Source: Spirochaetia bacterium (lineage in GTDB: Bacteria; Spirochaetota; Spirochaetia; SZUA-6; Bin103). Taken from it: DNA of 64,000 nucleotides. The stretch lies in contig CBDBDQ010000005.1 of the NCBI GenBank assembly GCA_965203905.1, positions 320,001 to 384,000 on the forward strand. The letters run 5' to 3'. A model generated the notes under the pieces. The model worked only from the letters and a program-made list of their open reading frames with translations. It did no database searches and had not been told where the DNA came from. Positions 1 through 64,000 of the stretch are shown in pieces. Each line of letters begins with the position of its first letter. Within the stretch, counting starts at the first letter, position 1. Both the position numbers and the translations under genes were made by a program.

Positions 1-310
1 GACGCTCCATCAGCCCGGCCACGCCCGACCGCAGGCGCTCGGTGACCGTGGCCTTCCACGCCATGGCGGCGCCCAGGTCGTAGCGGGCGCCCTCCACCGC
101 CACCCCGTAGCCGGCGCCGTGGAACGCCTGCTGCAGCAGCTTGGCCGAGTGAATCAGCGTCTTGGTGGGAATGCAGCCCGAGTTGAGACACACCCCGCCG
201 AGGTGGTCGCGCTCCACCAGCGCGGTCCGCAGACCGCGTGCGGCGGCGCGTTCCGCGGCTACGTAGCCGCCGGGGCCGCCTCCTACCACGGCCAGGTCGA
301 AGTCGCTCAT
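1..310 (-). CDS. lpdA: Dihydrolipoamide dehydrogenase (E3), N-terminal part, runs off window start
   Basis: Manual translation from ATG at 310: [19 protein letters not shown]...[13 protein letters not shown] (FAD-binding GxGxxG and redox CxxxxC); directly downstream of E2. Confidence 0.93.
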
Positions 311-362
311 CGCCGGTCTCCGTTACCCTCGGCGGCGGCGCGCCGGTGTCGCGGGCTGCGCA

Positions 363-1796
363 TTACAGCGCCGCGAGCAGGTCGATGTCGGCGATGGCGG
401 CGGCCAGCGCCTGCAGGAAGCGCGCCGCCGGGGCGCCGTCGACCACGCGATGGTCGATGGTGAGCGACAGGCCGATGTGACGCCGGTAGCTGACCTCCCG
501 CGGCGGTCCGGGCTGCGTCAGGTCCGCTGCCACCGGCTTCAACGCCAGCGCTCCCACCCCCAGGATGGCGACCTGCGGCAGATTGAGAATCGGGGTGAAG
601 CTCTCCACGCCGAGGGCGCCGAGGTTGGTCACCGTGAAGGTGCCGCCCTGCAGCAGGTCGGGGCTGATGGAGCCGGCCTGGGTTGCCGCCGCCAGCTCGT
701 GGGCGCGGGCGGCGAGCCCGGCGATGGAGAGCTGGTGGGCGGCGTTGATCACCGGCACCACCAGGCCGCGCTCGGTATCGACCGCGAACGCCAGGTGCAC
801 GTCCCGATGCCGTTCGACCCGGTCGCCGCCGCCGTCGCTGCGCACCACGGCGTTGAGCTCCGGAAACTGCGGCAGGGTGCGTGCCACGGCGTACAGGATC
901 AGGTCGTTGATGGTGACCTGCCGGAGCTGGAGGTGCTCGGCGCTGCTCTTGAGGCGCGCGCGATACGCCACCAGCCCCTCCGCGTCCGCGCTGGCGTTCA
1001 TGGTGAGCTGGGCGGTGTCGAGCAGCGACTGCCGCATCCGCTCGCTGATCAGCTTGCGCACGCCGGTGACCGGGACGGTCTCGACCTGCTCCGGTGCCGC
1101 CGCGGCAGCGGGGGCGGGGGCTGCCACGCCTGCGAGGTCGGCCAGGGTCACGCGGCCGCCGATGCCGCTCCCCACCGCGGGCACCTCGGCCCCGGCGGCG
1201 ACCGCGGCGCGGGCGGCGGCGGTAAGCGCGGGCCGCGCCGCGGCAGCCGCAACCACGTCGCGTTCGATGATGCGGCCGCGGGGACCACTGCCGCCGAGGG
1301 CGGTGTAATCGACTCCCAGCTCGCCGGCGCGTCTGCGGGCGCGCGGAGAGATGGCCGGTCCGCCACGGCGTGTGGAGGGCGCGGCGCCGGCGGCAGCGGC
1401 CGGGGCGCCGGCGCCGGCCGGGCCGGGAACTGCCGCCTCGGGGGCAGCAACGGGAGCGGGGGCTACCGGTGGCGGCGCCACGAGCCCGGCTCCGGCAGCA
1501 TCGCCGGTTGCCGGTGCGGAACCGCCGACGGCGGCCGCGGGCGTGGGCACCTCCTCGCCGGGCTCGCCCACCGCGGCAATGGGTGCGAGCACCGGGACTT
1601 CCTCACCCTCCGGAACGAACTGTGCCAGCAGCGTCCCGCTGGCCGTCGACTCGACCTCGAAGGCCGCCTTGTCGGTCTCTATCTCGCACAGCACCTCGCC
1701 GGATCCGACGTTCTCTCCCGGCTGCTTGAGCCAGCGCACGATGGTGCACGCCTCGACCGACTGCCCCTGTCGCGGCATTACGATTTCCGTCGCCAT
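363..1796 (-). CDS. 2-oxoacid dehydrogenase E2 (dihydrolipoamide acyltransferase)
   Basis: Lipoyl domain EIETDKA, Ala/Pro linker, E3-binding motif GSGPRGRI, catalytic DHRVVDG; start moved to MATEIVMP. Confidence 0.93.
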   Translation of the reverse strand: MATEIVMPRQGQSVEACTIVRWLKQPGENVGSGEVLCEIETDKAAFEVESTASGTLLAQFVPEGEEVPVLAPIAAVGEPGEEVPTPAAAVGGSAPATGDAAGAGLVAPPPVAPAPVAAPEAAVPGPAGAGAPAAAAGAAPSTRRGGPAISPRARRRAGELGVDYTALGGSGPRGRIIERDVVAAAAARPALTAAARAAVAAGAEVPAVGSGIGGRVTLADLAGVAAPAPAAAAAPEQVETVPVTGVRKLISERMRQSLLDTAQLTMNASADAEGLVAYRARLKSSAEHLQLRQVTINDLILYAVARTLPQFPELNAVVRSDGGGDRVERHRDVHLAFAVDTERGLVVPVINAAHQLSIAGLAARAHELAAATQAGSISPDLLQGGTFTVTNLGALGVESFTPILNLPQVAILGVGALALKPVAADLTQPGPPREVSYRRHIGLSLTIDHRVVDGAPAARFLQALAAAIADIDLLAAL

Positions 1797-1909
1797 ATGA
1801 CGGATGCATCTTAGTCGGACGGACCAACAAAATCGACCCACCGCGCACGCACGCGCGAACGCCGTGCGCACGCCACGGCACTGCGCCGTCATGGTCGGCG
1901 CGCTTCGGG

Positions 1910-2740
1910 TCAGGTTACTCCCAGCGAACCCTTGCTGAACCAGAGGTCGACCGCCAGCACCGCCGCACCGGTGTGGGTGTCCAGGTCGCCGGTGATCTGC
2001 TCCAGCTCCGCAACCAGCGGATGGATCTCACGTTCCGGAACCACCGCCATGATGGTGCGGCTGGATTCGCTGCGGTCGCCGAGGAAGTTGAGGAAGTCGC
2101 CGAACAGGGGCACGTTGCTGAGCACGTTCTTCACCCCCGTGGACTCGGTGATGGTGGCGCCCTGGATCCCGTGCTCCAGGAACAGCGTCACCACATCGTC
2201 CAGGAACCGCAGCTCGTAGAGCACGATGATCAGCAGCTTGCGGCCGCCGCTGCTGCGCGCCGGCTCGGGCGCCACCGGCGTCAGGTAGGCTTCGACCGAC
2301 GCCCGCAAGGCGGCGCGCGTCGGCGCCCCACGGATCTCGTCGCGGGCCGTGGGGTTGAGCCCCACGCGCGAGATGTGGGCCAGAAAGCGCAGATATTCCT
2401 GGGGCGATTCCTCGGGTCCCACCAGCACGAAGAACAGGGTGCTCGGCGCGCCGTCGGAGCTGTCGTAGTCGACGCCTCGCGGCGACACCGCGACCCCCAG
2501 GGCGAACGGCACGTCGCCGGGCAGCCGGGCATGGGGAATGGCGACACCGTGCTCGAACCCGGTCGAGCCGAGTGCCTCCCGCTCGCGCAGGGCGGCCAGC
2601 AGCGCCTCCCGCGATACCTTCAGGCCGGACTCCGCCATCAACGTCGCCAGCTCTTCCAGACACTCCGCCTTGTTCTTCGCCTCCAGCGCCACCGTACAGC
2701 GCCGCTGATCGAGGATCCCGGCCGATTCCATCGGTTCCAC
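1910..2740 (-). CDS. PTS EIIA (Fru/Ntr-type) domain fused to C-terminal PII-like domain
   Basis: REALGSTG...GVAIPHAR (EIIA phospho-His); C-terminal KLLIIVL...GIQGATITESTG...RTIMAVV...TGAAVLAV resembles the PII/GlnB-like fold. Confidence 0.8.
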   Translation of the reverse strand: MEPMESAGILDQRRCTVALEAKNKAECLEELATLMAESGLKVSREALLAALREREALGSTGFEHGVAIPHARLPGDVPFALGVAVSPRGVDYDSSDGAPSTLFFVLVGPEESPQEYLRFLAHISRVGLNPTARDEIRGAPTRAALRASVEAYLTPVAPEPARSSGGRKLLIIVLYELRFLDDVVTLFLEHGIQGATITESTGVKNVLSNVPLFGDFLNFLGDRSESSRTIMAVVPEREIHPLVAELEQITGDLDTHTGAAVLAVDLWFSKGSLGVT

Positions 2741-2756
2741 CTCCGTGTGCCGTCCG

Positions 2757-4004
2757 CTACTCGCGCTCGGACCCGCGCACGATCCCGAAACGCGAGATGA
2801 GCGGGCCGATCAGTTCGTTCACGAAGACGCTGAACAGCACTACGTTGGTGAGCAGCCGCAGCATCTCGCGCACCGCCTCGGGCGCCGCCGTGAACAACGA
2901 CGAGCTCTGCACCACCAGCGCCAGCCCGATCGCCACCCCGGCCTGGGGAAACAGGCAGAAACTCAGGTAGCGGCGCACGTTGGCCGGCGCGCGCACGAGC
3001 AGCGATCCGAGCGTCACGCCCGCCACCTTGCCGCCGAAGCGGACCGCCAGGTAGACCAGCCCGATCAGCACCACGATGCCCTTGCTGACCACGCCGATGT
3101 CCAGCTCCGCCCCCGCCAGAATAAAGAACAACGCGAAGATGGGCGGCGTGAGCGGCTCCAACGCGGCGAAGATACGCCGGTTGCGCAGCGCCATGTTGAC
3201 CAGCATGAAGCCGGCAAACATGTTGGCGATGAGGGCGGACAGCTCCAGCAGGGTTACCAGCGCCGTAAGCAGGAACAGGATCCCGAGGGTGATCAGCAGC
3301 ACCTCGCTGTCCCGCTTGCGCCCGCCGGCGGCAAAGTGAATCGCCAGGGCCGCCAGCGCCCCCGCAACCGCTGACAGCCCGATCTCGGCCAGCCCGTGGC
3401 CGAACGCGGCCAGGACTGAAGCGCCGGCCCCGCCGGTGCCGGCCAAAAGCGGCCCGACCACGGCGAAGCCGATGGAGAACAGCAGCACGCTCACCGCGTC
3501 GTCGAAGGCGACCACCCCGAACAGGTAGTCGATGAACTCGCCGCGCGCCCGCAGCTCACGCACGATCACCAGGGTGGCGGCCGGTGCAGTGGCGGCGGCG
3601 ATGGCGCCGAGCAGCAGCGCGTAGCTGAACGGCAAGAGCAGGAACCCCAGCACCAACGTCACCGCAACGGTCGCCAGCACCGCTTCGAACAGGGTGATTA
3701 CGAGGATCTTGCTGCCGGTGCGCCGTAGCTTGGCAAGCTGGAACTCCCCGCCGATGGTGAGCGCGATGAAGCTCAACGCCACCTCGGTAAACGGCCCCAG
3801 GGACTCGACCGTGTGGTGCTCGATGACACCGCTCACCGAGTGGCTGAGCAGCAGTCCGGCGACGATGTAGCCGGTGATGGTGGGCAGATGCAGCACCTGG
3901 CACAGGCGCCCGAACAGGTAGCCGGCCAGGATCAGGACGGCAAGGCTCAGCAGTGGGTTGTGATTGATCGCCGCGATCGGATCGCGCAGCAGCTCGCCCA
4001 GCAT
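2757..4004 (-). CDS. Cation:proton antiporter (CPA2 / Na_H_Exchanger family)
   Basis: Very hydrophobic; LPTITGYIVAG, AATAPAAT, VAFDDAV and PQAGVAIGL motifs. Confidence 0.88.
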   Translation of the reverse strand: MLGELLRDPIAAINHNPLLSLAVLILAGYLFGRLCQVLHLPTITGYIVAGLLLSHSVSGVIEHHTVESLGPFTEVALSFIALTIGGEFQLAKLRRTGSKILVITLFEAVLATVAVTLVLGFLLLPFSYALLLGAIAAATAPAATLVIVRELRARGEFIDYLFGVVAFDDAVSVLLFSIGFAVVGPLLAGTGGAGASVLAAFGHGLAEIGLSAVAGALAALAIHFAAGGRKRDSEVLLITLGILFLLTALVTLLELSALIANMFAGFMLVNMALRNRRIFAALEPLTPPIFALFFILAGAELDIGVVSKGIVVLIGLVYLAVRFGGKVAGVTLGSLLVRAPANVRRYLSFCLFPQAGVAIGLALVVQSSSLFTAAPEAVREMLRLLTNVVLFSVFVNELIGPLISRFGIVRGSERE

Positions 4005-4080
4005 CAGGCGGCCCTCACCTTAGTGACGCCAGCAGTTGCGGTCAATCGCGCCGCACCGTCCGCAGGCCGCTCCGAACTGT

Positions 4081-4596
4081 CTATACGAGCAGTGTCACCA
4101 GGCCCAGACTGAGGAGGGCCAGCAGTCCCGCCGCAAACAGACCTACGCCGAACGCACGGCGACCCACCGCCACCAGGCCGCGCACGTTCACGCCCAGGCC
4201 GACGCCGGCCATGGCCACGGTGATCAGGAAGCCGGCGACCACGGCGGCGAGTCGGTCGGTGGAAAAGGACAGCGTCTGCTCCTGCCAGAGCACGCTGTCG
4301 CTGAGCTGCAGGGTGAAGTGAGGGAACAGGTGCAGGCTGCGAGCCACGGCCAGCAACACGAAGCCAACGATGAACGGCGGCACCAGTGTGGTCGCGGCTG
4401 GGCGCCGGCGCACGTACGGCTCCGGCCAGCGGCGCCGCTCCCGCGCGTACCACAGGCCGAGTGCCACGACGCATGGCGCCAGCAGCAGAATGCGTACCAG
4501 CTTCACGATCAGGGCCACTTCGCCGGCTCGCTTTCCGTAGCTGAAACCGGCTGCCAGCACCTGCGCCGTCGCGTGAATGGCCGTACTCGACCACCC
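4081..4596 (-). pseudogene. 5'-truncated YeiH/UPF0324 (putative sulfate exporter family) membrane protein
   Basis: Only the C-terminal half is present (WSSTAIHATAQVLAAG...VKLVRILLLAP...AMAGVGL); upstream frame is non-homologous and has a stop at 4678-4680. Confidence 0.7.
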
Positions 4597-4693
4597 AAGG
4601 CCGGCTGCGCGGGTGCTCGGCGACGGGATCTCGCACCCGTTGGCACCCGTGGGCGGGACTTTCGGCGGCGGGATACTCTATGGTTCCCGTGAG

Positions 4694-5593
4694 ATGGAGA
4701 AGGTACTCACCGACGCCCAGGTGCAGCAGTTCCGCGCCGATGGGCTGCTGCTGATTCCGGGGCTTATTCCGGAGAGCGTGTACGGTCCGGTGCGGGACGA
4801 TCTGGAGCGCATGATCGAAGCCGCCAAGGGTGGGCCGGCGCCGGACTACACCTACATGTACTACACGGCCCCGCGCGCGGGAGCCCGCTCATGGCTGTAC
4901 CGGATCAACGAGCTGATCGGCACGCATCAGCTCGAGAGCGTCAAGCTGATGCTCGCCTACCCTCCCCTGCTCAGCGCCGTGCACCAGGTGGTGGAGCGGG
5001 AGCACTTCGCCTCCTCCGCGGCGGCGGTGGTGTTCAAGCTGCCCAGCTCGGAGGTGCCGGTGGGGTGGCATCAGGACGGCGTGACGGTCAACCGCTGGCC
5101 GGTGTTCGACACCGACATCTACCTGGACGAGAGCGACCCCGACAACGGCGGCCTGTGGGGCATTCCCGGCAGCCATCTGGCCGGCTACAACCCGGAGCTG
5201 CGCAAGGAGGTGATCGCCAGCTTCACCGCGGGCAGGGAAGCGGGCGACGTACCGGGAGCGGTGCCGGTGGTGGCCAAGCCCGGCGACGTCAACCTGCACG
5301 CCAACTCGGTGGTGCACGGATCGTTCGCCAGCCGTACGCCGCGGCTGCGGCGCACCCTGTACTTCCACTGGGACAACTACGCCGACGTCGCAATGCGCTC
5401 CGCGGACGACCAGTGGCGCCGCATCTACCTGTGGGCGCAGCAGACGCTGTGCGACGCCATTGCGCTGCGCGCAAGCCGCTTTCCGAACGAGACCCCGTTT
5501 CCCTATCGGACGGTGGTTCCGGACGCGCTGCCCGGGTCCAGCCCCGAGTGGTTCTCGCAGCTCAAGGCAAGCGGGAAACGAAAGACCGCCTGA
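4694..5593 (+). CDS. Phytanoyl-CoA dioxygenase (PhyH) family Fe(II)/2OG oxygenase
   Basis: LTDAQVQQFRADG N-terminus, WHQD and VHGS facial triad, RR motif. Confidence 0.88.
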   Translation: MEKVLTDAQVQQFRADGLLLIPGLIPESVYGPVRDDLERMIEAAKGGPAPDYTYMYYTAPRAGARSWLYRINELIGTHQLESVKLMLAYPPLLSAVHQVVEREHFASSAAAVVFKLPSSEVPVGWHQDGVTVNRWPVFDTDIYLDESDPDNGGLWGIPGSHLAGYNPELRKEVIASFTAGREAGDVPGAVPVVAKPGDVNLHANSVVHGSFASRTPRLRRTLYFHWDNYADVAMRSADDQWRRIYLWAQQTLCDAIALRASRFPNETPFPYRTVVPDALPGSSPEWFSQLKASGKRKTA

Positions 5594-5599
5594 CACGTC

Positions 5600-6544
5600 A
5601 TGGAGGTGCCTGACGGGGGAGCGGCGACGGAGGTGCGGGACCGGGCGCAGGGTGCGCTGATCGGGCTCGCGCTCGGCGACGCGCTCGGCACGACGCTCGA
5701 GTTCTCCGCCCGCGACTCGCAGCCGCCGGTGAACGCCCTCGTGGGCGGCGGCCCGTTCCGCCTCGCACCCGGCGAATGGACCGACGACACCAGCATGGCG
5801 CTGTGTCTCGCCGATTCCCTGCTGCAACGGAACGCACTCGATGCGCGCGACCTGGTCGAGCGCTTCTGTCGCTGGCACGAGGAAGGCTACAACTCGGTTA
5901 CGGGCGAGTGCTTCGACATCGGCGTGACTACGTGCGAGGCGCTGCGCACCTACCGCGCTACCGGGGAGCCGCTGAGCGGCAGCACCGATCCCCGGAGTGC
6001 CGGCAACGGGTCGCTGATGCGCCTGGCACCGGTGGCGATCCGCTGGTGGCACGACCGCGCCGCGGCGGTCGGGGCCGCCCGCCTGCAGAGCCGCATCACC
6101 CACGGTGCGCCGCAGGCGGTGGAGGCGTGCGCGCTGTTCGCCGAGCTGCTGGTCGAGGCAATCGGCGGGGCGCCGAAGGAGCGCGTCCTGCAGGCCCGGG
6201 ACTGGGCCGGCGATGCGGGGGTCGCCGCGGTGGCGGCCGGTTCGTGGCGCACCAAGGCGCGGGACGACATTTCCTCCTCGGGATACGTGCTGCACACGCT
6301 GGAAGCGGCGCTGTGGTGCGTGGGCCGATCGGAGTCGATCGCGGACGCCCTGATTCTGGCCGCCAACCTGGGCGCGGACGCGGACACGGTGGGCGCCGTC
6401 ACCGGACAGCTTGCCGGCGCGCTGTGGGGAATGTCGGCAGCGCCCGCCTCCTGGCTCGCAAAGCTGGCTTGGCGGGCGCGCATCACGGAACTCGCTGCAG
6501 GTCTGTTCGAGGCGGGAAACCGCGAACGGATGAGCAAGCGCTGA
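5600..6544 (+). CDS. ADP-ribosylglycohydrolase (DraG/ARH family)
   Basis: [24 protein letters not shown] motifs. Confidence 0.92.
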
Positions 6545-6622
6545 CTGGCAGCCCCGAGCGTTGTGCGCACGCCACACCGGCGCCCGCGTGCGACTCCGAC
6601 GCACCCTGCCGGCATGCGGGCG

Positions 6623-7789
6623 TCAGGACTTCCAGAGATCGAGGTACTTGAACCCGGAGCCGGTGTTGAACACCACTACGCGGTCGTCGCGCTCCAGCTC
6701 TCCGAACTCCTGTAGCCGGCGTAGCGCCGGCACGCAGGCGGCCCCCTCGGGGGCCGCGAATACGCCTTCGGCGGCAGCGAGCTCGCGCACCGCGTTGAGA
6801 ATCTCGGCGTCCTCCACGGCCAGTGCCCGCCCGCCGCTGCGGCGCACGATGTCGAGCATCAGGAAGTCGCCGATCGGCTGCGGAACCAGCAGGCCGTCGG
6901 CCACGGTGCGCGGCCGGGGCACGGCCTCGGCACCGTCGGCGCCGGCCTCGAACGCGGTGGCGATCGGCGCACAGCCGCCAGCCTGCACCACGATCATGCG
7001 TGGCCGCCGGGCGTCGATCCAGCCCATCTCCTGCATCTCGTCGAACGCCTTCCACATTCCGATCAGGCCGGTGCCGCCTCCGGTGGGGTATACGATCACG
7101 TCGGGCAGCGTCCAGCCCAACTGTTCGGCCAGTTCGTAGCCCATTGTCTTCTTGCCTTCGACGCGATACGGCTCCTTGAGCGTGGACAGGTCGAACCAGC
7201 CGTTGGACTGGGCCCGTTCGGCCAGCAGGCGACCGCAGTCGCCGATGAGGCCGTCCACGAGCACCACCTCGGCGCCGCTCTGGCGGCACTGGATGCGGTG
7301 CGCCTGCGGGGAATCCCGCGGCACGAACACGGTGGCGTCCAGGCCGGCGCGCGCGGCATAGGCGGCCAGCGCCCCCGCCGCATTGCCGGCCGAGGGAACC
7401 GCCAGGTGGCGGACGCCCAGCTCGCGCGCCATGGACACGGCCACGGCCATGCCGCGCGCCTTGAACGAGCCGGTGGGATTGGCCGCCTCGTCCTTGATGA
7501 AGAGCCGTTCCAGGCCCAGCCGGCGGCCCAGGTTGGGAGCCGGGAGCAACGGCGTCCAGCCCTCGCCCAGGGTGGTGACGTGCTCCTGATGCATCACCGG
7601 CAGCAACTCGCGGTAGCGCCACAGGCTGGGCTCCCGGTCCGCCAGCGCCGGGCGTTCCGATTCCCGCGCCGCGCGGGCCAGGTCGTAGCGCACCAGCAGC
7701 GGCTTGCCGCAGTCACGGCACAGGTTCTGCAGCGCATTGCACTCGTGACGGCGCGCGCACGACGAACATTCCAGGTGGGTGACGTACAC
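6623..7789 (-). CDS. thrC: Threonine synthase (PLP, fold II)
   Basis: N-terminal CxxC...Cxx[30 protein letters not shown]. Confidence 0.85.
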
Positions 7790-7939
7790 TGGTGCCTCGA
7801 CTATCTCCCCGCGGCCCGGTAGTAGCTGCCGGGCGCGCTTGTGTCAACCGGCACCGGTTCCGTTCCGAGGTACCCGAGTGCGGCCGCGGTTACACTCGTG
7901 CGACCGGCCTGTTCCATGCCGACTCCGTATAATCGGCGC

Positions 7940-9325
7940 GTGGCCCGCAACCCATCGGCCGCCGTCGGCGGCGTCATTCCTCCCGGCCCGCGCGGCCTGC
8001 CGGCGCTGCTGGACGTGGTGCGCCGCTATCGGCGCGACAGCCTCGGTCTGTTGCGCGATCTGGTACGCGACTACGGTAACGTGGTGAACCTGCCTTTTGG
8101 CGGCGGCTGCGTGTACCTGGTCAACGAGCCGGCGCTGATCCATGCGGTGCTGGTGAGTGGGCACCGGCACTTCATCAAGAGCGCCGGCCTGCAGATGACG
8201 CGCGGGCTGCTGGGCGAGGGTCTGCTGACCTCCGAAGGAGCGCTGCACCGACACCGGCGGCACCTGCTGCAGCCCTGCCTCCAGCCACGCGCGGCGGGGC
8301 GCTGGGCGCGGACCATCTCCGAGCTGGCCGCGGCCGGCGCCGCGCGCTGGCAGCCGGGCGAAGAACTCGCGGTGCACGGGCAGATGGCGGAGTTGACCCT
8401 GGCGGTCATCTGCGAAGTGCTCGGCGCGCCCTTTGGGGGGCAGGACCTTACCCGGCTGGAAGATACCCTGACACTGGCACAGCGCCGCTTCAGAAAAGCA
8501 ATTGGATCACCGGTGGCGATCGTCACCCGCTTCGTGCTCGGCGCCGCACGCGACGTCCGGCGCCTGGAGCGGCTGGTGTACCGGATGATCGATGCCGCGC
8601 AACGCAACCCACATGCCGCCGCCGGAACCCTGCTGCCGATGCTGCTCGCGGCGGAAGACGTCGACGGCAACCGCATGACGCTGCGCGCGGTCCGGGACGA
8701 GGTCGTGACGCTGCTGGTGGCGGGCTACGAGACCACCGCCAACACCCTCTCCTGGGCCTGCTACCTGCTGGCGCGCCACGAAGCTGCGGCGTTGCGGCTG
8801 CACGCCGAGGTGGACGCCTTGCTGGCGCCGCGCGGCCGCCGCAACGAGGTGGTGACCCTGGAGGCCGGCGACCTGGAGCGGCTGCCGTACACGCGCAGCG
8901 TGATCACCGAGACCCTGCGCCTGTACCCGCCGGCCTACCTGGTAGGGCGCCAGGCGGTCGAGAACGTCGTGCTGGAGGGCTACCGTATCCCAGCCGGCAC
9001 CACGGTCCTGATGAGCCAGTACCTGATGCACCGCGACGCTCGCTTCTTCCCCGACCCCGAAGCGTTTCTGCCCGACCGCTGGGCCGTGCCCGACCCGGGC
9101 AACGCAGCCCCGGCGCTCCCGCGCTGCGCCTTCTTTCCGTTCGGCGACGGACCGCGCGTCTGCATCGGCGAACCGCTGGCGTGGCTGGAAGCGACGCTGA
9201 TCCTGGCCGCCGTCAGTTACCGCTGGCGCCTGCGCCTCCCTCCGAACGCGCCGGAACCGGTTCCCGAGCCGCGCATCACCCTGCGCCCGCGCGGCGGCCT
9301 GCGCCTGATCCCCGAGCCCCGCTGA
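7940..9325 (+). CDS. Cytochrome P450
   Basis: AGYETTA I-helix, ETLR (ExxR), FFPFGDGPRVCIG heme-Cys; in-frame GTG 6 nt after TATAAT. Confidence 0.93.
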   Translation: MARNPSAAVGGVIPPGPRGLPALLDVVRRYRRDSLGLLRDLVRDYGNVVNLPFGGGCVYLVNEPALIHAVLVSGHRHFIKSAGLQMTRGLLGEGLLTSEGALHRHRRHLLQPCLQPRAAGRWARTISELAAAGAARWQPGEELAVHGQMAELTLAVICEVLGAPFGGQDLTRLEDTLTLAQRRFRKAIGSPVAIVTRFVLGAARDVRRLERLVYRMIDAAQRNPHAAAGTLLPMLLAAEDVDGNRMTLRAVRDEVVTLLVAGYETTANTLSWACYLLARHEAAALRLHAEVDALLAPRGRRNEVVTLEAGDLERLPYTRSVITETLRLYPPAYLVGRQAVENVVLEGYRIPAGTTVLMSQYLMHRDARFFPDPEAFLPDRWAVPDPGNAAPALPRCAFFPFGDGPRVCIGEPLAWLEATLILAAVSYRWRLRLPPNAPEPVPEPRITLRPRGGLRLIPEPR

Positions 9326-9336
9326 CCCCTTGCGTC

Positions 9337-9816
9337 CTAATCGGGTTCCGAGTTGTCGCGCTGTGAGCCCACACCTTCAGCGCCACCTCGGCCTCCCTCG
9401 GCCGGGGCCAACAGGTCGGCATCGCCCGCGGCGAATGCGGATTCCACGTCAGTACGTGAGAAATCCTCCCCCTTGAACAGCAACGGTTCTCCGGTTGACA
9501 GCGCGAGCGCATAGGCAAAACAGTCCCCGAAGTTGAGCGCGGCGGGATGGTTGCCCTTGCCGAATCGCCGCCAGGCTTCGCGGGCACGCGCCACCTGCTC
9601 CGCGGTAACCGGCATCAGCTCGATCTCCGCCGCATCGACGAAGCGATCCAGATCCGATTCCGCGGCCTCGCCGCGTCCGCCGATCACAATCGCCGCTTCC
9701 AGTAGATTGGCGACCGACATGCGACACGGGACCGCCGCCGCGATCTGGCGCGCGAAATACGGTGCATCCGCTTCCTTGAACAGAATCGCCAGAATCGCAG
9801 AGGTATCGAGGATCAC
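9337..9816 (-). CDS. vapC: VapC PIN-domain toxin
   Basis: MILDTSA...LNFGDCFAYALA...LLFKGEDF; 4-bp overlap with antitoxin. Confidence 0.93.
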   Translation of the reverse strand: MILDTSAILAILFKEADAPYFARQIAAAVPCRMSVANLLEAAIVIGGRGEAAESDLDRFVDAAEIELMPVTAEQVARAREAWRRFGKGNHPAALNFGDCFAYALALSTGEPLLFKGEDFSRTDVESAFAAGDADLLAPAEGGRGGAEGVGSQRDNSEPD

Positions 9817-10070
9817 CCGGGCAGTCCTCTCTCGTCGTAGAGCACGTCACCGTGGTCTATGGCAGCGGGGCCCGGACCGAGGCGCTGTGCACAGCGCTCG
9901 CCAATGGCAAGCAACTGCTGCGCGCGGACTTCCACGCCGCGCAACCGTTTCTCGCGGGCGAGGCGCTCACGCAGCGCGCTCGTGATCGCGCCGGTCATGC
10001 TCTGTCCGGTTAGGCTCGCGAGTTCCGCCGCAAGGCGGCAGGTTTCCTCGTTCTTGATGTTCAGGCTCAT
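9813..10070 (-). CDS. vapB: VapB antitoxin (Rv0623-like)
   Basis: MSLNIKNEE...LA...TGQSMTGAI...LYDERGLP signature. Confidence 0.92.
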   Translation of the reverse strand: MSLNIKNEETCRLAAELASLTGQSMTGAITSALRERLAREKRLRGVEVRAQQLLAIGERCAQRLGPGPAAIDHGDVLYDERGLPG

Positions 10071-10087
10071 GAACTCAGCCCTATTGG

Positions 10088-10113
10088 GGTAGAAGAGATG
10101 AGGTCAGTCTACC
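10088..10113. promoter_or_regulatory. Putative VapB operator over the vapBC promoter
   Basis: Inverted repeat GGTAGA-N14-TCTACC just upstream of vapB, overlapping TAGACT (-10-like) on the minus strand. Confidence 0.45.
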
Positions 10114-10256
10114 GTAAACGGTCCGCTACGGTCCAGCAGCGGTCTGTCGACCTCACCGGTGCGCGAACATCGTTCTGTGGAGTGTCCATACACGCGATCC
10201 GGCAGGTGCAGGACGCCGCTGGAGCAGTGAACCTGACGAAGTCTCTGGGACCTGCA

Positions 10257-11200
10257 CTATTCTGTCTCGTACGGGCCAAGAAAACGGTCACCGTCGAAGT
10301 GGATCAGGTGGGACGGAACTTCCGCTATCCATACTTCCGTAGCCCAGGCGATCTCGGCGAGATACCGGGCCATCGTGGCATGGCTGCGAAACGCGGTCAC
10401 ATAGATGATGCCGGCTGTGGCTCCCGCGAAGAGCTCGTTCAGCTCGGCGTACCGCTTAACGTCTACGGGTCCGTGACTCGTTACTGCCTCGACAACCACG
10501 AGCCATCCTCGCTCTGCATCGTGCAGCACCACATCCGGCATCTTTCCGTGAGAGTCTACTATCACACCTAAAGCAGCGAGCCGGTGGCTATCAAAGTAGA
10601 TCCACTTGTCGCCGGTGTCTCCGACATAATGAGCGTACTACCAGGGACGAATCGTGCCGCAAATTCTTCAATTATGTCGCGTATCAGCTCGCTGTGTTCA
10701 CCTGCACTCAAATCGATCCGTCGGTCCCCTTCGATGCGCACGGGAACCCGATGTCTGGCGCGCTCCCTGGCATACTCGGAGGCGAGTGCTCCGCTGCGTG
10801 CAAGGTAGTCTGTCAGATTCGAGCGCCAGGCATCCGTGCCGTAACTGCGCAACAGCCCCAACACCTCTTTGGTAACCTGATAGACGGTATGTGGGCTGTT
10901 TACCGGTCGATCAGGTTTGTCCGGATTGCGTTGCACAATCCCAGCCTGCACAAACTGGTGCATCGTTTCTCGGCGAAATGTCTCGCGAGTATTCGGCGCA
11001 TATTCCTTTCCGTAGTGTTCCCGGACCCAACTCATGATCGGAGTAACTCCCATGAGCGGATTCTTCGCCGACCTCCAATCAGCGTCAGGCAGCAGGTTGA
11101 GGAGCGCGAGTAAACAGAGCGCCGATCTCTCGTTGTGTTGCGCGCGCGGCAGGCCCAGCGACGCGAGGATGGAAACTGCTTGGTCGACCTTGCTTGCCAT
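10257..11200 (-). pseudogene. BsuBI/PstI-family type II restriction endonuclease, frameshifted near 10628
   Basis: YAPNTRETFRR and HGKMPDVV...EAVTSHGP halves in two frames; one extra T (ATT ATG to ATT TAT G) restores LIYVGDTGDKW. Confidence 0.85.
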
Positions 11201-11208
11201 CCTGCAAT

Positions 11209-12792
11209 CTACAGACTCTCAATCTGTTCATCGATCTCGTTCTGAGAGTGCTGCGCGCGCTGCATCGCCCACTTGCCCAAACCAATAAGAGCCTTCCAGC
11301 TCGGGTACTTCATCCTTCGCAAATCAGTGGCGTTAACCTGCGTGTGGCCGTTGAACCGGCGAAACTCCTCGTCCACGACGGTACTGTTGAGGTACACCGT
11401 CAGGCCGTGCGCAAGCGCATCTGGCAGCCCCTTCCGTCCGCCATGGAACACGTTCAGGTGATTCTCCAAGCCAACCAACTGAAAGCCGCGAAAGTCGCCT
11501 GGAGCGATCACGCTGGCCACGATCCTCCGGCGCTCTTCTTTGGAAGAAAAGCGCCTGACAACGCAATAGTATCCGTTCGGATAGAGCCATCTCCGGGTTT
11601 CGTCGTTGCAAAGGATCGCGTTCGGCTTCTTTCCATCATGCAGCGGCCAGTCAACATACCAACCCTTGACGTGGCCCGGGTACAGCAGCGGCACCGTATC
11701 CGCGCCCGGGGTATCGCGGAGATGATCCTTCAACCTGAAATCGACAACAGGACCAGTAGAAACAGAAATGCCAAGTTGATCCAACGTATACCGGTCAGCC
11801 GACTTGCTCCAGGCTGAGATCCCAGGTGAAGACGTGGGCACTTGAATGAAACGTTCCGGATCATCAGGAAGCACAATCTGTTCGAATGGCCAATCATGTG
11901 TGACGAGATCGCAAAAACTGTCGTCGCCGGAGGTTGTGATCGTCACACTTCGCTGATTCACCCCTCGACGCAACCTGATGATGACATTTTCCTGAAGCAC
12001 ATCGTCGTCTCTAAATGCTCTGTCACGAGAATTAAACAGATGTACGTGATCAAGACTCGCGCGGCTCAAGATATAGTCGCGAAATGGGCGGTAGTACGGT
12101 CCATTACAGAAACTGCGTGGTATAATGGCAACAAGCTGCCCCTGCGTTGCGTCAAGTAAAGACACGGCGAGCGCAACGAACGCCGAGTACATGTTCACAG
12201 TTTCGATTCCGACAGTCCGTAACGCCGTGCGGTATCCGGAGTCGCTGCGGATCTTTCGATACGGAGGATTGAGAATGGCGTGGGAATACTTGGGCAGCAC
12301 CTCGGCGAACATGTAGCGGCCCAGCGATTGCACCGCAGTGTATATGAAGTCATCTCCTCGGACGCTGGACTTGACCTGAAGGCCCTGCGCTTCAGAAAGA
12401 CGACGGTATTCATCGAGATTACCGATCAGGTCGCGATGCAGTTTTCCGTCGATCTCGAAGGCATCAACCGAAACCTCCGAGAATCCGAAATCGCGCACAA
12501 CACAGCGCTCCAGAAACGCTGCCGACAGGGAACCAATACCGGCCCCTGGATCAAGCAAACGGCATTGTCCGAGTTCGTTCGGCACGAACAGGCCGGCCAT
12601 GAACTGAGCCACGGAAGTCGGAGTAAAGAACTGTCCCAACTGCGACTTTCGGCGACGATCCGTAGCCTGTGACAGGGCAACGCGAGATTCTTCGATCCTG
12701 GTGAGCAAGCTGCCTTCTCCTGGTTCCCGAGGGGCGAGGCATCGGTTGTCACACGCGTGCAGGGCAACCGATCCCAGAGGCGAGTGTAACAC
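11209..12792 (-). CDS. N6-adenine DNA methyltransferase (Eco57I/BsuBI-PstI type); true start may be further downstream
   Basis: GQFFTP, LDPGAGIG (motif I), NPPY (motif IV), STGPVVDFR, FNGHTQVNATDL. Confidence 0.92.
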   Translation of the reverse strand: MLHSPLGSVALHACDNRCLAPREPGEGSLLTRIEESRVALSQATDRRRKSQLGQFFTPTSVAQFMAGLFVPNELGQCRLLDPGAGIGSLSAAFLERCVVRDFGFSEVSVDAFEIDGKLHRDLIGNLDEYRRLSEAQGLQVKSSVRGDDFIYTAVQSLGRYMFAEVLPKYSHAILNPPYRKIRSDSGYRTALRTVGIETVNMYSAFVALAVSLLDATQGQLVAIIPRSFCNGPYYRPFRDYILSRASLDHVHLFNSRDRAFRDDDVLQENVIIRLRRGVNQRSVTITTSGDDSFCDLVTHDWPFEQIVLPDDPERFIQVPTSSPGISAWSKSADRYTLDQLGISVSTGPVVDFRLKDHLRDTPGADTVPLLYPGHVKGWYVDWPLHDGKKPNAILCNDETRRWLYPNGYYCVVRRFSSKEERRRIVASVIAPGDFRGFQLVGLENHLNVFHGGRKGLPDALAHGLTVYLNSTVVDEEFRRFNGHTQVNATDLRRMKYPSWKALIGLGKWAMQRAQHSQNEIDEQIESL

Positions 12793-12845
12793 GCCTACGT
12801 GCTATCCGGGTCTGAGGCGGCACCCGTGCCGGCCGTCGGGAGTGT

Positions 12846-13241
12846 CTACGTGAGGTTGTGGGGGCCGAAGGAGGCGGGCAGCAGGTCGGCCAGGGTGAAG
12901 CGCTGCCTCAGGCCGTCGGGGCCGCATACCAGGATGGGGACGGTGTCGGCGGCGAACTCGCGGATCTTCTGGCGGCAGCCGCCGCACGGGGTGCACAACT
13001 GGTCACCGCCGCCGGCCACCGCGATCTCGGTGATGCGGCGCTCGCCGGCCATGACCATGGCCACAATGGCCGAGGCCTCGGCGCAGATCCCTTCCGGATA
13101 GGCGGCGTTCTCCACGTTGCAGCCGTGGTAGATCGCACCGCTCTCGCCGCGCACCGCGGCGCCGACGTGGAATCCGGAATAGGGGGCGTAGGCCGCCGCC
13201 CGCGCGGCGATGGCGGCGGCGATGGTGGAGTCGGTGCTCAC
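12846..13241 (-). CDS. cdd: Cytidine deaminase (homotetrameric type)
   Basis: AYAPYSGFHVGAA, NVENAAY, CAE, PCGGCRQ; GTG start overlaps lipA stop. Confidence 0.92.
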   Translation of the reverse strand: MSTDSTIAAAIAARAAAYAPYSGFHVGAAVRGESGAIYHGCNVENAAYPEGICAEASAIVAMVMAGERRITEIAVAGGGDQLCTPCGGCRQKIREFAADTVPILVCGPDGLRQRFTLADLLPASFGPHNLT

Positions 13242-14149
13242 TCGCTGTGCGCCGCCAGCTCGGAGAACTGGTCGCCGGCGTGATAGGAGGAGCGCACGAA
13301 GGGGCCGGCCTCGCAGTGCATGAAGCCCATGGCGCGGGCCGCCTTGCGCAGCTCGGCGAACTCGTCGGGGTGCCAGTAGCGGACCACCGACTGCTGGTGC
13401 GTGGTGGGCTGCAGGTACTGGCCGACGTTGACGATCTGGACCCCGGCGGCGCGCAGGTCGCGCATGGTGGCCAGCACCTCGTCCCCCGTCTCGCCGAGCC
13501 CTACCATGAGGCTGGACTTGATGAGCAGCTCGGGGCCCAGGGTGCGGGCCGTCTCCAGGAACGCCAGCGAGCGCTCGTAGGTGGAGTTGGAGCGTACCAG
13601 GCGGGTCAGGCGCGCCACGGTCTCGACGTTGTGGGAGAGCACCTCGGGAGCGGCCGCCACCACCGCGGAGATCGCCTCGCGGGAACCGCCCAGGTCGGAG
13701 GTAAGCAGTTCCACGCTGCAACGCGAGACCGCCCGGATCGCCGCTACCGTGGCGGCGCACACCGCGGCCCCGCCGTCGCCCAGGTCGTCGCGGGTCACCA
13801 TGGTAACCACCACGTGGCGCAGTTGCATCTTGACCACGGCCTCGGCCACCCGCTCCGGTTCGGCCAGGTCCAGCTCGGTGGGCAGCCCGGTATCCACCGA
13901 GCAGAAGCGGCAGCGACGGGTGCAGACGCTGCCCAGGATCATGAAGGTGGCGGTGCGGTGCACGCCCCAGCACTCGTGGATGTTGGGGCAGCGCGCCTCC
14001 TCGCACACGGTGGTGAGCCGGTTGGCGCGCATCAGGCGGCGCACCTCGCCGAACGCCTCGCTGGCCACCGGCCGGGTGCGCAGCCAGGGCGGTTTCCGCC
14101 GATAGGTGGTGGGCACTGGATTCGAGGCCGGCACGGCGGCCGGAGGCAC
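13238..14149 (-). CDS. lipA: Lipoyl synthase (start uncertain)
   Basis: KPPWL, CEEARCPNIHEC, CTRRCRFC radical-SAM motif, RSSY. Confidence 0.95.
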   Translation of the reverse strand: MPPAAVPASNPVPTTYRRKPPWLRTRPVASEAFGEVRRLMRANRLTTVCEEARCPNIHECWGVHRTATFMILGSVCTRRCRFCSVDTGLPTELDLAEPERVAEAVVKMQLRHVVVTMVTRDDLGDGGAAVCAATVAAIRAVSRCSVELLTSDLGGSREAISAVVAAAPEVLSHNVETVARLTRLVRSNSTYERSLAFLETARTLGPELLIKSSLMVGLGETGDEVLATMRDLRAAGVQIVNVGQYLQPTTHQQSVVRYWHPDEFAELRKAARAMGFMHCEAGPFVRSSYHAGDQFSELAAHSE

Positions 14150-14220
14150 GGATGTCGAGCTTGTCGTTAGCGCTGCGATGACGAACCGCCTTATTTCGTC
14201 CTCCGGCTCTGGACCAGAGG

Positions 14221-15285
14221 ATGGTAACAAACGTAGATTGCGGGGCCGTGCAAGTCAATTCGCCGCCTCACGCCACCCGCGCCAGTTTCTGGGACACGCT
14301 GCCGCGCCCGATGCTGCTGCTGGCGCCGATGGCCAACGTCACCGACACCGCGTTCCGCCAGATCATTGCACGCTGCGGGCGCCCCGACCTGATGATGACC
14401 GAGTTCACCTCCTGCGAGGGGCTGTGCTCACGCGGTCGCGACCGGCTGCTGGCCGAGCTCACCTTCCATCCCAGCGAGCGCCCGCTGGTGGTTCAGTTCT
14501 TCGGGCCGCGGCCGGAGACCTTTTACCAGTGCGCCCAGCTCGCGCGCCGCCTCGGCTTCGACGGCATCGACATCAACACCGGCTGCCCCGACCGCCGGGT
14601 GCTGAAGCAGGGCGCCGGGGCGGCCCTGATCGGCGACCCCGGCCGCATGCGCGAGATCTACGCCGCCACCCGCGACGGCGCCGGCGGCCTGCCGGTGTCG
14701 ATCAAGACCCGGCTCGGCATCGAACACGACATCCTCGAGGAGTGGCTGGGCGTGCTGCTGGAGCTGCGCCCCGCCGCCATCACCCTGCACGCGCGTACCG
14801 TGCGCGAGCTGTCCAACACCGCCGCCCACTGGGACGCGGTGGCGCGGGCGGTCGCCCTGGCGCGCGGCAGCGGCGTCCCCATCATCGGCAACGGCGACGC
14901 GCGCGACCCGGCCCACGCCCGCGAGTTGGCCGCGGAGACCGGCGCCGACGGCGTGATGCTGGGCCGCGCCATCTTCGGCAACCCGTGGCTGTTCCACCCC
15001 ACGGTCAGCAAGCAGCAGCTGGGCCTCGACGCGGTGCTGGAGGTGATGCTGGAGCACGCCGCGCTGTTCGAGCGGCTGCTGGGCGAGGTGCGCCCGTTCG
15101 TCGAGATGCGGCGCCACTTCAAGGCCTACCTCAACGGGTTCCACGGCACCAAGCGGTTGCGCGTGGCGCTGATGGAGACTACCGACCTGGCTCATGCGCG
15201 GGCGGTGGTAGAAGAGTTCCGGGCGCGTGCGGCGCCACGGCCCGCAGCCCCCGCCGCGGAGCTTGCCGCCGTCGGCACGCACTGA
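14221..15285 (+). CDS. tRNA-dihydrouridine synthase (Dus family; start uncertain)
   Basis: LAPMANVTD, DINTGCP, SIKTRLG, HART, GNGD, GVMLGR. Confidence 0.92.
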   Translation: MVTNVDCGAVQVNSPPHATRASFWDTLPRPMLLLAPMANVTDTAFRQIIARCGRPDLMMTEFTSCEGLCSRGRDRLLAELTFHPSERPLVVQFFGPRPETFYQCAQLARRLGFDGIDINTGCPDRRVLKQGAGAALIGDPGRMREIYAATRDGAGGLPVSIKTRLGIEHDILEEWLGVLLELRPAAITLHARTVRELSNTAAHWDAVARAVALARGSGVPIIGNGDARDPAHARELAAETGADGVMLGRAIFGNPWLFHPTVSKQQLGLDAVLEVMLEHAALFERLLGEVRPFVEMRRHFKAYLNGFHGTKRLRVALMETTDLAHARAVVEEFRARAAPRPAAPAAELAAVGTH

Positions 15286-15349
15286 CGGCGGCGCTACCGG
15301 CCCTGGCGCGAAGGTTGCTCACGCCAGGGCACCCGACTACGTTGCCGGC

Positions 15350-16429
15350 ATGAACCCCGTTCACCCGGTCTCGCTCCCGGAACCCTGGCGTCGACAGCCG
15401 TTCGTGGCCGCGCGCGAGGCGAGTTGGTCGCGTGACGGCTACAACCGCGACTGGCGTTTGATACCGGCGGCCGAGGAGCTCACGCTGGCCGACATCCGCG
15501 GCTGCGGCTGCGTAACCCGCCTGTGGTTCGCTCTCGACAACGGTAGCAGAATACCGCCGGGCCAGCGGCTGTGCGTCGCCGATCCGCTGCTGCTGCGCAA
15601 GACGGTGCTGCTGGTGTACTGGGACGGCGCCGGTCATCCCAGCGTGGAGGTACCGGTGGGGGACTTCTTCGGCATGGGCAGCGGCGAGGTGCGCAGCTAC
15701 AGCAGCGCGCTGATCGAGGTAAGCGCCCACCCCGGGGCCGGCCGCGGCTCCTTCACCTCCTGGATCAGGATGCCGTTCTTCGAGCGTGCCCGCTTCGTGC
15801 TGCGCAACGACGGTGAGCTGCCGGTGCGCGCCTTCTGGCACGTAGACTACCAGCGCTGGGAGCGCCTGCCGGCGGATACCTGCCACTTCCACGCGAGCTG
15901 GCGCTGCGAGATGCCCTGCGCGGCGACCCCACTGGAGGCCGACGGCAGCGAGGGCGCCAACCTCACCGGCGAGCGCAACTACGTGATCCTCGACGCCACC
16001 GGCGAAGGCACCTACTACGGCTGCCACCTGACCGTGGACAACCACGCCGGCGGCTGGTGGGGTGAGGGCGACGACATGGTGTTCGTCGACGGCAAGCCGT
16101 TCCCCGGCTCCCTGCACGGCACCGGCCAGGAGGAGTACTTCGGCCAGGGGTGGGGCATGCAGGACGTGCAATATCCCTACTTCGGAACGCCGCTGTTCAA
16201 CCACGGCCACCGCAACTGGGAAGGACGCTGGTCGATGTATCGCTTTCACGTGCTCGACCCGATCCCGTTCCGCAGCAGCATCCGCGTGACCCTGGAGCAC
16301 GGCCACAACAACCACCGCGGCGACGACTATTCGTCGACCGCATTCTGGTACCAGAACGGGCCATGTGCGGTGCCGTCGCTGCCGGACGTGGCGCGGCGCC
16401 TGCCGCGTGACGCCGGCGACGGAGCGTGA
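15350..16429 (+). CDS. DUF2961 / GH172-like glycoside hydrolase
   Basis: YWDG...PSVEVPVGDFFG, MPF, WWGEGDDM, HGTGQEEYF, YRFHVLDPI, EHGH, SSTAFWYQ. Confidence 0.88.
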   Translation: MNPVHPVSLPEPWRRQPFVAAREASWSRDGYNRDWRLIPAAEELTLADIRGCGCVTRLWFALDNGSRIPPGQRLCVADPLLLRKTVLLVYWDGAGHPSVEVPVGDFFGMGSGEVRSYSSALIEVSAHPGAGRGSFTSWIRMPFFERARFVLRNDGELPVRAFWHVDYQRWERLPADTCHFHASWRCEMPCAATPLEADGSEGANLTGERNYVILDATGEGTYYGCHLTVDNHAGGWWGEGDDMVFVDGKPFPGSLHGTGQEEYFGQGWGMQDVQYPYFGTPLFNHGHRNWEGRWSMYRFHVLDPIPFRSSIRVTLEHGHNNHRGDDYSSTAFWYQNGPCAVPSLPDVARRLPRDAGDGA

Positions 16430-16469
16430 GGCCGTCCCACGCGCGCCCCGAACGAGTAGGATAACAGCG

Positions 16470-17180
16470 ATGTATGACCTCACTGAAAAAATCGCGGTGG
16501 TTACCGGCGCCAGCCGCGGCATCGGCCTGCACATCGCCCGCGCGTTCGCGGCAGCGGGAGCGCGGGTGGTGGTCACCGGCCGGTCGCGGGCGCGCCTGGA
16601 GCCGGCGCTGGCCACCATCGACGGAGAGTGTCTGCCGGTGGTGTGCGACCAGGCCGACCCGCGCGCCATCGAAGCGCTTGCGGACACGGTGCAGGAGACC
16701 TGGGGAGCGCCGGACATCCTGGTGAACAATGCCGGCGGCGGGGGCGGGGGTCCGGTACCGACCATGTCCCTGGAGGCGTGGCAGCAGGTGATCGCCACCA
16801 ACCTGACCGGGGTGTTCTACACCACGCGCCGCTTCCTGCCCGGCATGCTGCAAAAGGAGCGGGGCGACATCTTCATCATCAGCTCCATGAACGGCAAGAG
16901 GGCCGACCCCGGCACCGCCGCCTACTCGGCCAGCAAGTTCGGCCTGCACGGCTTCGCCCAGGCGCTGTTGTACGACGTGCGCCGCTCCAACATCCGGGTG
17001 ATGGTGATCAACCCGAGCCAGACCGACACCGGCGAGGACACCAGCCCTCCGCACGGCCCCGGCATCCATATGCACGCCGCCGACATCGCCGCCACCATCG
17101 TCCACCTCGCACGCCTCCCCGGCCGCACCCTGGTCCGCGACCTCGATGTCTGGGGCACCAACCCCTTCCCTCGTGGGTAA
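16470..17180 (+). CDS. Short-chain dehydrogenase/reductase
   Basis: TGASRGIG, NNAG, YSASK. Confidence 0.92.
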   Translation: MYDLTEKIAVVTGASRGIGLHIARAFAAAGARVVVTGRSRARLEPALATIDGECLPVVCDQADPRAIEALADTVQETWGAPDILVNNAGGGGGGPVPTMSLEAWQQVIATNLTGVFYTTRRFLPGMLQKERGDIFIISSMNGKRADPGTAAYSASKFGLHGFAQALLYDVRRSNIRVMVINPSQTDTGEDTSPPHGPGIHMHAADIAATIVHLARLPGRTLVRDLDVWGTNPFPRG

Positions 17181-17260
17181 ACCAAAGCCCGATATGAGAC
17201 AACCGCGCGACTTGAGGAGCACAACGGATGTTGAAGGCGTTATCTTACCAAGTTCGAGGC

Positions 17261-17965
17261 ATGGCGAAGACTGATGCTGAGTCCACAGTGAGCGCGACTT
17301 TCACTGTCGCCTCCCGAATTTGGAAGTACCCGCGAACGCCGTACTGGCCATACTCGCCAGCGCAATCCCGAGATGCAGGCGTTGTTGCCGATCCTGAGCG
17401 GTTCGTGGCGCGGGCGGTGGTGGTTGCCGAGAAGCTGGACGGCAGCAACACGCTGTTGCATCGAGGTGAGGTGTACGCGCGCAGCGTGTCCGCTCCGGCG
17501 ACGGCGAAGTGGCTGGCGATGGTCAGAAAGCATCATGCGTGGAAGGTCACCGAACCGGAGACGTTTCTCTACGGCGAGGAAATCTACGGCGTGCACAGCA
17601 TCGAGTACGATCCGGTGCCGGAGGACAGGACATTCTATGCGTTCGCGCTACGTTTCGCCGATGGATCGTTCGGTTCCTTTCGAGAGATGGTGGAGTATGC
17701 GCGGGCGCGCTCCATACCGGTGGTGCCGGTGCTGTTCGAGGGAACGTTCGGCTCGGTGCAGGAAGTTCGCGACTTCTTCCGCACGGCCCACGCCGAGCCG
17801 TCGGCTCTGGGAGGAGCACGGGAGGGAGTCGTGATCCGCCTTGCGGAGGGATTCCCGGCTGCCGACTTCGAGCGCAACGTGTGCAAGAGCGTTCGCGAGG
17901 GTCATGTGCAGTCCGACGAGCATTGGTCGAAGCGGTGGCGCCCGTGCCGCATCGCGCGACGGTAA
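17261..17965 (+). CDS. RNA ligase family (Rnl2-like nucleotidyltransferase)
   Basis: KYPRTP, EKLDGSN (adenylated Lys motif I), YGE, EGVVIR, K..R..HVQSDEHW. Confidence 0.85.
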   Translation: MAKTDAESTVSATFTVASRIWKYPRTPYWPYSPAQSRDAGVVADPERFVARAVVVAEKLDGSNTLLHRGEVYARSVSAPATAKWLAMVRKHHAWKVTEPETFLYGEEIYGVHSIEYDPVPEDRTFYAFALRFADGSFGSFREMVEYARARSIPVVPVLFEGTFGSVQEVRDFFRTAHAEPSALGGAREGVVIRLAEGFPAADFERNVCKSVREGHVQSDEHWSKRWRPCRIARR

Positions 17966-17978
17966 GCGCGGCCACCTG

Positions 17979-18518
17979 TCAGTGGCTCGGGATGCCCGCG
18001 GAGGCGAGCGCGGCGCACCACTCGGCGAGCGCCTGCGCGCGGGAGGCGGGCGTGTTCCAGTGCAGCGGGCGCGGGCTGGTGGACGGCAGCTCCACGGTGG
18101 CGGCATCCAGGGCGGAGAAGTGCAGCCGCCACTCGCGGGCGCGGCGGCCGTTGAGCAGGATCGGGAACGGCCCGCGCTCGGCCAGCAGCGCGCCGACCCG
18201 GTTGGGCGTAGCGTCGCTGATGCGGTCGTCGCCGGAGCCGGGGCGCCGCACCCGGGCGTAGAGGTCCCACACCGCCAACCCGGTGCGATGCAGCGCGGCT
18301 ATCCGTTCCGGGTACGGGACGGCGGGATCCTCGATCACGCCGCAGTGGCAGAGCATGCGCCAGAACCAGTTGTGCGGGTTGCCGTAGTACTGCTTCGACT
18401 CCAGAGACATGACGCTCGGGAACGAGCCGAGCACCAGTGCGCGCACCGGACCGGCGGGCAGGATCGGCGGCAACCCCGCGAGCAGCGGCGCCCGCTCCTG
18501 GTCAGAGTGCGCCCTCAC
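17979..18518 (-). CDS. UDG-superfamily DNA-deoxyinosine glycosylase-like protein (start uncertain)
   Basis: LVLGSFPS..SL...QYYGNPHNWFW, LWD, NG, LPSTSP. Confidence 0.85.
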   Translation of the reverse strand: MRAHSDQERAPLLAGLPPILPAGPVRALVLGSFPSVMSLESKQYYGNPHNWFWRMLCHCGVIEDPAVPYPERIAALHRTGLAVWDLYARVRRPGSGDDRISDATPNRVGALLAERGPFPILLNGRRAREWRLHFSALDAATVELPSTSPRPLHWNTPASRAQALAEWCAALASAGIPSH

Positions 18519-18619
18519 GTTGCTGATGACCACCAACCCGCCGTCCGCTCCTGGTAAGAATGCGCGTTCATGTGCCGGATAGCGGCGACCGCGTGGCCCA
18601 CGCGAAGCGCCGATGCGGG

Positions 18620-19729
18620 TCAGATGCCGAGGTCGCAGAGTTCGTAGTCGCGCAACACCTCGGCGCGGGTGGCGGCGTCGCTCCAACGGTTGGCGTCGGC
18701 CTCGGCTGCCAGCGGCTGGTAGGCGAAGCGCGGCTCGTCGGGATAGCGCTGCCGGCGCGCGTCGATGGCCAGCGCGATCACCCGGGCGCGGCGATGGATG
18801 CGCGCGTCGTCGTAGGGCTCCGGTGCCTCGGCGAGCACGCCGGCGACGCTGGCGCGGCGGTGGAAGCCGAAGGTCAGTGACACCCGGCGGCGGTCGGAGC
18901 GGTTGGCGAATGCGCCGTGCAGGATCTGGCGGTTGACCAGGGCGACGTCGCCGGGACGGCACACCATCGGCACCGCGCCCGGCAGGCGGTCGGAGCCGCC
19001 GTTGGCGGCGACCCAGGCCTTGATGTCGATCTTGCCCCGGCAGTGGGAGGCAGGGATCAGCCACAGGCCGTTCTCGGGGGTGGTGGGATAGAGCTGGGCC
19101 ATGAAGTTGAAGCCGTGGGTGCCGGCGTCGAGCGCCGGGTCGTCCCAGTGGGTGGTGCCGTCCTGGTGCCAGGCGGTGGACGGCCCCAGCCCCGCCTCCT
19201 TGACCCAAATCCCCTCGCGGAAGGGCACGAAGTCGGGACCGTTGAGCTGCTCGGCTACCGCCAGCAGCCGCGGGTGGCCGTACAGCCGCAGGAAGCTGTC
19301 CATGAACTGCAGGGGGCCGATCATGCTGACCAGCACCTCGGCCGGGGCATCGGCGGGTGCGTCGTACTCGGTCATCCTGGCCTGGTAGCGGCCGCGTGAG
19401 GCGCCGGTGCCGCCGTACGGATCGCTCAGCGGCCGGCCGAACTTGAAGCGGTTGCTCCCGCGCGGGCCGGGCGACAGTGCCGGACGCCCCGCGACGTCGG
19501 TCGTGGCCGTACCTGACGTGGGCATCCGCTCCATCATGCGATCGAAGTCGGCGACCAGGTCGGCGGTCTCCTCCGGGTCGATCAGGTCCACGAAGATGTA
19601 GAACCCGGTGCGCCAGTAGGCGCTGGCGATGTGCGGCGCAAGCTCTCCCCGCGCCGTGAACTCCAGCGGGCCGCGATTGCCCAGTGCGGCTGCCCGCCGC
19701 ACCCCGTCCGCGAGATATGCGTCACCCAT
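18620..19729 (-). CDS. PhyH-family Fe(II)/2OG dioxygenase
   Basis: WHQDG, LHGAFAN, RRVS. Confidence 0.87.
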   Translation of the reverse strand: MGDAYLADGVRRAAALGNRGPLEFTARGELAPHIASAYWRTGFYIFVDLIDPEETADLVADFDRMMERMPTSGTATTDVAGRPALSPGPRGSNRFKFGRPLSDPYGGTGASRGRYQARMTEYDAPADAPAEVLVSMIGPLQFMDSFLRLYGHPRLLAVAEQLNGPDFVPFREGIWVKEAGLGPSTAWHQDGTTHWDDPALDAGTHGFNFMAQLYPTTPENGLWLIPASHCRGKIDIKAWVAANGGSDRLPGAVPMVCRPGDVALVNRQILHGAFANRSDRRRVSLTFGFHRRASVAGVLAEAPEPYDDARIHRRARVIALAIDARRQRYPDEPRFAYQPLAAEADANRWSDAATRAEVLRDYELCDLGI

Positions 19730-19852
19730 GGTGCTCACATCATAGCAGCTTGCGGCGGGCGGGGCCGCACACGTCGCCGGCGCAACGGCGCAACCCCGCA
19801 CCCGGTCAATCGCCGGCCTGCCGGCGGCGGCAGGCCAGGAGTGGCAGCAAGG

Positions 19853-20200
19853 TCAGTAGGTCAGCCGGCCCTGGCGGAACTCCGACACGATCGGCGCCCT
19901 CTGCAACTCGGCGATGATGTCGTCGCCGCCGGCCTTGCGCCACTCGGCAACGTAGGCATCCCAATCCGCGGCGGCGTCGAGGTCGCCGGTGATCGCCTTG
20001 AAGAAGAACTCGTTGAACAGCGTCTCCAGCGTGGCGCCCACGCGCGCCCGCACGTCCGCCAGACCGGTCTCGTTGAGGATGTCCCAGCGGTGGGGGCGCA
20101 AGGTGTACTGCTGGCCCGGATCGGCAAGCACCCAGTCGCGGTAGAAATCGGCCACCACGCGCGGCAGGAAGAACTTGGTGCGGTCCGCGGTCAGATACAC
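19853..20200 (-). pseudogene. C-terminal remnant of a carbohydrate ABC solute-binding protein
   Basis: FFKAITGDLD...WDAYVAEWRKAGGDDIIAE matches the C-termini of SBPs at 35331 and 39190; no signal peptide or N-terminal domain. Confidence 0.7.
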
Positions 20201-20316
20201 CGGGTTAGAACCTGACCAACCCGACCGTCAACCGCACGCGCGCGCCATGCGCGCCATCCGTGACCGGAGCCAACGATACGGCCAGCCTGCCGGCGCTCCA
20301 CCCGTAGCGGCGGGAG

Positions 20317-20338
20317 TTGACAGGCGGAAACGGTTGCA
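20317..20338 (+). promoter_or_regulatory. TTGACA -35 plus LacI-type operator-like palindrome
   Basis: TTGACA at 20317 followed by CGGAAACGGTTGCA, similar to TGNAANCGNTTNCA. Confidence 0.4.
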
Positions 20339-20368
20339 TTCAGCGTGGTGGCGGACGCAGGAGGGATC

Positions 20369-21094
20369 ATGCTTCTGAGCGAGCAGCAGTGCAGTCAGTA
20401 CCGCGACGCCGGCTACCTGGTCGTACCGCGCCTGTTCGAGCCGGACACCGCGCGGCGGATGATCGATCACTACATGGCGGCGCGTGCCACGGGGCCGTTG
20501 CCCGGCGACTTCGGCGGGACCCCGGACCACCCGGAAGATCCTACCCACCGCTATCCGCGCATGATCAACATGCACGACTGGGATCCGCCGAGCGCGCGTT
20601 GGGCCACGGCTGCCAAGCTGCAATCGGCCGTGCGGCAGCTGATCGACGACGAGCCGGTGCTGCGCCAGACCATGATCTACTTCAAGCCGCCGCGGGGCCG
20701 CGGCCAGGGGCTGCACCAGGACGCGCAGTTCATCGCCGTCGAGCCGCTGCTCGGGGTGTGGGTTGCGCTGGACCGGTCGGACGAGCCGGTGGGCCCGATG
20801 ACGGTGATACCGGGGTCGCACAGGCTGGGTCTGATGCCGGTGGAGGCGGCCGATACCGCGGTCTCATTCACCGAGGTGCAATCGGTGCTGCCGGAGGGTG
20901 CCGAGACCGTCGGCGTGACCATGGAGCCGGGCGACGCCCTGTTCTTCGACGGCAAGACGATCCACGGCTCATACGCCAACCGCACCACCGACCGCTGGCG
21001 GCGCAGCTTCATCTGCCACTACGTCGGCAAGCATTCCCGGGACTTCCGACCTGAAGAGGGCAAGCACGTATCCCACCTGCTGGATCGAAGCTGA
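20369..21094 (+). CDS. PhyH-family Fe(II)/2OG dioxygenase
   Basis: YFKPP..RGQGLHQD, IHGSYAN, RRSFICHY. Confidence 0.9.
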   Translation: MLLSEQQCSQYRDAGYLVVPRLFEPDTARRMIDHYMAARATGPLPGDFGGTPDHPEDPTHRYPRMINMHDWDPPSARWATAAKLQSAVRQLIDDEPVLRQTMIYFKPPRGRGQGLHQDAQFIAVEPLLGVWVALDRSDEPVGPMTVIPGSHRLGLMPVEAADTAVSFTEVQSVLPEGAETVGVTMEPGDALFFDGKTIHGSYANRTTDRWRRSFICHYVGKHSRDFRPEEGKHVSHLLDRS

Positions 21095-21168
21095 GTCCGG
21101 ATACCGTGACCCTGCCGGCGTCAGGGCCCCGAGATGGTAGGGCTTACATACTGACTACTGGCGCGGGC

Positions 21169-23805
21169 TCAGGTCTCCATGGGGCGCCGAGGGATGACTT
21201 CAAGTACGCTTTGGCCTTCGCTAACAGTGTGACCTAAAGGGAACGTGATGCTGCCGAATTTGGTGATGGCAAGCTCCGACAGCTTGAGGCTTCCATGGTG
21301 CACTTTCAACTCTACTTCAGTCCCCTTATCCGTTTTCTTCTGCGAAAACGTTCCCCATGCATAGCCATTGGACCAGAACCACTGAGTATCCTTATCCGCC
21401 GCCGCGAAAGACATCGTACCGGTAACTCCTGAGTACTGGAATCCGGTGAGTGTGGTCAGCGCCGCCCACGAGATCATGGCCCGAGCGTAATGATGGCCGC
21501 ACTCGGCCTCGTTCCAGGGGCTGCGCCGGGTACCGTCAAAGCGCGAGCGGATCGCTTCGATGCACTTCAGACCGGAGTCGATCTGGCCTTCCTGCAGCAT
21601 CCCAATCGCCGCGGCGTACTCGAATCCCGTCATACACTCGCTGTAGCCGCCGGTGACAATGTCAGGGCGGCCGCCGTCAGGATAGGAGCAGACGAGCAGG
21701 CCTTGCTCCCCATTCAGCGTGTATCCACGGGAATTGTTAAGATGGTTCCAGAAATCCTCCATGAAATTGTATTTCATGATACTGCGAGTGGTTTTGCCTA
21801 CATTTCCTCTATTGAGCAAATATCCCAATCCGCAGACATGGGCCATACACTGACCCACTAGCTGGTCCACCAGGCAGCCTTTGCCGAGCTGAAGCTGCGG
21901 GTTCTCCAGGTCGGTGCGGTCCCTGTCAACAACCAATCCTGGGGCAACCCCGGAGAGGTTTCCTGGCGGGCGGATCTGCTGCTCGTAGTATTCGCCGTTG
22001 AACAGGTTGCCATCAATCCAAGCGCTGCCGCGATCGAAGAGGTCACGGCACGCCCCGGCAAAGTCGCCCTGACCCAGATACCGAGCGACTTCTTCGGCGG
22101 CCCGCAGAGCACCCAGATACCAGACGCCGATCAACGGATTTGGACCGAAGTACTCCGTATCGAGGGTGTGGTGCTGGGCGCCTTCCATGACGCCGTCTTT
22201 ATCAGCATCCCAGCCTCCGGGTATCCAGGCGAATTCCAGGGCCTTTCGTGCCCGCGGCCACAAGTCGCGAAGAAACTCATCGTCTCCCGACAATTGCCAC
22301 TCGCGATAGAGGCGCATAAGTGCCCCCATCTGTCCATCCGCTGCGGTAAGCCCCCACTCCTTTCCGGTACCCAAAGGCAGCGTCGAGCGGCAGTTCATAA
22401 ATCCATCTTCCCTCGTCGAAAAGAGAAAATCGATCTTGCGCATGGAACAGGCGAGCTCGCCATAAAGAAAGGCCGTCGCCTGTTCGTAGTTCCACACATG
22501 GGTAGCAGATCCGTGGCAGCTTCCGACATCATCAGCGCACCCTTCCCAACCGTGAAAGAAACCGTCGGCTGTCTGAAAGCACGTCTGCGTGCGTAGCGTA
22601 CTGGCGTTATAGAGTGCTGCCTCCTTAACCACCGCGGGGAGGTCGCTGGCGCAAACCGATGCCACAAAGGAAACGGTTTTCGACTCCAGGTCGGTCAGGT
22701 GAGGCACTGTCTGAAGCGCTACATCCCAGGCATCGCGGAATCGCCCGGTGTAATGATTGCCAACCCAGCCACTAGAGGCGCTATTCCCGCCCCATTCGTA
22801 ACGGTTGGGGAAATACCAGGTGATCACGAACGTAATCGCCTTCTCCTCACCCGGCTCTAATTGGACGCTAACGGCAGTAGCACCTGCCGGACTATCTCCG
22901 CCGTTAGACTCCTCTTCCAATTCTCCATTCAGCGAGAATTCGTTCCAGAAATCCTGCAGCGGTTGCCAGCTCCAATCGCCAAATCCCCATGCCTGCTTTC
23001 GCGTTACTCCCCTCTTTGCAGTTGTCAACAGGGCAATAGAGCCGAATCCTTCGGAATCCGTAGCCATCCCCTCGCCATCCATAAAGATTCCCTGAAAACC
23101 CTCTTCCACCCGGCAGCGATTGCGCCTCTCCATAGGGCCCGCGTGGTCAGGTCGGAGTTTCATCTTTCCGGGTATGGCGCTCCCCGTGGCGGTGTCTTGT
23201 TGTCCTTGCCACACAAAAGGAGCTGCTATGGTAGGAGACTCCTTGTTTACACGACTCGATCCCAATTCCAACGCGCCGACGAAATTACCCAGACTGCCGC
23301 ACACGGACGCCGTGATCGGCTCCCTGGCTCTGCTTTTTAGGACATAGCGAAGTAGCACAAGAGGAATACCACTTGACTCCAAATCACCGGGAATCATAGG
23401 ATTGAAGGCTTCCAGGCGAACGTCCACCGGCACGTCCTTATCTTGTAACAGCGCCTGGGCCAGAGGATAGGCTGTAGCCAGACCGCAGCGGCGAAAACGT
23501 GGCAGCGCATAGTTTGGACCGGTAGATCCGTTGTAGGCCTCATAGTGTTCAAATTCGAGCGGGCCTTCCAGCGCTTTGGTAACCCTGCTACCGCCTGCAC
23601 CTCTCACACTGATACAGAAGAATGTGTTTTTGGGCAAAAAACCCTTGGCCGGCCTGTTCCCCACCTCCCAATCGCGAAGGTCGCCGCGGCCTCCTAGTGA
23701 GATGGTTCCGGTTCCGATACCGCCTATCGGCATTGCCGCGCGTAGGAGATGCCGCTGATCGTAGGTAGTCAATACAGGCCACTTGGGGTTTAGGAGTCTC
23801 GCCAA
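21169..23805 (-). CDS. GH116 glycoside hydrolase (non-lysosomal glucosylceramidase-like); native 5' end separated by ISAzo13
   Basis: MPIGGIGTG, HGWEGC, HVWNYEQA, ADGQMG, EAECGHHYARAM; original ATG at 25117 beyond the IS. Confidence 0.88.
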   Translation of the reverse strand: MARLLNPKWPVLTTYDQRHLLRAAMPIGGIGTGTISLGGRGDLRDWEVGNRPAKGFLPKNTFFCISVRGAGGSRVTKALEGPLEFEHYEAYNGSTGPNYALPRFRRCGLATAYPLAQALLQDKDVPVDVRLEAFNPMIPGDLESSGIPLVLLRYVLKSRAREPITASVCGSLGNFVGALELGSSRVNKESPTIAAPFVWQGQQDTATGSAIPGKMKLRPDHAGPMERRNRCRVEEGFQGIFMDGEGMATDSEGFGSIALLTTAKRGVTRKQAWGFGDWSWQPLQDFWNEFSLNGELEEESNGGDSPAGATAVSVQLEPGEEKAITFVITWYFPNRYEWGGNSASSGWVGNHYTGRFRDAWDVALQTVPHLTDLESKTVSFVASVCASDLPAVVKEAALYNASTLRTQTCFQTADGFFHGWEGCADDVGSCHGSATHVWNYEQATAFLYGELACSMRKIDFLFSTREDGFMNCRSTLPLGTGKEWGLTAADGQMGALMRLYREWQLSGDDEFLRDLWPRARKALEFAWIPGGWDADKDGVMEGAQHHTLDTEYFGPNPLIGVWYLGALRAAEEVARYLGQGDFAGACRDLFDRGSAWIDGNLFNGEYYEQQIRPPGNLSGVAPGLVVDRDRTDLENPQLQLGKGCLVDQLVGQCMAHVCGLGYLLNRGNVGKTTRSIMKYNFMEDFWNHLNNSRGYTLNGEQGLLVCSYPDGGRPDIVTGGYSECMTGFEYAAAIGMLQEGQIDSGLKCIEAIRSRFDGTRRSPWNEAECGHHYARAMISWAALTTLTGFQYSGVTGTMSFAAADKDTQWFWSNGYAWGTFSQKKTDKGTEVELKVHHGSLKLSELAITKFGSITFPLGHTVSEGQSVLEVIPRRPMET

Positions 23806-25101
23806 AATAAGCTGGTCTTTTAGTCACTGTCGGGGAGTCAGCATGTAGTTCCATTCGCCGTGAAACCGATCGCGCTTCAGATTCAGTGCCTGCATCTGTT
23901 CGTCGCTCACCGTCTGCCCCGTCGGGTAGCTGTTGTGGTCCAACTCCGAGCGGATCGTCAAGCCGCTCCTGGTTCTCGTGTGGCCGATCAGGTTCACCAC
24001 CACCTGCCGGCTCACCAGCGGTCGCCCGCGCCAGTTCTCGGTGATGTGACAGAACATCCGATGCTCGATCTTGTTCCACTTGCTGGTCCCCGGCGGAAAG
24101 TGACACACCGAGATGCGCAGCCCCGTGGCATCGGCGAACTGCTGCAACTCCACCTTCCACAGCCGACTGCGACTGCTGTTGGAACCGCCCCCGTCGGCCG
24201 TGATCAGCAACCGCCGCGCCTGTGGATACGCCATATGGCCCATCCTCTGCCACCACCTCCGCAGTGTCTCCACGGCGAATACCGCGGTGTCGTGATCCTC
24301 CCCCACGCTCACCCAGCCGGTGTCACCGGTCACGTCGTAGATCCCGTACGGAATCGCCTTGCCGAGCGTCTTATCCACGAAATCGTGCACCTTGACGCGC
24401 TCCGGTTGGCCCTTCGGGCGCCACTCTCGACCCCCGTTGCGGTACTCGCCCACCAACTCCTTTTTCTTGGTGTCAACAGAAACTACCGGCTGCCGCAGAG
24501 CCTGAAACGCGCGCACCCTCCGGTTGATGTGCTTGAACTGCGCATCGCGGTCGACATGCTGCGTGCCTTCCAGCGTCTTGCGGTTGGCCTGCAGGCTGTA
24601 GCCCAACTCATGCAACAGCCGGTTCACGGTCCGCTCGCTCACCGGGTGACCGGCCGCCTGCAGTTCCTCGGCCAGCCGCGCCGCGCTACTGCAGGTCCAC
24701 AGCAACGGCCCCATCGGGTCGCCGCGGGTGACCGGGTCGACCAACCGCTCCAGCGCCTGTGTCAACTTCGGGTCGCGGGCGGTCAACGGCTTACGGCCTG
24801 CGCCGGGTCGTCGCTGGCGTCCGCTGTTGGCTTGTGCCCCTGCTGCTGCGCCGGCATCCAGTTCCTTCAGCCCGGCGTGAATGGTGGTCCGCGAGATCCC
24901 GGTGGCGGCTGCCACACAGGCGATGCCGCCACGGCCCAGCAGGCGCGCCTCCACCGCAGCCCAGCGGCGCCGGAGGCGCTCGTCAAACAATGGATTCAGG
25001 GCTGCGAACTTGGTCTTGACCGCTTGGGTGAGAATTGGGTCCACTACGTCTGAGTAGATTATCGGCTACTCCTTTCGACCACTTTATTTTGGCGAGATCC
25101 C
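23793..25101 (-). mobile_element. ISAzo13-family insertion sequence
   Basis: Terminal IRs GGAGTCTCGCCAAAATAA / TTATTTTGGCGAGATCCC; TTA duplicated at 23790-23792 and 25102-25104. Confidence 0.92.
23824..25044 (-). CDS. ISAzo13 transposase
   Basis: SVDTKKKE, DHDT, ITADGGGSN, PPGTSKWNKIEHR, HGEWNY. Confidence 0.95.
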   Translation of the reverse strand: MDPILTQAVKTKFAALNPLFDERLRRRWAAVEARLLGRGGIACVAAATGISRTTIHAGLKELDAGAAAGAQANSGRQRRPGAGRKPLTARDPKLTQALERLVDPVTRGDPMGPLLWTCSSAARLAEELQAAGHPVSERTVNRLLHELGYSLQANRKTLEGTQHVDRDAQFKHINRRVRAFQALRQPVVSVDTKKKELVGEYRNGGREWRPKGQPERVKVHDFVDKTLGKAIPYGIYDVTGDTGWVSVGEDHDTAVFAVETLRRWWQRMGHMAYPQARRLLITADGGGSNSSRSRLWKVELQQFADATGLRISVCHFPPGTSKWNKIEHRMFCHITENWRGRPLVSRQVVVNLIGHTRTRSGLTIRSELDHNSYPTGQTVSDEQMQALNLKRDRFHGEWNYMLTPRQ

Positions 25102-25151
25102 TTAGTCTACCTTTCATTCTCCAGGCTCCTTTTGGGGACCTGCCACCCAAC

Positions 25152-25192
25152 AAAAAAGGGAACCCACAAAGCTAGCTTGTGGAGTTCCCTTT
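25152..25192 (-). terminator. Rho-independent terminator after the SBP gene
   Basis: Minus-strand stem AGGGAAC(T)CCACAA...TTGTGGGTTCCCT followed by a T-tract. Confidence 0.75.
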
Positions 25193-25216
25193 CTCCTTGT
25201 CGCTAGGTTCCGTTAC

Positions 25217-27229
25217 CTACTCATCCAGATAGAATTGAACCGGGTAAAATGAACTCCAGTTGTGCGTATCTGAACCCTTGAGTCCGATATGCGGGACATT
25301 TTGCAGATTATTGTTCACGATCACCGGAAACGGCATCTGGGCCACCGTTCCTATCGTCCAGAGATTCTCCGTCTGAGCATTTACCAGGTCTTTCCCCGCT
25401 CTAAAGCGAACCTCGGGATCCGCCGAACGGGTAAATGTTACAAGGTCGTTAATAAGCTTCTTGATATGCTCCGGCGGTTCCTCTCCCTGTTTTCCTTTGG
25501 TAGCGTTCCATTGCAGCCACAATGGCATGGGACTCCAGGGCACCTGTCCAAGCGGCCACGCGGGAGCCAGCGTGAAAATCGGTGTAAGAGTCAGAATAGG
25601 ATCTGTAGTTCTCTCAATTACCCATTCCCCCATGTCAAAATCGTTGGCCCTCCAGCGAGTTATTTTCAGGCCGATACTGATCATTTCCAAATCGATGTTC
25701 AGGCCGACATCTTTCCAATACTCCAATGCCATTTCCAGGACATCCACTTTGGGGGTCAAGTACTCTGCGGTGGTCAGTGTCGGATTGAATTTTGTTCCGT
25801 CAGGACCCTCCCTGAATCCGTCTCCATCGACGTCCACCATTCCCATTTCATCGAGCAGCTCATTCGCCTTTTCTACGCTATAGTCGGCGAAGGATTGTTC
25901 ATAGCTCTTTTCCCAAAACTGGCTCGTGGTAGTTACCGTCGATTGTGACGGAACGGCCATACCGAAAAAGACCTTTTCATTGATCGCTTCGCGATCGAGA
26001 GCATGCGATAGAGCTTTTCTGAAACGAACATCGTTGAAAATCTCTCTGAGGACAGGGTCAGGGTGAGTAAAGTTGGGATATATGGCAACCGCGTTTCCTC
26101 CGGTATGAGTAAACACGTAGGTTCTGTAGTTCCCTTTTTCTTCGTTCTCCTTAATTATGGGAAGATCGACGAATCTCAAGTTCTGGCCCGCCATCGTCGC
26201 TTCTCCGGTTACCGCCTTCATTGTCATCATTTCATTGCTGGAGGCTAGATTAACTCGGATATGGTCGATATAGGGAAGCTGATTACCTTCGGTGTCGACG
26301 AATGCAAAATAGGGATTGCGCTCGAATAGGATATGAGTTTCTGACCGTTCTATCGGGATGTACGGCTTGACGTTGGGTCTGACTCGATCAGGAAACACGA
26401 TTCCATGCTGGCCGCCGTTCATGTAACTGTAGAACTGATACCAGTGATCGAAGCCCAGCTCTTTCGCCTTTGCTTCCAATTCGTTTTTGTCGACAAAATC
26501 AGCATGGTAGTTCTGCAAGTATTTATGAGGTGTATCGATTCCCCTGTCCCCCAATCGTACGTGGAACCAGGCATCAGGCTGAGTCAGCTCGAATTGTACG
26601 GTATAGTCATCGATCTTGCTCACATTTGATATGCCCGTCGGCACCCCGTCCTCGGGCGGTATCGGGCTTAGATCCTCGTTGTTTGCCACGTGCTTCCACC
26701 AGAAGAGGTAGTCGTCGGCCGTAAGCGGATCTCCGTTCGAGTACTTCAAGCCTTCCCACAGGTAGACCGTGAAGGACTTGTTGTCAGTTGAGTATTCCCA
26801 ATCCTTGACGATATAGGGAAGCATCTCAGTTGCGGTCGGGTCCGAACGCAGATAATTCGCCCCGCGTATCCACACCAGTGCTTCACTTGCCCATCCGGTA
26901 GAAGCTAGTTGAGTTGCCCACACTACGGCGGTGCCACCGTACTTACCGACATTTTCATACGGTTCGATAACAGGCGGATCATCCGGCAGTCTTTGCGCCA
27001 CCGGGGGTAGCTGACCGGATCTTACTCGCTCATCGAGTAACGGGGATTGGTTGAATTCCCTTATTCCCCATTGGGATGCGGTCTGTGGAGCGACAAACCA
27101 GCTGTCGGGAATACTGGGGTCGACAAGGCCTCTCTCGATGAAACCTTTGATCACCTCCTGTTTCTCAGCGAAGACGGCTGCAGGGACGATCAACGTAAGA
27201 GCCAACATGGCGAGAAAAAATCTTTTCAT
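25217..27229 (-). CDS. ABC transporter family-5 (Opp/Dpp) solute-binding protein
   Basis: Signal peptide, LPPVAQRLP..P, GKYGG, ERNPYF..VDTEGNQLPYID, DVRFRKALS. Confidence 0.9.
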   Translation of the reverse strand: MKRFFLAMLALTLIVPAAVFAEKQEVIKGFIERGLVDPSIPDSWFVAPQTASQWGIREFNQSPLLDERVRSGQLPPVAQRLPDDPPVIEPYENVGKYGGTAVVWATQLASTGWASEALVWIRGANYLRSDPTATEMLPYIVKDWEYSTDNKSFTVYLWEGLKYSNGDPLTADDYLFWWKHVANNEDLSPIPPEDGVPTGISNVSKIDDYTVQFELTQPDAWFHVRLGDRGIDTPHKYLQNYHADFVDKNELEAKAKELGFDHWYQFYSYMNGGQHGIVFPDRVRPNVKPYIPIERSETHILFERNPYFAFVDTEGNQLPYIDHIRVNLASSNEMMTMKAVTGEATMAGQNLRFVDLPIIKENEEKGNYRTYVFTHTGGNAVAIYPNFTHPDPVLREIFNDVRFRKALSHALDREAINEKVFFGMAVPSQSTVTTTSQFWEKSYEQSFADYSVEKANELLDEMGMVDVDGDGFREGPDGTKFNPTLTTAEYLTPKVDVLEMALEYWKDVGLNIDLEMISIGLKITRWRANDFDMGEWVIERTTDPILTLTPIFTLAPAWPLGQVPWSPMPLWLQWNATKGKQGEEPPEHIKKLINDLVTFTRSADPEVRFRAGKDLVNAQTENLWTIGTVAQMPFPVIVNNNLQNVPHIGLKGSDTHNWSSFYPVQFYLDE

Positions 27230-27250
27230 TTTTCTGCCCTCCTAGTTTCT

Positions 27251-27278
27251 ATTATTGATGAATTTTGGCTCTTGTCAA
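27251..27278 (-). promoter_or_regulatory. Putative sigma70 promoter of the SBP gene
   Basis: TTGACA (27278-27273), 16 nt, AATAAT; AGGAGG RBS before ATG 27229. Confidence 0.45.
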
Positions 27279-27344
27279 GCTCACCCCCCGGGCCGGGACG
27301 GACCGGAGTTGGCATGGGAGAAACAGGGCTGCAAGCCTATACTG

Positions 27345-27540
27345 GGGGTTAGTCTTCGAGGGAGCGCGAAGTAGGCCGGCGATGCACTGGTGTAGCGCCC
27401 TGCGGCGAACCCGTTGTCAAGCTTGGTCCCGAGGCCCGTGGCGTTGTCATTGGTGAGGCTCAGCCCGCGACCGGTTGCGGTGGTGATCCATCCCGATAAG
27501 GAGAATGCGCAGTTGCTTCACGCCTTGGCCGCTCCACTCA
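27345..27540 (+). ncRNA. Putative IS110 bridge RNA (boundaries approximate)
   Basis: Follows TATACT (27338-27343); contains TTGTCAAG(CT) identical to the left flank and TAAGGAG identical to the element right end. Confidence 0.6.
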
Positions 27541-27555
27541 TTCCCAGGAGGAGTC

Positions 27556-28950
27556 ATGGCACGACGCAAACGCAGAAGCAAACGCAGCGGCAAGGGCAAT
27601 CGCTCGGCGCAGCCGCAGGTGGTGCACCCCGAGGCGGCAGGCCTGGATGTGGGCGCCACCATGATCTACGCGGCGGTACGCGCTGAGCGCGCCGAGCAGC
27701 CGATCCAATCGTTCCCGACCTTTACCCGCGATCTGCATGCCTTGGCCGATTGGCTGAGTACCTGCCAGGTAACCACGGTGGCCATGGAGTCGACCGGCGT
27801 GTACTGGATCCCGGTGCACCAGATCCTGGAAGCACGCGGCTTCGAGGTGGTGCTGGTCAACGCTCGCCACGTGCGCTCGGTGCCCGGTCGCAAGAGCGAC
27901 GTCGAGGACTGCGAATGGCTGCGTTGCCTGCACTCGGTAGGGTTTCTGCGCGGCTCGTTCCGACCGGCTGACGAGGTATGTGCGGTGCGCTCCTTGTTGC
28001 GCCATCGCGACAGCGTGATCAAGACCGCCTCCCGCAGCGTACTGCACATGCAGAAGGCGTTCGATCAGATGAACGTCCATCTGCACCACGCGATCTCCGA
28101 TCTGACCGGGCTCAGCGGCCTGGCCATCACCGACGCCATCCTGGACGGAGAGCGCGACCCGACGCGCTTGGCGAAGCTGGCGCACCCGCGGATCAAGGCC
28201 AGCCGTGCCACCCTGATCAAGGCTCTGGAGGGTGATTGGCGCAGCGAACATCTGTTCACCTTGCGCCACGCACGCCAGACCTATGCGCACTACCAGCAGC
28301 TCATCAGTGAGTGTGACCAGGAGATCATGGCCCGCATCCGCGCGTTCGAGCAGACCCAGGAGCCGCCCGCCGCGACCGCTACCGACCAGCAACCGCCGGA
28401 ATCCCCTGAACCGGGCCCGGAACCGCCTGCGTCGCCTCCGCAAGCGTGCAACATGAAAGCCCACCTGACGCGGTTGTTCGGCACCGACCTGACCCTCATT
28501 CCCGGTATCGGCGACACTACCGCGCTGGTGCTGTTCAGCGAACTCGGCCCCGATCTGTCACGCTTTCCGAGCGCCGCGCAGTTCGCATCCTGGTTGAACC
28601 TCTGTCCGCAGAACAAGATCACCGGCGGCAAGGTGATCAGCTCTCAGACGGGGCCCGGCGCCAACCGTGCGGCACAGGCGCTGCGCATGGCAACCCAGAC
28701 CCTGTACCGCAGCCACTCCGCGCTCGGTGACTTCTTCCGCCGCAAGCGGGCCCGCGTCGGCTCCCCGCAGGCGATTACCGACACCGCCCACAAGCTGGCG
28801 CGCATCATCTACCACCTGGTGACCCGCCACGTCCTCTACGATGACAACGTTCTGCTCCAGCAACAGCGCCAGGACCGTAAACGCCATGAACGGCGACTTC
28901 GAAATCAGGCCCGCGCTCTCGGCTTCAAACTCGTTCCGGAGGCTGCCTGA
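27556..28950 (+). CDS. IS110 family transposase/recombinase
   Basis: DEDD RuvC-like motifs GLDV, MESTGVYW, KSDVEDC; Transposase_20 region IPGIG...FASWLNLCP...AHKLARIIY; AGGAGG RBS. Confidence 0.95.
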   Translation: MARRKRRSKRSGKGNRSAQPQVVHPEAAGLDVGATMIYAAVRAERAEQPIQSFPTFTRDLHALADWLSTCQVTTVAMESTGVYWIPVHQILEARGFEVVLVNARHVRSVPGRKSDVEDCEWLRCLHSVGFLRGSFRPADEVCAVRSLLRHRDSVIKTASRSVLHMQKAFDQMNVHLHHAISDLTGLSGLAITDAILDGERDPTRLAKLAHPRIKASRATLIKALEGDWRSEHLFTLRHARQTYAHYQQLISECDQEIMARIRAFEQTQEPPAATATDQQPPESPEPGPEPPASPPQACNMKAHLTRLFGTDLTLIPGIGDTTALVLFSELGPDLSRFPSAAQFASWLNLCPQNKITGGKVISSQTGPGANRAAQALRMATQTLYRSHSALGDFFRRKRARVGSPQAITDTAHKLARIIYHLVTRHVLYDDNVLLQQQRQDRKRHERRLRNQARALGFKLVPEAA

Positions 28951-29029
28951 ATGCTTGGTTTCTAAGGAGGTTCTCAATTGCGGGATCGCCAGATCCCGCA
29001 CGGCAGCGGGAGAGCGGACGGCGCGGCCT

Positions 29030-29140
29030 GAGGGCGTGATGGCAAGGGCGGCGGACAGCAGCGCGCAACACGCCGGCATGGCCGGCGCGAGCAATAGTGA
29101 GCGGCCGGTGGAACCGGAAGTGGTAGCGTGGGCACGAGTT
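29030..29140 (+). pseudogene. Possible IS3-type orfA N-terminal remnant
   Basis: ...SNSERPVEPEVVAWAR resembles the PDPEVVA(K/R) start of some IS3 OrfA proteins; truncated. Confidence 0.3.
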
Positions 29141-29174
29141 GCCGGACCTGGAACTGTGACCGCCGGCGATCCGG

Positions 29175-29350
29175 TCAGAGACCCTGCTGTGGCGCAAGTA
29201 CGTGGACCGCTCCCATTGCCTCGGCTTGCGCTCCGCTGCCGGGAGCACAGATGCGCTATATGGCCACCAGCCAAGCACCAGTTACTGGCAGCGCTCGGTT
29301 TTCGGAGCCTGCGCTTTGGAAGGCGACAGCGCGAGATCGGTTCATCGGAG
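29175..29350 (+). pseudogene. Decayed DUF4338 (IS4-associated / DruA-like domain) fragment
   Basis: Pieces across frames: LWRKYVDRSHCLG / PLPGAQMRY / LLAALGF / WKATARDRFIG. Confidence 0.6.
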
Positions 29351-29662
29351 CCGTGCGCCTGGCAACCGAGAGGGGCACGTGAGCATCGGTAGTGGGGCGT
29401 GCGAGCGAAGCCTTGAGCGTCGCAAACGCCGGTACCGGCGTTCCACCGTCCCACCGCCTCGAGGCCTCCGAGCCCCTGTTCTACGCCGCGCTCGTCACCA
29501 CGCTCCGGAGATACTGCGCGACCGGATCAGCGATTTCGAACGCCGCTGGCAGAAAGCGTCGCCCGATGATGGTGGTCAGCATCGAAGGAGCTCCACTGGG
29601 TGCTGACGTCGTGCCATCCACCCGCCGTAGGCACTTCGGGTCATGCCTCGGCGTCACCTCCC

Positions 29663-30697
29663 CTACTGCGTCGCTCTCATCTCTCCGTAACCTGAAAGTC
29701 TCAGCTCTTCGGCAAAATGGCAAGAAACGAAATGTTCCGGCCTACCGCCAACGGGGGCGAGCTCCGGCTCGTCTTGTTGGCATCTGTCTTGAGCATAAGG
29801 GCATCTAGGATGGAAGTTACAACCTGCCGGCGGATCGGCCGGATTCGGTACATCGCCACCCAACGGTAAGCGCTTCCTACCTGAGCGCGGATCTCCTACC
29901 GGAACCGATTTAAGTAATGCCTCGGTATAGGGATGCTGCGGTGTCTGGTACAGATCCTTGAACTCTGCTATCTCTACTATTTTGCCAAGATACATAACCA
30001 TGACCCGATCACTTATATGTTCTACCACGCTTAGATCATGGGCGATAAAGAGATAGGTCAAGTCGAACTCGTCCTGCAAGTCCTCCAGTAGATTCAAGAC
30101 TTGCGCTTGGACCGACACGTCCAATGCCGAAACCGGCTCGTCACATATGATCAGTTTGGGATTCACGGCCAACGCCCTCGCTACCCCTATCCTCTGTCTC
30201 TGCCCTCCGCTGAATTCATGGGGATAACGATACATCCCACGTCGGTCCAGACCGACAAGCTCAAGCAACTCTTCCACGCGGTCCGTTTGTTCCGTCCGAT
30301 TACCGATTTTGTTTACTCTTAGGGGCTCCGCCATGATGTCGCGAACCGACATCCTTGGATCCAGAGAGGAAAAAGGGTCCTGAAATATGATTTGGATATT
30401 ACGCCGTACACTTTTCAGCTCCTCATTGTCCGCCGCAGTAACATCCAATAATCGCTCATCGTGCAGAAACCTGATTCTCCCGTCAGTGGGCTCTATCAAC
30501 CTATTGATACAGCGGCCGGTAGTCGATTTTCCGCAGCCACTCTCACCGACAAGGCCCAATGTTTCGCCCTCCCTTATGGAGAATCCGACGCCGTCGACCG
30601 CTTTGACGTGACGTGAGATCCTCTGGAAAATACCCTTACGTATGGGGAAATATTTCCGCAGATTTTCCACCTCTAGCAGCGGACTATCCCGAGTCAC
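29663..30697 (-). CDS. Opp/Dpp ABC ATPase (OppF-like)
   Basis: [25 protein letters not shown], oligo_HPY C-terminus. Confidence 0.93.
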
Positions 30698-30705
30698 ATG
30701 ACTTC

Positions 30706-31707
30706 CTATTCATTTTCATATAACCAGCACTTCACTTCATGGTCGTTTTCAATTCCGAAGATCGGCGGCTGCTCGGTTCGGCATATTTCCATCGCCAGTG
30801 GACAACGCGGCTCAAAGTAACATCCTTTCGCTAAATCGGTCGGTCCGGGCACCGTCCCAGTGATAGGAATCAGCCGCCTGTTCATACCGATTTGGGGAAT
30901 AGATTCCAAAAGTCCTTGGGTATACGGATGTTTGGGGTTATAGAAAATATCATCAACGAGCGCTCTCTCTACGATCTTGCCGGCATAGATCACGATCACT
31001 CTGTCTGCCATATCACCGATCACCTTGAGGTCATGAGTGATAAACATGACCGCTGCCTGGAAGTCGCTTTTCAGCTCATAGATCAAGTCCAATATCTGGG
31101 CCTCAATTGTGACATCGAGCGCGGTCGTCGGTTCATCGGCAATGAGCAAGGTGGGGTTACAGGAGAGCGCCATAGCTATCATTACCCGTTGCCTCATCCC
31201 ACCGCTCAACTCGTGCGGATATTGCGAGAGGCACTGCACCGCGGCGGATATACGTACCTTCTCCAACATTTCCAGGGCTCGTTCACGGGCCCTTTTCTTA
31301 TCAGCCGATTGGTGCGTTCTGACCGCCTCCATGATCTGTTCGCCGACCGGGTATACCGGATTGAGAGAGACCATTGGCTCTTGAAAGATCATCGCGATCT
31401 CGTTTCCTCTAATCGCTCTCATCCTCTTACCGTGGGGATCGAGTGAGGTGATTTCTATCGGATCTCCGTCATGACCGTAGTAGGTGATAGTGCCGTACTC
31501 AATCCTCCCCCGCGGTTTCGCTATCAACTGCATGATCGACAAAGCAGTTACGCTTTTACCACACCCACTTTCGCCGACAACTCCGAGTGTCTCGCCCCTG
31601 TTTATCGAGAAACTTACGTCATCTACAGCCTTTACGATTCCTTCTTCGAGATAGAAGTAAGTACTAAGATTCTCGACCTCCAATAGTCTCTTCTCTTCGG
31701 TCAGCAT
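30706..31707 (-). CDS. Opp/Dpp ABC ATPase (OppD-like)
   Basis: [28 protein letters not shown]. Confidence 0.93.
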
Positions 31708-31896
31708 TAGCCGTCCTACATTCGCAAATGCCGCGAACTGCGGCCAAACCACATCCAAACGTAACACGTTCCAGGGCACCCTGAGTGACTCATCACGTCG
31801 CCCCTGCCGTTGGCGCCAGCGCCGAATATCCCACTCGACCTTATGAACTGACCGTGCTTGCCGCGACCGGTCCACCGGCGACCAGGTCGGCCAGCT

Positions 31897-33009
31897 CTAG
31901 CGATACGGATCCGCTGCATCGCGCAAGCCGTCTCCGACGAAATTAAACGCAAGAACGACAACCACAACAAAGGCTCCCGGAATCAACATCCAGGGGTACA
32001 GGGCCACCGTCTGAAACCTCTGCGCCCTTTCCAATAGAACGCCTAGACTTACCACCGGCGGTCTCAAGCCAATGCCAAGAAAGCTCAACGCTGTCTCAGC
32101 AAGAATCATGAATGGGATAGAGAGGGTGACGCTGACGATCACGTAACTGATAAAATTCGGAATCAAGTGACGACCGATTATCGTTGTACTAGGTGCGTTA
32201 TAAGCAACCGCAGCAGAAATAAAATCCTCCTCTCTGAGCGAAATGAACTTACTCCGGACCACTCGCGCCAGCCCCGTCCAACCGATGATTGAGAGGATCA
32301 CGGTTATGGCAAAATACACTTGGATCGGGCTCCACTCTCTAGGTACGGCCGCCGCTAACGCCATCCATAACGGGATCTGTGGTATCGACATCAACATTTC
32401 GATGACGCGTTGGATCGTCTCATCAACCAGGCCGCCTAGAAGTCCCGACATTCCCCCAACCACAAGCCCCAAGACAAAACTGATAAAAACTCCCACGAAC
32501 CCTATTGTGAGAGAGATCCGACATGCGTAGAGGGTTCGGCTGAATAGGTCACGCCCAAGTCTATCTGTTCCAAAAAGAAAAATTAGGCCTCCATCCGCTA
32601 GGCCGAAAAAGTGTATATCCGTCTTAATCAATCCCCACAATCTATACTCCGTACCGCGAACGAACAAGCTAAGCGGATAGCGTCTGTCGGTAACCGCCGT
32701 CACGGTCAACTCGAATGTTTTCCTATCGAGACTCTGTTTTAGGCTATATGCAAAGGGCCGCACATGAAATACACCATCCGCATCTATGAAGTGTAGTCTT
32801 TGGGGCGGAAAGTACTTACCCGGAAACTGCTCGTGCTGCCCGTAGGGCGCAAAGAATTCCGGAAACAAAACACATACACAGTACAAACACGCCAACAAAT
32901 AGAGACTGATCTGAGCCACTTTATGTCTTTTGAATCGTCGCCAGGTCAATGCCCATTGTGACTGGAAGGTTTCAGTATCGGTAGTGTTCTCCACCTCTTT
33001 ATCAATCAT
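31897..33009 (-). CDS. Opp/Dpp ABC permease (OppC-like)
   Basis: FGTDRLGRD, ETALSFLGIGL, AFNFVGDGLRDAADPY. Confidence 0.93.
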   Translation of the reverse strand: MIDKEVENTTDTETFQSQWALTWRRFKRHKVAQISLYLLACLYCVCVLFPEFFAPYGQHEQFPGKYFPPQRLHFIDADGVFHVRPFAYSLKQSLDRKTFELTVTAVTDRRYPLSLFVRGTEYRLWGLIKTDIHFFGLADGGLIFLFGTDRLGRDLFSRTLYACRISLTIGFVGVFISFVLGLVVGGMSGLLGGLVDETIQRVIEMLMSIPQIPLWMALAAAVPREWSPIQVYFAITVILSIIGWTGLARVVRSKFISLREEDFISAAVAYNAPSTTIIGRHLIPNFISYVIVSVTLSIPFMILAETALSFLGIGLRPPVVSLGVLLERAQRFQTVALYPWMLIPGAFVVVVVLAFNFVGDGLRDAADPYR

Positions 33010-33016
33010 TTATCAA

Positions 33017-34012
33017 TCAATACTTGATCCGAGGATCCAACGCCGCCAGGAGAATGTCTGATATCATCGTGCCGATCACGGTCAGTGTGCTCAAGATGAG
33101 GATAAAGCTTCCGGCAACGTACATATCCTGAGCTTTTAGTGCGTCTAACAGGCGTGCGCCGGTGGTGGGAAGATTGAGGACAATCGAGGTAATTGCCTCT
33201 CCTGAGATAATGGCAGGAAGCAACCATCCGATAGTGCTGACGACAGGTAACACCGCGATCCTAAAGATGTGTTTCCACAGAACAATCCGTTCGGCGAGTC
33301 CCTTGGAACGCGCCGTCTGTACATACGCCTTTCTCATCTCATCCAGCATGGTGCCGCGCAGCACCCGTACCAGCCCTGCGGTGCCGGCGGTGCCGAGCAC
33401 GATCACTGGCAGGACCAAGTGCTTGCTAAGGTCGATAAGCTTCGCCAAACTCCATGACGCACCTTGAAAACCCTGGGAGTAGAGCCCGCCCAGACTCCAG
33501 CCAAATGCCTCATAAAAGATAAACATGAGGACGAGGGCCAATAAGAAATTGGGAGTGGCGACGCCGATAAATGCAAAAAACGTAAAAATGTAGTCGAAAA
33601 GAGAATACTGCTTAACCGCCGAGTATACGCCGATAGGGACTGCCACGATGTAGATGAATAACAGGGTCACGGTAGTTATCAGAATGGTAGGTGGTATTCT
33701 TGATAATAAGATCTCCTTGACAGGACGATTTTCTTCAAAAGACATGCCAAAATCACCTTGAAGAAGGATTTTTTGTATCCATTTGTAGTATTGTATAAAT
33801 ATTGGTTGATCGAGGCCGTAACGGTGACGCAAGGCGGCAATTTGCTCATCAGCAATACTTCCGTATGCTTCCTGTAGTTCCAGAATCCGTGTGGTTAGAA
33901 TGTCTCCTGGGGGAGCCAGGATTATGACAAACGAGACGATTGAAATGAGGACCAGATTTGGTATAACGAACAAAATTCGTCTTATGATGAATGTGATTAG
34001 CTCGCTTCCCAT
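33017..34012 (-). CDS. Opp/Dpp ABC permease (OppB-like)
   Basis: YGLDQP, GDFGMSF, TARSKGL, SDILLAALDPRI. Confidence 0.93.
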   Translation of the reverse strand: MGSELITFIIRRILFVIPNLVLISIVSFVIILAPPGDILTTRILELQEAYGSIADEQIAALRHRYGLDQPIFIQYYKWIQKILLQGDFGMSFEENRPVKEILLSRIPPTILITTVTLLFIYIVAVPIGVYSAVKQYSLFDYIFTFFAFIGVATPNFLLALVLMFIFYEAFGWSLGGLYSQGFQGASWSLAKLIDLSKHLVLPVIVLGTAGTAGLVRVLRGTMLDEMRKAYVQTARSKGLAERIVLWKHIFRIAVLPVVSTIGWLLPAIISGEAITSIVLNLPTTGARLLDALKAQDMYVAGSFILILSTLTVIGTMISDILLAALDPRIKY

Positions 34013-34061
34013 AATGCCAACCAATAAGGGAACCCATAGATCATCGACACACCAAGAGCGG

Positions 34062-35243
34062 TCACCGCAGCAACCGAGCCTGAGCGGTGCCCTGCCGCGC
34101 AAGACGCGCCGCGCCCTCGCACCGACGCGCGTCTTGCGGGTGGGAGATGGCGTACAGCGGGATGATGGAGAGGCCGCAGTCTTCCTTGCCGATGGAGTAG
34201 ACCACGTAGAGGCTGCCGTCGTGCTCATGGGCGTAGGGGTAGGACCACTGCGGCGACTTGGCCCGCCCCGGCAATCGCAGGGCGGGGCTGGCGCCGTGGC
34301 GGATGCGCCACACGCGGCTGAAGGCGCGCTCGCCCGGCGCGGCGACCGCCAGCACCAGGGTGTGGCGGTCGGGCCCGACGTTGCCGACCAGGAACGCCTG
34401 ACCGGTAGAGAGGTGACCGGCGTAGGGCTTGCTGGCGGTCAGCGGCACGTTACTGGCCGCGAGCGGTGTCCAGGTGCGGCCGGCGTCGGAGCTTGTCGAG
34501 ACCAGCGCCACCTGCTCCCGCAGCCCGGGCAGGCTGCCGGCCCGGAAGCGGATGATGGCGGTGCAGTCGCCGGTTCCGGGCCACACCAGCACGCTGGTCT
34601 CCGCGAACTGCATGTCGCACCCCGCCGGGCGCGGGATCTCCGTGCGCTCCCAGGCCAGCGGGGCCTGCTTGCTTGTGGCCACCACCGCGTTCTGCCGGCC
34701 GCTGAGGCCGCCCATGATCCAGCGCCCGTCGGGCAGCCGGGTGGGCGCGTCCATCGGCCAGAAGTCGTGCGCCACCGCCTCCGCGTACAGCTCCCAGCGC
34801 CCGCGGTCCGGGTCGAGGCGAAACGCGTCGGTCACCAGCCCTGGAAACGTGCTCGCCGCGTCGGCGGCATCGCGCGGGCGGCCGAAGCGTGGCACCAGCG
34901 ACCACAGGACCCCGTCCTGGACGTGGAACACGCCGTGGCTGCGTGCCTCCGCACCGTCCAGATTGGGACCGATCACCTCGGCCGGCCCCCAGCGGCGGGC
35001 ACCGTCACCGGCCGCGCCGCGCCGCCCGCACTCCCGTTCCAGCAGGCTGTTCTCGTCCACCGGGCTGCTGCCCCAGCTCGCGTACCAGGTACCGGCGTGG
35101 TGCACGATGGCGGCGCCGTGCAGGAACCCGTCCCCCTGCGAGCCGCGGTGCACCACCACGTGGGTCACCTCGTCAAGCAGCGGGATGCGGTCCACCGCGG
35201 GGAAGGCGTCGCCGCCCCAGAGCCGCTGCGCAGCCTTACTCAC
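34062..35243 (-). CDS. BNR/Asp-box sialidase-fold protein
   Basis: FLHGAAI, Asp-box SSDAGRTW, SKPYAG.LSTGQ, SYP. Confidence 0.75.
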   Translation of the reverse strand: MSKAAQRLWGGDAFPAVDRIPLLDEVTHVVVHRGSQGDGFLHGAAIVHHAGTWYASWGSSPVDENSLLERECGRRGAAGDGARRWGPAEVIGPNLDGAEARSHGVFHVQDGVLWSLVPRFGRPRDAADAASTFPGLVTDAFRLDPDRGRWELYAEAVAHDFWPMDAPTRLPDGRWIMGGLSGRQNAVVATSKQAPLAWERTEIPRPAGCDMQFAETSVLVWPGTGDCTAIIRFRAGSLPGLREQVALVSTSSDAGRTWTPLAASNVPLTASKPYAGHLSTGQAFLVGNVGPDRHTLVLAVAAPGERAFSRVWRIRHGASPALRLPGRAKSPQWSYPYAHEHDGSLYVVYSIGKEDCGLSIIPLYAISHPQDARRCEGAARLARQGTAQARLLR

Positions 35244-35264
35244 GTGCCATCGTCATGAAACGGC

Positions 35265-35308
35265 GGAGTGCCCCGCCCACCCGACACGGGCAGGGTACGG
35301 GGCACTCC
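35265..35308. terminator. GC-rich stem-loop between SBP and downstream gene
   Basis: GGAGTGCCCCG...CGGGGCACTCC inverted repeat. Confidence 0.55.
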
Positions 35309-35330
35309 TGCTTGCGAAGGGTGACGCGCG

Positions 35331-36836
35331 TCAGCGCATCGCCTTCCACACGGCGTTCTTCTGGTCCGTAATCGCCTGGCCGCCGCTGGCGTACCACTCC
35401 TCGACGTAGGCCTCCCACTCGGCGTCGAGGTCGATGTCGGGCTCGATCTGCATCCGCAGCAGGCGGCTCGACTCCAGTCCGCCGAGTCCGGCGCGGTACT
35501 CGCCTTCCGCCTCCACCCGGTCCTCGATGATCGGACGCTGCACGTAGTCGACGTAGGCGGCGCGGTTCTCGAACACCAGCGGGCTGGTCACCATCATGTT
35601 GTCGCGGCGGAAGAACCACGAGAAGATGTAGTTGCCGGCCGCTGCCTGGTCCTCGGCGGTGTCGATCTTGGAGATGACGCGGTTGTCGCCCTCCTCCCAG
35701 TGCACGCCGGGCAGGCCGAACGCGGCCAGCGCGGCGCCCTCGTCGGTCGCCAGGTAGTCGATGAGCTGGATCGCCTTCTCGGGATGCTCGGCGTGGGAGA
35801 AGATGATCAGCCCCGGCGAGTAGCCCTTCACCCCCTGGCCCGGCATGCGCCGCCGTCCCTGCGGGTCGGGCGCCGGCGGAATGAAGCTGACCTGGGCGTG
35901 CGGCACGCCGCGCTTGAACTCGGTCCACCACTGCGAGTAGCCCTCGTCCAGGTGGGTGTTCCACCACCACAGCGTGCCGTAGGTGTCCTGGCGCTGCTTG
36001 TCCAGCCACTGCGGCCGCGTCATGATCGGGAACTCGGGATCCACCAGGCCCTCCTGGAACAGCCGGCGGAAGTAGCGGATCGCCTCCTTGGTGCCCGGGT
36101 GCACCGCCCACCACACCAGGTCGCCGTCCAGCTCGTCCCAGTGGCTGATCAGGACGCCGTGGCCGCCGAGGATGTACTCGATCATGCTGCGCCGCCCCTT
36201 GGCGGGATAGCCGCCCGACAGGCCGTAGGTGTCGGCCTTGCCGTCGCCGTCCGGGTCGTCGTGGGTGAATGCCCGCACCACCTCGTAGTACTCGTCGAGG
36301 TCCTGCGGCACCGACAGCCCGAGGGTGTCGAGCCAGTCCTGGCGGATGGTGTAGCCCCATTCGAAGCCCCAGGAGTTGAAGCGCGCGTTGATGCTGTAAG
36401 TGTCGCCGTCGGGACCGAACGGCCGGTACCACTGCGCCTCGAACGGCCGCGCCTTGAGCACGTTGGGGCCGTGCTCGGCGAGCAGCGCGTCCAGGCCGAT
36501 GATCACCTCGTCCTCGGCCAGCTCCATGATCTCGCGCTGGGCATCGGCGAACCACGCCTCCAGCAGGTCCGGGTAGTCGCCGGACGCCAGGATGGTCTGG
36601 GTGGTCTGCCGGTACTCTCCGGGGGACTTGGGCTCCCAGTTGAACTTGGCGCCCACCGCCTTCTCCAGCTCGCCCTGCACCAGGTTGCCCTCCTGGTAGG
36701 TGCCGAGCATGCGCGAGATGATGTGCAGCTCCGGCACCTCACCGGCGGCGGCTTCGCCTTCCCCGCCGGCCAGCACCAGCCCCGCCGGCGCCGCCAGCAG
36801 CACTGCAACGAACAATAGTCTTACGTATCGCATCAC
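35331..36836 (-). CDS. Carbohydrate ABC (CUT1, LplA-like) solute-binding protein
   Basis: Signal peptide, ASGDYPD, IRQDWLDTLGL, DPDGDGKADTYG. Confidence 0.9.
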   Translation of the reverse strand: MMRYVRLLFVAVLLAAPAGLVLAGGEGEAAAGEVPELHIISRMLGTYQEGNLVQGELEKAVGAKFNWEPKSPGEYRQTTQTILASGDYPDLLEAWFADAQREIMELAEDEVIIGLDALLAEHGPNVLKARPFEAQWYRPFGPDGDTYSINARFNSWGFEWGYTIRQDWLDTLGLSVPQDLDEYYEVVRAFTHDDPDGDGKADTYGLSGGYPAKGRRSMIEYILGGHGVLISHWDELDGDLVWWAVHPGTKEAIRYFRRLFQEGLVDPEFPIMTRPQWLDKQRQDTYGTLWWWNTHLDEGYSQWWTEFKRGVPHAQVSFIPPAPDPQGRRRMPGQGVKGYSPGLIIFSHAEHPEKAIQLIDYLATDEGAALAAFGLPGVHWEEGDNRVISKIDTAEDQAAAGNYIFSWFFRRDNMMVTSPLVFENRAAYVDYVQRPIIEDRVEAEGEYRAGLGGLESSRLLRMQIEPDIDLDAEWEAYVEEWYASGGQAITDQKNAVWKAMR

Positions 36837-36885
36837 AACCCTCCTAAGTTGCCTACAGCGATTTCCGGCGCCACCGCGCCGGAGC

Positions 36886-37776
36886 TCATCCCTTTACGGC
36901 GCCGATCATAACGCCCTTGGCGAAGTGCCGCTGCAGGAACGGGTAGATCAGCATCACCGGTAGCGTGCCGACCATCACCGTGGCCATCTTGACCGTGTCG
37001 GCGGTGACCGATCCCGCGGTCTGGTCGCCCGAGGGCATGTCGAACTGGTCCTCGAGCTGGGTGATCAGCAGGCTGCGCAGGATCACCTGCAAGGTCCATT
37101 TCTCCTTGTTCGGCAGATAGATGATTGCCGTGAAAAACTCGTTCCAGTAGCGCACCGCGTAGAACAGCCCCACCGAGGCCAGCGCCGGCAGCGACAGCGG
37201 CAGGATGATGCGCAGCAGGATCACCAGGTCGTTGGCGCCGTCGATCCTGGCCGACTCCGGCAGGCTGTCGGGGATGTTCTTGAAGAACTTGATCATGATG
37301 AACACGTAGAAGGGCCAGACGAGCTGCGGCACGATCAGCGACCACAGCGAGTTGATCAGCCCGGTCTCGCGCACGATCACGTAGGTGGGGATGATCCCGC
37401 CGCTGAACAGGATGGTGAAGTAGGTGAGCAGCGATATCACCCTCACACCGGGAATCCGGGTCGACAGCGGGTAGGCGTAGAGGGAGGTCACCGCCAGGCT
37501 GAACAGGGTGCCCACGATCACTACGAACGCCGTGTTGAGGTAGGAGCGCATGATCTCCGGCGTGCGCAGCACGAACGACACCGCCGCCAGCGTCGGCTCC
37601 TGCGGCAGCAGGATGGCGCCTTTGCCGAGCACCGCCTGGGGGTCGCTCAGCCCGAACATGAACACGTACCACATCGGGTACAGCATCACCACGCCGGTGA
37701 GCGCCAGCAGCAGGTGGTTCAGCGCCACGCCGGGCGCCGGCAGCCGGAACGTTGCGGCACCAGGGGCGGCCCTCAA
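36886..37776 (-). CDS. Carbohydrate ABC permease (LplC-like)
   Basis: FSGGIIPTY, EAA-loop ESARIDGA, YPFLQRHFAKGVMIGAVKG; TTG overlaps upstream stop. Confidence 0.9.
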   Translation of the reverse strand: MRAAPGAATFRLPAPGVALNHLLLALTGVVMLYPMWYVFMFGLSDPQAVLGKGAILLPQEPTLAAVSFVLRTPEIMRSYLNTAFVVIVGTLFSLAVTSLYAYPLSTRIPGVRVISLLTYFTILFSGGIIPTYVIVRETGLINSLWSLIVPQLVWPFYVFIMIKFFKNIPDSLPESARIDGANDLVILLRIILPLSLPALASVGLFYAVRYWNEFFTAIIYLPNKEKWTLQVILRSLLITQLEDQFDMPSGDQTAGSVTADTVKMATVMVGTLPVMLIYPFLQRHFAKGVMIGAVKG

Positions 37777-38720
37777 AACACGCCCTCCTCGCCCACCTTG
37801 CGGATCGCCCAGTTGGCGGCCAGCACCATCCCCAGTCCCACCACCGACTTGAAGAAGCCGACGGTGGCGCCGATGCTGTACTGCCCCTCCTGGAACGCGG
37901 CGCGGTAGGTGTAGGTGTCGAGGATCTCGCTGACGTCGTACACCACCGGATTCTGCAGGATGAAGATCTGCTCGAAGCCGGCATCGAGGATGTGGCCGAT
38001 GCGCAGGATGAAGATGATGATCACCACCGGCATGATGGAGGGCAGGGTGATGTACCAGATCTGCTGCAGCTTGCGCGCCCCGTCTATGGTGGCCGCTTCG
38101 TAGAGGTCGGGATCGACCCCGGCCAGGGCGGCCAGGAAGATGATGGTGCCCCAGCCCGCCTCCTTCCAGATGTCGGTGAGCACCAGGGTGCCGCGGAACG
38201 CCCCCGGGTCCATCAGCATGTTGGGCGCCAGCCCGATCGAGTCGCGCAGCAGGTTGGTGATGACGCCGGTCTGCGGGGCCAGGAACACCACCGCCAGGTG
38301 GCCGATCACCACCCAGGAGAGGAAGTGCGGCAGATAGAGCACGGTCTGCACGCCGCGCTTGTACCAGCTCACCCGCACCTCGTTGAGCATCAGCGCCAGC
38401 ACGATGGGGACCGGGAACACGAACACCAGCTTGAGCAGGCTGATGACCACCGTGTTGGTGATGATCAGCTCGAAGAAGGGGGAGCTGAAGAAGCGCTCGA
38501 AGTTCTCGAACCCGACCCACGGACTGCGCCAGATGCCGCGCGACAGGCGGAAGTTCTTGAACGCGATGGTGAGCCCGTACATCGGCAGGTAGCGGTAGAC
38601 CAGCAGCACCACCGCGCCGGGCAGCAGCATCAGGTACAGGTAGCGGTGGGTGATCAGCGGCGCGTACCACGCCCGCCGCCGCGTAGCCGCGGCCTGCGCC
38701 TCGGTGGCTCCGGCACTCAT
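37773..38720 (-). CDS. Carbohydrate ABC permease (LplB-like)
   Basis: YLPMYG..IAFK, PHFLSWV, YEAATIDGA, GFFKSVVG. Confidence 0.92.
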   Translation of the reverse strand: MSAGATEAQAAATRRRAWYAPLITHRYLYLMLLPGAVVLLVYRYLPMYGLTIAFKNFRLSRGIWRSPWVGFENFERFFSSPFFELIITNTVVISLLKLVFVFPVPIVLALMLNEVRVSWYKRGVQTVLYLPHFLSWVVIGHLAVVFLAPQTGVITNLLRDSIGLAPNMLMDPGAFRGTLVLTDIWKEAGWGTIIFLAALAGVDPDLYEAATIDGARKLQQIWYITLPSIMPVVIIIFILRIGHILDAGFEQIFILQNPVVYDVSEILDTYTYRAAFQEGQYSIGATVGFFKSVVGLGMVLAANWAIRKVGEEGVF

Positions 38721-38781
38721 GGTGTGGCAGGTAATCGGCCGTGGGTTCGTTTCGCCACCGCGTGTCCTTCGCTGAAGCGCC

Positions 38782-38787
38782 ATTATA
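38782..38787 (-). promoter_or_regulatory. -10 box of the leftward ABC operon
   Basis: TATAAT on the minus strand about 60 nt upstream of ATG 38720. Confidence 0.5.
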
Positions 38788-38960
38788 GCGCACCGGCGTG
38801 GCCTGTCACGGACTCGAACAGGGAGTTCCCGGACCCGCGGCAGTGGCCGGTTCCGACCGGCGGAGCTGCCGTGGTGTCCGCGACACGGCTCCAGTGACGC
38901 CCAGAGTAGCCCGGAATAGTGGCATCTAGGCCTGGTCGCGGTCACGCGGCCCTCGCGTCG

Positions 38961-39022
38961 CCCCATTGACCCCGTTGACCCCTGTTGACCCCATTGACGG
39001 CCGCCCGTTGCCGCCCTATGGT
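38961..39022 (+). promoter_or_regulatory. sigma70 promoter with four tandem TTGAC repeats
   Basis: TTGAC at 38966, 38975, 38985, 38994; last TTGACG, 17 nt, TATGGT (39017). Confidence 0.7.
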
Positions 39023-39189
39023 GTTAGCTTCCATCCTTATCTGTTTCGGATGCGCGCGCTGAACAGACGCCGCGGCGTCGGCGTGCTGCCGTGATATCCA
39101 CAAGGAGGGGCTGAGACAAAGACCACCGGAAACCCATCGGGGAACATCGCTCGGTTGATTGTCGGACCCAAGTCCGAAAGGAGTGTGTC

Positions 39190-40722
39190 ATGAAAAACAC
39201 TTTACGACACCTGATAGCGTGCGCTGCGCTGGCGCTCGTATCGCAAGTACCCTTGTTCGCTACCGGACAGGCGGCCACCGCTACCACCGTGGCGGCTCCG
39301 CTCGAGGTCATCTCCAGGACCTTTATCGATGTATACGACGAAAACGACGTCCTGGACCTGCTGCAGGAGCGGCTCGGTTTCGAGATCGACTGGACGCGAA
39401 AGTCCTCATCCGATTACCGCGAGCAACAACTGGTCGTACTGGCATCCGGAGATTATCCCGACGTCATGGAATTCCTCTGGAGCGACATCTTCAAGGATGT
39501 CAGGCAGAACGCCGAGGACGGAGTCTTCAGACCCCTGAACGATCTGCTTGAACAGCATGGCCAGAACATTCTGGCAGCGCGTCCCTATGACGAACAGTGG
39601 TACAAGCCGCTGGATGACGGGGAAGTCTATTCCATACCGACACGGTTCAACAGTTGGCTGGCCGAGCATGGGCTGCTCGTGCGTACCGACTGGTTGGCCA
39701 ATCTGGGGCTCTCCGTACCGACCAATCTGGACGAGCTCTACACGGTACTGCAGGCGTTTACCAACGACGACCCGGATCAGGACGGACGCAAGGACACGTT
39801 CGGATCGGACTGCGTCTCGATCATCTCGGGACGCCAGACCGGGTGGCGTTGCGACCTGAACCGAATCATAGCGACCGCTTTCGGGGTCAACCCCAGCCAC
39901 GGCGGCGGAACGGCCTGGGACGTGATAGATGGGGAACTGGTCAACTGGCTGGTCAACCCCGCCTATCTGGACGTGGTCAAGTATGAACGGCGACTGTACC
40001 AGGAAGGTCTCATCGACCCCGAGTATGCAATCATGACGCGGCCGAACCGGCTCGACAAGATCTACGCCGGGACGTACGGCGTGCATCGCTGGCCGTTCAC
40101 CCACCTGGACAGCACCTCGTCGTGGTGGACCGGTCTTACCAACGGAAATCCGGGCTTGGAATTCGCCTGGATCGAGCCGTTCACCGATCCCCAGGGCAGA
40201 CGCCGCCACCTGGAGATGGGCATCAGCACGGGCAGCTTCCAGTCGTCGGTATTTTCCGAGAGCAGCCAACCGGAGAACGCCATCAAGCTGATCGACTTCC
40301 TGGCCACGGAGGAGGGCGCACTGCTGGCCTCCTACGGTCAGGAGGACGTGCACTACCACTACGAAGGCCAGAACCTCATCGTCACCGAGATGACCGAAGA
40401 TGAAAGGAAAAGCAGTGGAGCATACGTGTACTCCTGGTTCTTCAGGAAGACCAACGTGTTGCCGATCAACGAGTATCACGCTGACATCGTGGCCAACTAC
40501 CTCAAGTTCGTGGAGCCGAAGCTGACCTTCCCGCCGCTCCCGGCGGGTGTCAAGTACGGGGCCGGCTTGACCGATCTCGTATTGAGCCGCATCACCACCA
40601 TCATTACGGCGGGCGACATCGACGTCGACGCCGAGTACGCCGCCCTGGTGGCAGAGTGGCTCGACAAGGGCGGCCGTGAGATCACCGCAGAGGTGAACGC
40701 CTACTATCAGACACTGAACTGA
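39190..40722 (+). CDS. Carbohydrate ABC solute-binding protein (paralog of 35331)
   Basis: Signal peptide, ASGDYPD, VRTDWLANLGL, DPDQDGRKDTFG. Confidence 0.9.
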   Translation: MKNTLRHLIACAALALVSQVPLFATGQAATATTVAAPLEVISRTFIDVYDENDVLDLLQERLGFEIDWTRKSSSDYREQQLVVLASGDYPDVMEFLWSDIFKDVRQNAEDGVFRPLNDLLEQHGQNILAARPYDEQWYKPLDDGEVYSIPTRFNSWLAEHGLLVRTDWLANLGLSVPTNLDELYTVLQAFTNDDPDQDGRKDTFGSDCVSIISGRQTGWRCDLNRIIATAFGVNPSHGGGTAWDVIDGELVNWLVNPAYLDVVKYERRLYQEGLIDPEYAIMTRPNRLDKIYAGTYGVHRWPFTHLDSTSSWWTGLTNGNPGLEFAWIEPFTDPQGRRRHLEMGISTGSFQSSVFSESSQPENAIKLIDFLATEEGALLASYGQEDVHYHYEGQNLIVTEMTEDERKSSGAYVYSWFFRKTNVLPINEYHADIVANYLKFVEPKLTFPPLPAGVKYGAGLTDLVLSRITTIITAGDIDVDAEYAALVAEWLDKGGREITAEVNAYYQTLN

Positions 40723-40729
40723 CCGTGGT

Positions 40730-40772
40730 CATCGCGGGCTTCGGAGGAGCGCCTCCGAGGCCTGCGGTGATG
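40730..40772. terminator. Stem-loop after SBP (mRNA stabiliser or partial terminator)
   Basis: GC-rich imperfect inverted repeat centred on TCGGAGG-AGCG-CCTCCGA. Confidence 0.5.
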
Positions 40773-40809
40773 CGGCTGACGGCTACCATAGACGCCACCT
40801 GCTGAAACC

Positions 40810-41721
40810 GTGAGCAAGCAACCGAAGATCAGCGAATTCTGGAAGGCCAGACAGCTCTATCTCATGATGATTCCCGGTCTTCTGTTTCTCTTCGTGTACC
40901 GCTACCTGCCCATGTACGGCGTCGTCATTGCCTTCAAGGACTTCCGAATCGCACGCGGTATCCTGAGAAGTCCGTGGGCGGGTCTGATCAATTTCGAGGA
41001 ATTGTTCCTGTCCCCGTTCTTCGAGATGATCCTGCGCAACACCATTATCATCAGCGGACTAAAGCTGATCTTCGTGTTTCCCGTGCCGATCATCCTGGCG
41101 CTCATGTTGAATGAGGTGTCCGGGCTACGCCTCAAGAAGACCATTCAGACGGTCCTCTACCTGCCCCACTTTCTTTCCTGGGTAGTGATCGGAAACCTGA
41201 TCTTCATCCTGATTGCACCATCCACCGGAGTGTTGTCGAATTTCCTCCAGACGCTGGCCGGCAGGCAGATCGACATGCTGATCCATCCGGACAAATTTCG
41301 CATTCTGCTGGTGATCAGCGAAATCTGGAAGGAGGCGGGCTGGGGCACGATCATCTTTCTGGCGGCGCTGGTCGGCGTCGATCCGAATCTCTACGAGGCA
41401 TCGTTGATGGACGGTGCCAAGAAGCTGCAGCAGATCTGGTACATCACGATCCCCGCCATCATGCCGATCATCATAATCATCTTCATCTTGCGCCTGGGAT
41501 ACGTGATGGACGCCGGTTTCGAACAGATATTTGTGCTCCAGAACGTAATGGTGTACCAGAAGAGTGAGATCATCGATACCTACGTCTACAAGGCCGCCTT
41601 CGAGCAGGGCCGCTACGCGCTCGGGGCGGCTGCCGGCCTGTTCAAGTCGGTGATTGGAATGGCCCTGGTTCTGCTCGCCAACCGGCTCACCAAGACCGCC
41701 GGCAACGAGGGGATGTGGTGA
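40810..41721 (+). CDS. Carbohydrate ABC permease (LplB-like)
   Basis: YLPMYGVVIAFK, PHFLSWV, YEASLMDGA. Confidence 0.92.
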   Translation: MSKQPKISEFWKARQLYLMMIPGLLFLFVYRYLPMYGVVIAFKDFRIARGILRSPWAGLINFEELFLSPFFEMILRNTIIISGLKLIFVFPVPIILALMLNEVSGLRLKKTIQTVLYLPHFLSWVVIGNLIFILIAPSTGVLSNFLQTLAGRQIDMLIHPDKFRILLVISEIWKEAGWGTIIFLAALVGVDPNLYEASLMDGAKKLQQIWYITIPAIMPIIIIIFILRLGYVMDAGFEQIFVLQNVMVYQKSEIIDTYVYKAAFEQGRYALGAAAGLFKSVIGMALVLLANRLTKTAGNEGMW

Positions 41722-41725
41722 CCCG

Positions 41726-42595
41726 GTGAACACCCGCCCGAGACGCCACTTCGGCTACTATCTGAACATCGCCATTCTGCTCCTCATCGCGATATTGATG
41801 ACCTACCCGCTGTGGTACGTGTTCATGTTCAGCGTCAGTTCGAGAGGCGCTGTGTCAAGTGGAGAGCTGCTCTTCTACCCGAAACAATTCACGTTGAACA
41901 ACCTGCGCTTCGTGCTCAGCTCTCCCGAGGTACGGGACGCCTACTACACCACCTTCCTGGTGGTGGTACCCGGTACCATCATGAGCCTCATCGTTACCGC
42001 GCTATTGTCCTATCCGCTGTCTACGAGAATCCCGGGCGTGCCCCTCATTTCGTTGCTGGCCTACATCACCATCGTGTTCCACGGCGGCATCATTCCTACC
42101 TTCGTGATCGTCAAGGCCACCGGTCTGCTGGATACGCGATGGTCTCTGATTCTTCCGCAACTGGTCAATCCATTCTACATCTTCATCATGGTCAAGTTCT
42201 TCCGTCAGATTCCGGCGAGCCTGTCCGAATCCGCCAACATGGACGGCGCTAGCGACTTCACCATCATGTTCCGCATCATGCTGCCCCTGTCGCTGCCGGT
42301 GTTGGCTACCATCAGCTTGTTCTACGCGGTACGCTACTGGAATTCGTTCTTCGATGCCGTCATCTATATCTCGGATCCGAAGAAACGTCCGCTGCAAGTG
42401 CTGTTGCGCAACCTGTTGATCATCGACGAGCACGATCCGGTCGGCGCCAGCACTTCCAAGGAACGGGCCGGGATAACGCGAGAGGGAATCAAGATGACCA
42501 CCACCGTGGTCACCGTGGTACCGATTCTGCTGGTGTATCCGTTCCTGCAGAAGTACTTCGTCAAGGGATTGATGATCGGAGCCGTGAAGGGATAG
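41726..42595 (+). CDS. Carbohydrate ABC permease (LplC-like)
   Basis: GGIIPTF, ESANMDGA, YPFLQKYFVKGLMIGAVKG. Confidence 0.92.
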   Translation: MNTRPRRHFGYYLNIAILLLIAILMTYPLWYVFMFSVSSRGAVSSGELLFYPKQFTLNNLRFVLSSPEVRDAYYTTFLVVVPGTIMSLIVTALLSYPLSTRIPGVPLISLLAYITIVFHGGIIPTFVIVKATGLLDTRWSLILPQLVNPFYIFIMVKFFRQIPASLSESANMDGASDFTIMFRIMLPLSLPVLATISLFYAVRYWNSFFDAVIYISDPKKRPLQVLLRNLLIIDEHDPVGASTSKERAGITREGIKMTTTVVTVVPILLVYPFLQKYFVKGLMIGAVKG

Positions 42596-42615
42596 ACCGG
42601 TCGAAGGAGTTACCT

Positions 42616-43734
42616 GTGAGCAACCATGCAGTCCTGTGGGATCCCCGCGTCCCACTGCCGTCCGGCAACGACATCGAGGCATTGCCCAGTGTGCGCCTCA
42701 CGACGATCAAGCCTTACGATCCATACCACGACGGGTACCAGTTTCACCACGGTCCCGCCATCTATGAGCACCGGGACACCATGTACGTTTCGTATGCCGT
42801 CAACAAGCGCAAGGAAAACACGGCCGGCGAGACCGTCCTGGTGCAGCGCAGCACCGATCGGGGAGGCTCCTGGACCGACCCTCGGATCATGCAGCCACCG
42901 CCGCCGCACACCGGCTACACCCACGGCGTGTTCATGGCTCAAGAGGGGCGTTTGTGGGCGTTTCATCCGCAGTTCGGCGACAATCCCTTCCCGCCACCGC
43001 CGGAGACCTACTTCTACAACCGGTTCCGCGGCTTGCGCATGTTCGCCTGGACGCTCGACGAGAGCGCCGACACGTGGCATCCGGAAGGGGTCGTAGCCGA
43101 CAATTTCTGGCCCTACCACGAGCCGCTCAGGATGGACAACGGCAACTGGATCATCCCCGGCATGAGCAAGGACTTCCTGTCGGCGATCGCCATCAGCGAC
43201 GGCGACAACTTCAGGCGCTGGCGCGTCATCCACCCGCCGCTGGGCGGTCTCATGGGAAACGAGTCGACCTGCTGGTTGGCGGCGAACCGAGTGTACCAGG
43301 TGATCAGGAACCAGGCGCCGTGGAACAAGTACGTCACCTACGCGATCTTGAGCGTGAGCGAAGACTACGGCGAGACCTGGACCACGGCCGGCGAAACCAA
43401 TCTGCCCATGACCATCTCCAAGCCGTATTGCGGGGTGCTCAGCAGTGGCCATATCTACCTGCTCGGCAACTGCGTGTACGATCACGGCAATCGGCGCCGC
43501 TTCCTGACCATCGCCATCGGCGACCCCGGCACCCGTATCTTCAATCGAATGTACCTGCTCAGAGATATACAGCGTTCTCCGTCGCCCGCTGGCAAGGCCG
43601 AGATGATCAGCCTGGCCTACCCCCACCTGATCGAGTCAGGTGGCGACGTGTACGTGGTCCACTCGGCCGGGTCGTCCCCCAATATCAACAACATCGATCT
43701 GGCGGTGGTGCCGCTGCAGGAGCTCATCAAGTAG
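42616..43734 (+). CDS. BNR/Asp-box sialidase-fold protein (paralog of 34062)
   Basis: Asp-boxes STDRGGSW and SEDYGETW; SKPYCG.LSSG; AYP. Confidence 0.78.
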   Translation: MSNHAVLWDPRVPLPSGNDIEALPSVRLTTIKPYDPYHDGYQFHHGPAIYEHRDTMYVSYAVNKRKENTAGETVLVQRSTDRGGSWTDPRIMQPPPPHTGYTHGVFMAQEGRLWAFHPQFGDNPFPPPPETYFYNRFRGLRMFAWTLDESADTWHPEGVVADNFWPYHEPLRMDNGNWIIPGMSKDFLSAIAISDGDNFRRWRVIHPPLGGLMGNESTCWLAANRVYQVIRNQAPWNKYVTYAILSVSEDYGETWTTAGETNLPMTISKPYCGVLSSGHIYLLGNCVYDHGNRRRFLTIAIGDPGTRIFNRMYLLRDIQRSPSPAGKAEMISLAYPHLIESGGDVYVVHSAGSSPNINNIDLAVVPLQELIK

Positions 43735-43969
43735 TTCGGTACTGAGCGGCTGCGCACAGGCGAGCCATGAGATCGGTTGCGCGCTGTCTCTTGGCCGGGT
43801 CCGGATCGCGCATTTCTATCAGCATCAGGGTCTCGATTGCATCCGGATCACCCCGTTCCCCCGTTCCCCCGTTCCGCGGCCGCCAGCGGTGGCGTCAAGG
43901 CAGCGTACTCTCTCGTCCAGGATTGTCCGCGGTCGAGTCCGGGGCTAATCTGCCTCGCAAGGAGGCCCC

Positions 43970-45115
43970 ATGAACCCCGACGTAGTGCAACTGTCGCTGG
44001 ATGACTTCGAGGAAGCGATCGACCTCATCAACTACGTGTTCAGCCAGGCCCACGACCCGCACGACTTCGAACGGCGGCTGCCGAAGCTGTACCGGCCCAC
44101 CGAGGAGCTGATGCGCTGCAACTACGGCGTCCGCCTTCACGGGCGGTTGGTGGCAGTCGCCGGCGCTTACCCGCTGGTCTGGCAGGTCGGCGCGACGGCG
44201 CTGCGGGTGACCGGCATCGCCGGCGTGGCCACCCACCCGCGTCACCGCGACAAGGGGCTGATGGGTGCCGTGGTGAGCCACTGCGTGGCCGAGGCGCGGG
44301 CGGCGGGCTGTCATCTCTCCTGGCTGGATGGCCTGCGCCGCCGCTACCGCCACTTCGGCTACGAGCGCTGCGGTACGGAGCTCGGCTTCCGCCTCGCCGC
44401 CCGCGACTTCGCCGCTGCCGGCATCGACGCCGCCGGGCTGCGGATTCGGCGCCTGCGGGAAGGGGATGGGCTGCTGGCCGAGGCGCAGCGGCTGCACGCG
44501 CGGCAGGAGGTACACTGGCAGCGATCGCCGGCAGAGTTCCTGACCATCTGCATGAGCTGGAACGCCGAACTGTACGCCGCGCTGGATGGGGACGAGTTTG
44601 CGGGCTACCTGATTGCCGGCCGTGACCCGTCCCGGGTCGTGGAGTTGGTCGCGGTCGATGCCGCGGACGCGCCGCGCCTTGCCGCCGGCTGGTGTGCGAC
44701 GCGCGGCGGACGGATAGCCGTGGCTGCCTCACCCTGGCAGACGGTCGCCGGGCGCAGTCTCGGCGCCCTTGCCGACAAGTCGGAGCTGGGCTGCTGCGGC
44801 AACTGGCAGGTGTTCGACTGGCCGGCCCTGCTGGCTGCGGTGCTGGGCGAACGAGCTCGAGCCGGGTCGCTGCCCGGCGGCGAGGCGGTGCTCGAGATCG
44901 CCAGCACCGGCCGGCTACGGCTGTGGGTGGATGGCCCCGCCGCCGGGTGCACCGCCACCAGCGACACGCCTCAGGTGACGCTGGACCCCTTCACCGCCAT
45001 GCGCGTGCTGTTCGGTCCCCTTCCCACGCACTTGAGCGACGCCGCCTCGCTCCCCGCCCCCCTCCACACGTGGTGCCCGCTGCCGCTGCACATTCCCGCG
45101 GCCGATCGCGTCTGA
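43970..45115 (+). CDS. GNAT N-acetyltransferase (Eis-like)
   Basis: GIAGVATHPRHRDKGLM, RYRHFGYE; C-terminal SCP2-like part; AAGGAGG RBS. Confidence 0.82.
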   Translation: MNPDVVQLSLDDFEEAIDLINYVFSQAHDPHDFERRLPKLYRPTEELMRCNYGVRLHGRLVAVAGAYPLVWQVGATALRVTGIAGVATHPRHRDKGLMGAVVSHCVAEARAAGCHLSWLDGLRRRYRHFGYERCGTELGFRLAARDFAAAGIDAAGLRIRRLREGDGLLAEAQRLHARQEVHWQRSPAEFLTICMSWNAELYAALDGDEFAGYLIAGRDPSRVVELVAVDAADAPRLAAGWCATRGGRIAVAASPWQTVAGRSLGALADKSELGCCGNWQVFDWPALLAAVLGERARAGSLPGGEAVLEIASTGRLRLWVDGPAAGCTATSDTPQVTLDPFTAMRVLFGPLPTHLSDAASLPAPLHTWCPLPLHIPAADRV

Positions 45116-45160
45116 GCGCCCCTCGACTGCATGACAAAAGCATGATATAAGCATGCCAGG

Positions 45161-45376
45161 ATGAATCTCCAGGTCAAGAACGTATCGCCCGATCTGCACG
45201 CGCGCCTGCGCCGCCATGCCCGAGCCCGCAGGAGCAGCATGAGCGAGGTGGTGCTCACCGCCGTCGAACGCGAACTGTCCCGGCACGAATGGCGCGAGCG
45301 TCTCGCCCGACGTCCCGAAACGGAACTCGCGGTCTCGGCTGCCGCGCTTCTGGAGCAGGAGCGGGCTATCCCTTGA
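45161..45376 (+). CDS. FitA-like ribbon-helix-helix antitoxin, orphan
   Basis: NLQVKNV..DLHARL...ARRSSMSE; 3' end overlaps a convergent permease; no toxin follows. Confidence 0.7.
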   Translation: MNLQVKNVSPDLHARLRRHARARRSSMSEVVLTAVERELSRHEWRERLARRPETELAVSAAALLEQERAIP

Positions 45377-46247
45377 TGCCCCCCAGCCGGACGCCCTGTA
45401 CGAAGTACTTTTGGATGAACGGATAGACACACAGGATCGGAACTGTCGTGATGACGATCATCGCCGTCTTCAGCGACTGCGCCGGCGGCATCGTCCTGAG
45501 GTCTATCATCGCCTCGGCCTCGTCCAGAAGGCCGCGGATGAGAATGGAACGAAGTCGGTTCTGCAGCGGCAGCTTGCGCGGGTCACTGATGAAGATGAAG
45601 GCCTGGAACCATTCGTTCCAATGGTAGACCGCATAGAACAGCCCTATGGTCGCAATTGCCGCCGTCGATAGCGGCAGCACGATGCGGACTATGATGTAGC
45701 CGATCGAGGCCCCGTCCATGATTGCGGCTTCCTCGAAATCCTTGGGCAGCTCCATGAAGAAGTTGCGCATGATCAGCATCCACCAGGCGTTCACCAGGTT
45801 GGGCAGCACCAGCGCCCAGAAGCTGTTGATCAGGCCGACCTTCTCCACCAGCATGTACAGTGGAATGAGGCCGCCGCTGAACACCATGGTAAAGAACACC
45901 GCCAGCGTCACGGCAGTACGTCCCAGAAACCTCTTGCTGAGCGCGTACGCCAACAGGATGGTGACCGCCATGTTGCAGCACGTACCCACGGTGATGCGCA
46001 GAACACTCACGGCCATTCCACGAAACACGAGACCACGCGTTGCCAGCAGCGTCTGGTAGGCATCCAGCACCGGCGCTTCGGGCCAGAGCACGAAAGCCCC
46101 TTTCCGCGTCCACTCGGCCTGACTGGTCAACGAGGTCCCGATCACGCTCAGGAACGGTATCAGGCAGAATATCGCGAACAGCGCCAGCGCGCCGAAATTC
46201 ACCACGTTGAAAGGGATGTCGCCGCTGTGCTTTTTCATTGCAACCAT
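45366..46247 (-). CDS. Carbohydrate ABC permease
   Basis: FSGGLIPLY, EEAAIMDGA, YPFIQKYFVQG...GIKG. Confidence 0.92.
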   Translation of the reverse strand: MVAMKKHSGDIPFNVVNFGALALFAIFCLIPFLSVIGTSLTSQAEWTRKGAFVLWPEAPVLDAYQTLLATRGLVFRGMAVSVLRITVGTCCNMAVTILLAYALSKRFLGRTAVTLAVFFTMVFSGGLIPLYMLVEKVGLINSFWALVLPNLVNAWWMLIMRNFFMELPKDFEEAAIMDGASIGYIIVRIVLPLSTAAIATIGLFYAVYHWNEWFQAFIFISDPRKLPLQNRLRSILIRGLLDEAEAMIDLRTMPPAQSLKTAMIVITTVPILCVYPFIQKYFVQGVRLGGIKG

Positions 46248-47173
46248 CAGAACAGCCCGGAATGACCCAGCCTCTTGGCGACGAAGTTGCACAACAGGAG
46301 CAGCACCATCGCGGCCACCGACTTGAACACGCCGACCGCGGTTGCGAAAGAGTACTGCATGGCGAGCAAGCCGGAACGGTAGACGTAGGTGTCTATTATG
46401 TCGGCCACCTCGTACACCGGCTCCGAGTACAACAGCAGTATCAGCTCGAACCCGGCGTCAAGCAGTCTGCCCACGGCGAAAATCAGCAGCAACCCGATTA
46501 TGAAACTGATGCTGGGCAGCGTGATGTAACGGATCTTCTGCATCCTGTTGGCACCGTCGATCACCGCTGACTCGTAGAGCTCGGGATCGATGCTGCTGAT
46601 GGCGGCCAGGTAGAGAATGCTCTCCCAGCCGGTATGCTGCCAGATGTGGGTTACCACCAGGATCCAGCGGAAGTACCGGGGGTCTCCCAGAAACAGGTGC
46701 GGCTGCCCGCCCAGCAGGACGATCGCGCTGTTCAGAATGCCGCCGTCGACGGACAGGAACATCATGACCAGCCCGGCTACCACCACCGTCGAAAAGAAGT
46801 GCGGAATATACGCGATGGTCTGTATGGTGCGCTTGAATCCCCGCTGCAGTACCTCGTTCAACGACAGCGCCAGGAGGATCGGGATCGGAAACCCGAACAT
46901 GATCAGCATGACGCGGATCAGTATCGTGTTGCGCAGGATTTCCCAGAAATAGTACGACTCGAAGAAGCGCTGGAACCACTTGATGCCGACGAAGGGCTTG
47001 GTAAGGATGTCCTGAACGCTGGAGAATGGAGATACGTCCTTGAACGCTATGATGATACCGAACATCGGGACGTATCGAAATAACAAGAAGAACAGTACGC
47101 CCGCGGCGGCGATGGCATAGTATGGAAGGCTCTTCTTCAAAGCCTTGCGGAAGTCCGAAGTGTCAACTACCAC
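46247..47173 (-). CDS. Carbohydrate ABC permease
   Basis: YVPMFGIIIAFK, PHFFSTV, YESAVIDGA. Confidence 0.92.
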   Translation of the reverse strand: MVVDTSDFRKALKKSLPYYAIAAAGVLFFLLFRYVPMFGIIIAFKDVSPFSSVQDILTKPFVGIKWFQRFFESYYFWEILRNTILIRVMLIMFGFPIPILLALSLNEVLQRGFKRTIQTIAYIPHFFSTVVVAGLVMMFLSVDGGILNSAIVLLGGQPHLFLGDPRYFRWILVVTHIWQHTGWESILYLAAISSIDPELYESAVIDGANRMQKIRYITLPSISFIIGLLLIFAVGRLLDAGFELILLLYSEPVYEVADIIDTYVYRSGLLAMQYSFATAVGVFKSVAAMVLLLLCNFVAKRLGHSGLF

Positions 47174-47195
47174 GGATCATTCGTCACTAACCGAC

Positions 47196-47233
47196 GACGA
47201 GCCGGAAGAACCCGGTCGGTTCCCCGGCTCGTC
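47196..47233. terminator. Stem-loop between SBP and permease
   Basis: GACGAGCCGG...CCGGCTCGTC inverted repeat. Confidence 0.5.
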
Positions 47234-47265
47234 GGCATGCGATTGCGGATGGTTCCGATCTCCGC

Positions 47266-48753
47266 TTACTTCTTGTGGATATTGTACTGCCGGGTGTACT
47301 CCGCGGACACCTTTTCGTAGCCCGCCTTCTTCAGTTCATTGAGGAAATCGTCCCACTCCGCCATAGGGCGGATGCCCATGATGAACTTGACCTGCTCCTC
47401 GCTCAGCATACGCGTGATGTCGCTCCACGCCCCGACGTTGTCCTGTGCCGCCTTGAAGTCGTAGGGGACGTAGTAGTCGAACGGCATCTTGCCGAAGTCG
47501 TACTCGTACTGGTAGTCCTTCATGTGCAGGTAATGCTTTTTCAGATCCTCCGAGTCAGGGGCGTACAGGATCGAAATCGGGAGACTGGTCGCGACCATGA
47601 ACTCCGACACGTAGTCCTGGTTGAGGCGCCTTATGAAATACGGATTCGCGGGGTCCTCCCACTCCCAGTCTATCCCCTTTACGCCGTACTCGGCGGTTGC
47701 CGCATTCTCCGCATTGTTGGTGTCGAACTGCCAGTTCATGAGCTTCATCGCGGCTGCCGGATCGGGACTGTCCTTGGAGATCATGAAGGCCGCGGTGAGA
47801 CTCACGAAATTGGTGGCGGCCGGTCCATTGTCACTCACCAGCGGCTTCGGGAACACGTACGTCTTGTCGAATCCGCCGGCCGCGATCAGGCGCTGCACGT
47901 GGATGGTCATCCGCGAATACCAGCCCGCGAAGATACCAACGTTGCCGCGCTTGATGATCTCGGCGTCATCATGCTTGACGAACGTGTCCGGGTGGAAGTA
48001 GCCCTGGCCGTACCACTCTGCCATGGTCGCAATGAAGTCGCGGTAACCGGGCGCGAACTCCGGGATCTGTACGTTGCCCTGGTGGTCCAGCCAGCGGGCG
48101 TTGCCGCCTTCCACAAAGGCGCCGGCCCAGGCGTTGCGCAGATGCTCGAAACTGCTCGACAGCATTACCGCATCGGGATTGACTTCGCGCATCTTGAGCA
48201 GCGCGCCTTCGAGTTCCTCGAAAGTCGTTGGCAACTCCATTCCGGCGTCATCCAGCATGTTCTGTTGGAACCACGTGAAGAACGTATGTGCCATGATTCC
48301 AAGCCGTGGGATTCCCCAGATGTTGCCGTCGGAATCGGTCATTCCGTTCCACCACAGCTCGGGGAAGGCTGCCTTGATGTTGGGCCCGTAATCGTCCAGC
48401 AACTGGTTGATGGGCTGCACCGCCTCGAGGTATTCGGGCCAGTTGCCGGTGAAGACATCGATCCTGGGATTGCCCGACGACAGCGCCAGGTTCAGCTTGG
48501 TCCTGAATTCGGGTGAGTACGGGTCGGTTGCGTGACCGACCGGCTTGACGCCGACCGCGTCGGTTATGGCTTGCTGTACCCGCTCGTACACCTCCGGCGG
48601 CGAGCCTTGTGCGGTAACGTTACCGATGGTCGGCCAAATGTAGACCTCCGGTATTGCTTCGGCTGCCGCCCCTTCCTCTGCCCCGGCGGCCCACGCCGTC
48701 CCTGCTGCCAAGAGGCATACGACGGCGAAAATACTAATGAGCGTGCGTTTCAT
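47266..48753 (-). CDS. Carbohydrate ABC solute-binding protein
   Basis: Signal peptide MKRTL...AWAAGAEE, GNIWGIP, KFIMGIRPMAEWDDF. Confidence 0.88.
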   Translation of the reverse strand: MKRTLISIFAVVCLLAAGTAWAAGAEEGAAAEAIPEVYIWPTIGNVTAQGSPPEVYERVQQAITDAVGVKPVGHATDPYSPEFRTKLNLALSSGNPRIDVFTGNWPEYLEAVQPINQLLDDYGPNIKAAFPELWWNGMTDSDGNIWGIPRLGIMAHTFFTWFQQNMLDDAGMELPTTFEELEGALLKMREVNPDAVMLSSSFEHLRNAWAGAFVEGGNARWLDHQGNVQIPEFAPGYRDFIATMAEWYGQGYFHPDTFVKHDDAEIIKRGNVGIFAGWYSRMTIHVQRLIAAGGFDKTYVFPKPLVSDNGPAATNFVSLTAAFMISKDSPDPAAAMKLMNWQFDTNNAENAATAEYGVKGIDWEWEDPANPYFIRRLNQDYVSEFMVATSLPISILYAPDSEDLKKHYLHMKDYQYEYDFGKMPFDYYVPYDFKAAQDNVGAWSDITRMLSEEQVKFIMGIRPMAEWDDFLNELKKAGYEKVSAEYTRQYNIHKK

Positions 48754-48772
48754 TGCGCCCTCCTCTCGCGTC

Positions 48773-48800
48773 AGCTTAGCGATTGGCGGCCGGCTGTCAA
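48773..48800 (-). promoter_or_regulatory. sigma70 promoter of the third ABC operon
   Basis: TTGACA, 16 nt, TAAGCT, then GAGGAGG RBS. Confidence 0.65.
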
Positions 48801-48865
48801 CGCGGGGGTGGCGCGGTGGGCGCGGTCGGCGTAGTACCGGCAAGCGTGCCCCTCAGGAGCCGCGG

Positions 48866-50632
48866 CTAAGGAACGAGGGTGAAGGGGGCGCGCAGCGCAG
48901 CGATCTCTTGCTGCAGCGTAGCGACGAGTTGGTCCAGGGGAACGATGCGGCGGTCGCTCTCGCCGCGGCGCGACAGCTCGGCACCGCCGGCTGCCAGGGA
49001 GCGTTCGCCGATCACCACCCGTAACGGCAGGCCGCGCAGGTCGGCGTCGGTGAACTTGACGCCGGCGCTCAGGTCGCGGCGGTCGTCGTAGAGCACCTCA
49101 ATGCCGGCGGCGACCAGTGCCTCGAACACCTGCTCGGCCGCCTGCCAGGTCTCCTCCTTGCGCGCCAGTGCCACCAGGGCGACCTGGTAGGGGGCCACCG
49201 CCACGGGCAGCACCAGGCCGTGCTGGTCGCGGTGCTCCTCGGCAACGCAGGCCAGCAGCCGCTCCAGGCCGATGCCGTAGGAGCCCATTACGATGGGATG
49301 TGCAACGCCCGCCTCGTCGGCGAAGCGTGCCTCCAGCGCCTCGGCGTAGCGGGTGCCGAGCTGGAAGATGTTGCCCACCTCGACCCCGCGGGCGAGCCGC
49401 AGCGGGCTGCCGCAGGAGGCGCACGGCGCGCCGTCGAAGGCGGCCGCCACCTGGCCTACCACCGTCGGCTGGTAGTCGCGCCCGCAACAGACGTTGCGCA
49501 GATGGTAGTCGCTCTTGTTGGCCCCCATCACCAGGTTGGCGCTCTCGGCCACCCAGCGGTCGACCACGAAGATCGCCGCTCCGGGGTCGATGCCCACGGG
49601 CGAGGCGAAGCCGGGCACCATGCCGGTGGCGGCGATCTCGTCCGCGTGCGCGGGCCGCAGTTCCCCCACCCCGGCCAGGTTCTGCACCTGGGTCAGGTTC
49701 ACCTCCAGGTCGCCGCGCACAATTGCCGCCACCACCCGCGCCTCCGGGCCATCCGGCGCCGACGCGTAGAACACCATCTTCGCCGTCTGTTGCGGCGCGA
49801 TCCGCAGGTACGCGGCCAGCTCCTCGATGGTCGCGGCCCCCGGCGTGTGCACCTCCTCCAACGCGGCCGGCTCGCCGGCGGCCGGCTGCAGGCCGAACTC
49901 CGCGACCTCGCGGTTGGCGGCGTAACCGCATTGCTCGCACAGCGCCAGGCTGTCCTCGCCGCCGGGAGTCAGGTACATGAACTCGTGGGCGACCGCGCCG
50001 CCCATCATGCCGGTGTCGCTGCGCACCGCGGTCAGCGGCACCCCGGTACGCTGCCCGATCCGCTGGTAGGCCTCGTAGTGGGCACGGTACTGCCGCTCCA
50101 GCCCGGCCTGGTCGCGGTCCAGCGAGTAGGAGTCCTTCATCCGGAACTCGCGCACCCGGATCAGTCCGCCGCGCGGACGCAGCTCGTCGCGGAACTTGGT
50201 CTGCACCTGGTACACCAGGGCGGGGAGCTGGCGGTAGGAGGTGATCTCCGAGGCGGCGTGCAGCGCCACCGCCTCCTCGTGGGTCATGGCCAGCACCAGG
50301 TCGCGCTCGCGGCGGTCGCGAAAGCGCACCAGGGTGGCGTCGACGGCGTGCCAGCGCCCGGTGGCCTGCCACAGGTCGGCGGGGTGCACCACCGGCAGCG
50401 ACAGCTCCTGGCCGCCGATGCAGTCCATCTCCTGGCGCAGGATCTGCTCGATCTTGCGCAGCGCGCGCCAGCCGAGCGGCAGCAGGGAGAAGATGCCGGC
50501 CGCCACCTGGCGCACGTAGCCGGCGCGCAGCAGGAGCGCATGCGAGTCCAGCTCGGCTTCGGCGGGGGTGTGGCGCAACGTGCTCCCGAACAGGCTCGAC
50601 ACCCGCTGTCCGATTCGTTCCGTGCTCTGCAA
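48866..50632 (-). CDS. proS: Proline--tRNA ligase (bacterial type with INS editing domain)
   Basis: THEE, QTKFRDE.RPRGGLIRVREF.MKDSYS, VEVGNIFQLGT, MGSYGIG. Confidence 0.96.
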   Translation of the reverse strand: MQSTERIGQRVSSLFGSTLRHTPAEAELDSHALLLRAGYVRQVAAGIFSLLPLGWRALRKIEQILRQEMDCIGGQELSLPVVHPADLWQATGRWHAVDATLVRFRDRRERDLVLAMTHEEAVALHAASEITSYRQLPALVYQVQTKFRDELRPRGGLIRVREFRMKDSYSLDRDQAGLERQYRAHYEAYQRIGQRTGVPLTAVRSDTGMMGGAVAHEFMYLTPGGEDSLALCEQCGYAANREVAEFGLQPAAGEPAALEEVHTPGAATIEELAAYLRIAPQQTAKMVFYASAPDGPEARVVAAIVRGDLEVNLTQVQNLAGVGELRPAHADEIAATGMVPGFASPVGIDPGAAIFVVDRWVAESANLVMGANKSDYHLRNVCCGRDYQPTVVGQVAAAFDGAPCASCGSPLRLARGVEVGNIFQLGTRYAEALEARFADEAGVAHPIVMGSYGIGLERLLACVAEEHRDQHGLVLPVAVAPYQVALVALARKEETWQAAEQVFEALVAAGIEVLYDDRRDLSAGVKFTDADLRGLPLRVVIGERSLAAGGAELSRRGESDRRIVPLDQLVATLQQEIAALRAPFTLVP

Positions 50633-50713
50633 TGGATAGTCCTTATCGGTCCTGACGGCAGTCGGCGGATGGCTCGGACGGCGCCGGCGACCCCGCGAGC
50701 GCCGGCGCCACGG

Positions 50714-52456
50714 TCAGCCGGCGCCCACGGTCACCGACAGCTCGGGTGCCCGCTTCCGCTTGGCGAGGAACTGCGCCCGGCGCCGTTCCCGCTGCTCGAC
50801 GATGCGCTGCTCGCTGAGCGGCTCGTGCGGGAACCAGCGCTGGCCGCGCAGGTAGGGCACCAGCGCCGCGAACGCCTCCGGCGTGCCGGTGCGGTAGAGC
50901 TGCTCCGCGGCGTAGGCGCCGACGTAGCCGTCGTCATCGGCCAGGGCCGCGGCCAGGGCCGGAATCGCGGCCGCGCTGCTCGGCCCGATCCGGAACAGCG
51001 CCTGCAGCACGTACTGGCGCAGCTCGCTCTCCGGTTCCCGCTGAAGCCGCTCGACCAGGGCCTCCTCGACGCCGTCGGCGGGCGTCGCGATGATGCCGAT
51101 CGCCGACAACGCGTGACGGCGCAGGTTGGGCGACCCGTCGCCCGCTGCCGCAAGCAGCTGCCGCAGCGCGCCGGCCGCCGGGCGCCCGATCTCGCCGAGG
51201 GCGTAGGCCGCCCAGCAGCGGGTGTGCTCGCCGTCGGCCGCGAGCCGCTCGGCCAGCGGCGTCACCGCGGAACCGCCCGCGGCGCCGAGGGCGTGGGCGG
51301 CGATCGAGACGTGCGTAACCGGGTCGAACTCGAAGAACGCGGCGTCGGTGTTCAGCAGCTCCAGCAACGGTGCCTGCGCCGGCGTGCCGATGGCGCCGAG
51401 CGCGTACGCGGCGTTGAGCCGCACCGGCTCGTACTCGTCGCGCAACGCCCGCACCAGCGCCGCAACCGTGCCCTCGGTATCCGCCGCGGCGCTGCGCAGG
51501 AATCCCAGCTCGTTGACCGCCTGCAGCCGCTGTGCCGGCTCGGGCGCCTCCAGCAGGCCGACCAACTCGGCGGCGCCGCGGCGCTGAAGGCGTGCTCCAG
51601 CGGCGCGCTGGAAGCGATCGCCGGCTCCCCGCATCCAGTTCCAGATGTAGGTCCACAGTATCTCGTGATCGGGAATCGCCGCGACGTCGGGCTGCTCCCA
51701 CTCCTCTACCTGGTTGTCCCAGGTTGGACCTCGTTCCGGCTCCGGCTCCTCGGTGCGCATGAACACGAACTTCTGTCCGTAGCGGTGCTGCTGCGCCAGG
51801 TTCTCGATCACCGAGTGGCCGACGTCGAAGTGCATGATCGCCACCGCGCCAAGGCCGCAGGCGAGCGGCAGCATGGTGCGGTGGATGTAGTGGTCGGGGA
51901 GCCCGTAGGTACCGTCGCCGCGCGGGTTCAGCGCCAGCAGCGGATCGCTGTCGCCACGGCGTGCGAGATTGTGCTGATAGTGGGAGCGCGGCACGATCAC
52001 CGTCGGTCCCTGCTCGTCGGGACACTCCTGCGGGTAGTAGAACAGGATCGCCCAGCGCGGTACCCGGTGGCGCGGCTTCTGGCCGCCGGCGTGCCCATCC
52101 TTGTGGATCCCCATGACCAGCTGGCGCCCGGCAGCGACGGAGGCTTCGGGCCGCACGAAGTTGGGATGACAGTGCCGATGCGGCAGCATGACGTAGTTCC
52201 GGCCCAGCAGGCTGGTCAATGCGCCGCGCACCTGCGGCGCATCCATGATCTGTTGCAGCTCCGGCACCACCGGCAGCACGTTGTTGAGCGGATTGTACGC
52301 CCACTCCACTTCCGGGCTGCGGATCTTGGAGAAGATGGCGTCGGTCTTGTCGAAAATGGTGCGGTGCACCGTCTCGGGGAGATCGGTCTGTACCTGCACG
52401 AAACCGTCGACGATGAACTGACGGATCGCGGCGTCGGACAACAGATGGCTATTCAT
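50714..52456 (-). CDS. PhyH-like dioxygenase fused to HEAT repeats
   Basis: N-terminal LLSDAAIRQFIVDGF, HKD...GHS; C-terminal repeats VRLNAAYALG, CWAAYALGEIG, LRRHALSAIG. Confidence 0.8.
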   Translation of the reverse strand: MNSHLLSDAAIRQFIVDGFVQVQTDLPETVHRTIFDKTDAIFSKIRSPEVEWAYNPLNNVLPVVPELQQIMDAPQVRGALTSLLGRNYVMLPHRHCHPNFVRPEASVAAGRQLVMGIHKDGHAGGQKPRHRVPRWAILFYYPQECPDEQGPTVIVPRSHYQHNLARRGDSDPLLALNPRGDGTYGLPDHYIHRTMLPLACGLGAVAIMHFDVGHSVIENLAQQHRYGQKFVFMRTEEPEPERGPTWDNQVEEWEQPDVAAIPDHEILWTYIWNWMRGAGDRFQRAAGARLQRRGAAELVGLLEAPEPAQRLQAVNELGFLRSAAADTEGTVAALVRALRDEYEPVRLNAAYALGAIGTPAQAPLLELLNTDAAFFEFDPVTHVSIAAHALGAAGGSAVTPLAERLAADGEHTRCWAAYALGEIGRPAAGALRQLLAAAGDGSPNLRRHALSAIGIIATPADGVEEALVERLQREPESELRQYVLQALFRIGPSSAAAIPALAAALADDDGYVGAYAAEQLYRTGTPEAFAALVPYLRGQRWFPHEPLSEQRIVEQRERRRAQFLAKRKRAPELSVTVGAG

Positions 52457-52555
52457 CGCCCGCTCAGGATACGCAGATTCGCGGTCTCTCGCCCACCGCG
52501 ACGAGCTGCCGCCCGGCCCGAGCGAAACCACGTCCATCCGCGGTGGGGGCGCGCG

Positions 52556-53293
52556 TCAGAGTGGACGGCGGGCGAGGCTGAAGCTCTGGGCGGTTGGCCC
52601 GGTGTCGGGCTGGGTGGCCAGGAACAGTGCCAGAGGGGCCACGTCCGCCGGCTCCTTGACCACTTCGCTGGGCGCGAAGGGCGGCGGGCCGCCTACCTGC
52701 ATGCGGCTGTTGGTGAGACGGGTCGCGACCGGACCGGGAACGATCTCGTTCACCGCGATATTGTGCTGCCACACCTCTTCCGCGAGGCAACGCGTAAACA
52801 TCCACATGCCCGCCTTGCCGACGTGGTAGGCGGAAGCGCTCGCGGTGGGCCGATGCCCCATGCCCGATCCCACGTTGATCACCCGGCCGCCGCCCGACTC
52901 GATCATCAACGGCAGCAGCGCACGCGACACCAGGTAGGCGCTGATGCAGTTGACCGTGACATCCTCGACCCACAGGTCGGGATCGCTCTCCAGGATGCTG
53001 CTGCGCTCCAGGCCGCCGCCCGCGTTGTTGACCAGCACATCGAGGCGGCCGAACTCCCGCCGCACGGTGGCCGCCAGTTCCGCCACCTGGTCGCGCCGGA
53101 TGACGTCGGTGGGGACGCAGAGGGCCTTGCAGCCGAGGCCACGGATCTCGTCGGCGACCGCATTCAGTTCCGCGGCGTTGCGGGCGGCAAGCACCAGGTC
53201 CGCCCCCTCGCGCGCAAGGGCGAGGGCGATCGCGCGACCGATTCCGCGGCCGCTGCCGGTAACGAGGGCGACTTTCTCGGACAGAGATGGCAT
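52556..53293 (-). CDS. Short-chain dehydrogenase/reductase
   Basis: TGSGRGIG, NNAG, YHVGK. Confidence 0.9.
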   Translation of the reverse strand: MPSLSEKVALVTGSGRGIGRAIALALAREGADLVLAARNAAELNAVADEIRGLGCKALCVPTDVIRRDQVAELAATVRREFGRLDVLVNNAGGGLERSSILESDPDLWVEDVTVNCISAYLVSRALLPLMIESGGGRVINVGSGMGHRPTASASAYHVGKAGMWMFTRCLAEEVWQHNIAVNEIVPGPVATRLTNSRMQVGGPPPFAPSEVVKEPADVAPLALFLATQPDTGPTAQSFSLARRPL

Positions 53294-53425
53294 CAGGCGG
53301 TTCCTCGTGCAGTGTCGGTCGATCCATCCGGCGTGGTCAATCGTGTCTTCCCGCTCGCCAGCGCATGGAACGAGCGCAGCGTCACCGGGTAGACTGCCAA
53401 AGCAAGAGGTAGCGGAGAGACCCCA

Positions 53426-53935
53426 ATGAGCAGCGATGTAGGGCAGGCGTTCGTAGCGAGTTCCATAAAGCAGCTTGATCATGCTCGGAGTAAGATCAAC
53501 CACTGTTTCGATCAGCTCGCAACCGAGGATGTCTGGTGGGTGCCGCGGAGTGGCTGCAACTCGATCGGCGTCATCATCCAGCACCTGGTGGGCAATCTCC
53601 GCCAGTGGGCGGTATCGGGTATCGGCGGCGAAGCCGATGTCAGGGACCGCCCCAGCGAGTTCCGCGTGGTGAATGCGAGCCCGAAAGACGAACTGCAGAC
53701 GGAGTTCAACCGGCTGCTCGACCAGGTCGCGGAAGTCTACTCCAGTGTGGACGCCACTGAGCTGCTCGCCGCGAGACGAATTCAGGGCTTCGACACCAGC
53801 GTCCTCGCCGCGACCTACGACACGATGTGCCACCTGGAGTTGCACACGGGCCAGGTGCTCTACCTCGCCCGGTTGCGCCTCGGCGAGACCTATCGCGAAT
53901 CCTGGAGTCCCGCCAACAAGGAACAGGGCGCGTAG
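53426..53935 (+). CDS. DinB/DUF1572-family protein
   Basis: NSIGVIIQHLVGNLRQW, RDRPSEF, HLELHTGQ. Confidence 0.85.
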   Translation: MSSDVGQAFVASSIKQLDHARSKINHCFDQLATEDVWWVPRSGCNSIGVIIQHLVGNLRQWAVSGIGGEADVRDRPSEFRVVNASPKDELQTEFNRLLDQVAEVYSSVDATELLAARRIQGFDTSVLAATYDTMCHLELHTGQVLYLARLRLGETYRESWSPANKEQGA

Positions 53936-53945
53936 CGCGGGGCCG

Positions 53946-54725
53946 CTACGACCGGTCGCGCTCCTCCCGGTCGCGGTAGTGGACCCGCCGCGACCCATCG
54001 AAGGAGATGCGCGGCCAGTCGCGGTCCCAATTCTCGGAGTGATATGGGATGTAGTGGCACGCCAGCGCGTGCCGGGGAGTGCCGGGGCGCCGCAGCGGCG
54101 CGCCGCCGTGGATCAGGCGCCCATGGAACAGCACGACGTCGCCCTGCTGCACCAGCACCAGCACCTGGTCGCGTCCGTTGTCATGGAACACCTCTCGCAC
54201 CAGCGGGAAATAACGGCGATGCTGCTGGTCCATGTAAGTCTCACCAGGCCGCAGCTCGTGGCTCGCGTCGCTCTTGGTGACGAGTCTCCCCCGGTGCGAA
54301 CCCGGCTGCACCACCAGGGGCCCGTTGTGCTTGTCCACATCGACCATGGCGATCCACGCCGACATGCAGTCCGGGAGGTAGTACTGGTCCTGGTGCAGGG
54401 GATGCTCCGAGCCCTCGTAGAAGTGCATCGTCTGGATCGCCTCCGGCTCGTCCTCGAAGCAATCGGCGAGCGGCCGGTGCAGGCGGGCGTCGATCAGGAA
54501 CTGCAGCGCGAACGGATCGTAGAGATGCTGATTGAACGTGCGCTGGCCGTAGTTCTCCTGCTGGCCGAACCCGTGGAGCTGCTTCCTGCCGGCGCTCAGA
54601 TCGTCCACGTGGCGGACGAACCGCCGGCATTCCTCGGCAGCGAACACGGATTCGAGCACGACATAGCCGTCCTGCCGATAGCGATCCTTCTGCTCGGCCG
54701 TCAGACCGTTATGCGAAGTTGCCAC
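53946..54725 (-). CDS. PhyH-family Fe(II)/2OG dioxygenase
   Basis: LHQD, LIHGG, RHALACHY. Confidence 0.9.
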   Translation of the reverse strand: MATSHNGLTAEQKDRYRQDGYVVLESVFAAEECRRFVRHVDDLSAGRKQLHGFGQQENYGQRTFNQHLYDPFALQFLIDARLHRPLADCFEDEPEAIQTMHFYEGSEHPLHQDQYYLPDCMSAWIAMVDVDKHNGPLVVQPGSHRGRLVTKSDASHELRPGETYMDQQHRRYFPLVREVFHDNGRDQVLVLVQQGDVVLFHGRLIHGGAPLRRPGTPRHALACHYIPYHSENWDRDWPRISFDGSRRVHYRDREERDRS

Positions 54726-54745
54726 GGTCAGATACCATAGCCACG
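54726..54745. promoter_or_regulatory. Bidirectional overlapping -10 boxes between divergent GTG starts
   Basis: TACCAT (+, 54733-54738) and TATGGT (-, 54739-54734). Confidence 0.55.
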
Positions 54746-55129
54746 GTGTCTGGCACGACACAACCGAAACGGCAGGTAATCTGGCTGAACGGAGCCTTCG
54801 GCGTCGGCAAGACGACGGTGGCGCGGAAGCTGGCGGCGGTTCTGCCCGACGCCATGACGCTGGATCCCGAAGAGATCGGCGGGATGCTGTGCAAGGTGAT
54901 CCCCGCGGCGCAACGCAGCGCGGACTTCCAGGACCTGCGCGCCTGGCGCCGCCTCACCGTAGCCACCATCGAAGGCGTGCTGCAGGATCATCCGGGTCTG
55001 CTCCTGGTGCCGATGACGGTTGCGGACTCGACATACTTCCAGGCACCTCGGTTCGCAACTCACCTGGTCACCGACAACCGGTCCGCGCCCGAGGTGGCCG
55101 CAGCGGTACGCCGGCTGGCATCGATCTGA
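54746..55129 (+). pseudogene. TmrB-like P-loop kinase with apparent internal in-frame deletion
   Basis: IWLNGAFGVGKTT, DPEEIG, DFQDL..WR, VPMT..YF jumps directly to PRFATHLVTD. Confidence 0.6.
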
Positions 55130-55170
55130 GAGCCGTTGCAGCGGCAGCGGAAACCGGCTAAGGAAGGAGC

Positions 55171-56640
55171 ATGCAGGAGTCAGCTTACGCGTCGAGCGGC
55201 CGCACCGAACGGCCGGATCAACCCAACATCCTGCTGTTCATCAGCGACCAGCAGCGCACCGACACCATGGAGAGTTACGGCAACTCCTGGATCCGCTCCC
55301 CGCAACAGGACGCCCTGGCCGCGCGCAGCTTCCTGTTCGAGAACGCGTACGTCACGCAGCCGGTGTGTACCCCGGCACGCGGCTCCCTGATCACCGGCCT
55401 CTACCCGCATACCCATGGCTGCCTGGTCAACCGCGTGAAGCTGGCCGAACGGTTCGCGGCGCTGGCCGAGATGCTGCCGGACAACTACCGCACGGCCCAC
55501 TTCGGCAAATGGCACCTGGGTGACGACTCTATGTGTCAGCACGGCTTCGACGAGTGGGTGAGCAGCGAGGACGACCACCGCGACCGCTATACCCGGCCCG
55601 GACTGCCGTTCAGCAGCTACTACTACTGGATGCGCGAGCAGGGCATCGAGCCGGAGGATCGCGGCGCCACCGGGGAGCTGATTTTCTCACCAGACCAGCG
55701 CTCGAAGCTGGGCCCGGAGCACCAGATGGCCGCCTACGTGGCCGGCCACGCGGAGCGGTTCATCCGCGCCAACTCCGACCGCCCCTGGCTGCTGGTGTTC
55801 AGCACCTTCGAGCCGCATCCGCCGATGCACGGTCCCTACAACGGCCTGTACGACGCCCGGGCGATCCCGAGCCGGCCAACGTTCCAGGCGTTTCCCGAGG
55901 GACACTCGCTGTTCAACCGCTCGCGCGCCGCCCACCACCCCAACCCGCGAGTGCCGGGCGAATCGTGGCGCGACGACGCACACCTGCTGGAGCAGCGCGC
56001 CAACTACTACGGCAACGTGAAGATTATCGACGACGCGGTGGGGCGCATGGTGCGGGTGCTGGAGGAAAGCGGCCAGATGGAACGCACCATCTTCGCCTTC
56101 ACCAGCGACCACGGCGAGATGCTCGGCGACCACGGAATAATGGGAAAACGTGCGTTTTACGACGAGTCGGCGCGGGTACCGTTGCTGCTGTCCGTGCCGT
56201 GGCTCACGCGCACCCAGCGCCGCATCGAGGGCGTATTCGGCCATGCCGACCTGGTGCCGACGCTGCTCGATCTGGCCGGCATGGCGCTTCCCGACGCCCT
56301 GCAGGGCCACAGCCTGGCCGGAGCGCTCAGCGGCGATTTCGACCTGCGCCGGCACGCCGCGTTCATGGAGTGGAACGGCATCGGCGACCGCGACCTGGGC
56401 AACCCGGTCACCAACCTGATGGCCACCTTGCCGTGGCGCAGCGTCGTCACCGGAGACGGCTGGAAGCTGAACCTGTGCGCCGGCGACCAGTCGGAGCTGT
56501 TCGACCTGAACGACGACCCCTTCGAGCAGACCAACCTCATCGCCGACCCGGTGCAGCGCGACCGGGTCCGCGAGCTGGCGGCCCGCATCCGCCTGTGGCA
56601 GTTCGAGACCGATGACGACGCTGCACTCCCCGCCGTCTGA
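55171..56640 (+). CDS. Sulfatase (formylglycine-dependent)
   Basis: PNILL..SDQ, CTPAR, GKWHLG, TSDHGEMLGDHG. Confidence 0.93.
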   Translation: MQESAYASSGRTERPDQPNILLFISDQQRTDTMESYGNSWIRSPQQDALAARSFLFENAYVTQPVCTPARGSLITGLYPHTHGCLVNRVKLAERFAALAEMLPDNYRTAHFGKWHLGDDSMCQHGFDEWVSSEDDHRDRYTRPGLPFSSYYYWMREQGIEPEDRGATGELIFSPDQRSKLGPEHQMAAYVAGHAERFIRANSDRPWLLVFSTFEPHPPMHGPYNGLYDARAIPSRPTFQAFPEGHSLFNRSRAAHHPNPRVPGESWRDDAHLLEQRANYYGNVKIIDDAVGRMVRVLEESGQMERTIFAFTSDHGEMLGDHGIMGKRAFYDESARVPLLLSVPWLTRTQRRIEGVFGHADLVPTLLDLAGMALPDALQGHSLAGALSGDFDLRRHAAFMEWNGIGDRDLGNPVTNLMATLPWRSVVTGDGWKLNLCAGDQSELFDLNDDPFEQTNLIADPVQRDRVRELAARIRLWQFETDDDAALPAV

Positions 56641-56651
56641 ATTTCGCCTCG

Positions 56652-57063
56652 TTAGTTGCGGTGCGAGTCACCCCAGCTGTGCGCTGTCACCACCTGCTCC
56701 AGATCCGCGGCCAATCTCTGGAACGCAGGCAACCGATACAGCGGACTGAAGTCATGGATCAAGTCGGCAACGCGAAATCCCTGCAAGCGACGGTTGAAGC
56801 TGGCAAGGCGGCGGCCACGGAGACCACTTGCCCGGCGTAAAAGCTCGTGAAGGAGTTGTTTTGGATCTGGCAACTGCTCGAGCCGATGCTCGTGACAATG
56901 CGTTCGGCAAGTGCTTTCGGTGGATTCTCAGACGCCGCAGATCAGCGAATCCTGGCTGGATGGGGAGGGAGACGGAGCACCTCCGCAACAGCCACGTGAG
57001 AATCGGTATCAAGGCGCGATCGGACGCGCCGTCTGCCACCAGTGTGTAACTGAGTCTCTGCAA
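56652..57063 (-). pseudogene. DUF4276-like (TOPRIM-like) partner of ABC ATPase; frameshifted and apparently internally deleted
   Basis: YTL..DG.SDRAL.PIL.WLL N-terminus, then NPPKALAERI in a second frame, then LEQLPDPK...DFSPL..LPAFQ C-terminus in a third frame. Confidence 0.6.
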
Positions 57064-57075
57064 ATGGATGCCGGG

Positions 57076-58584
57076 CTACTGAGGAAAGGGCAGCAGTCGT
57101 TGCATATCATCCCGATCCACTACTCGCTTCTTGACGGCCGACCGCGGCTGCTCCTCGGGAAGCACTGGGCTCAGGTAGGGAAGGAGGTCGCCGCGGATCG
57201 CGTTCTCACTGACTTCCGCACGCCACGTGTCTGACAAACAGAGAAACTGCGCTTTCTTGAAACAATTTCCAGTTTGGTCCACAGCCTCGGTGGCCTTGAC
57301 GAATACGACGCTGTCATCCGGAACTTGCTGGAATACCACTGGTGAGTGGGTATTGACGATTACCTGACGCAGCGGATTATCATCCCCGACCGGTAGTTGA
57401 GTATCAACCGCGATATCCATGAGCAGTTTGAGGATGGCTGGAATCCGCTCCGGATGAATGCCATTTTCGGGTTCTTCCAGACAGAGAACGCCTTGCATCT
57501 TGGGATCACTCTCCAGTACGGACAATGCAAGAAACCTCAACGTACCATCCGACAGAGCCCGGGCGGGGTGAGGAGTGCCATCTCTATCGTTGACGAACAA
57601 CGTCATCAACTCTCGCTTTTCGTCAAGATCGATGTGGATGCCGTGGACGTCGTCGATGAGTTCGCCGAGACGGTTGGTGATCTGACTGTATACTTTTGCG
57701 TCTCCGTTCGGAGCAGAGGAATGGAAGCTCGTACCAGGGACGTCAGCGGCCTCATCGTACCCGTATTGTTCCGCATTTCGTGCCAAGCGATACAGTGTAG
57801 CTGCCAGATGCCGTCCATCAGTTCCCAGGTGCGTTGGAGCAACAAATTCATCCGGCTGTCTCATGGCGGTAGGCTCCAGTTGCACGAGTTTCCATGCTTC
57901 CATCTCGCGCCGCGCGGTCAACACGGTGGGACTCTCCGCCGCATTCGCCACCGAGAGTACGGTACGCGGCAGATTGCCGGCCCGCCGGCGCAAGGGACGT
58001 CCACTACTGCCGCCATCCTGATGCAGCTTTATGACCCTACTCTCACCTTCCCCTTCGGTTGAGATGAAATAACGCGCACGCCTTTGTCCCTGCACTACCG
58101 ACTTGCGCCAGTCTTTGGCACTATGGGGAAACCGAAGGTGACGTGGTGCGTCACGCTGTGCGACATGGACCAACTCTTCCTTGACAATCTCCAACGCGCC
58201 CGGGGCCAAGGTGTCATGGGACTCTCGGTAGGCGAGTTCCAAAGAATAGCGCAGAAACGTGATGCTCGCTTTGGCCTCCTGTCCGAGATCATCGATCGCG
58301 TCCCCCGGCACGATCATCTCCGCAACAAACCTCATGTTGTCGGCATAGTGATTGCCTACGTGATGGAACAGGTCCCGTATCTGGGCAGCCCGGCTGTGCT
58401 GGTCGCGGACCGAGGTGGCCGCTTCCAGAAGTGTGTGGTTGGAAAGTGCACTAAGAAAGCGAACTGCATCGAAGAGGTTGGACTTGCCCGCACCATTGGG
58501 CCCAACTACACAAGTAAACGCGCCAAGGTGTAGATCCACATCGACGGGATTCTTGAAGCCTGATACATAGAGCCGTGTCAACAT
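57076..58584 (-). CDS. AAA_21/RecF-like ABC-family ATPase
   Basis: GPNGAGKSN Walker A, LSDGTLRFL signature, EEPENGIHP Walker B/D-loop, NTHSP. Confidence 0.9.
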   Translation of the reverse strand: MLTRLYVSGFKNPVDVDLHLGAFTCVVGPNGAGKSNLFDAVRFLSALSNHTLLEAATSVRDQHSRAAQIRDLFHHVGNHYADNMRFVAEMIVPGDAIDDLGQEAKASITFLRYSLELAYRESHDTLAPGALEIVKEELVHVAQRDAPRHLRFPHSAKDWRKSVVQGQRRARYFISTEGEGESRVIKLHQDGGSSGRPLRRRAGNLPRTVLSVANAAESPTVLTARREMEAWKLVQLEPTAMRQPDEFVAPTHLGTDGRHLAATLYRLARNAEQYGYDEAADVPGTSFHSSAPNGDAKVYSQITNRLGELIDDVHGIHIDLDEKRELMTLFVNDRDGTPHPARALSDGTLRFLALSVLESDPKMQGVLCLEEPENGIHPERIPAILKLLMDIAVDTQLPVGDDNPLRQVIVNTHSPVVFQQVPDDSVVFVKATEAVDQTGNCFKKAQFLCLSDTWRAEVSENAIRGDLLPYLSPVLPEEQPRSAVKKRVVDRDDMQRLLPFPQ

Positions 58585-58782
58585 ATCATGTCACTCATCT
58601 TGGCCACCGTCATGGGGTAACCATCCTTCGTCGGTGCGACAGTGTCGTCCGACACCTTGACGGAGTCAAGGCAGCGATCCCAAACAGGCCGAAGCCGCAC
58701 GGCAACCGCACGGCAACGAAGGACTTGATCCACTGCCGGGTAGTGCGCGACACTACGCGGCCATTACGGTCGGGAGAATGCC

Positions 58783-59778
58783 ATGAGTAAGCGAGAGCCG
58801 CAGCCCACGCCCGCGGGGCGCTGGGTGTCCTACCGCCCGGAGATCAAGGTGCTGGACTGCACCATCCGGGACGGCGGCCTGATGAACGATCACCAGTTCA
58901 CCGACGAGACCGTACGCGCGGTCTACGATGCCTGCGTCGCCGGCGGCGTCGACTACATGGAAATCGGCTACATCAACTCCCGCGTGCAGTTTCCCCCCGG
59001 CGAGAATGGCCCCTGGAAACACTGCCAGGAGGAGGATGTCCGCCGCATCGTGGGGGACAACGACACGCCTCTGAAGCTGTCCGCCATGGCCGACGCCGAG
59101 AAGAGCGACTACAAGGAGGACGTCCTGCCCAATTCGGAGAGCGTGCTGGACATGATCCGCGTCGCCACCTACATCCACCAGATTCCCCTGGCCCTGGACA
59201 TGATCAAGGACGCCCACGACAAGGGCTACGAGACCTCGCTCAACCTGATGGCCCTCTCCACGGTGCCCGAGCGCGAGCTGAACGAGGCGCTGCACCTGGT
59301 CGCCCGGTCCGAGGTGGAGGTGATCTGCATCGTCGACAGCTTCGGCGCGCTCTACGGCGAACAGATCGACGACTACATGGACAAGTTCCTCAGCTACGCC
59401 ACGGCGGCCGGCAAGGAGGTGGGGATGCACGCCCACAACAACCGGCAACTGGCCTTCGCCAACACCATCCAGGCCACCATCCGGGGGGCCAACCGGCTCG
59501 ACGCCAGCATGGCGGGGCTGGGGCGCGGCGCCGGCAACTGCCCCATGGAGCTGCTGCTGAGCTTCCTGCACAACCCCAAGTTCCGGCTGCGGCCGGTGCT
59601 GCACTGCGTCCAGCATGCCATCGAACCGCTGCGCGAGGACCTGAAGTGGGGTTACGACTACCCCTACATGATCACCGGTGTGCTCAACCAGCATCCCCGC
59701 GCCGGGATGAGGTTCAACGACTCGGAGCACCGCGGCGACATCATACGCTTCTACGATTCCCTCGAGGAAGAGAACTGA
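58783..59778 (+). CDS. HMGL-like / DRE-TIM aldolase (4-hydroxy-2-oxovalerate aldolase-like)
   Basis: DCTIRDGG, VDSFG, HAHNN, GLGRGAGNCPME. Confidence 0.85.
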   Translation: MSKREPQPTPAGRWVSYRPEIKVLDCTIRDGGLMNDHQFTDETVRAVYDACVAGGVDYMEIGYINSRVQFPPGENGPWKHCQEEDVRRIVGDNDTPLKLSAMADAEKSDYKEDVLPNSESVLDMIRVATYIHQIPLALDMIKDAHDKGYETSLNLMALSTVPERELNEALHLVARSEVEVICIVDSFGALYGEQIDDYMDKFLSYATAAGKEVGMHAHNNRQLAFANTIQATIRGANRLDASMAGLGRGAGNCPMELLLSFLHNPKFRLRPVLHCVQHAIEPLREDLKWGYDYPYMITGVLNQHPRAGMRFNDSEHRGDIIRFYDSLEEEN

Positions 59779-59808
59779 CCGGGCCGGCGCAATTCGACCC
59801 GGGACCGC

Positions 59809-60914
59809 TCAACTGACCACCGGCACGCCGTCCGCCCGGCGCCGGTGCGGGGTATTGTGGTTGCCGGCCAGGAGGTCGGCCGCCGTCCGCCCAGCTTGCC
59901 ATGGCGGATCACGCCGTAGCGGATCCGTCCTTCGTCGGCGAAGGGACGCACCTCGGGCAGGTCGATCCAGATCCGCAGCAGCAGCCGCTTGCGCGACTCC
60001 TCGGCTACCGGCTCGTGGCTGGCGCGGCCGTGGAACACGGTGTAGTTGTTGCACCACACGATGTCGCCCGGGTGCAGCGGAAAGGCGAAGCTGTGGGCCG
60101 CGGCCGTGGCCTGGATGAAGTCGAAGATCTCCTGCTCCTCCTCCGTGAGGGGGACATCGGAGCGCTCACGCCCGCGCTTGATCCAACTGCTGTTGAAGCG
60201 GCAGCTCACCCTCCCCTGCGCCACGCTGAATGCCGGCACCAGGTACTCGGACACCGGGGCCTCGCCCCGCGCCTCCTCCTCGGCGCGGTTCCACACGAAT
60301 CCACGATACAGCCGCGGCAGCCACTCGGGGTGGTGGCGCAGCAGCTCGTTGTAGACCGTCATCGAGCTGGCGACGTGGCTGTGCGGGTCGTCAGGGGCCT
60401 GGCGCACGCAGTAGAGCCCAACGCAGTCCGCCAGGTCCACGTGCAGCTTGACCTTGCCCGGGTTGCCCACGCCGCGGGTACCCTGCTGCGGGCGCAGTTT
60501 GCCGTCGGTCACGTAATGCAGCAGGCCCGCCTCGCTGTTCTGGGTGACCCCGGTCCCGAGGTGCGTATTCAGCCCCCAGTACAGTTTTTCCAGGGCATCC
60601 AGCGCGTGACCGCCGGTGGGTACGCCGTGCAGGACCGCCATGCCGCGACCGTCCCGCAACTGGTGCTGGATAGCGCGCAGGGTGTCCTCCAGAGCCGGTA
60701 GCGGGAATCGCTCCCGGGTGATCTCGGGGAGTGTCAGCCCCTGTTGCTCGACACGCCGCAGTGCCGTCTCGACCTCGTCCTGCTGGCCCCGGCTCAAGCG
60801 AAACTCCCATGAGCGGTCGCGTTCCAGGTCGGCGCCGCTCCAGGCACTCGGCTCCGTGACCGGCTGTATCCAAGGAGTCGCGGCCGTGGCCGGGCCGGGC
60901 CGCGTGCCGCTCAC
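59809..60914 (-). CDS. TauD/TfdA-family Fe(II)/2OG dioxygenase; probable frameshift near 59888
   Basis: AWSGADL, LHVD, NNYTVFHGR, RLLLRIW; a C-terminal TAADLLAG...GVPVVS reads in another frame. Confidence 0.82.
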
Positions 60915-61603
60915 TCGACCGCCTTGTCGGACAGACCGAAGCGGCGGCGCAGCCCCTCCAGCGTGAATTCTTCGCCGCGCACGAAGTCGATCATCTCCTG
61001 CTCCTGGGCGGTGATCTTCGCCGCCGCCTGCGGGACCCGGTCGGCGATCTCCAGCGGAATCTTCACGACCCCGTTCTCGTCGCCGTGAATCAGGTCGCCG
61101 GGCAGCACCTCCACCTCGCTGACCACCACCGGCAGGTTCACGTCGACCACCTGGTAGCGGCCGTGCGCCGGCGTCATGCCGGGCGCGAAGTAATGGAACC
61201 CGAACGGGCGCACCCCCTCCAGGTCGCGGATACCGCCGTCGGTGACCAGGCCGATGGCGCCGAGCGCGTGCGCGGTGTTCGCCATCACGTCGCCGCAGTG
61301 GCAGGAGTGGGAGTTGCGCGGCGAGAGGTCCTTGAACACCAGCACCGCCGGCTTGGGCGCGGCCGCGACCGCCTCCCACAGGCGCATCATCGGCGCCCGG
61401 CTCTGTTGCCGCGACGGGGTCATGGAGTCGACGGTGGCGGTCACGGCGTAGCCGAGCATCACCCCCAGCTCCGGGAACTGGCAGCGGATCTCCCAGCCCA
61501 TGAACCCCTCCGAATCGCGCCGCACCTCGAACGGCTCAATGGCGTTGCAGATGGTGGGCGTGTCGATCTTCCTGAGGGCCTCGAACTGTTCCGGCGTAAG
61601 CAT
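60911..61603 (-). CDS. RraA/HMG-aldolase family protein
   Basis: DTPTICNAIE, GYAVT, GDVM, VTDGGIRD, PGDLIHGDENGVV. Confidence 0.88.
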   Translation of the reverse strand: MLTPEQFEALRKIDTPTICNAIEPFEVRRDSEGFMGWEIRCQFPELGVMLGYAVTATVDSMTPSRQQSRAPMMRLWEAVAAAPKPAVLVFKDLSPRNSHSCHCGDVMANTAHALGAIGLVTDGGIRDLEGVRPFGFHYFAPGMTPAHGRYQVVDVNLPVVVSEVEVLPGDLIHGDENGVVKIPLEIADRVPQAAAKITAQEQEMIDFVRGEEFTLEGLRRRFGLSDKAVE

Positions 61604-61683
61604 GCCGGCAGCATGACCTACCAGGGCACGAGGGCCAAGACCCGGACCGGATCTTGCGTGGTGGGCTGTGCGATCGGCGGCCG

Positions 61684-62245
61684 TTACGCCCCAGCTCCGC
61701 GGCGCCCCTGGTACGTCTGCCGCAAGAGCCAGGCACTGGTCCTGCCGGAGAGGTAGTCGCGTACCGGGCGGTGGTCCGCGTCGTCCCAGAGATTGTTCAC
61801 CCCCCGGGGGTCGCGCTCCAGGTCGTAGAGTTCGCCCTGGGCCGCGTCCGCTGCACCGGAGCGCCGCCAGAGGTTCAGCTTCCATCGCTCCTGGCGCCAC
61901 ATGGTACCGAGCATCGCCTCGCCGTCGTAGCCGTTGGCCGACAGGGTGTCGCGCCCCATGTGCATTGCCGTTGCATACCCGCGGCGCCGGAGCGCATCGA
62001 CGTCGAACACGTTGATCCCGTCCGGCATCCATGACCGCACCTGCCCCCGGTCGACACCGGCCTCCAGCAGACAGGTGGCAGCCAGGTCATGCAACTGACA
62101 GAGCGCGTCCACCGACCCGCCCGCCGGCCAATCCGCCGCCGAGTCCGGGCGGCGGATAATGAGCGGCACCCGCGTGCAAGCCTCGTAGAAGAACGGCCCC
62201 TTCGCCCAGATGCCATGGTCTCCGATCATGTCGCCGTGGTCGCTG
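61684..62245 (-). pseudogene. C-terminal fragment of a sulfatase
   Basis: Begins at SDHGDMIGDHG..KG..FYE..RVPLII; GELYDL..DP; catalytic N-terminal half absent. Confidence 0.8.
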
Positions 62246-62353
62246 GGTGGTTCCAGTATGGGTTGTGAGGATCGAAGACTCCGCAGCAGAGGAAAAACGG
62301 TTTCGCCGGATCGCGTCCCTTGGTTAGGAACTCGTTGCAGCGTTCGGCGGCCC

Positions 62354-63162
62354 AGGTTGTGCGAGCCTCACGGGCCGCACAACGCGGTGGGGCTGGACGC
62401 GCTCAAGGCACACGCCATCGCCTGCCGCGCCGCCCGGGAGGGTGGGGGCATTGTCGCGCCGCCGGACTACTGGCACGTCCATGAGGTGGCCGGCTACGGC
62501 GCCTGGGGTCATGCGAGCGTCGGCGACGTGGCTCGCACTTGGCTGACCGCAGTGCCGCCGTGGGTGCACTTTCGCAACGTCTGCTACCATATCCGCGCCG
62601 CCGAGATGCAGGGGTTCCACGCCGCCATTCTGATGACCGGCCATTACGGCCCGAATTGGCGCGACCTCAAGCTCCTGGTGGAGCGTATCCAGCCGGAGGT
62701 AGCCGTGCGGCTGTACGCGCTGCCCGACTTCGAGGCTAACGAGCCGGGCTTCGACCGCGATGGAGACTCCGGAGGCGACCACGCCGGCCGGGTGGAGACA
62801 TCGCTACTGTGGGCGCTGGAGCCGGAATGCGTGGACGTATCACGATTGCCCGGCGCCGACTTACCGGGGCCGCATTTTGCCATGGGGCCCGACGCCCGGC
62901 AGGCGAACCGGGGCACGGGCGAGCGTATGGCTGCCGACGAGGTGCGGTGGCTGGTCGCAAGGGGCACGAGCTCCTGGCGGACTGGCAACCGGCTGCACGG
63001 GGACTGAACAGCTTCGCGGACGTCGAGCGCTTCTGGCGGGAGCGGATGGAGCCGTACATCGACGATCTCGCGTCGATGCAACTGCACCCCACGCGTCCCG
63101 ACGTACCCGAGTCGTCGTCCTGGCACCCCAACCGGCGGGTGCGCGGCCGCGCCGGAATCTGA
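62354..63162 (+). pseudogene. Creatininase-family amidohydrolase, 5'-truncated, frameshift near 62960
   Basis: LCEPHGPHNAVGLD, TGHYG, DHAGRVETS; continues as GHELLADWQ in the shifted frame. Confidence 0.75.
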
Positions 63163-63251
63163 GAGTATGGACGATCGGTGCCCGACCAATAGATCTGGTC
63201 GTTCCTGACAAGCCGGGGATCAGAGGATCGTTTCAGTGCCAGCCACCGTCT

Positions 63252-63297
63252 CGGGTCGCTCGGGTCGAACCGGGTCGAAACCGGGTCGAACCGGGTC
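63252..63297. repeat. Five tandem CGGGTC(GAAC) repeats, 9-11 bp period
   Basis: CGGGTC at 63252, 63261, 63271, 63282, 63292. Confidence 0.9.
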
Positions 63298-63307
63298 CCG
63301 GGAGCGG

Positions 63308-63336
63308 TTGTCCACAACGGCGGTGAGATGTATAGT
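63308..63336 (+). promoter_or_regulatory. sigma70 promoter of the SBP gene
   Basis: TTGTCC, 17 nt, TATAGT. Confidence 0.65.
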
Positions 63337-63410
63337 CATTGGTTCAGTCTGCGGTGCCTCGTGGATGGAACGGATCATCTCGAGCACCGCCGAGCAAACA
63401 AGGAGTAGTC

Positions 63411-64000
63411 ATGAGAACTACCGTACTGATCGCGGCGGCGCTGATGATAAGCGTCGCGGTTGCATTTTCCGGCGGAACCGGCGAGGGCGCCAGTCAGACC
63501 AGCGAGGCCGGCGCTGCTGCCCAGGGCCAGGCGTTGGGCCTGTATCCCGAGTACTTCCAATTCGCCACCCTTTCCGAGTTCGAGCAGGTAACGGGCAACA
63601 CCATAGCCCAATTCGGCGAGGCTCCGATGCTGGCGGAAATGGTTGCGCGCGGCGAGTTGCCTCCCGTGGAGGAACGGCTTCCCGAGGAGCCTCTGGTCAT
63701 CGTCCGCAATGAGATCGGCAAGTACGGCGGCACACTGAGAACGGCGCATGACGGGACAGCCACCGACGTGATTCTGACCGTGAACAAGTTCATGGAACAG
63801 ATGCCCTACACGTTCGATCCCGACTACGACCGTGTCGGCCCGAACATCTTGCAGGAAAGCGAGCTGATCGGAGGCGGCGACCAGTTCATCTGGCACCTGC
63901 GCAAGGGCATGCGCTGGAGCGACGGCGAGCCGATGACCGCCGACGACTACATGTTCTGGTACGAGGCGGTAGCCACCAACAAGGAGCTGCAGCCAAACGG
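63411..64000 (+). CDS. Family-5 ABC solute-binding protein, N-terminal part (runs off window)
   Basis: AAGGAG RBS; MRTTVLIAA signal peptide; EAPMLA...GELPPVEERLPEEP, IGKYGG, LRKGMRWSDGEP.TADD. Confidence 0.9.
   Translation, partial: MRTTVLIAAALMISVAVAFSGGTGEGASQTSEAGAAAQGQALGLYPEYFQFATLSEFEQVTGNTIAQFGEAPMLAEMVARGELPPVEERLPEEPLVIVRNEIGKYGGTLRTAHDGTATDVILTVNKFMEQMPYTFDPDYDRVGPNILQESELIGGGDQFIWHLRKGMRWSDGEPMTADDYMFWYEAVATNKELQPN

What the first reader, a model, noticed from the sequence alone, without database searches (positions are those of the whole stretch)
27251..28990. IS110 with readable bridge-RNA guides, apparently programmed against a TTGACA (-35-like) motif
Seen: the ~275-bp left non-coding end contains TTGTCAAGCT (27414-27423), identical to the left junction (27272-27281). 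Further on it contains TAAGGAG (27497-27503), identical to the element right end (28963-28969). Both matches include a shared AG. Established: IS110 bridge RNAs (IS621) carry a left-target guide and then a left-donor guide, each identical to the top strand up to a 2-nt core. Inference: the core is AG, the element spans about 27280-28969, and the empty site is CTTGTCAAG|GTTCTC. The target is the antisense of CTTGACAA, here the probable -35 of the SBP promoter, so the element may home just upstream of sigma70 promoters as a gene-sparing safe harbour. Alternatively it targets a TGTCAA-type IR of the adjacent IS3-like remnant. The short right-hand guides could not be assigned by eye.
Basis: partly seen in the sequence, partly recalled or inferred. 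Interest (0 to 1): 0.78.

Follow-up and report, generated by a model that had tools for sequence, protein, structure and literature searches.

The report
Bridge-RNA insertion sequence targeting CTTGACA
This is an active IS110-family jumping gene whose own small RNA guides it to the 7-base word CTTGACA, which is also the bacterial promoter "-35" box, so it often lands just upstream of genes without breaking them; it is a new member of a known kind of element, with its guides in an unusual order.

Summary
Window 27280-28969 is a 1,690-bp IS110-family element, present as five identical copies in this genome. UGUCAAG (27415-21) matches the left flank plus an AG core. UAAGGAG (27497-503) matches the element's right end plus the AG core. 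Both guides change together with their DNA partners in relatives from the same genus out to metagenomes. Two empty sites, a paralogue in this genome and a contig of another run at this exact locus, read TGTCA-AG directly followed by the right flank, as predicted. The extra "CT" is a handshake-like match to the first two bases of the element. New here: both long guides lie on the 3' side of their loops. This order is opposite to IS621 and the same as that reported for IS1111 seekRNAs, although the RNA lies upstream of the transposase gene. A short right-target guide exists in distant relatives, but this clade's insertions ignore it, so the effective target is 7 bp. In the window that word is the -35 of a near-consensus promoter of the binding-protein gene. 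Deliberate promoter homing is plausible but not separable from the motif's own distribution plus selection.

The parts
27273..27277 (+). Left target (LT) TGTCA. This is flanking DNA, not part of the element. On the minus strand it belongs to TTGACA.
   Evidence: Kept in both empty sites. Present at 5 of 5 own copies and 8 of 8 copies of the G020 family.
27278..27279 (+). Core dinucleotide AG, left copy.
   Evidence: The joint in run X4 is ambiguous by exactly these 2 bases. AG also ends the element at 28968-28969.
27280..28969 (+). The inserted IS110-family element, 1,690 bp, counting the right-hand AG.
27288..27306 (+). Conserved GC-rich hairpin near the left end (CCGGxCC...GGxCCGG). Role unknown.
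   Evidence: Compensatory differences among ten clade members read by eye in the alignment. Not formally counted.
27338..27343 (+). TATACT, a candidate -10 box for the bridge RNA (inferred).
   Evidence: A TAnnnT word stands at this alignment position in all 10 clade members. Bacteroidales relatives have a TAnnTTTG word at the same place. No matching -35 was found; the scan gave no + strand promoter.
27358..27539 (+). Bridge RNA body, enclosed by an outer helix (27358-66 with 27530-39).
   Evidence: RNAalifold. The outer helix is paired in only 54% of cells on 47 sequences, so its ends are approximate.
27374..27428 (+). Target-binding module: stem P1 (27374-78 with 27424-28) around the right-target guide, hairpin A and the left-target guide.
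   Evidence: P1 is paired in 99.1% of cells, and 3 of its 5 pairs show changes on both sides.
27380..27384 (+). Right-target guide position (CGAUG), on the 5' side of the loop, just before the conserved CANU-GGUG.
   Evidence: In 24 metagenome relatives these bases complement right-flank bases 1-4: 54 of 96 cells against 27.2 expected, z 6.2, 0 of 1,000 shuffles. In 26 sites of the window's clade there is no signal: 26 of 104 against 25.0.
27386..27414 (+). Hairpin A (stem 27386-91 with 27409-14).
   Evidence: 80% of cells paired.
27415..27421 (+). Left-target guide UGUCA plus core AG, on the 3' side of the loop.
27422..27423 (+). CU, a handshake-like pair identical to the first two bases of the element's left end.
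   Evidence: Base 2 is identical in 25 of 31 loci against 8.4 expected (z 6.6). Base 1 is identical in 31 of 31 against 21.4.
27429..27528 (+). Donor-binding module: stem B (27429-34 with 27523-28) around hairpin D (27451-58 with 27488-95) and the left-donor guide.
   Evidence: Hairpin D is paired in 99.1% of cells, and 4 of its 7 pairs show changes on both sides. Stem B is paired in 57%, with different complementary sequences in three clades.
27497..27503 (+). Left-donor guide UAAGG plus core AG, on the 3' side of the loop.
27556..28950 (+). Transposase/recombinase gene, 464 aa.
   Evidence: Pfam PF01548 (5.5e-19) and PF02371 (6.7e-14). Only a weak match to IS621 (E 1.5e-6). D31, E78, D115, D118 and S363 are invariant in 7 homologues.
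28963..28969 (+). Right end: left donor TAAGG plus core AG.
28970..28975 (+). Right target GTTCTC. This flank is not conserved between copies.
27251..27278 (-). Promoter-like site TTGACA-N16-AATAAT of the binding-protein gene. Its -35 is the element's target word.
   Evidence: 11 of 12 matches. One site was found against 0.2 expected in shuffles.
25217..27229 (-). Family-5 solute-binding protein gene downstream of that promoter.
   Evidence: PF00496, 1.4e-58.
29128..29382 (+). Degenerate DruA-like remnant on the right flank. Not part of the element.
   Evidence: PF14236 at E 0.002, below the curated cut-off. 74% DNA identity to part of a 2,591-bp IS66-family element.

Best explanation
Window 27280-28969 is a recently active IS110-family insertion sequence. 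Its left non-coding end encodes a bridge RNA of about 180 nt, built of two similar modules in tandem. Each module is a closing stem, a 5' loop strand, a hairpin closed by UGG...CCCG, and a 3' loop strand. [quoted passage not shown] The two bases after the first guide (CU) match the element's first two bases, like the handshake bases of IS621. Recombination between the joined ends (...TAAGG-AG-CTCACC...) and a target TGTCA-AG-N puts the element in with AG on both sides. If the DNA is read on the other strand, the layout maps onto IS621: core CT, the 3' guide on the top strand of core plus right half, then two handshake bases. The RNA and transposase genes are therefore inverted relative to the crossover site, and the long guide is the 3' one. 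In this clade only 5+2 bases are read in practice, and the word is CTTGACA. That word is the -35 consensus, so many sites are promoters. The insertion point lies immediately upstream of the -35, so the promoter stays intact. Shown: element ends, core, empty sites, covariation of both long guides, the handshake-like match, stems P1 and D, and the promoter-like context. Inferred: that the RNA is made and bound by the transposase, the strand chemistry, and any adaptive value of the -35 target.
For: Five identical copies share exactly 27273-28969. Empty sites: the paralogue at C5:6674043-52, and the run X4 contig joining 27277 to 28968, skipping 1,690 bases with 2 ambiguous. Both guides covary with their DNA partners in the genus and family, in other phyla and in metagenomes (19 of 32 against 1.2; 25 of 33 against 5.6). 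On 47 sequences 76% of structure cells pair against 68.2% in shuffles, 0 of 500 shuffles reach the observed value, and P1 and hairpin D are each 99% paired with compensatory changes. The right-target guide shows up in relatives (z about 6). The handshake-like match is 25 of 31 against 8.4. IS621 conventions were taken from passages of PMC11208160 and PMC11208158. The IS1111-type guide order was taken from passages of PMC11187229. A tRNA-Val gene starts about 32 bp downstream of the TTGACA at one relative's site. A 47%-identical metagenome relative, L125, has the same guide and the same flank.
Against: No RNA or circle data exist: the three raw-read runs laid zero reads. No right-donor guide was found. 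The right flank does not fit the right-target guide in this clade. The single-sequence fold is no more stable than shuffles (z +1.08). Stem B and the outer helix pair in only 57% and 54% of cells on the wide alignment. One relative (L013/L024) has the donor guide TAAGGAG but the right end TCAGGAG. In the G014 family only 1 of 4 left flanks matches the guide 7-mer exactly. No promoter for the RNA was found. Rfam has no matching family.
Confidence: 0.85

Rival explanations
1. Promoter homing is programmed. The clade keeps its guide on the -35 consensus because landing just upstream of -35 boxes is a safe harbour that spares genes.
For: The window copy sits on an 11-of-12 promoter. By a crude rule, 9 of 14 occupied sites against 63 of 270 unoccupied sites lie upstream of a co-oriented ORF (one-sided Fisher p 0.002). 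One relative's copy sits about 32 bp upstream of a tRNA-Val gene. Guide variants in the clade stay close to the consensus: CTTGACT, CTTTACT (the G014 guide; its flanks read CTTTACA or CTTTACT), CTTGATT, CTTCACA. A 47%-identical relative carries the same guide.
Against: The motif alone is already promoter-biased, and selection removes insertions inside genes, so enrichment does not show choice. Only 3 of 17 TGTCAAG sites have a -10 box with 4 or more of 6 matches. Some sites are not near gene starts (L003, L005, L025). The guide variants differ by single bases from one ancestor, as descent alone would give. Distant relatives target unrelated words. The null comes from one genome, while 9 of the 14 occupied sites are in other genomes.
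Confidence: 0.3
2. The true cognate target is longer: TGTCA-AG followed by a right half complementary to 27380-84. The copies seen are half-match or off-target insertions.
For: The right-target guide works in relatives. Copy L002 has a 9-base right flank complementary to 27377-85 but shifted by one base, and L005 has 4 of 4 in register. Half-match insertion is reported for IS621 (abstract of bioRxiv 10.64898/2026.08.31.748434).
Against: 26 sites of four or more families in the clade show no signal (z 0.3-0.5). Two of 270 unoccupied sites have matches of 8 or more bases (the re-run with a two-base-longer guide string lists three), so the L002 match is weakly significant at best.
Confidence: 0.25
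3. TGTCAAG is the element's own terminal sequence, and the internal copy is a protein-binding repeat, not an RNA guide.
For: All five copies share it.
Against: Both empty sites keep TGTCAAG. The word differs between relatives while the adjacent element sequence stays alike, and it always equals the internal word.
Confidence: 0.02

Closest known systems
IS621 and its bridge RNA (IS110 group; Durrant 2024 PMC11208160 and Hiraizumi 2024 PMC11208158, passages read)
   Same: DEDD plus Tnp recombinase. The RNA is encoded in a long left end upstream of the gene. There are two tandem modules of stem, loop strand, hairpin and loop strand. The guides include a 2-base core that flanks the inserted element. 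Two handshake-like bases follow the 3' target guide. No terminal inverted repeats.
   Different: The proteins are only distantly related (E 1.5e-6). The core reads AG, not CT, on the transposase strand. [quoted passage not shown] The long target guide is 5+2 bases. The right flank is not constrained in this clade. No right-donor guide was found. An outer helix may enclose both modules.
IS1111-type seekRNAs (ISEc11, ISPa11, ISKpn4; Siddiquee 2024 PMC11187229, passages read)
   Same: The guide order: the segment complementary to the top strand precedes the segment that pairs with the bottom strand.
   Different: [quoted passage not shown] Here the RNA is upstream, and only a 6-bp asymmetric AGAAAC/GTTTCT pair was seen.
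IS110-family elements that insert at gene-expression signals, such as the mycobacterial IS900 group between ribosome-binding site and start codon (recalled from memory, not checked here)
   Same: An orientation-specific target that coincides with a gene-expression signal.
   Different: The signal here is the -35 hexamer, and the insertion point is upstream of it.

Membership tests
IS110 family, IS110 group (bridge-RNA-guided) | Recombinase with an N-terminal DEDD RuvC-like domain and a C-terminal Tnp domain with serine | tested here: met
   PF01548 and PF02371. D31, E78, D115, D118 and S363 are invariant in 7 homologues. That these are the catalytic residues is by analogy, because only the Tnp domain aligns to IS621.
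IS110 family, IS110 group (bridge-RNA-guided) | No terminal inverted repeats; a 2-base core present once in the empty site and on both sides after insertion | tested here: met
IS110 family, IS110 group (bridge-RNA-guided) | Long left end upstream of the gene with a conserved structured RNA of two loop modules | tested here: met
   The left end is 276 bp and the right end 19 bp. Structure counts are on 47 sequences.
IS110 family, IS110 group (bridge-RNA-guided) | Loop strands covary with target and donor DNA | tested here: met
   Met for the left-target and left-donor guides. Met for the right-target guide in relatives only. Not met for a right-donor guide, which was not found.
IS110 family, IS110 group (bridge-RNA-guided) | [quoted passage not shown] | tested here: not met
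   Both strands identical to the top strand lie 3' of their hairpins. The geometry fits IS621 only if the DNA is read on the opposite strand.
IS110 family, IS110 group (bridge-RNA-guided) | RNA expressed and bound by the recombinase; circular intermediate with abutted ends | not testable with these tools
   The raw-read runs X22-X24 laid zero reads.
IS110 family, IS110 group (bridge-RNA-guided) | Match to a curated RNA family | tested here: not met
   No Rfam 15 match at E up to 1. No match means only that nothing in that library reached the threshold.
IS1111 group | Non-coding region and RNA downstream of the transposase gene | tested here: not met
   Only 19 bp follow the stop codon.
IS1111 group | Subterminal inverted repeats of 7-17 bp | tested here: not met
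   The longest inverted match between the end 60-mers is 6 bp, at 40 and 7 bases from the ends.
IS1111 group | [quoted passage not shown] | tested here: met
   The convention is from PMC11187229.

The most novel reading that the evidence does not exclude
A deep-branching IS110 lineage carries an upstream bridge RNA with the IS1111-type guide order. Its cargo is therefore inverted relative to the crossover site. In this clade it works by natural half-site recognition of only 5+2 bases and has settled on the sigma-70 -35 consensus. It therefore inserts immediately upstream of promoters and leaves them working. That would be a naturally evolved promoter-adjacent safe harbour and a natural case of half-match recombination.
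Probability: 0.3. Interest if true: 0.65.

Novelty: new variant of a known kind. Interest (0 to 1): 0.5.

Why it matters
Bridge recombinases are being engineered on a single structural template, IS621. This element gives a natural, multi-copy and evidently active system with all junctions, an empty allele and dozens of relatives in hand. In it the long guides sit on the other side of the loops, and seven base pairs suffice for insertion in nature. That bears on which loop strand carries specificity, on how much of the target must pair (the half-match question) and on how cargo orientation relates to the crossover. For genome biology it shows how an RNA-guided element can coincide with a universal promoter word. 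This predicts where such elements accumulate and how they may rewire the upstream control of genes without inactivating them.

Tried and rejected
Rfam search of 26500-29800 at E up to 1 gave nothing.

A cross-species empty site was sought with the left flank in 25 relatives. Only one weak 89-base hit came back and no orthologous locus.

Raw reads of X22-X24 laid zero reads, so there was no test for circles or for the organism.

The single-sequence fold has z +1.08 against shuffles, which gives no support from stability.

My first consensus model nested the donor module inside a long helix that started right after the target guide. I replaced it with the P1 model once P1 proved 99% paired.

A right-donor guide was sought in two ways. 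I tested the bases before the second CANU-GGUG against left-end bases 1-6 at nine offsets in 19 loci. I also ran an all-columns scan. No signal was credible. The identity rows for left target and left donor are circular, because the junctions were found with those words, and are not used.

The right flank was compared with 27373-86 in this genome. Longest matches were 2, 9, 4, 5 and 4 bases for the five copies. The null of 270 sites had 2 matches of 8 or more. This is suggestive only.

A handshake after the donor guide showed no covariation with the right flank.

The IS3-remnant idea is rejected.

No promoter for the RNA was found on the + strand.

The left flanks of four Vicinamibacterales relatives encode a short IGEGGMGQVY-like stretch. 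Only one of the four gave an open frame, and it did not continue as a kinase, so no kinase-gene target is claimed.

Supplementary files of the papers were not seen. Durrant's supplementary data may already list a model or the guide order for this subfamily. One search for IS110 + TTGACA + "target site" found 0 papers. This does not show that the target is not in print.
Full report
WHAT IS THERE. The ORF 27556-28950 carries the two Pfam domains of IS110-family recombinases, PF01548 and PF02371. The ORF to the left on the minus strand (25217-27229) is a family-5 solute-binding protein. The assembly that holds the window (8.0 Mb, 5 contigs) has 12 matches to the region. Five are full-length and 100% identical. 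Their shared block is exactly 27273-28969. It begins with TGTCAAG and ends with TAAGGAG, and the sequence outside is unrelated.

ENDS, CORE AND EMPTY SITES. Two independent empty sites settle the ends.
- The flanks of copy L003 have a paralogue 20 kb away. It reads ...TGTCAAG directly followed by the right flank CGTGCGCAG.
- A 3,919-nt contig of public run X4 covers this very locus. It joins window 27277 to 28968 and skips 1,690 bases, with a 2-base ambiguity.
The empty site is therefore CTTGTCA-AG-GTTCTC, the element is 27280-28969, and AG stands on both sides after insertion. The rival that TGTCAAG is the element's own terminus is refuted. No orthologous locus was found in 25 related genomes. 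Three raw-read runs laid nothing, so circles could not be tested.

THE TWO WORDS ARE GUIDES. I aligned the window with diverged copies from the same genome (76% and 75% identity). The junction word and the internal word change together: TGTGAAG in L006 and AATCAAG in L008. The right-end word and the second internal word also change together: TCAGGAG in L008.

A search of 41 genomes (G000 plus 40 genomes of the same genus, family and order) found matches in 20. After fetching the copies, family after family obeys the rule:
- 8 of 8 copies in G020 have TGTCAAG.
- 7 of 7 copies in G004 have TCAAGAG, with right end TCAGGAG.
- L026 has AGTCAAG.
There are exceptions. The G014 family has the guide AGTAAAG, but its flanks are mostly TGTAAAG, and only 1 of 4 is exact. 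L013/L024 has a donor guide that differs by one base from its right end.

The same framework is present in relatives from Vicinamibacterales, Bacteroidales and Cyclobacteriaceae MAGs at 41-58% protein identity. In 39 parsable loci of 80 metagenome relatives the left 7-mer recurs at the expected distance upstream in 19 of 32 testable loci, against 1.2 in shuffles. The right 7-mer recurs after the gene in 25 of 33, against 5.6. TAAGGAG is thus not just a ribosome-binding site. The gene starts at the conserved ATG 27556, and relatives carry a 2-base indel between 27505 and 27556.

STRUCTURE. I counted a hand-specified structure on a 47-sequence alignment (A3).
- 76% of cells pair against 68.2% in shuffles, and 0 of 500 shuffles reach the observed value. 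Every slid control is lower.
- Stem P1 (27374-78 with 27424-28) and hairpin D (27451-58 with 27488-95) are each 99.1% paired, with compensatory changes.
- Hairpin A is 80% paired, stem B 57% and the outer helix 54%. For the last two the wide alignment is imperfect. By eye they use different complementary sequences in three clades.
The RNA therefore has two tandem modules, as IS621 does. [quoted passage not shown] Here, however, the strand identical to the top DNA strand lies 3' of the hairpin in both modules.

THE RIGHT-HAND GUIDES.
- Right-target guide. In 24 metagenome relatives with a known right flank, the 4-5 bases just before the conserved CANU-GGUG of hairpin A are complementary to right-flank bases 1-4. 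The count is 54 of 96 cells against 27.2 expected, z 6.2, with 0 of 1,000 shuffles as high. Other registers give nothing. This is the right-target guide, on the 5' side of the loop.
- No such signal in this clade. In the window's own clade, 26 insertion sites of several families show none: 26 of 104 against 25.0. Nature's insertions there are constrained only by TGTCA-AG.
- Handshake-like pair. The two bases after the core in the left-target guide (CU, 27422-23) equal the first two bases of the element: 25 of 31 against 8.4 for base 2. It parallels the IS621 handshake guides that follow the RTG (PMC11208158).
- Right-donor guide. None was found.

HOW IT COMPARES. [quoted passage not shown] Here it is the other way round relative to the transposase strand. 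Siddiquee et al. report exactly this reversed order for IS1111-type seekRNAs, which lie downstream of the gene (PMC11187229). Here the RNA is upstream. The element also lacks long subterminal repeats; only a 6-bp AGAAAC/GTTTCT pair is present.

Reading the DNA on the opposite strand restores the IS621 picture: core CT, the 3' guide on the top strand of core plus right half, then two handshake bases. The simplest description is that the cargo is inverted relative to the crossover site and that the 3' guide has become the long one. The recombinase is very far from IS621 (E 1.5e-6, Tnp domain only). Plasmid relatives at 45-50% identity are annotated only as IS110 family transposases.

THE -35 QUESTION. 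On the minus strand the target reads CTTGACA. In the window it is the -35 of TTGACA-N16-AATAAT (11 of 12 matches; one site found against 0.2 expected), followed by AGGAGG and the ATG of the binding-protein gene. The insertion point is immediately upstream of the -35, so both hexamers survive.

The genome holds 280 copies of the 7-mer. Ten belong to the five elements, which leaves 270 unoccupied. By a crude ORF and GC3 rule, 63 of the 270 unoccupied sites (23%) lie just upstream of a co-oriented ORF, against 9 of 14 occupied sites in this and two related genomes (one-sided Fisher p 0.002). One relative's copy lies about 32 bp upstream of a tRNA-Val gene. A 47%-identical metagenome relative has the same guide, the same flank and an AT-rich -10-like stretch.

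Against a programmed preference:
- Only 3 of 17 sites have a -10 box with 4 or more of 6 matches.
- Several sites are not near gene starts.
- The motif is promoter-biased by itself.
- Purifying selection would remove intragenic insertions.
I therefore treat "targets the word CTTGACA, which is often a -35" as shown, and "homes to promoters as a strategy" as open, at about 0.3.

SURROUNDINGS. The right flank is not an IS3 remnant. Window 29128-29382 is a weak DruA-like fragment (E 0.002, below the curated cut-off). It is 74% identical to part of a 2,591-bp IS66-family element that has six copies elsewhere in the genome (five identical, one differing at one base) and carries a DruA-like ORF.

VERDICT. 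The element is a new member of the bridge-RNA IS110 family that differs from the structural archetype in guide order and in effective target length, so I file it as a new variant of a known kind. Interest is moderate.

Noticed in passing
L076 (G000:C5:6890961-6893551); five further copies listed: A 2,591-bp IS66-family element with terminal inverted repeats, present in six copies (five identical, one differing at one base). It carries a DDE_Tnp_IS66 transposase (1e-59) and a second ORF with a DruA (Druantia) domain (7e-48).
   Followed up: partly
window 29128-29382: A degenerate DruA-like fragment (Pfam E 0.002), 74% identical to part of that IS66-family element. It lies between the IS110 copy and the ABC ATPase genes.
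   Followed up: partly
L061 about 1990-2200 (G014:C1), and L028: A complete copy's right end ...TTTCTAAGG-AG is directly followed by the left end of a second, diverged element. That element's own target guide reads TAAGGAG, so it appears to have targeted the right end of its relative and produced a tandem RE-AG-LE junction. L028 shows a similar arrangement.
   Followed up: partly
L053 (G020:C4), tRNA-Val at 2026-2099: One copy of the G020 family sits with its CTTGACA about 32 bp upstream of a tRNA-Val gene, in the position of a -35 box.
   Followed up: yes
L125 about 327-470: A metagenome relative with only 47% protein identity carries the same target guide TTGTCAAG and the flank TGTCAAG, but a different donor guide (TCAAAAG).
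   Followed up: partly
L008 about 1100-1300 and its right flank: The left flank holds a second AATCAAG followed by ATGAGAA 22 bp upstream of the junction. This repeats the left-flank/right-flank pair of the occupied site, like a nearby empty copy of the target. Unexplained.
   Followed up: no
L014, L019, L022, L023 left flanks: Four Vicinamibacterales relatives share a conserved left flank of about 60 bp. Its reverse strand encodes an IGEGGMGQVY-like stretch. Only one gave an open frame, and it did not continue as a kinase.
   Followed up: partly
window 27319-27324 and 28958-28963: AGAAAC in the left end (40 bases in) and GTTTCT next to the right-end donor word form a 6-bp inverted pair. Both words are conserved across the clade. 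This may be a short, asymmetric subterminal repeat.
   Followed up: no
L007 (G000:C5:3942917-3943441): A 525-bp 3' fragment of the element, 100% identical and truncated inside the transposase gene. The cause of the truncation was not examined.
   Followed up: no
run X4: The same run holds the empty allele of this locus. It also holds contigs of the element that break exactly at 27273, so the insertion at this site is polymorphic, or absent, in a related population that carries the element elsewhere.
   Followed up: partly
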